DNA of 64,000 nt from Hypanus sabinus (GCF_030144855.1 NC_082717.1:65534001-65598000), one strand, 5' to 3'; counted from the first letter of the stretch, positions 1 through 64,000 are shown. The notes: generated by a model not told the origin, from the sequence alone. A program made the numbers and translations.

Positions 1-14030: not shown

Positions 14031-14229
14031 TTTTGTGTTCAGTCTTGATGCTTTTCAGTTGACTTGCTCATTGAATATTCTAAACTAAAAAGGCTGCAAC
14101 AGGGGGTTAGCTATGAACTTTTTAACTGGGTAAAATTTATACAAAAGTAAATTAGTGTGACAGCGGAAATATGAGAAAAATTTCTGATTAATTTCCACTT
14201 CATAATATCAATGACACCTTTGGTTCCAC

Positions 14230-14500
14230 TTATAGTTCTACTACAAGGGAAGCTGGTAAAGAGTGAATAAAGCTTGTGTTATTCACCGTGAATGTTTAGT
14301 GGTTTCTTAATAGCAATGTACTACATAAAGGCACCAGGAAGTACTCTGCATTAGCAATTGAGATCAGTAGTTAATAGGATGATGTCTTTTAGCTTTTGTC
14401 ACAAGATTATTAGAAAGGATAGGTTTTCTGTCTCCATCATTCCATGCTTTTAAGGGCCTGTTGAACATAAGTGCCAAAATGCAGGTTTCTCTGCACTGTT
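14230..14500. promoter_or_regulatory. Second candidate conserved non-coding element
   Basis: High-complexity unique sequence next to the previous block, with homeodomain TAAT/ATTA, TGTCA (TALE) and CAGGAAGT (ETS) motifs. Confidence 0.45.
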
Positions 14501-17129
14501 TTCTATGTCAAGTAAAAGCTCTTTAATAGAAAATCTTTTATAGTTTTACCAGGTGATTTTTTTTGTCATTGATCTCTCTGTTTCTCTTACGGTATTAATT
14601 ACTTGGAGTGTTCTGCTTTTCACAAGATGCATGATGTTCTCCTGATCAACAAATTAGAAAAGCAACCCTCAAGCAGGCCTTAGCATTCACCATTTCTTGT
14701 CAGCATTTGTATAATGATATTAGACAGTTTTATTCAATAGACATTCTCTATATTAGACTATTAGGTGATCAAAAGTTAATGTTCAGTAAAGAGTAATTGA
14801 ATTAAAATTACTGCAGTAAAACTGCTAAGCTATAATGACACATAGATTTATTGGATTTCTGACTGTACCAAAAAGGTAGTAATTTTTCATCATCAGTGTT
14901 ATTATAATTTTTAAAATTTGAATGTTCTCTTCCAAGGTAATGATTTTAATGGTCCAACATCAACAGTAAATTAAAAAGCCACATTGTCATTTGATTCACA
15001 CAGCATATTCTTCTGTTTTGCTTTCAATTTTACTTCAGTTTTCAATACAATTCATTGAAGGTAATAGACAATATATCAAAGAAATTTCTGATATTACCAT
15101 GGCAACAATAGTGTTGTGGTTCCAAATTGGACAGTATTACATATTGCAAGAAAAACAATTGGGTAGGTGAGGTTAAAGCATTAAGGTCAGAATAATTTTA
15201 GCTCTTCTCAATTATCTTGAAGTGTTTAAATAAATGAAAGGATGTATTAGAGGCAATTGATATTGCATTCCTGTATTCATTCTTATTCAGTGAAGGAATG
15301 GTGGATTTGGCATGGTGGGGGTGGGGGGAGTGGGTGGCCCAGTGGTTAATTTTCAAAATAGGCAAAAATTTGAATATTCTTATAAGTGTTGAGTTTTTCT
15401 ATAGTTGAATGATGCATATTTGATAGCATTTTGTTCTTATATTTACAGTTTCACAGAATTCTCACCTGGAAATGTATCATTAAGGAAGAGTAATTAAATT
15501 AGTGCTGTTATCTCTCATTGCCAAGATGTATTTGTTCTAGCTGATGGTATTAGTTGAATTGTGTTATCCCTTCATATGCAAAGAAAATGCTGTGTAGCAA
15601 TGGGAATTTGGTGATGGGCTGGTACTATTGACACTGTAAAACATATATGTGGTTGGCTATTCATATTTTCTGAAATAAAATCATTTCCTGCATTATCATT
15701 GTTCGGGGATGGAAATAGAGTTTTGTAAGTTACCTGGATTTCTTTTGCACATGTTGGCATCTGTACCAAGGGAAAGTTAAACAAGCAAAAATGTGTTATA
15801 TACAGGTTTTTTTTGTTTTTTTTTAAACACCGACAGTACGAGTTTTAAACAACAAAAGCAGTGTGCTTTCATATCTAATCTTGAGATTAGGTATTGTGAC
15901 AGAAGCTAAACTGCCTTTTTATGGTGCCAGAATACAACCTTTTTTCTCCCTAACAAGACTGGTCTACCACCATTGCCCACTCAACGTAATTAAATCAATC
16001 CTTTGTACTTACCATTTTCTCCTCTAGTGACAGTGCTAGATCTAATTATATGCTTCATGCATATTCAAAGTGTGGTGCTGACAGCTCTTTAATGAGCTCT
16101 TACTTAATCAGTACGAACAATGTCCATCTTGTTCTTTTTTACCCTTAGACGTTAGAAGTAGAAACAATTGAGCAAAAATGAAACATAAAGCATTCATCTG
16201 CAAAATGTTCTTTTACAAATATAAAAGCTTGCTAAGTTACATTCTGCTTCATAAGATTATATTGGATTAAATAGCAAGTGGTTAAAGTTGAAATTAGAAG
16301 TCCTTGTTTTGATTAGACATTAGTAAGTTTTGTGATTTGATAAATCTGTTTAGGTCTTCAATTGCAGTTACTAATAACAGGATTAATTTATCTCTGGTAT
16401 TACTTTCTGTAAGCTGTTTTAATTTTAAACAAAGACTTGAATGAACATATCAGTTTCTAAACTAAGAAATAATTAGTTCTTTTAAAAGAATTTTGCATGT
16501 GGGATTGTTTGGATAATTCCAGTGTGGTGCTCCTACATGTGGACACATTTCCATCAGGACTAGTAACTTATTGAAATGTATTAAAATAGTAAAATAGTGA
16601 AATGCACTTTATATATTCTGGTCTTGAAATACTTTTGACATGGATTATTCCATTAATTGAATGTGTCTTGCAAACCAAAAATCATCACTATTTCCAATTG
16701 AAGGCCTTTCCTTCTCCACTCTCATTGTTTTTTTTCTGAGGTATTTACCTTTTGTTCCTGCTTATTGGATGTGTTGAACTACTGATATTGGTATGACATT
16801 CCTATAACATGACTCCATTTACTGCTATGTAGGTGACATTTTTTAAAATGTGATCTTTTATTCATGTCAATGCAAACGTATTTTGCATCTGTGTCATACA
16901 AACCTCTCTGCTTCAAAATAAAATTACACAGTTGAGAAGAACATCTTAGGTTAATGGTCTGTTAGGTTTTTTTTATTCTGTATCTTTTTCTCTGGTTTTA
17001 GCTACAGGCATATGTTTAACCATGTTGTAATACGTGATTTGCACAGAATGCTTGTGATTTGTAAAACACTTCTATAACTGTTTATACTTGATTGGTGATT
17101 TTAAAATATTTTTTACTGTTGGCCACCTT

Positions 17130-17460
17130 GTTTTCAGATTCATCCATGCCTTTGATGTCCCTGTTTGTAATCTCCTGCAATGCTAGAACCATCTAAGATA
17201 TTTGTGTTCCTCTAAATTCAGACTTTTAATTGATCTTATTTTCATCAAGAACTAAACTCTAAAATTCCCACTCTCGGCCTTCTGTCATTCCTCTGTGAGG
17301 CACTCCTTATGGCCTACCTCTGACCAAATATTTGGACATCTACCCAAACACTTCTTTCTTTGGTTTGGTGTCAAATTTTGTTTGATAATCCTCCTGTGAA
17401 GTGTGTTGGGATGCTTTGCTAAAAGTTAAAGTTGCTAAACAAATACAAGCTGTTGTTGTT
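17130..17460 (+). mobile_element. L2-clade LINE 3' remnant
   Basis: Ends ctcctgtgaagtgtgttgggatg...aaatacaagctgttgttgtt and resembles the L2-like copy at 29330-29790. Confidence 0.55.
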
Positions 17461-18569
17461 ACTCTGGCATAATTGAGATTCAGAAGAAAAAGCAGAAAAA
17501 ATAAGCTTTATATGTAATTTATTTTACTGGACAAAATAATTGTTTAACTACTGTAGTTTCAAGTCAGATTTGCTTTAGAAATATATTTGCATGATTTGTT
17601 GTAATTAAAATTGTCTGAATGGTCATAAACATGTGAGAAGATATATTCAACAGATGTCATGGTGGGCAAGATGAAAACCTCTCTCCCACCAAACAGAACC
17701 AAAAGATCAAGGTTATTATTATTAACTTGGAAATATTATTACAGCTTGATTATTTTTTTCGATAGATGAAAACCATTCAAAGGACTTAATTTGATAATTT
17801 TGTGTAATTCCTGTTGAAATGGGATTATAGAGAAAGAGAGAGGGTGTTCTTAAACAGGCCTTTCAGCCCATCAAGTCTGCAATGACCATCAATCACAAAT
17901 TTGCACAAATTTTGCATGAATAATACCATTTTAATTTTTTCCCCACATTCTCAACTCACATTTGCTTCTCCAGTTTAAGAGCAATACAGTATACAGGGGC
18001 AAATTAACCACCAAACTGATATGGTTGTGTTCAGGTTGTTGTAGTTCAAAGTAAATCACTTGCAACTTTTGTTATGTAGCTAATGGAATTTTCAGATACA
18101 TTTTGAAATTTAGAATGTTTCCCCATTTAAGCTATGCAATAGCTAATGGGAGGCCAAACAAAATATTGTCAGGTGTAAGCATTTATTCAACATTTAAAAA
18201 CCAAATGAATTTTAAATGGATTATTTTCTGTTTTCTCTCACCCACTGAGCTCTTTCCACTTTGTATAAAACATCTGAGTGATGTTGTTAAGAGTACGTAG
18301 CTGTCTTATAGCTGCCAAAATGTTACAGTTCCTTTATTCAACAGCTGTGAATCTAATGAGGAGATAGTTATGTAAATAGCAAAAATAGTTCCAAATATGC
18401 TTTACGTTCAGAATTCCAGTGTAACTTTAACACCTCAATCTTTAAAAAAAGCAAATGTAGCAAAAAAAGCTTTCATTGTTATAATGAAAATTTAATTAGT
18501 GTTTTTAACAAAGCACACTTAGAAATCTTTTTATTTGATGCCAGTGGAAATGTTCTTACTTATTGCTTT

Positions 18570-21500
18570 AGAGTCACAGAAAACTGCAGCAGAGAAACAG
18601 ACCCTTGAGCCAATTGTGGTCTCTGCCCAACAGTCTAAACTGTCTAGTCCCATTGAGCTGCACCCGGACCATAGCCCTCCATACTCTTCCCATTCATGTA
18701 CGTATCCAAACTTCTCTTAAACTTTGAAATCAAATTTGCATCCACCCCTTGCACTTGGCAGCTCATTCAACACTCTCACCACCTTCTGAGTGAAGAAGTT
18801 TCCCCTCATGTTCCCCTGAAATATTTCACCTTTCAGTCGTAACCCATGGCCTCTAGTTGTAGTCCTCCCAACCTCAGTGGAGAGAGCCTGTTTGCATTTA
18901 CAGTATCTATACCCCTCATAATGTTATGTACCCCCATCAAATCTTCCCCCAGTCTTCCTAATTCTAGGGAATAAAGTTCTAACCTGTTCAGTCTTTCCTT
19001 ATATCTCAGGTCCTTCAGTCCCAGCAACATCCTTGTAAATTTTCTTTGAACTCTTTCAAACTTATTTACATCATTCCTATAAGTAGGTTACCAAAACTGC
19101 ACACAGTACTCCACATTAGGCCTTACCGATGTTTTATACAACTTCAACATAACATTTAAAGTTCTGGCAATTTATATATCAGTTTCTCTGTACATCAAAC
19201 CCTTTCAGCCTCTCACCATTTGAAAAATACCCATTTTTATATTTGTTTATACCAACTCCTGTACTCAATACTTTAATCACCAAAGGCCAATGTAACAAAA
19301 GCTTTCTTTATGACCCTATCTAACTGTGATGCCACTTTCAATGATTTATGGATCTGTATTCCCAGATCCCTTTGTTGTACCGCACTCCTCAGTACCCTAC
19401 TGTTCACTGTGTAAGACCTATGCTGGTTGATCTTCCCGTAGGGCAACACTTCACACTTGCCTGCATTAAATTCCATCTGCCATTTTTCAGCCCATTTATC
19501 CGGCAGGTCCAGATCCCGCTGCAAGCTTTGATAGTCTTCTTTGCCACCCACTACACCCCCAATTGTGGTGTCACCTGCAGATTTGCTGATCCAGATAACC
19601 ACATTATTATCCAGATCGTTGATATAAATGACAAACAACAATGGACCCAGCACCAGTTCCCATAGCACTCCACTACTCACAAGCCTCCAGTCAGAGAAGC
19701 AACTTTCTTCTACCTCTCTCTGGCTTCTCCCACATGGAGAATCCAATCTAATGTCTAATCCAATTTACTCCCTCATCTTGAGTGCCAAGTGACTGAACCT
19801 TCTTGACCAACCTCCCATGTGGGACCTTGTCAAATGCCTTGCCATGCCTTCATCAACAACTTTCCTGGTAACTTCCTTGAAAAAACTCTACAGAGTTGGT
19901 TAGCATGACCTACCACACATAAAGCAATGCTGACTATCCCAAATCAGTTCCTGTCTATCCAAATACTCATATATCTGGTCCCTTAGAACACCTTCCAATA
20001 ACTTTAACACTGCTGATGTCAGGCTCACTAGCCTATAATTTCCTGGTTTATTCTTAGAGCCTTTCTCAAACAACGGAACAACTTTAGCTGTCTTCCAATC
20101 CTACCTCACCAGTCGCTAAGGATGATTTTAATATCTCTGCTTGGGCCTTTGCAATTTCTGCACTTGCCTCCCACAGAGTCTGAGGAAACACTCTGTCAGG
20201 CCCTGGGGATTTGTCCACCTTGATTTGCCTCAAGACACAAAAACCTCTTTCTCTGTAATCTGTATAGAGTCCATGACTTCACTGCTGCTTTGCCTCACTT
20301 CTCTAGCCTCTGTGTCCATCTCCTGAGTAAATACAGATGCAAAAAATCCATTTAAGATCTCCCCCATCTCTTTTAGCTCTCTGCATAGATTACCATTCTG
20401 ATCTTCTGGAGGACCAATGTTGTCCCTTACAATGCTTTTGATGTTAACACACCTGTAGAAGCCCTTAGGATTCTCCTTCACCTTGTCTGCTAGGAGCAAT
20501 CTCATGCCTTCTTTTATCACTCCTGATCTGTTTCTTGTGTTCTCTTGCATTTCTTATGCTCAAGTACATTATTTGTTCCTACCTGTCTGTACTTGCAATG
20601 CACCTCCTTTTGTTTCTTAACTTGGATCTCAATATCTCTCAAAAACCAAGGTTCCCTAAACTTGTTTTCCTTCCTTTTTATTCTGACAAGAAGAAACAAA
20701 ATCTGTACTCACAAAATTTCACTTTTAAAGGCCTCCCACATACCAAATACATTTTTGCCAGGAAACAGCCTGCTCCAATCCACACTTGCCAGATCCCTTC
20801 TGATACCATCAAAATTGACCTTTCTTCAATTTAGAATCTCAACCCGAGGACCAGACCTATCCTTTTCCATAACTACCTTGAAACTAATTGCATTATGATC
20901 ACTAGATGTAAAGTGTTCCCCTACACAAACTTCTGTCACCTTCTCACTTCCTCATGGCATATCAAATGTTGTACACTGTCTCGTTGGCTCTTCTATGTAC
21001 TAATGAAGGAAACTATTCTAATCACATTTGACAAAGTCTATCTCATCTAGTCCTCTTACAGTATGGGAATCCCAGTCACTATATGGAAAGTTAAAATCAC
21101 CTACTATCACAACCTTGTGTTTCTTGCAACGGTTTGCAGCCTTTCTACAAATTTGTTCTCCTAAATCCTGTTGAGTGTGGTGAGGGCTATAATATACCCC
21201 ATTAACATGGTCATACCTTTCTTAATTCTCAGTTCCAACCATAAAGCGTCACTAGACGAGTTCCCCAGTCTATCCTGACTGAGTACTGCCATGACATTTT
21301 TGCTGAGTGGTAACACCACCTCTCATTTAATCCCTCCCGTTCTTATCACGTCTCAAACAACAGAAAACCAGAGTATTGAGCTGCCAGTCCTGCCCCTCTT
21401 GCAATCAAGTTTCACTAATGGCTACAATATCATAAATCCTTCTCCTGAGCTCCTACAAATCGTCTTGCATTGAAATTTACACAACTCGAGACATTAGTCC

Positions 21501-22260
21501 CACTGTGCTAAACCTTTTGATTCCTCACTTTGTCTGAGGTCTTAACAACGTGTCTTCACAACCACTGCATTATCTGTTCTGACACTCTGGTTCCCATCCC
21601 CCTGCAACTCTAGTTTAAACACCCCTCCCCCACTCCCCTCATGCAGTACGAGCTAACCTTCCCACCGGGATATTAGTGCCTCTCCAGTTAAGGTGGTGCA
21701 GGTCCCACTTTCACTTGAAGAAAGCCCAATGATCCAAAAATATGAAGCCCTCTCTCCTACACCAACTCCTTAGCCACATGTTAAACTGCATGATTTTCTT
21801 ATTTCTGGCCTCACTGGTATGTGCTACAGGTAGCAATCCTGAGATCACAACCCTGGAGGTCCTGTCCTTTAACTTAGGGGCACTGGAGTCCTCCTTACCT
21901 GCTCACATCTTGCAACAGGAGCATTCAACTATCCTGCCTAGCATCCTTACTGCTCTAACTGTGCAATTATAAATAAGGAAACAACAAAGAAACTGAAAAA
22001 AAATCTATCTCAGCTTTTCGCCTTCTTTCACTCAAGCCTCTTCTCGATGAAACCTCAAAGAGTTAAATCACCACTCCACAACAACGGTTGCTCCGCTTGC
22101 ACCTGCCTTATTTTAATTTGCCCTCTCTAATGAATCCCAATCTCTGATTGGCTGCTGTTCAAATGCCAAAACCCCCATGAAGCGCTGCTTTTTAACGCAT
22201 ACTCGCTGACCTGTGTGAGTCACTTTTCTCACTTCCGATCTCTGATTGGCCACTGTTCAT
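18570..22260 (-). mobile_element. Long CR1 LINE copy with internal deletions: putative 5' UTR, ORF1 SGNH-esterase remnant, ORF2 endonuclease and RT, 3' UTR
   Basis: Minus-strand translations: SRVVISGLLPVAHTSEARNKKIMQFNMWLRSWCRREGFIFLDHW (ORF1, about 21725-21858); VVIVGDFNFPYSDW (APE endonuclease, about 21070-21115); VKENPKGFYR; VLGPLLFVIYINDLD...KWQMEFNAGKCEVL (RT); LRYKERLNRLELYSLE. Many frameshifts. Confidence 0.92.
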
Positions 22261-22859
22261 TTTACACTTTTCTCCTGATACTGGTAGGATGACTGTCCAG
22301 GGCAGTATATTAGAAGATGTACCTTTCATTAGCAAGATTATGGATTTGGATTGAAATGGATTGGATGGAGTTGTCATCATGAAAGGTGAAATGTCTTTGG
22401 TTATCTTTGGTGGGCAGTAGCTCATAAAAAAAACCCTGCATTTTCACATAGATTGGCAGTATCAGAATATATTGTATATGCTGTAAGCATAGAGCTAGTG
22501 TATACAGTTTCTTGCAGGAAAAAATTGCTTTGTGTCTATCCTATATTTGTAAGGAATGCTCCTGTGAGAAATTGACATTAATGGTGGAATCATGGTAGGA
22601 CATTTTCTTTTACATGAATAAATTTACTGGACTTCAGAATGGAATATTTTTCCAGTTTTTGTTTTACTTCATTTTATATAAAACACATTTTATTCTCCAG
22701 TTTAACGAACATTAATGATTAATATCAACCTGTTCAGTGCATTGAAGCTTGACTTTCAAAAGTCTTATGCACCCTAGCGATATATTTGTGTCTAAGACTT
22801 TTGCACAGTACTGTATTGTGTACAGGCAAAGATTAACATAAACAGAAGGACAATGTTAT

Positions 22860-22955
22860 GTCAAAGTGGAACACTGAAAATGTTCATTAGGTTGGACAGC
22901 ATCTGTGGAGAGAGAAATACAGTTAATGTTTCAGATCATTAATCTTTCATCAATT
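22860..22955 (-). mobile_element. Short Penelope-type terminal-repeat fragment with degenerate hammerhead motif
   Basis: Minus strand TTGATGA-AAGATTAATGATCT-GAAACATTAAC, followed by ...tctccacagatgctgtcc, like the terminus at 1780-1896. Confidence 0.6.
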
Positions 22956-22959
22956 ACCT

Positions 22960-23620
22960 TCTCATGAGAGGTCAGTAAAAGTATGATTAACAAAAAACTT
23001 GTATGTAGTTCTTGCAAATCATTAGAAAATCTATTACAGAATTTTATTTTTAATTGGAGAGGAATTGAATGCAAAAGTAGCTAGGCTTTAGTTATTTGGA
23101 ACATTGATAAAAGTAGATCTGAACCACTGAGTACACTACTGACGTCTGTTTTAAGGAAGGTGCAAGTACTATGGAAGTGGCTCAGGCAAAGCTAACTTAA
23201 CTAGTATCTGGAATGGGCAAGTTATGAAGAGAATTTAGACAGGTTATGCTCTTTTCACTGGAGCTTAGAAGAATGAGCAGGGCTGGATTGAAACCTAAGG
23301 TTCCGAGGAGTCTTGGAAGGTATCTAGTGTGAGAATCTAGAACTTGGAAATCACTGTTCAAAGATTAGAGCTTACTTATTCAAGACAGAATGCATTGTAA
23401 TTTTTTTTTTGCCTCAGTGGGTTGTTAGTCTTTCATTCTCTTCCTCAAAAGGAAGTGGACTCAGAGTCTTTGAATACTTTTCAGGCAGTTATACAGATTT
23501 CTGATAAGCAAAGGGATGAAAGGTTACTGATGAATGGCAGAAAGTTTAGAGTTAGGTTTACAGTCAAATCAACCATGAGCTGATTAAATGGCTGAGTAGC
23601 CTTTTGCTGCTCCAGGTCTG
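22960..23620 (+). mobile_element. Old CR1 LINE 3' fragment
   Basis: ttatgaagagaatttagacaggttatgctcttttcactggagcttagaagaatgag (Y.E.LDRL.LFSLE.RRM motif) and CR1-type 3' UTR aaccatgagctgattaaatggc. Confidence 0.75.
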
Positions 23621-23729
23621 TAATCTAATGTAAAGATGAGAAATCAAACATGTTTTAAGTTGCAGAGAAGAGAGAGAGAGAACAAAGGGAAGATCTCAGA
23701 CAGGATGGAAATAAACAGAATCCATAAAA

Positions 23730-24850
23730 CACAATAGAGTGATAGAGATGTACAGCATCTATGCCAACCATCATATCTACATATACAAATCCCATTTGCC
23801 TGCATTAATTCCATATTCCTCTCTATCCTGCTCATTCAAGTTTCTGTCCGGGTATCTCTTAAATGCTGTTACTGTTCATGCCTTCACATCCTCCTCTGGC
23901 AACTACTTTCAAATATTAATTACTCTTTGTGTGCAAGTTTTTTAGATCCCCTTTAAATCTCCCTTTCACCTTAAACCTACAGTATGTCCTCTAGTACTAG
24001 ACATCCCTACAAGGGTAATGTGGTAGTGCTTTTCCATTGTATCCAACAATGATAGGGGACTTGTGTGGGAGAGTTTTTAAACTGGAAAAGCTGTTGCGGT
24101 GGGGCACTTCCACTCTCTCGACCTCAAAAGTCCAGGTCCAATGATACAAGTAGACGTCACAAACTGAGTTCTTCCTGGCTTGCAGTAGATGACCATGACT
24201 ACTTCTGTGTCTTGCCATGCCCTTTGCTCTCCCCAAACAGAACTGCCTTCCTGGCCATTGGATCTCACTGCTGATCTCATCTACACAGTTGTCCAAATCA
24301 TGGGTAATAGATACTAGCTATGTGCCCTATCTGTGCCTCTCATAATTTTATATACTTCAATCTTGTCACCTCTCAGCCTTCTTTGCACTCGGAAAAACAG
24401 ATCAAGCCTATCCAATTTTCCTCATAACTCAACCTCTCCAATCCAAGCAACATCCTTGTGAATCATTTCTGCACGTCCTCCAATTTAGCTGTATCTTTTC
24501 TGTAGAGTGGCAAACAAATGCAGACTTACTCACATTTTATACAACTATAACATGATTTCTCAACTTTTGTAATCAGTGCTTCAGCCAATAAAGACAAGCA
24601 TGCTGTATGCCTCCTTTGCCAACCATGTTTCTGTATTGTTAGATTCTGGGAATTATGTATTCCCCCCCTCCCACCCCATGACTCTCTGTTCAACAACACT
24701 ACACAGGGCCCTGCCATTCACTTTATGCTGTGCCTTGGTTTAAATTCCCAAAATTAATCACTTTGAGTTGAATTCCATCTGCTATTCCTTTGCCCACCTT
24801 CACAGTTAATCTTTAACATTAGAAAACTTCTTCACTATCACTTTACAATC
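23730..24850 (-). mobile_element. Old CR1 LINE fragment interrupted by an unrelated insert of about 290 bp (about 24010-24300)
   Basis: CR1 motifs caagcaacatccttgtgaatcatttctgcac and gaattccatctgc. The sequence character changes abruptly across 24010-24300. Confidence 0.7.
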
Positions 24851-25629
24851 AAAGTTCATGAAAAATTCCCAAATACTTTTGATTTGTAGGGAATTGGGAA
24901 GTTGTTGAGAAGTAAAAACAAGTTCTGCAGGTGAAGAAAGTTGATAGTGGAAAGGGACTAGATAGGAAGAAGAGAAAGGCACTGAAATCTGAAAACTGGA
25001 AACCATCACAGTGGCAAAGGATATATAAAGTGTCATGTCTTTAAAGAGAAAAGACCGAACAAGGGAGGAAAAGGAGTCAAGGAAGGAAGAAATAATTTTG
25101 TTTGGAGAACTGTCACATTAGTTTGGGTTATGGATATTGGGGAGTAGGTGATACAAGATTTGGGAACTGCGAGACTGTGGACTGTTGAGAAGATATCCAG
25201 AAGAAATCAGGTCAGTACCTGTCTGAGAGACGGCAATCTGATGTTCAGTTGTTTGGTCCTGGTTCAGTGGGAACTACCTGAGAACTGGCATTCAGCCTCG
25301 TATGAGGTGGAAGTCAATTCCCACAGAGCATCACCACCTTTGTCAGTTCTGGTGTTAGTCTTTAGTGAGTGGAGTGCCATAATTTCAGAAGCAATAGGTT
25401 AGAATGAAAAAAGGCAATGTTAAAATTGAGATGTAAAATGTCATCAACCTGAAATGTTAACTTGATTTTTCTTTCTCCACAAGTACAATCTGAGCAAAAT
25501 CTCCTTTTATTTCATAATTCTCCATTGGCTGTTCTAGCACTGATTTTTTAAAAATTCCCTTTCTGTCATTCATTTTCCTCAAGTGATTGCTCTCCAGTTA
25601 GATCAATTACTGGAGCGAGCAAGGATTGG

Positions 25630-26340
25630 CAGTGACTTGATAGGCATGTAGGAGGCCTAGATCGAGTGGGTAGCCAGAGACCTTTTCCCAAGGCAGAAAT
25701 GGTTAATGCGAGGTTTTAAGGTGATTTATTTAAGGTTTTAAGAGCATGGGGGGAGGTAGGTTTTTACACAGAGAGTGGTGGGTGGGTGGGTGGAAGGCCT
25801 GCTGGGGGCATTGATAGAGGCAAATACATTAGAGACATTTAAGAACTTTTAAATAGGCATATGGGGGATAGAAAAAAGGAGGACTATGTAGGAGTAAAGG
25901 GTTAGATCAGGGGTTCACAACCTTTTTTTATGCCATAGGACAACTTCCCAATTTCCTACAAATCCAAAGTATTTGGGAATTCTTCAGGTGCTCTTTGTGA
26001 TCTTAGATAGTGAAGAAGTAGTCTAATGTTATAATATGTTAAAGATCGACTGGAAAAGTGGGGCAAAGGAATTGCAGATGGAATTTAACTCAGACAAGTG
26101 CAAAGTGATTAATTTAGGAAAATCAAACCAAGGTACAGCATAGAATGAGTGGCAGGGCCCTGCATAGCATTGTAGGACAGAGCCTTGGTTGGTGGGAGGG
26201 GGAAGGGGTACATAATTAAGCAAAGGGTCCATGGGCCCCAGGTTGGGAACCCCTGGGTTAGATTGAACTTAGAGTAGGTTAAAAGGTTGGCAGAACATCA
26301 CGGGCCAAAGGGCCTGTACTGTGCTATTATGTTTTATGTT
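25630..26340 (+). mobile_element. CR1 3' fragment hosting the hAT MITE
   Basis: tttttacacagagagtggtgggtg... through gggccaaagggcctgtactgtgctattatgttttatgtt. Continuous once the MITE and one TSD copy are removed. Confidence 0.75.
25908..26255. mobile_element. hAT (Charlie-like) non-autonomous element with captured internal sequence
   Basis: TIRs CAGGGGTTCACAACC (25908) and GGTTGGGAACCCCTG (ends 26255). Perfect 8-bp TSD GGTTAGAT at 25900-25907 and 26256-26263. Confidence 0.9.
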
Positions 26341-27766
26341 AACAAACCTTCAATGTCCTCTCTCCTACTGGACAGAAGAAACATAATTTATGTCACATCC
26401 TGGATTGCCTTGGTCTTGATGCTTCTGCTCCTCCCATGACTCTAAATCATACTTGTTTTGTCACTTTTCCCAGTTCTAATGAAAGATCATCAGCCTGAAA
26501 TACTAGTTTTGTTTCAATCTCCACAAATGCTGAATCCGCTGCTGAGTATTTCCAGCAGTTTTGTATGCCTACAATACATTCAGCTGTTCAGACTATGCTG
26601 ACTGTCTAGGTAGTAGAATCAGTTGTCCCACATTTTCCTGTCCTTATGCAACTTTATTCTCTCTCACACATGCCAATTATTTTCTCCTTGATTCTCTTAG
26701 TCATTCATCAACCCTGAGAGGTCATTTACAGCAACCCATTAACTTACCAATACATCTTTGGGCATGGAAGGAGCCCAGTACAGGTCATTAAGAGAACATG
26801 TAAACTCTGTACAAGCCACATTGGAGATGAACAACCTGGTACAATATAAGCTCTAATTTGATTCAATGAAAATCAAAGATGCTGGACATTTAAAACAAAA
26901 CTGAAAACTCTGGAAAAACAGCAAAGCTAGGCAGGATCTATGTCAACATTTCAGCCCTCTGACACTTAATCAGCAGTGTATCAAAAAATGGGAAAATATA
27001 AATGAGAAAAAATAACATTTAACCTCTTCTTATCTCTGCAACTTCTGTTGAAATTGGCTCTCAATGGCACTTGGTTGTAAAGGGCATAGGTTAACCAGAA
27101 ATTTCTCTTGGATATCTCACTTACATGTGGACATCAGTGGGAGTAGGATTAAGCATTGTAATATTTCCATCTCGATAGCCAGATAATTTTCAACATTTGC
27201 TACCAAAGGTCCACGTGAATTTTGGCTACGTTTGTATAGTATCTACAGAGCTATAATGACATCGTACATGTGGAAGGGAAGAACATCACTGAAGATGGAA
27301 AAAAGAACAAAAGTGAAGTATCTCGAAAGCTGATGAGTTTGGGAAACTTTATTCCTAAATAGAAATAAAATTCAGGCACTAGCTGTAGGTGTAAGATGGG
27401 CTGGAATATATAATATGGTGATTGAGAACTAACCCAGTCAGAGTAAGCCACTGAAATATCTATATTCATGAACTTCCTTTTTTGCTGTATCTAAGAACAT
27501 GGAGGAAATGTAAGTGGCAAGAAATGAAGGTAAAGCAATGCAAATCAAGTGAAATACAAGCAATGTAGATGTCACAGAAGTCAAACTATTATTCATACCC
27601 ACAATATTTAAGATATCTTGGTAATTGACAAATACTCGTAAGAGAGCAGGAATTTTATTTTAATAGTTGCTGAAGTTAACTATTAAAATAAAATACCTGC
27701 TCTCTTTTAATTTACTTCCAGTTCTGGGTTGAAGCCTTTGATATAACTCTGCTTTCTGTTTTTCAG

Positions 27767-27866
27767 GGAACAATAAAGAGAAGGAGGAAGCAATGATGCA
27801 AGAGTGGTTCGTGTTGGTGAACAAGAAGAATGCCCTGATAAGACGTCAAAATCAACTTTCACTTCT
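27767..27866 (+). CDS. EHBP1: EHBP1 coding exon (fourth from last), bMERB domain
   Basis: Acceptor ttctgtttttcag| and donor |gtaagt. Encodes (G)[32 protein letters not shown](L), matching vertebrate EHBP1 ...[28 protein letters not shown]. 100 nt, phase 1 to phase 2. Confidence 0.96.
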
Positions 27867-29329
27867 GTAAGTGCATTGAAGATTTGACAAATATTATTTA
27901 CATTGTCAGATTTTATTGTCCACTTTTCACTTTTATAGTAATAGTTACCTGAGAATTCTGAAATTCAAAATAACATTTTGGCATAACTCAGTAATGTAGT
28001 TATGCATTACCACATAAATGTATATATGTATAATTAATTCCTGATAGATCAGTAAGTTTATAATGCATTAAATTTTCCACCAATATTTGATTTCTCTATT
28101 TAAAGAGAATGAGAAAATAGTTAATAGAATAAATATGTTGGTCTATGGTTATGGATTTGTATTTCCACGAGAGTACATCAAGGGAGTATAAACAGTTACT
28201 TGGATTTCTCCTCATGCGCCAAGTTAAATATCCTAAAATTTCTTCAGTACGTTGATAAAGAAGAGTCATATAGCAGGAATTAAGGGAGAAAGGGGAACCT
28301 GGTAGCATTCAGAAGTGTCAATATTACTGAGGAATATAACTTGGGACAGAAATGAGGAAAAGACTTCCTAGGGTAGGGGGAGGGGTAGAGGTACATAAAT
28401 TATGAGGAATTGAACAGCTGGAGCTTAACAAGTAGAAGACCAAGTATTTAAAGAGCAGAATATTTTCAATAGCTTGTGGTAATTGGAGGCTTCTGCTCTT
28501 TTTAACTATAAACTGTGTTATATAACACCACCCCTTTGGCTCATCTAGACCAATCCACAATAATCATGAGAAGCTAGCAAAACTTAACAAGTTAGAGTCC
28601 ATCTGACCAGCAGCCTCTGCTATTTCTCTCCTTTGCCTTCACATTCCAGCCCTTCTAATAACTTGTTTTTTCTCTTGTATCTTCTTTCTCCTCCGAAGTC
28701 TCTCCAGCATTGATCCAGTTGGTGGGATATCAATCCCCTTGTCCTATCTATTCCAGTTGCAGTCAGCAGATCAGAAGGCTTCTCTTCGTAACTGTTGTTA
28801 TCTTTTGGTATCCTTAAAGTTTTTAACACCCTCCCCACCTCTTAATTCTCATCTACAGCAACATCATCTGAAAGCTGTGTGTCATGTTCTTTGTCGATCT
28901 GACAGCCAGCTTTATCTCACTATCAATTCTCTGGACTCCTCCAGTGTCTCTAAGTCATCCCATTGCTTATTTAAGTTTCATAAATAAACTAGCAGATTTT
29001 TTCCAACTGAGTATTGAGAAGATTAAAGTCATTATTCTCAACCAAAGGTACAAACCCTAGCTATTGCAGATTTCCTTTTCCTGGCAGCGCTCCAAGGTAG
29101 TTTTGAGTTGACCCCTTAAGCCATATATTCATTCAGCTACACTGACTGCCAACATTTGACTCAGTAGGATAACTAATAGGCAGGGAAAGAAGATGAAGAG
29201 GCAACTGATTGGATGTTTTCAGCTCCAGTGCTTTACTCCTGTAACTTCTTTCTCTAACTTCTCATAGACCTCCCACATCCTATGCATTGTAATCTAGAAG
29301 TCATCTGAACCTGCTGCCTCTGACTTAAT

Positions 29330-29790
29330 TGGTATCAGGTTCTGTTAACCTCTTATTTGTGCTTTCTGGCCTACATTGGCTTCCAGTTGACTTTGGCCTT
29401 GATTTTAAAATTCTCATCCTCGTTTTCAAAATCTCTTATTAGCTTCACTCACTTCTTATCTCTGTAATCCCCTCCAGCCCGACAACCCTTCAGTTCTGGC
29501 CTCTAGTGCGTGCCAAGTTTTAATCACTCAGCATTGACAGCCATGCTATCATCTGCTAACCTGTATGTTTGAAATTCTCTCCCTGTGTCTCTTCACTTGT
29601 CCACCTGTCTTTTCTTCTGTAAGGCTCTCCATAAAGCTTGTTTGTTCAACCAAACTTTTGTTCACCTCTGCTTGTCTCTCCGTGTATCACTCAGTGCAAA
29701 TTTTGTTCAATAAATCACTTATTCTGTACCCTGGAGCATTTTACCCTGGACTGTTTTCAACTGTTTTAAGTGTGTTGTTATTTGTGTATG
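29330..29790 (+). mobile_element. L2-clade LINE 3' remnant
   Basis: ctacattggcttccagtt (LHWLPV) followed by tttaaaattctcatcctcgttttcaaa (FKILILVFK), a characteristic L2 ORF2 C-terminal motif. Confidence 0.75.
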
Positions 29791-29859
29791 ACAAGGGAAA
29801 ATTGCTGAGGGAAGCTACATCTCATTCATGATTCTCTATTTGACAGACAGACTGGTAAA

Positions 29860-30400
29860 AGAATCACAGGTTCCATGCCCATACCATGTCTGTGCTAGCC
29901 ATCAAGTACCTGTCCATACTAATCCAATTTTCCAGCATTCAGTTCATAGCCTCCCTATACCAAGTTGCTTCAAGTGCTCATCTAAATACTACATAAATGT
30001 TATGAGAGTACTTGCCTCCACCGACCTGTAAGAGAGTACATTTCAGATTTCAACTATCCCCGAGTAAAAAATGACTATATCAAATATCCTCTAAATTTCC
30101 CTATCCCTTATCGTAAAGCTGTAGGCACCTCTACTAAGGGGAAAAATTGTATTAATAACCTTATCTACTCCCATCATAATTTTGTATACCTTAGTCAGGT
30201 TCCCCCTCAGTCTTCTGTGCTTCAGGGAAAACAAATCCAGCCCATCCAATCTGTCATCAAAGCTGAAACACTCTATTCCAGGAAACATCCTGGTGAATCA
30301 CCTTTGTATTTTCTCCAGTGCAATTGCTTCATTCCAATAGTGTAGCAACCAGAACTGCACACGGTCAGTAGCCTGAATAATGTTTTATTTAGTTGTACCC
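29860..30400 (-). mobile_element. CR1 LINE 3' fragment
   Basis: Minus ORF FSFDDRLDGLDLFSLKHRRLRGNLTKVYKIMMGVDKV is CR1 ORF2 C-terminus. Confidence 0.85.
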
Positions 30401-30726
30401 TAACACCTGCTTGGAAGGCTAGCCAATGATGGAGACAGAATAAACTGAGGATTATCAGCAGGCATGTGAAACCGTGCTGAGTCAAAGCTGGATAACATTA
30501 AGCTGCGTTGACTCCATTTCATAATATGAATGATTATCAATTCTAAATGATGTATTCAAGTATTTTGGTGACAGTAGAGCTGGTTCTCTATTTCACTCTC
30601 CCCTCTTTCCTTCCACAGCAAAAATAAATTTGATCCTTTCAATATGCTGGGACTGTTCCAGAAATGAGGGAGATTGCACATTTTTAGAATAGCTTTAAAA
30701 GATTTTACCATCTATTTTACCGTTCT

Positions 30727-31900
30727 TCAGAATCAGAATCAAATTTATTATCACTAACGTAAGTCGTGAAGTTTATTGTTTAGTTGCAGCAGTGGAGGCA
30801 TAACAAATTACCATTTTTAAAAAATGGATCAATTGTCAAAAACTACAATTCAATTGTAAACAAGCTGGGAGAACAGAAAATTGATTGGATAAGGACTAAC
30901 CAATCAGGAGGGAAAAATCAATACCTGTACCCGCTGGAAGCCCTAGAAGAGCTTATTCGAAATTACCATATGTTAAAATAAAAAAATATATATCACAAAA
31001 GAAGAATAGCAAGGTAGAACTCATGAGTTCATGGACCATTCATAAATCTGATGGCAGCTGTTGAGTCTGGATCTTCAGGTTCCTATATCTCCTGAATGGT
31101 AAAGGTTCTTAATGATGGATGTCACTCTCTTGAGCCTTTTGAAGATGTCCTCAATGGTTGGGAGGCTTGTGCCTGTGATGGAACAGGCCTCTTACAATCC
31201 TGTGCATACCAGACAATGATGCAGCCAGTCAGAATGCTCCCCAACATATATCTGTAGAAATTTGTGCGATTGCTTGGTGACATACCAGATCTCCTCATAC
31301 TCCTAAAGAAGCATAGCTGTTGGCATTCCTTCATCATGATTGCATCAATACGGTGTGCTCAGGATAGACCATCTGAGATGTTGATGTTGAAATAGCTCAT
31401 CTTCTCCAACTCTGACACCACGGCCCCCCCCCCCCCAATTACAATTGGTGTATGTTCACCTGACTTCAATTTTCTGAAGTCCACGGTCAATTCCTTGGTT
31501 TTACTGATGTTGTTTTGACACCACTTGACCAGCCTATCTGTTTCACCACATTGTCACCATCTGAAATTCTGCCAACAAAAGCAGTGTCATTGGCAAATTT
31601 ATAGATGGCACTTGAGCTGTACATAGCCATACAGTCATAAGCACAGAAAGAGTAGAGCAGCAGGCAAAGCACATATCTTTAAGGTGCACCTGTGTTGATT
31701 GTCAGTGGGGAGGAGATGTTATTTCTGATCTGCATTGATGTTATCTCCCTTTGAGGAAGTCAAGGATCCAATTGCAGAAGGAGGTACGGAGGCCCAGATT
31801 ACTGATGGATGTTGAGGGATGGTGATGTTGAATACTGAGTTGTAAATTGATAAATAGCAGCCTGACACAAGTATTGCTGTTGTCAACATGGTCCAGTGTA
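30727..31900 (-). mobile_element. Degenerate Rex1/Babar-like LINE
   Basis: Minus ORFs LLYSFCAYDCMAMYSSSAIYKFANDTAFVGRI and NFYRYMLGSILTGCIIVWY. Tail tcagaatcagaatca at the left end. Confidence 0.85.
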
Positions 31901-34180
31901 GACCACCGTAGACCTATAGACCATTCTCAGTCATTTGCTCTCATAATATATATTCTTTTCGTAATCTTAAAAATATTTTTTGATACTTCCTAGTCTTATC
32001 CCATTCTCAGTCTTAACATTACTTTCAATGTAACAGTTTCCTCCTGCAGCAAGAAAGGAACAGATCAATCTTCATTTTGTGTATTTTTGGTATATTTTCT
32101 TAAATTCTTATTGTTGTTAATCAATTGGTAAACCTTTAACTCTGATTATCCATTGTACCTCAATCAATGTTACTTTACTTTGTAAAGTTTATTTAAGTTC
32201 CAAATTCCAGTTTCTGATTGATCTTTAGAAGTACATGCAACGTCTATCACTTTTCCTCAGACAATCCTAAACAGTGATTTGCAAATTAAATCTGTATCTC
32301 ATTGCATAGGATAAGGACAACTTGGTCCCTAACTGGTTTCATGAAATCAGACCCAAACCTATTCCATTCTTCCACACCACTTTCACAACTTGATTTACCC
32401 AGTCTATAGGAATATTAAGGTACCTAATGATTATTATATTATCTTTCCCATCTTTTTATGTGTTTGTCTGTTCTCTCTTGAACTGTGATTTTTTTTTTCA
32501 GAATGCCTATAAACCACTCATACCAATGCTTTTGTCCCTAATGTCCATATACTTCCAATTCTTCTGGATGGAAATCATTCTCACTGCTGTCCTTACATTG
32601 CATTCTGTGTCACTAGGGCTATTCTCTTCCTTACCCCTAAAACAATTTGTCTGTGCTAAATGTTCATTACTTTTTCATGATTCAATTCCAAATTAGATGG
32701 TGAATTTGGAAAGTGCAGTTATGTTGTTGCAATGTGCTGGTGGTTGAAAGGAAAAATAGTGGAAAATGGATTTAAAGCCATCTTTTTGATCAAATCTTTG
32801 TCCAACCTCGTAACTGTTCTGTCTTCTTTTGGCATTGTTTCATTGTTTTTCTTTGTGAAATATCTTATATGAAGTGTATTATATGTTGTTCTTTCAAATT
32901 CAGACAGCTGAAAGGCCAATCGTTGTGCAGTTTACCCATCAAAATTTACAAGCATGACCTATTGTTAAAATTATATAGTGGGGGGAAGAGTGTGGAATTA
33001 ATTTCATGGTATCATTGCAGGTATATTTAATGACTTTTAAGCCATCTAAACAGGACTACTTTTATTAATCTAATATCATTTAAAGCATATAAGAAAAATG
33101 AAACATGCAGTTTACTCTGCATATTTGTAAAATATCACCATCGGTAAACCATAGAACTCAGTTTCAAAATAACATAATTTTGTTAAATTACATGAAGGCT
33201 TAAAAGAGATGAATGAAAATTAACTTTGACTAAAAAATAATTCTTTGCCGTAGGGCCTCAGAATAGAAGCACCCAATATTATGCAACTGTACATTTGTGA
33301 AAATCTATATTTAATTTCATGTCTTTTATAGTCCAGGATTTAGATTTATGAAATTCATGTTGTAATTATTGAATAACAAATATATTACAACATACCAGAG
33401 TTGATTAGTGTATCACTGTTGGGATGTAATTAGGACCAGTGCAAGCTGGCATTGATGCTGGGAAGATTCTGCCTATACAGCTCTGATATTTCATTATTCT
33501 TCTAAGTAGTTGGAAAGTCAAGTCTGCAGGTCTTCATTCACTTTGGATTGCCCCTAGTAAAGATTCAGCCCTTCACATATTTGTAAAGTGAAAAGAATAT
33601 AATGATACTTTGAGCTTCCTGGGGGATCTTCGACGTTCTTGCAGGTTTTTCCTTTATTGGAAATTGGTGCTATGTTTAATGCTTTTCCCTTTTTGCTTTA
33701 ATTTGGTGTTTTGTAAGTGTGATGGAAATATCGTCATTGTGCAGATTACCCTTATTTTCCCCATCATGAACTGGTCACTAAAACTATTGCTATTGTGGAC
33801 AGATATATCTATATTAAGTAAGTAGGTGAAGGTACAAATATGGCTTTCTGCTATGTTGTAAAGAATAATGGAAAAAGAAGTTCTTTCCTTGCTGTTCTTC
33901 ATCACTTCAAAGTGATGAAGTCTTCCTTAAAGAATTGCTGGTGGTGCCATTAGCTACTGCACACAGTATATTCCCATCTTCTTCAAATATTTACATTTTG
34001 CTCTCAAATTGAGAATGCTGTCATACTCAAGAAACAAAATTAAAATTGTCTGTAATAATCAGAAATTTACAACCCAAGCCTTGCCATGTCATAATCCCTA
34101 CTGCCTGATACTCTTAGGTTTCTCTATTTTACCCCCCCCAGTTTCAAAATGGGAGCCTGGTGTGTTTCTAACATCCATAA

Positions 34181-35311
34181 TCAGAATCAGGTTTTTTATC
34201 ACTGGCATGTGATGTGACATTTGTTAACTTAGCAGTAGCAGTTCAATGCAATACATAATCTAGCAGAGGGAAAAAAATAATAGTAATAGTAAATAAAATT
34301 AAATAGGATAATAAATAAGTAAATCAATTATGGTATATGTATATTGAATAGATTTTTTTAATGTGCAAAAACAGAAATACTGTATATTAAAAGAAAAAGG
34401 AGGTAGTATCCAAGGATTCAATGTCCATTTAGGAATTGGATGGCAGAGGGGAAGAAGCTGTTCCTGAATCGCTGAGTGTGTTCCTTCGGGTTTCTGTACC
34501 TCCTACCTAATGGTAACAGTGAGAAAAGGGCATGTCCTGGTTTCTGGAGGTCCTTAAAAATGGATGCTGCCTTTCTGAGACGCCGCTCCCTGAAGATGTC
34601 CTGGGTACTTTGTAGGCTCATACCCAAGATGGAGCTGACTAGATTTACAACCTTCTGCAGCTTCTTTCAGTCCCGTGCAGTAGCCCTTCCATACCAGACA
34701 GTGATGCAACCTATCAGAATGCTGTCCACGGTACAACTATAGAAGTTTTTCAGTGTGTTTGTTGACGTGCCAAATCTCTTCAAACTCCTAATGAAGTATA
34801 GCCATTGTCTTGCCTTCTTTATAACTACATCAATATGCTGGGACCAGGTTAGATCCTCAGAGATCTTTACACCCAGGAGCTTGAAACTGCTCACTCTCTT
34901 CTTCTAATCCCTGTATGAGGATTGGTATGTGTTCCTCTTACCCCTCCTGAAGTGCACAATCAGCACTTTCGTCTAACTCACGTTGTGTGCCAGGTTGTTG
35001 CTGTGGCACCACTCCACTAGTTGGCATATCTCACTCCTGTACACCCTCCCATCACCACCTGATTTTCTACCAACAATGGTTGTATTGTCAGCAAATTTAT
35101 AGATGGTATTTGAGCTATGCCTAGCCACACAGTCATGTGTATATAGAGAGTAGAGCAGTGGGCAAAGCACACACCCCTGAGGTGCGCCAGTGTTGGTCAG
35201 CAGCGAGGAGGATATGTTATCACCAATCCGCACAGATTGTGGTTTTCTGGTTAGGAAGTCAAGGATCCAATTGCAGAGGGAGGTACAGAGGCCCAGGTTC
35301 TGCAACTTTAT
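34181..35311 (-). mobile_element. Rex1/Babar-like LINE, 5'-truncated, least diverged copy in the window
   Basis: [21 protein letters not shown]...[12 protein letters not shown] (RT), FKLLGVKISEDLTWSQH and LLPLGRRYR...RFRNSFFPSAI. Tail (CTGATT)n. Direct repeat TCCATAA at 34174-34180 and 35312-35318 is a candidate TSD. Confidence 0.92.
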
Positions 35312-35618
35312 TCCATAACCTTATATAATTTATAGTCAAGAAAAATGTTAAATCACATGATGTCATCTTTCTGTTTAGTTGAATATAATCTCCACCAAGA
35401 CAAATGATTTCATGTTGAATGTTGTTTAACATACTATTTTAAAAATTTACCATAATTAACACTATCAATGAAGGTTTTGTGTATCATTCATTTGGAGTAG
35501 ATTAAAGGTTTGAGAGAAGACAATGGTCAGTTGTGCTAATCAATATATCTTAAAGATTGCTTTGAGTCAGTAATGATTTGTTAATTGTTGTATTGATGAA
35601 CTTTTTTGACTTGCCTAG

Positions 35619-35692
35619 GGAAAAAGAGCATGATCTTGAGAGACGCTTTGAGCTGCTAAATAGAGAACTACGAGCTATGCTTGCAATAGAAG
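35619..35692 (+). CDS. EHBP1: EHBP1 coding exon (third from last), bMERB domain
   Basis: Acceptor ttgacttgcctag| and donor |gtaagt. Encodes (L)EKEHDLERRFELLNRELRAMLAIE(D). 74 nt, phases compatible with both neighbours. Confidence 0.97.
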
Positions 35693-37389
35693 GTAAGTAA
35701 TAAGTAGTTACTTATTCTTTCTAAGATTATTAAAATTATATCTTTCCCAAATCAACATCACCTACATAATTTGTACAAACTCATTGTTCAAAAATTTTCC
35801 AGAGCTGAATGCTCAAAAATGTTCATCAACCCATGATCAAAAAAAAAATTCAAGTTCTATGTTTAGAAATGAAAACCATTACAACATATATTTGGAAATC
35901 ATAAAAGCAAACTTTGTTTTAGTTACTTTTACTTTATAACTGCTTAAGATTATCCATAACATGAGAATGAAAAATGTATCTGAAAATCTTGGAAATTCTA
36001 CTTTTCCTCAACCAAATGGCATCTGGTAGTAACTGACATTGCAAAGTAAAACAAATCGCAATCAATGCAGATTGATTTTGCTGTTACATATTGACCTTGT
36101 TAGCCTTTGACGGGGCACAGTTATGTCTTTCTTCACCTGATAAGATACCTGAGCCATTACAAATCAATTCTAATTTATTTCATGGATTCTGCCACTGGCA
36201 TATATTTAGACTGGAATTAAACTGTGGTTGGGTCATTTGGGTTTCATTGTTCACATTGCTAACTAATTCAGGTTAATTCATGCAGAACATTATTTTTTGT
36301 CAATCCAGATGGAAGGATTCTTTTTAGACCTGCTTTTGGGGGGGAATGAAACATAAATTGTGAACAACACATTTTCCCAAATATACGTAATCTTAAACTG
36401 GTTTGAATTTGCTATCTTTTGCCTGTCAAATAAATAACACTTATATCCTGTTGGTCACTGTCTAATTTGAAGTATATTGCTTCTGAGAAATGCAAGAAAT
36501 AACAGAGCATTTACAAGTGATTGTAAATTGTAATTCTCTGTGACTCTATTGGAGGGCTATGTTCTGTGTGTAGGTCAATAGGACAAGGCAGAATAATAGT
36601 TCGGCATGTATTGGATGAGCCAAAGTGCTTGTTTCTGTGCTGTAATACTCAATGATTTTAAAATTAGGACAGTTCCAGAGTCAAAGGAAAGGAGTACAAA
36701 ATTCTCAAAATACATTCAAGAGGGCTTTTTAAAAAATCCATGCATAGCAAGCTCACCTAGAAAAATGCTGTACTAGACTTAATTTAATTTAATTTTGGGT
36801 AATGAAGCTGGGCAAGGGACAAGGGTAGAAGTGGGACAATATGTTGGAGGCAGTCTTATCACTCAGTTATATGAGTTGGTGAAAACATGGTTGGTGAAAA
36901 GGAAATAAACAGACAAGGAGCTAAAGGTATAAAATAAAATTCAGAAATAATTAGCAGGTTGCACAAGTTCTATGAAGATTGGAATAGTATTAATATTTTA
37001 CATCAGTGACCTTTCATCAGTTAATTCCATTTCACAACATGTTGATGCTGCCTAAACTGCTGAGTACTTATAACATTTTCTGTTTTTATGTCAAATTCCC
37101 AACATTTGCTGTTCCTTAATTTTGAGTAAAATATTTAAATTGGGGCAATACCAAATTTACGAGGTTGAGATAAGATTAACAGAAGAGAGGTTAAGCAGTG
37201 TCCAACCAGCAGGGGGCATTTAAGAAAGATTGGGAAAGTTTAGATATATACTCATATATCAGGGTGTCTGTGAGGAGGGGTGCGGGTAGGTGGTGGAGGA
37301 GTGGGCTCAGTCTCAGGCTCCCAGTTCTAGGTCCCCTCAAGGATCACAGAGAACAAAGCAAAAAAAAAAAGAAGCTTATGACGAGTCAT

Positions 37390-39220
37390 GAACACAAGAA
37401 ATTCCGCAGATGCTGGAAATCTAAAGTAACACCCACGAAAAGCTGCAGGACCTCAGCAGGTCAGGCAGCATCTATGGAAATGAATGAACAATCTACATTT
37501 CTTGCCGAGACCCTTCTTCAGGACTGGAAAGGAAGGGGGAAGATGCCAGACGCCAAAAGAAGAAGGTGCGGAGGGAAGGGGGGGGAAGGAGGATTAACTA
37601 GGTGAAGTTCATAGATGACACCACTGTCATAGGCAGAATCAAAGGTGGTGATGAATCAACATATAGGAGGGAGACTGAAAATTTGGCTGTGGTGCTGTAA
37701 CTGACTTCAGGAGAAGGAAACCAGAGGTCCATGGGCAAGTCTTCATCAGAGGTGGAGTGAGTCAGCCACTTTAAACTCCTTTGTGTTATTATTTCAGAGG
37801 ACCTGTCTTAGGCCCAGCAAATAAGTGCAGTTGAGAAGAAAGCACAGTTGTGCTTCTACTTCCGTAGGAGTTTGCAAAAATTCAGCATGGATCTAAAACT
37901 TTGACAAACTTCTATAATTGTGTAGTGGGGAGTATATTGACTGGCTGCATCCCAACCTGGTATAGAAATACCAATGCCCTTAAACAGAATTCCTACATGA
38001 AGTGGCGAATACAGCCCAGTCCATCACGGGTAAAGCCCTACCCACCATTGAGCACATCTACACACAATGCTGTTGCAGAAAAGCAGCACCCATCATCAGG
38101 GACCCCCACCACCCAGGACATGCTCTCTTCTCACTGCTACCATCAGGATGAAGATACATGAACCTCAGGACTCACCACCAGGTTCAGGAACAGTTATAAC
38201 CTCTCAACCATCAGGCTCTTAAATCAAAAGGGATAACTTTACTCAACTTCATTTGCCCCACATGGAAATGTTCTCAAAACCAATAGATTCACTTTTAAGG
38301 CCCCTTTACGTTCTCAATATTTATTGCTTGCTTGCTTATTTCTTTCTTTCTATATTTGCACAGTTTATTTCCTTTGCATGCTGGTTGAACACCCAAGTTG
38401 GTGCAGTCTTTCACTGATTCTGTCATGGTTATTATTCTATAGATTTATTAAGTATACCCACAAGACAGTGGATCTCAGAGTTGTATATGGTGACATTTAT
38501 GTACTTCGATAATTACTTTACTTTGAACTTTGAAGTCAGGTGGGTAGGAAAGGTAAAGGGGTGGAGAATGAGGAATATGATGGGTGAGGAGAGTGGACCA
38601 TGGGAAACGGGAAGAAAGAGAGGCACGAGGACCAGGTGATAGGCAGGTGAGGATTAGACATAAGAGGTCAGTGTGGGGAATAGAAGAAGAGGGAAAGGGT
38701 GGGAAAATATTATTGGAAGGAGAAATTGATATTCATGCTGTCAATTGGAGGCTACCTAGATGTTTCAGTCAATAAGTGGTTAGGATCTGGAACTGACTGA
38801 CTGGCTTCATTATGACAAAAGAGACTATAGACCAGCATGTCAGAACAGGAATGTGGATGGGAATTAAAATATTGGACACTAGGAAATTCCACTTTTGTTG
38901 GTTGGAACAGAAGTGCTCGACAAAGCCATCCCCTAATTTACATCAAGCTCACCAATGTGGAGGAAGCCCTGTTGGGAGTACCAGATATAGTAGATGACCC
39001 CAATAGATTCACAGGTGAAGTGTGAAGGGAGACTTTCAGTGGAAGGGAGGAGGTGAATGGACAGGTGTAGCATTTCTGATGCTTGCAGGGACATGTGCCA
39101 GTTGGGAGAATAGTGAGGAGAGACAAATGAATAAGGGAATCACAGAATGAAAGATCCCTGCAGAAAGTGGAGAGTGGGGTGGGGGGGTGGGTAAAGTTGT
39201 GTTGGTGGTAGGATCCTGTT
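37390..39220 (-). mobile_element. Penelope-like element (second copy), split by a nested LINE
   Basis: Terminus agatgctggaaatc...cagcaggtcaggcagcatctatgg matches 1777-1850. Minus ORF PTGTCPCKHQKCYTCPFTSS. 38537-39100 is colinear with about 2030-2620. Confidence 0.85.
37603..38536 (+). mobile_element. Rex1/Babar-like LINE nested in the Penelope copy
   Basis: KFIDDTTVIGRI at the start, ORF NFYNCVVGSILTGCIPTWY, tail ctttgaactttgaa. TGAAGT repeated at 37603-37608 and 38531-38536. Confidence 0.88.
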
Positions 39221-39369
39221 ATGAGAAGTGCTAAGGTTTCAGGAAGTGGAGAGGTGAAATTTTAAAAAGTGAAGAAAGTGGAGAATTTGCGTGAAAAAAA
39301 ATCAGTAAACCTTTGCATCAGGGAGCATGAATGTAAAATATTTTAAACAGTGAAGTAAGAGGACATATT

Positions 39370-54300: not shown

Positions 54301-54760
54301 ACTTCAAAGTTCAAAGTAAATTTATTATCAAAGTGCATATGTCACCATGTAAAATTAATTTTCTTGCATTCACAGTAGAACAAAGAAATACAATGGAATT
54401 GATGAAAAGCTACACATAAAGACTGACAAGCAACCGATGTGCAAAAGACACACTGTGCAAATATAAAATTACACGTAATAATAATAAAATAAATAACGCC
54501 GAGAACGTTAGTTATTGAGTCCTTGAAAATGAGTCGATAGGTTGTGTTCAGTGATTACTTCAATATTGAGGTGAGTGAAGTTATTCATGCTGGCTCAGGA
54601 GCCTGATGATGAAGGGTAATAACTGTACTTCCATCCCAATGGTAGCTGCAAGAAGAGAGCATAGCCTGGATGCTGCTTTCTTGTGCCATTGCTCCTCGGG
54701 GGTGTGCTCAGTGGTGAGGAGGATTTTATTTTGTGGTATCCAGCACTTTTTGGAGAACTT
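54301..54760 (-). mobile_element. Rex1/Babar-like 3' fragment; last recognisable TE in the window
   Basis: ttcaaagttcaaagtaaatttattatcaaag terminus. Minus ORF KKAAS...RLCSLLAATIG. Confidence 0.72.
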
Positions 54761-55629
54761 ACTATTATTGGGCATTGGTTAAATATCCATTTTAGATCTT
54801 TATTGCTTTCATGCATAAAATCACGTGGGTTTTCATCGTGAGTACTTTCTCGCCCTCAGTAATACCTGTGATACTGCCCAAGCACTGGTTCCGAATGCGG
54901 CTCTTCTCCCTATTCAACAGGACTGCCTGCTTGGTGCAGCAAGCTGGGGCATGAAGGCACTGTGGCTTTCATCACCCGCTCTGCCAGGCTTATTAGAGTT
55001 TAAGGTGTTTGACTCCTTTATGAGGTCTCGGTGAATTAACATTAGATTTTCTCATCCAAATGTGTCTTAGTCCGCGAATGTTGTAATCGGGCTTTGTTTT
55101 AATTCAGTATTGGGTTTATTTGGTTATGTTGAAATATCTGCATTTTTCACATGAATTCACGTGAAAAAACACTGTTTGGCCGCATTGCAATCGTGTTAAC
55201 ACGTTTGTGAGACGATGTATCTAAATTCCTAACATTTAAATCCTGTTTTAAGCAGCAGTCCCGTAAGAACCTCGAGCATGTTCAGAGCTGTTGAGCCTGT
55301 TTGTTGTCTTCAGTGAATTTTGCATGGGAGGGGGTGGTGCTGTTTGCAAAGACGCATTCTTGTGTTGCTTATGAAGATTCACATGGTAACGGTTGATGTG
55401 CATTGTTGGATTTATCTGAATGCAACAGCCGTGTGAGTTTAACGTGAAAGCCCAGGGCAGTAGTGGGGCGCTAAATCCGAGCAGATTGCACCCTGTGTTT
55501 GGGAAGTAGAGAGCGGATGGTTTCGTTACTTTTGTACCTTTGGATATTTCAGTTGGTGTCGGATTTCCCTTGACTGTGGTCTGTTCAGGTATCTCTGTCA
55601 GCAACTACTCGTCCTTTTTCATTGTTTAC

Positions 55630-55800
55630 TTTCTTAATGAGCTGGGCGGAGCCGCTGGCCGGTTGATTGACAGCTACAAGCTGCTGTTGCGGGCGCCCAG
55701 CATGACCTCCTCAGTGCAATGCTTCACCTCCCAAACCCACCCTTAATACAACAGTGGCCGCGGCCAATTCGGCAGTGGCCTTTTCCACAAACCGGCAGGA
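55630..55800. promoter_or_regulatory. CpG/GC-rich promoter- or enhancer-like element in the penultimate EHBP1 intron
   Basis: GC box GGGCGG 55644-55649, PBX-MEIS/PREP decamer TGATTGACAG 55664-55673, CCAAT 55764-55768, clustered CpGs. Confidence 0.55.
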
Positions 55801-56955
55801 ACGATCATTTCTAAAAGACGAATGTATAAAATGTCTCGATTAAAGCTGAACCGCAACATTTTTAATTCTAAAGAAAATCAGAAATTCTGCATCACCCATT
55901 GGTCTTATGAACTGGTTGTCATTTGGGTGAATGACCCAAACTGTGTCAAGGGATGTTAATAAATCCCCGACTCCTTGCGCAGTTGCTGTTCCCCATGACT
56001 AGATGTGTACTAAATCAACCAGGAGTTGAACAAATTACGCAAAACACCGACAGAATTTTCTTTGACATATTTTATTGTAACATTTTTGTATGTAGAGAGA
56101 ACATGCTGAAACCCAGACTCGGATATTTCTGGGCTTATTGTGTCCTGTTTTATGTATTACGTCTACTATAAACGTTCGGCTATTTAATTTGTACTTAATA
56201 GGCAGAGGGTGGTAAATCTGCAGTGTATCTTTGATAACTTTTGACCCCGCCGGATGATTAATTTCTTTCGTAAAGTGGCTGTAACGTATCGAAGGCAAAT
56301 TGAAAGCCGGTCTTAATGCGCCCTACTCAAGAAGGTGCAGTTGGATATCGCGTAGTCCATGCAAGATTCTGTAATGGGCAGAGAATCTGGATATTTTGAA
56401 AGATTTGTGTATTTGAAATGTAGTTTGCTATTTTAGGATCAAAATATCATCACCGTATACATCAATAATGCTGTTTAACCCAGACATTAATGAGCTCCAA
56501 TCTGCTGACAGATAACAGCCAGGAAGTCCTCTCAGAGGACACAAAGCTAAAGTAGAACGCGTGGCTTGCTTGTTCTATAACCACCAAACCCTGAAAGCAT
56601 TAAAAGTTTCTCTTCTTTCAATCTCGTCTTTCTAACCTGTAGCAAGGGTATGTTGTGTAATCGTCATAACATGATCGAAATACAACTTTGTCTCTGAAAC
56701 CTCTTTCTTCAAATTGAACTTATGAAAAGTCGATTAAATCAGAAGTTCGAATGTTAGAAAGCGCCCATTTCCAAGTTACAGTGGCGGATTGGAACTATGT
56801 GATAGATGCATCTCAGTGGGTTTTTGCATTGGCGCTTCAATCCAACTATTTCATAAATACCATGTTTTACACGTGGGAGTTTGGGTAATACAGCGTTTAA
56901 GCGAATGCTGTCTCAGTAAGCAAAAAGAATAAATACGTTTTATACCTCTTCGCAG

Positions 56956-57070
56956 ATTGGCAAAAAACGGAAGCACAGAAGCGGCGCGAACAGCTTCTGC
57001 TGGATGAACTAGTTATTCTGGTTAACAAACGGGATGCACTTGTCCGAGATTTAGACGCGCAAGAGAAGCA
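56956..57070 (+). CDS. EHBP1: EHBP1 penultimate coding exon, bMERB domain
   Basis: Acceptor cctcttcgcag| and donor |gtaagt. Encodes (D)WQKTEAQKRREQLLLDELVILVNKRDALVRDLDAQEK(Q). 115 nt, in phase. Confidence 0.97.
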
Positions 57071-57299
57071 GTAAGTGCTGTATACCCGGCGAAGAAAAAT
57101 ACGGAACTTCCAAACGGGCTTTAAACTTTTATCAGTTTAAATTTGTAGACGGGTTGTTTAACAGTAGCCATTTCAAGTATTATAGTTTCTGAAATTTGAA
57201 ATAAAGTTTGTTTTAAGCAGAAGTTAAATTTAATCATCCTTCTTGCCACTGGTGATGACTTTGCAAGTTAGCTAATGTATAGTTTGTTAATGTTCCCAG

Positions 57300-57390
57300 G
57301 GCAGAAGAAGAAGATGAGCATTTGGAACGAACTCTCGAACAAAACAAAGGCAAAATCGTCAAGAAAGAAGATAAATGTGTGCTTCAGTGA
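57300..57390 (+). CDS. EHBP1: EHBP1 last coding exon ending in CaaX prenylation motif
   Basis: Acceptor tgttcccag|. Encodes (Q)AEEEDEHLERTLEQNKGKIVKKEDKCVLQ*, TGA at 57388-57390. Confidence 0.97.
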
Positions 57391-58525
57391 GACGACGCAA
57401 TATGTGGACCTATCTCACGTAGAACTCTTCATGACACACTGAAATAAAGCATTGCGATGGCATTGGAATGATACAGTGTCAGACGTATCGTCGGAAATTC
57501 TGTACTGTTTTATGTTAACAGCATTTAATTGTCCCAAGCCGTACGTCCGTGTATTTGGCTGCATTCATTGCTTTTATGAAATTGTATTTTGGAAAAAAAA
57601 CTAAGTGTAATTGTTTTATTTGTATCAGTGTCATTTGATCTTTATCCGATATAGTTGGGAAATGTCCGTACCAAAGGAAAAATTGTTACAAATGTACTCG
57701 AATCAACTTTTTTCTTCAGTGCGGAGATTAGTTTTAACGCTGCTTTACCTAGTTTGCGGCCAATTCGCTTTCGAATTGATTTTTTTAAAAATCGGCTTTG
57801 GAATACTCTGGCCCAGAAAGGAAGGTCTGGGAGGGTTGGTAAAAAACCAACCTCCAGGAAGAGTGGACTTTAAACTAGAATCATGCAGATTAGGGCCGAA
57901 GTAAATTCAGAATCCACAGGTTTCTCGCAGAAAGTTGAAAAAAAATTGGTCGCCAGCTTCTTTGTACTTCCAAAATACCTTGGATTGTAACTTTTCGGCT
58001 GCTTCACGTTCTAAAATTCTAAAACAAATATGTAAACGTCTAAATGTTGATGCTTGCTAGTTGCTGCGTTTCAAAAAATGCAAGGTTTTCACTGAGAAGT
58101 TGAAAGTTTCATTTGAACTGTAGAGTCGATGGAGATTTCAATTATATAAATATATAAATAGCAAGATTATACGGAACGGCCATGTTGTAAATGATTGTCT
58201 CTTAAAGCTAGTTTTAGTTGGAACTCTTTAAAGGGCTGATAAACGAGCACCAATTAGTGAAATTGACCCTCTCATGTTTTAGGGGCGTGTATTTATTGCC
58301 CTGAACAACGCACTGTAATTGCTTGAGTTCCAGCTTTTTGTTGAAATCGAGGCCGTTGTTATTTGTACTGAAAGGGAGCAGTTCTTTAGGAGCCTAAAAT
58401 TACCCTTAGTACAAATTTCTGAATAAGTCTAAGGTCGGATGTTGTTTGTGGGAAGAAATATTTCTCTTTATTTATTCCAGGGTCGTTATGAATCCTCAAT
58501 AAAAAGTGAACTTTTAAACATTTCA
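57391..58525 (+). other. EHBP1: Putative EHBP1 3' UTR (end uncertain)
   Basis: Follows the stop codon and is U-rich. AATAAA at 57443-57448 and 58498-58503. Confidence 0.55.
58498..58503 (+). terminator. Candidate distal polyadenylation signal of EHBP1
   Basis: AATAAA about 1.1 kb after the stop, with TG-rich sequence downstream (ctgtgtatgctgtgcgttt). Confidence 0.45.
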
Positions 58526-60039
58526 TAACGAAAGGACTGATCTTTATATCCAACAACTGTGTATGCTGTGCGTTTGAGATTTTTAGGTGAGCATTGTTGC
58601 TGAATGTAAGGTGGGGCCGGGGTGGGGGTGTGGTTGTTCTGCAGAGCAGAGGGAACTGACTGGAGTACAATATACTTTAAATGGGACCTATCTAACCCGT
58701 TACTGATGTTGACGTTGTCCTTCATTCTAGTCCAACCAATGAACTTAAGTTTGACAATTATGTATCAGCAATTACATTTTGGCCCGTAAAGGTCAAGGTT
58801 TCGATTTAATTATAAACAAATACAATCATTCTGAAATACCGGCAGATTTTCACGAGAGATAAAGCCGAATACCCGTTGCTGCATGCTGGTAATCTCACGT
58901 GGAAAATAACTTTCTTTCTTCACCGTTTTCCTGTTAACTTCTTCATGAGTATTTAACTCTCAGCAATGAGAATATTTGATAAGGTTTGAACAAAAACTTG
59001 AAGGAAAATAAATCTCTGGTCCAAATCTAAAATGCGCTTTCGGTCGAAGTTAAAGAGCGAATCTTCTTTCCTTGCAATTCTGGAAAATAACCCTTTGGAA
59101 TCAGTTGCCTTTTCCCCACTCGGCTCGATGAGATGTCTATCAGTCAGCCAGTACACAGGTAAACCAATTCAACTGCAACCACTAAGACTTTATTTTATGC
59201 TTTTCAGACTCTGGATGTTAAGTACAATCGATCTTGATTGAATAGATTTCAATTAATGCGCTAACATTTAAAATTACACTATTACACAGTTCTTATCTTT
59301 ATACCTATCATTATTTATTTGAAATAAGGCTAATAAAATAGTATAAAATATTTTGCACATCTTGTTGGTATTGGCTGATTTCCGTATAAACGATTCCTAA
59401 TGAGGGCTGATAATAGCTCGGTTATCATTCACACTCGCCGTGGTTATGGACCAGGAAATGCAACAAAAGCGCGAACCACGACCTCACCGCGGCATTAAAG
59501 CTTGAAGTTTAAATGAAGTTTTTTTACTGCAACAAAAAACATAAGGTAGCGCTTTTGTTGAGATCCATTCTGTAGAAAATGTACACTAGGCCACCCCCTC
59601 ATCGGACTGTTGTGAAGAATTTAGCTTTCAGATCAGCTGACGGTTACAACTTTGTATTTGTTTATTTTATTCACCTTGGGTGCGTTTCTTCCCCCGAATT
59701 ATGCCGTAATCTTTCTCACGTCTCCTCGACATTACATGCCAGGATTTGCTGTGAATTGAAACTTTGATACCATTCGCATGTGAACCTGGCGCTTATTGCA
59801 CCAGCGTTTAAATCGGCAAAAGCCTCCCATGTATAAAATTATTTGAAGATTCACAATTCAAGTGGCAACGTTTTAAGCCTCGAAACGTAAATGTTTCAGG
59901 ATCTTTTATGCTGAACACGTCATCTGTGTAATACACTGACCATTTTATAATCCATGGATATGATATTCCAAAGTTTGATACCTCGTATACGGTGTATATA
60001 CCTCGTCAGGCTCACATTCTTAGTATAGTTTTAATTTAG

Positions 60040-60250
60040 GTAAATGTAGGCCATTCATTTCTATGTGGGAGATTAAAAATACTATTTCCTAGAGACCATC
60101 TGTTTACACCCAGAGAGCCTTTGCAATAACTTGATTAGGAGCAAGATTAATGACACCAGCAAGCACGTTCATCAAAACTGTCTCTGATTAAATAGGGCGA
60201 ATAAGTTTGACGGGCTGTTGTCCATTCCAGTGTCCCTAACACTTCAAGAT
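60040..60250. promoter_or_regulatory. Candidate conserved enhancer between EHBP1 and the downstream gene
   Basis: Dense cluster of AGATTA/TGATTA homeodomain sites (four in about 130 nt), Fox TGTTTAC, TCF-like ATCAAA and E-box CATCTG. Confidence 0.5.
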
Positions 60251-63239
60251 TTATTTGCTGATACCTTCTCAGTTAGTGCTGGTAAGTTTTCCAGAACAGC
60301 TCTCGGGCTTCGGTACCGCTCGTGCACTTTTTAATAACAATTCTGTATTTCACTTCAGGTAAAAGCAGGCTGGCGGTTATAAAATGCAAACATCGTCTGT
60401 TGAACACTGTCTGATCCCTTGTTCAGGTCTGTACTCTTGCCGAAAACCAAAACTCCATATTTTATCTCTGTCTCCTTTCAGTCTCCATTTGTTTTTACTA
60501 CCATTTATATTCCGAACTAAAACAACCATTAAACCATATTAGTCTGCGAAAGTGCACAATGTTTCAAAGCTGCATAGCGTCATCAGAAATTCGGTGCCAA
60601 CTCGGTAATTACCTATGTCACCTAATAATCAGATAAGGGCTATTTATTTAAATGTAAGGACTTCCAGTTCTATTGTTGGGCACTATAAATAGTTATATTG
60701 GAGGAGAAAATCTCAAATCAACGTATCGTGAGAAGATGATTTTTAAAAATTGCAGCAGTTAACGGTAGCTGCGTTCTCAGCTCTTACCTGTTAGCTCTGG
60801 ATAAACCCAGTAACAAGTGAACAGTACAAACACTTTTTTAAAAAAAGGCTAAAAGTGCGTTCAGACTCGCAGTTTGAAAACTTTTCCGTGCTTCACCTGC
60901 TGAATTAGTTGCTGATGAAGGGGTTTATTCGCGATCGAGATTAGGGAAGTCTCCAGTGAATTATTACATCTGGAATCTTTGAAGTGCTTAAATGTAGCTC
61001 TAGGTGTTGATCACTGGGATTCCAATCCCCCTTTTCACGGAGCCAGTTATATAGTCCTTGATATGATTTCCTTTCCTGTGTAAAGTAAATTAAACCAAGT
61101 GTGGCCGTTACAATCTGCTGGCGAATTTATCCCGTAACCAGCTCGCATTGCCGCCCGAGTGCCATATTTTATTTAGTTTAGTCTGTGTGAAGATCAGCGG
61201 TGTTCGGAATCCTGCGGCAATCTTCTGACTTTAACCTTTAAGGAACGAGAGACAAAACTTTTTTCACCACCCTGCCCCAATCCCAGGCTTTCGTCTCGGC
61301 TTTAAGAAAATTCGACTGCAATTTCGGATTAGACAAATGCTCTTATTACAAAGGTTAGTGCCACTTGATACCTTGATACTTAACGCAGGCTTGATCAGCT
61401 CATCTTAAACAGAGTCTTCACCGAATAAAACCAGCCAGTAAATCATTGAGATGGCTATGGGGCTATTCTCGTCCACATTAGCATTATGTTTTATTACCTT
61501 AAGCAATGTAAAAATCTGGGATATTAACAAAATATGTCTTGAATTATTATTCAAAAGACAAGACTGAGCAGTCGTGTTCCCGATTTTTTCCATTTTATGT
61601 TAATGTGACGAATTAGAAAAATGATTGGATAATTAGCACAACAGTTTCCTCCAATATCACAGCAAAATATAACCTTGTTATCAATAACGATAACAATAGA
61701 CCACAATCGTTTATGAACAATAGCAACATAGCCCAAAACTGTGCAGTCTATATGCATGATAAATTAACAATAGCCATGTGATCTTATATTTTTCCAAAGG
61801 TATTAGCATTTTTAAACGTTCAACGACGTTAATGTTAATCCCTAACAATTTCTAATTATTTCGAATGATTGATTGCATCATTCTTGCTCATGGTAACGAA
61901 ATCTTATTATCATGGAAATTGTCCGCTTCAATGTAAAATTATCTTCCTTGAAGTTTTCACATTTCAAATACAGCAGGGGGAAAAAACAAGCCCAAAAAAA
62001 AACTTCTAGAAAAGTGCATTTATTGGTGAGTTGGGGCTGAATTGAACGCCATCCTTTTGTTATGAAAGATGCTCGAGTCGATGACTTTAGTGAGCTGTAG
62101 GGAAAGTCTTGTAAACCTCCCTTTGATGAGATGTTCCATATAGTTTAAAAAAAATGTAATTTCGTCTCTGGCGGCCGGTTTCTTTGAACATTAGCTCGCT
62201 TTCAGCTCCCGCTTCAATTAGAATGAGTTGATTTTGTGGGAACGACAAAAGAATGAGCAAAGCCTTATTAAGGTCTTCAGAGGAATCCACCGAACCTTTC
62301 AAAAACAGTTAAGGAAACACTGTGCCTTCCATGATATTCTGTTACCGTATTTTATTTGTTCACTAAAGAAAAGTGACGCTTGAAAAGTGGTTTCTTTGAT
62401 ACTCGGCCACCGACGGTACTTGTCCAAATCATTTATTTTCCGCGATGGCGTATTTTTTTTATTTTGAGATTTCGATTAAAGGCAGTCCCATTAAACTTTA
62501 CACTGACTATTCCGAAATGTAAATCTAAGTGGGGATTAGGCCGCCATTAATATTCATGAGAACGTGCAATTTCAAACAAAACCCCCCAAAAAAACTCAAC
62601 ACATATTTCTGTCCGTAATTATTTTGCTAGTTCGACTCGAACTTAACGACAAGGGAATCAAAACATGTTTAATAGCGGATGCTTTTAGGCATTGTGGAGT
62701 CGAACCGTTAAAATAACAGATAATAATTTTATTTGTATTTGTGGATAACATTCGTTTAAACTTAAACCATGTTTATAATTCAGTCTTAAGAAATATTTAA
62801 TGCACACAGGAGGATCTGCTATAATGGATATCTCAACAGATATTTATGTATTGACTTTTTGCCATATCTTACAGCATGCATTTCGTAACGAAAATTACAT
62901 TTTTGCGATTTAAACGATTTATTTAAACTATTTTTCCGCTCAGTCCAAAATCTGTTTACAGTAATTCAAATTTCGCTGAATAAATAGAACTGCTGGTTGA
63001 GTAGAAGGCAGATAGGAACTGTCGAAGTATTCCCTCCATGTATTCTAAACTTTTCAGTTACATGTCAGAGTAGTTGTTTCATTGCCAGGGTTTCGAGCGA
63101 CAATAAAAGCCGCCGTATTTAACTACCGATCGGCAATATTCTTAATAATTCAGTCGGGAGCATGGAAATCAGTAGACTTTCTTGCTAGGAGGGGGTATGC
63201 TGACCAATTTCAAGTAACCCTTTTACCAAGCTCTAGAAA

Positions 63240-63460
63240 TAATGTATTACGCCTCCGGGAAAGTAGTACGTCGGCGTCACCGAGCGACGCGCTGCCATTC
63301 ATCGGCAGACCAGCAAATGATTGGCCAGGTCCTTCGCTACGTCAGGTGGTTCCGCAAGGCTTGCGCTCACATAGAGAAGGCTGGGCCGGGGTGCGGTGAT
63401 TAATCCCCATTTACAGCGCCAGCGAACAGCCAGGTGCAAATACTCAGCCTCCGTAACTTT
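63240..63460 (+). promoter_or_regulatory. CpG-island promoter-like region, probably of OTX1 by synteny
   Basis: High CpG density, reverse CCAAT (ATTGG about 63320-63324), CRE-like TACGTCA 63338-63344, GATTAATCC 63398-63406. OTX1 lies just downstream of EHBP1 on the same strand in other vertebrates. Confidence 0.55.
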
Positions 63461-63609
63461 CTTTCGCTCTTAACTCATTTCACCCGCTCCACGCTTGATT
63501 CTATCAAGCGGGTCCAAGTTTCTGACTTTCCAACTTACTTTAATTTTTGAGGGGCACTTCCTCTGGCCCATCCTCTCCAAACCTAACCTTGTGTCATGTT
63601 TTGTTGCAG

Positions 63610-63670
63610 ACCAGCCAAGTGGCCCCGTCTTCATTTAGTGACTTTATCCGTGCAAAGACAGGCCGCGCAG
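63610..63670 (+). other. Candidate 61-nt non-coding (5' UTR) exon of the downstream gene (OTX1?)
   Basis: Acceptor tgttttgttgcag| at 63609/63610 and strong donor CAG|GTGAGT at 63670/63671. No ATG inside. Confidence 0.45.
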
Positions 63671-64000
63671 GTGAGTGAGACACCAGCTGTCCTCGCTAAG
63701 AGCGATTTATAAGAACAAATAAGTTAAAACTGAGAGCAGAAGAGGTTTATCATGAATTGCCTGTTTAATACTAAAAGCGCATTGTTCTACATTATTTCAC
63801 AAACACAGTACTTTCCGCACAGTTTAGCTTTAACTACTGCTGAGTGAGGGTTTTGTAATATAGTACTTAATTCGATATACCTCAGTCGACTGTGTCCAAA
63901 GTATGCAAATCTTCTAACTTCATTTTTTCTCTCCCGTAAATTTACAATTGCAGTATTCGAGGGTCGCATAAAAGCCTTAAATCCACTTACTGGCTAATTG

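What the first reader, a model, noticed from the sequence alone, without database searches (positions are those of the whole stretch)
24651..26263. hAT MITE carrying an inverted copy of DNA from 1 kb upstream (Pack-type or templated capture)
Seen: the element at 25908-26255 has hAT TIRs and a perfect 8-bp TSD (GGTTAGAT). Its interior (25940-26217) is a diverged reverse-complement copy of 24651-24905; for example caacttcccaatttcctacaaatccaaagtatttgggaat pairs with attcccaaatacttttgatttgtagggaattgggaagttg. The shared sequence includes a CR1 piece, the non-CR1-looking flank and an idiosyncratic G-rich patch. Removing it leaves a MITE shell of about 70 bp. Inference: local sequence was copied into the MITE, for example during double-strand-break or excision repair, like Pack-type elements in plants. 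This also makes an inverted repeat with arms of about 260 bp in EHBP1 pre-mRNA, 1.5 kb upstream of a coding exon, a possible dsRNA/ADAR substrate.
Basis: partly seen in the sequence, partly recalled or inferred. Interest (0 to 1): 0.72.

Follow-up and report, generated by a model that had tools for sequence, protein, structure and literature searches.

The report
hAT mini-transposon filled with neighbouring LINE DNA
A 348-base dead cut-and-paste (hAT) transposon in an intron of a stingray-like EHBP1 gene has had its inside replaced by a 278-base piece of an old LINE retrotransposon, most likely copied backwards from the dead LINE copy 1 kb upstream; this is a tidy but ordinary case of "filler DNA".

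Summary
At 25908-26255 there is a short element with 15/16 terminal inverted repeats starting CAGGGG. It is flanked by a perfect 8-bp duplication (GGTTAGAT) and sits in the 3' tail of a + strand CR1/L2-like LINE. This arrangement is unique in the window and did not arise in 40 shuffles.

Its interior (25940-26217) is the reverse complement of 24651-24905, with 207/255 aligned bases identical and four indels. Only a 32 + 38 nt shell remains.

The upstream arm belongs to a longer, dead minus-strand LINE copy. Both arms share three lesions that no working LINE should carry:
- an in-frame TAA stop;
- the same -2 frameshift;
- the same G-rich insertion, inside a motif of invariant length.

So the insert was copied as DNA from an already dead LINE copy, most simply the neighbour (about 0.6).

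The "non-CR1 flank" claim is not supported. That 65-nt stretch is not detectably LINE, but it sits where the LINE's FADD box would lie.

A family-wide origin elsewhere could not be excluded. hAT filler DNA is already known in maize and Anolis. The predicted RNA duplex is strong but untested. Interest is low to moderate.

The parts
25900..25907 (.). Left target-site duplication GGTTAGAT
   Evidence: Identical to 26256-26263. The host LINE tail is continuous when 25908-26263 is removed.
25908..25939 (+). Left shell of the hAT-type element (TIR 25908-25923, then a T-run and GCCATAGGAC, which pairs with the right subterminal GTCCATGGGC)
   Evidence: (I12)
25940..26217 (+). Filler: a 278-nt fragment of CR1/L2-like LINE ORF2 (sense on +), running from near the FADD box through DSEE, DQLEKW, QMEFN-KC-V-G and NQG/GRAL to the RDLG-VH motif. 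It carries stops and frameshifts.
   Evidence: tblastn and frameshift-aware alignment to RT fragments P0001-P0010; alignment to the in-window LINE at 19.3-19.7 kb
26218..26255 (+). Right shell of the hAT-type element (TIR 26240-26255)
26256..26263 (.). Right target-site duplication GGTTAGAT
24651..24905 (-). Upstream arm and putative donor: the same LINE ORF2 segment, sense on the minus strand, inside a longer dead LINE copy
23722..24930 (-). Dead, 5'-truncated CR1/L2-like LINE copy that contains the upstream arm. It is collinear with the near-full LINE at 18.5-21.7 kb and is interrupted by a nested 282-bp insertion at 24020-24301. The 5' end is uncertain (24840-24960).
   Evidence: blastn/tblastx collinearity; translation; tail alignment
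25590..26345 (+). Host LINE 3' tail (last ~430 nt of a CR1/L2-like LINE) into which the hAT element inserted. LINE sequence is 25590-25907 and 26264-26345.
   Evidence: Translation; tail alignment with the element and one TSD copy removed
26024..26026 (+). In-frame TAA stop shared with the upstream arm (24821-24819 on the minus strand). It aligns to a Gln codon of the intact LINE.
26135..26150 (+). 16-nt segment where 18 nt are expected: a -2 frameshift between NQG and GRAL. The upstream arm is identical in size and alignment column (24731-24716).
   Evidence: frameshift called at 26138 and at 24728, the same column
26190..26201 (+). G-rich 12-mer GGTGGGAGGGGG, an insertion inside the RDLG-xx-VH motif. 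It is shared with the upstream arm (reverse complement of 24664-24675).
   Evidence: Motif length is invariant in reference LINEs.
27763..27867 (+). Context: EHBP1 bMERB-domain coding exon. The element lies in the intron upstream of it.

Best explanation
A non-autonomous hAT-type transposon sits in the 3' tail of a LINE, inside an intron of an EHBP1-like gene. Only its ends survive (32 + 38 nt). Everything between them is filler DNA: 278 nt of the reverse-transcriptase region of a CR1/L2-like LINE. The filler was copied as DNA from a LINE copy that was already dead, most simply the one 1 kb upstream (24651-24905), and it was laid down in inverted orientation. The most likely mechanism is repair of the double-strand gap left by hAT excision. 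Synthesis first copies the element's ends from the sister chromatid, then switches to a nearby ectopic template, and the two ends are re-joined. This is 'abortive gap repair' or filler DNA, as in Ds-like and hobo derivatives. Shown: the anatomy, the LINE identity of the filler, the shared lesions, and the direction of copying (the upstream copy continues as LINE beyond the arm). Inferred: the repair mechanism, and that the neighbour rather than an unseen sibling is the donor. Also inferred is whether capture happened at this very site (about 0.35) or at a nearby site followed by a short hAT hop to 25908 (about 0.25). A by-product is an imperfect inverted repeat of about 260 nt in the pre-mRNA.
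For: The TIR/TSD anatomy is unique and non-random. The host LINE tail is continuous once the element and one TSD copy are removed. The filler is LINE ORF2 (tblastn E 7e-9 for the insert and 2.6e-12 for the upstream copy; frameshift-aware alignments). The upstream arm runs on into LINE sequence for about 0.9 kb to the LINE 3' end, so it is the more complete copy and the insert is a sub-fragment. Three lesions are shared by both arms. They are absent from the intact in-window LINE ORF (19276-19746) and from RT fragments P0001-P0010: the TAA stop at 26024 / 24821, the -2 frameshift at the same alignment column, and the complex G-rich insertion in RDLG-VH. The two affected intervals have fixed length in every reference, including 7 distant metagenome LINEs (26 aa and 2 aa). 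The private lesions fit divergence after copying: two 10-nt deletions and a -2 in the upstream arm, a +1 in the insert. No other copy of this LINE subfamily or of the TIR exists in the 64 kb. hAT elements with filler DNA that includes other TEs are documented (PMC3260210, PMC3014272).
Against: No genome-wide search was possible, so a closer donor elsewhere, or many copies of the same composite element, cannot be excluded. The arms differ at 19% of aligned sites (K2P 0.22), yet the TSD is 8/8 and the TIRs 15/16. P(<=1 mismatch in 24 pairs) is about 0.05 if all are the same age, which argues mildly against capture at this exact site after insertion. Identity along the arms is patchy (65-95% per 40 nt), so some gene conversion between the arms is possible and could inflate the shared features. 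Junction microhomology is minimal: 2 nt (AC) on the left and none evident on the right.
Confidence: 0.6

Rival explanations
1. This is a family-level composite. A hAT MITE family acquired its LINE-derived interior once, elsewhere in the genome, then amplified, and this copy landed by chance 1 kb from a LINE copy of the same lineage. The shared lesions would then be features of a non-autonomous (dead but trans-mobilised) LINE lineage, present in many copies.
For: The TSD and TIRs look younger than the arm divergence, as expected if the composite transposed here after capture. Unchecked notes from the same genome describe several many-copy DNA transposon families carrying captured cargo (s1-213484, s1-228281, s1-191519).
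Against: It requires a LINE lineage that spread despite a stop codon, a frameshift and an insertion in ORF2. No second copy of the TIR, of the composite or of this LINE subfamily occurs in 64 kb. A word search with the insert-spanning antisense ORF found nothing, though that database hardly covers this genome.
Confidence: 0.3
2. The similarity is secondary. The insert came from an unrelated LINE copy of the same family, and later gene conversion between the two inverted arms 1 kb apart transferred the shared lesions.
For: Patchy identity along the arms (95%, 65%, 77%, 93%, 87%, 78%, 75% per 40 nt).
Against: The three shared lesions are spread over 180 nt and lie partly in the less similar blocks. 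Conversion tracts covering all of them, while leaving 19% divergence overall, is not parsimonious.
Confidence: 0.06
3. This is not a transposon-linked event. A local inverted duplication happened to be bounded by TIR-like and TSD-like sequence, or a LINE retrotransposed into a MITE.
For: None specific.
Against: The TIR+TSD configuration is absent from 40 shuffles. The ends start CAGGGG and carry an 8-bp TSD, as in hAT. The insert is an internal LINE fragment without the LINE 3' end, so it is not a retrotransposition product.
Confidence: 0.04

Closest known systems
Ds-like (Ds-l4) elements of maize and other internally replaced Ac/Ds derivatives (hAT superfamily), explained by abortive gap repair with filler DNA
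   Same: hAT termini are retained. [quoted passage not shown] The TSD is 8 bp.
   Different: This is a vertebrate (stingray-like) element with only 70 nt of shell. The donor candidate lies 1 kb away in inverted orientation, whereas the identified maize donors were on other chromosomes. Copy number here is unknown.
Non-autonomous hobo/hAT elements of Anolis carolinensis carrying extraneous DNA
   Same: [quoted passage not shown]
   Different: Those are long, amplified families. Here there is a single 348-bp copy with a short cargo and no evidence of amplification.
Pack-MULEs / Pack-type transduplication in plants
   Same: A TIR element carrying a copied piece of genomic DNA between its ends.
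   Different: Pack elements are defined by captured host gene fragments and belong to Mutator (9-bp TSD, long TIRs). Here the cargo is a dead LINE fragment, the shell is hAT-like, and no expression or amplification of the cargo is shown.
Intronic inverted Alu/SINE pairs as dsRNA/ADAR substrates in mammals
   Same: Two inverted, roughly 80%-identical repeat copies of 250-300 nt lie about 1 kb apart in an intron. The predicted long imperfect duplex has dG -315 kcal/mol, against -116 for shuffled sequence.
   Different: The pair arose by DNA-level copying into a transposon, not by two independent insertions. Editing was not tested.

Membership tests
hAT superfamily, non-autonomous element | 8-bp target-site duplication | tested here: met
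   GGTTAGAT on both sides, 8/8. The host LINE tail is continuous after removal.
hAT superfamily, non-autonomous element | Short TIRs (about 10-25 bp) beginning 5'-CAG / YARNG | tested here: met
   CAGGGGTTC[A/C]CAACCT, 15/16 complementary. The resemblance to mammalian hAT-Charlie MITE ends is from memory only.
hAT superfamily, non-autonomous element | Target consensus nTnnnnAn | tested here: inconclusive
   GGTTAGAT has the A at position 7 but G at position 2. That is a half match on either strand (read directly from the sequence).
hAT superfamily, non-autonomous element | Termini shared with an autonomous element encoding a hAT transposase | not testable with these tools
   No genome-wide search was available. 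No second copy of the TIR occurs in the window.
MITE (as a family concept) | Many homogeneous copies in the genome | not testable with these tools
There is one copy in 64 kb.
Filler-DNA / abortive gap repair derivative | Both termini kept, interior replaced by DNA unrelated to the transposon | tested here: met
   A 32 + 38 nt shell, with the interior being LINE ORF2.
Filler-DNA / abortive gap repair derivative | Identifiable template for the filler | tested here: inconclusive
   The neighbouring dead LINE copy shares three post-mortem lesions, but rival donors elsewhere could not be searched.
Filler-DNA / abortive gap repair derivative | Microhomology at the junctions | tested here: inconclusive
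   A possible 2-nt AC overlap at the left junction and none evident at the right. About 19% later divergence blurs this.
Pack-type (transduplicating) element | Cargo is a host gene fragment (exons/introns) | tested here: not met
   The cargo is a decayed LINE RT fragment.
CR1/L2-like LINE (identity of the cargo) | ORF2 motifs downstream of the FADD box, in order (DSEE, DQLEKW, WQMEFN, KCxV..FG, NQG, NGRAL, EQRDLG) | tested here: met
   for both arms. The FADD box itself is not recognisable.
ADAR/dsRNA substrate | Long intramolecular duplex in a transcript | tested here: met
   In silico only: 221 intermolecular pairs, helices up to 25 bp, dG -315.5 against -116 +/- 5. The intronic position is inferred from the bMERB exon.
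ADAR/dsRNA substrate | Clustered A-to-G mismatches in RNA reads | not testable with these tools

The most novel reading that the evidence does not exclude
The element is a MITE 'caught at birth'. A longer hAT element at this exact site was excised, and the gap was repaired with a fold-back template switch to the dead LINE 1 kb away. That would create a new 348-bp composite in situ, still sitting next to its template. It would be a rare vertebrate case where the donor, the product and the site of abortive gap repair are all preserved. It would also create a roughly 260-bp intronic dsRNA in EHBP1.
Probability: 0.33. Interest if true: 0.45.

Novelty: new member of a known kind. Interest (0 to 1): 0.3.

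Why it matters
If the neighbour is the template, this locus preserves the shell, the filler and the donor of a transposon gap-repair event in a cartilaginous fish. It would illustrate how short non-autonomous hAT elements with foreign interiors arise, and how they scatter LINE fragments. It also shows a way to tell DNA-level copying from independent retrotransposition within a single window: lesions that no active LINE could carry, shared by both copies. The practical consequence is modest, namely an intronic inverted repeat that could form dsRNA. The phenomenon is already described in plants and lizards, so nothing here challenges current understanding.

Tried and rejected

3. A word search with the 67-aa antisense ORF spanning the right shell/insert junction (26032-26232) was meant to find other copies of the composite. 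It returned no candidate. This is uninformative, because the database hardly covers this genome.

4. A word search with the intact in-window LINE ORF gave 56 RT fragments. They were useful as protein references only.

5. A metagenome scan with an alignment of those proteins gave 80 LINE loci at 43-57% protein identity. They are too distant at DNA level. I used them only to show that motif spacing is invariant.

6. I tested whether the 5' 65 nt of the arms, or the sequence beyond 24905, is LINE. Protein-level and DNA-level scores are within the shuffle null. A 14/23 collinear match to the LLFVIYIN region just beyond the boundary is suggestive only.

7. A '-1 frameshift' between DSEE and DQLEKW was considered as a fourth shared lesion. 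I dropped it because the upstream arm's 10/11-nt deletion covers the site, so a shared origin is no more parsimonious than an independent one.

8. Twin-priming LINE inversion was rejected. The upstream LINE has its own 3' end, and the insert lacks one.

9. Earlier-findings look-ups by sequence and by relatives were blank.

Full report
**What is there**

The sequence at 25900-26263 reads as follows:
- an 8-bp direct repeat, GGTTAGAT;
- a 16-nt terminal repeat starting CAGGGG;
- 316 nt of interior;
- the complementary terminal repeat (15/16);
- GGTTAGAT again.

A scan of all 64 kb for a perfect 8-mer duplication flanking a >=15/16 inverted repeat finds only this site, and none in 40 block-shuffled windows. 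No other copy of the terminal repeat exists in the window, even allowing 3 mismatches.

The element sits in the last ~430 nt of a + strand CR1/L2-like LINE. With 25908-26263 removed, that LINE tail runs on without loss or gain, collinear with two other LINE tails in the window. So this is a real insertion with a real target duplication. An 8-bp TSD and CAG-initiated short TIRs are the hallmarks of hAT elements.

**The inverted copy**

The interior 25940-26217 matches the reverse complement of 24651-24905 (BLASTN E 7e-52):
- 207 of 255 aligned bases are identical (K2P 0.22);
- there are four internal indels, of 10, 1, 10 and 2 nt;
- identity is patchy, 65-95% per 40 nt;
- homology stops exactly at the two shell/insert junctions, leaving 32 nt of shell on the left and 38 nt on the right.

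The two shell pieces are themselves partly palindromic beyond the 16-nt TIR (GCCATAGGAC against GTCCATGGGC).

**What the shared sequence is**

The upstream arm is not an isolated piece. On the minus strand, 23722 to about 24905 reads as the C-terminal part of a CR1/L2-like LINE ORF2, followed by its 3' tail. It is collinear with a near-full-length LINE on the minus strand at 18.5-21.7 kb. A nested 282-bp insertion interrupts it.

RT fragments retrieved with the intact in-window ORF 19276-19746 align to both arms. A frameshift-aware protein-to-DNA alignment shows the ORF2 motifs in order: DSEE, DQLEKW, WQMEFN, KC-V-G, NQG, GRAL, EQRDLG, VH. The insert is thus an internal LINE fragment, sense on the + strand, without a LINE 3' end. 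It cannot be a retrotransposition product.

It does have the length and position expected for the IND...FADD...DSEE stretch. The 23 nt beyond the boundary in the upstream copy match the LLFVIYIN codons of the in-window LINE at 14/23.

**Evidence on the donor**

The useful test within one window is whether the two arms share mutations that no active LINE could carry. They share three:
1. A TAA aligned to a Gln codon six bases after DSEE, in frame and with no intervening indel (26024-26026; 24821-24819).
2. A 16-nt segment where 18 nt are required between NQG and GRAL. This is the same -2 shift, and the aligner calls it at the same column (26138 and 24728).
3. A complex G-rich insertion containing the identical 12-mer GGTGGGAGGGGG, inside the RDLG-xx-VH motif.

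In every reference, the interval KC...QRDLG is 26 residues and RDLG...VH is 2 residues. The references are the intact in-window ORF, P0001-P0010, and 7 distant LINEs from metagenome contigs.

Private lesions are distributed as expected after a split: two 10-nt deletions and a -2 in the upstream arm, and a +1 in the insert.

The common ancestor of the arms was therefore already a dead LINE copy, and one arm is a DNA-level copy of the other or of a close sibling. The upstream copy continues as LINE for about 0.9 kb beyond the arm, so it is the template type and the insert is the copy. A fourth candidate, a -1 shift between DSEE and DQLEKW, was dropped because the site is covered by a deletion in the upstream arm.

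**Mechanism**

The anatomy is short intact ends with an interior replaced by nearby DNA in inverted orientation. That is what abortive gap repair with template switching produces after hAT excision. hAT elements with filler DNA, including pieces of other TEs, are documented in maize (PMC3260210) and Anolis (PMC3014272).

The steps themselves are inferred: excision, end copying from the sister chromatid, a switch to the LINE 1 kb away, and re-joining. Junction microhomology is at best 2 nt on the left.

One observation fits in-situ capture poorly. With 19% divergence between the arms, a perfect TSD and 15/16 TIRs have a probability of about 0.05 if everything is the same age. A short hAT hop after capture at a nearby site would explain this. 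So would a family-level origin.

**What could not be done**

- A word search with the ORF spanning the right junction found nothing.
- The metagenome scan returned only distant LINEs.
- Earlier-findings look-ups by sequence and by relatives were blank.

Unchecked notes on other windows of this stingray-like genome describe several DNA transposon families with captured cargo, some in many copies. This keeps the family-level rival alive. I neither encountered nor filled any N stretch, and I saw no contig that I took for human.

**Context and consequence**

The open frame at 27742-27867 (+) is a bMERB-domain exon, closest to human EHBP1. It matches profile positions 31-62 of 134, so an upstream coding exon must exist and the element is intronic (an inference).

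On the pre-mRNA the two arms are predicted to pair over 221 of 255 positions, with helices up to 25 bp. The cofold dG is -315.5 kcal/mol, against -116 +/- 5 for shuffled partners. This makes a plausible dsRNA, comparable to inverted SINE pairs, but nothing shows that it forms or is edited.

**Verdict**

Capture of foreign DNA by a hAT shell is clear. The neighbouring LINE is the best donor candidate on the strength of shared post-mortem lesions (about 0.6, including a possible short hop). A family-level origin elsewhere stands at about 0.3.
- This is a new member of a known kind, hAT filler-DNA derivatives. It has modest interest, chiefly as a possible case where template and product are both preserved.

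Noticed in passing
window 24013-24308: A 282-bp nested insertion (24020-24301) interrupts the upstream LINE copy. It is flanked by 7-bp direct repeats GGGTAAT (24013-24019 and 24302-24308). It accounts for the ~286-nt excess relative to the in-window reference LINE. It has no poly-A or TIR that I recognised, and its identity is unknown.
   Followed up: partly
window 18500-21700, minus strand: A near-full-length CR1/L2-like LINE with endonuclease and RT regions. It has many stops, but a 157-aa intact stretch remains (19276-19746). I used it as the in-window reference. It belongs to a different subfamily from the arms (57-67% DNA identity).
   Followed up: partly
window 25436-25482, 26490-26530, 26942-26967: Three short copies of a motif (…CCTGAAATGTTAAC…TCTCCACAA…) appear as repeats D4 and I8. 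They are probably fragments of another abundant repeat family of this genome.
   Followed up: no
window 25940-26217 vs 24651-24905: Identity between the arms is patchy: 95%, 65%, 77%, 93%, 87%, 78%, 75% in successive 40-column blocks. The transition:transversion ratio is 1:1. This could reflect partial gene conversion between the inverted arms, or local misalignment.
   Followed up: partly
window 171-1109 (+), 34649-35311 (-), 44927-45079 (+), 49817-50053 (-): Further RT-coding remnants of other LINE/retroelement families, detected by tblastn with the RT fragments. None is close to the arms.
   Followed up: no
window about 4030-4260: A run of N (400 in the window; it shows up as X in ORFs 3946-4339). 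It is an assembly gap or masked stretch. I left it untouched.
   Followed up: no
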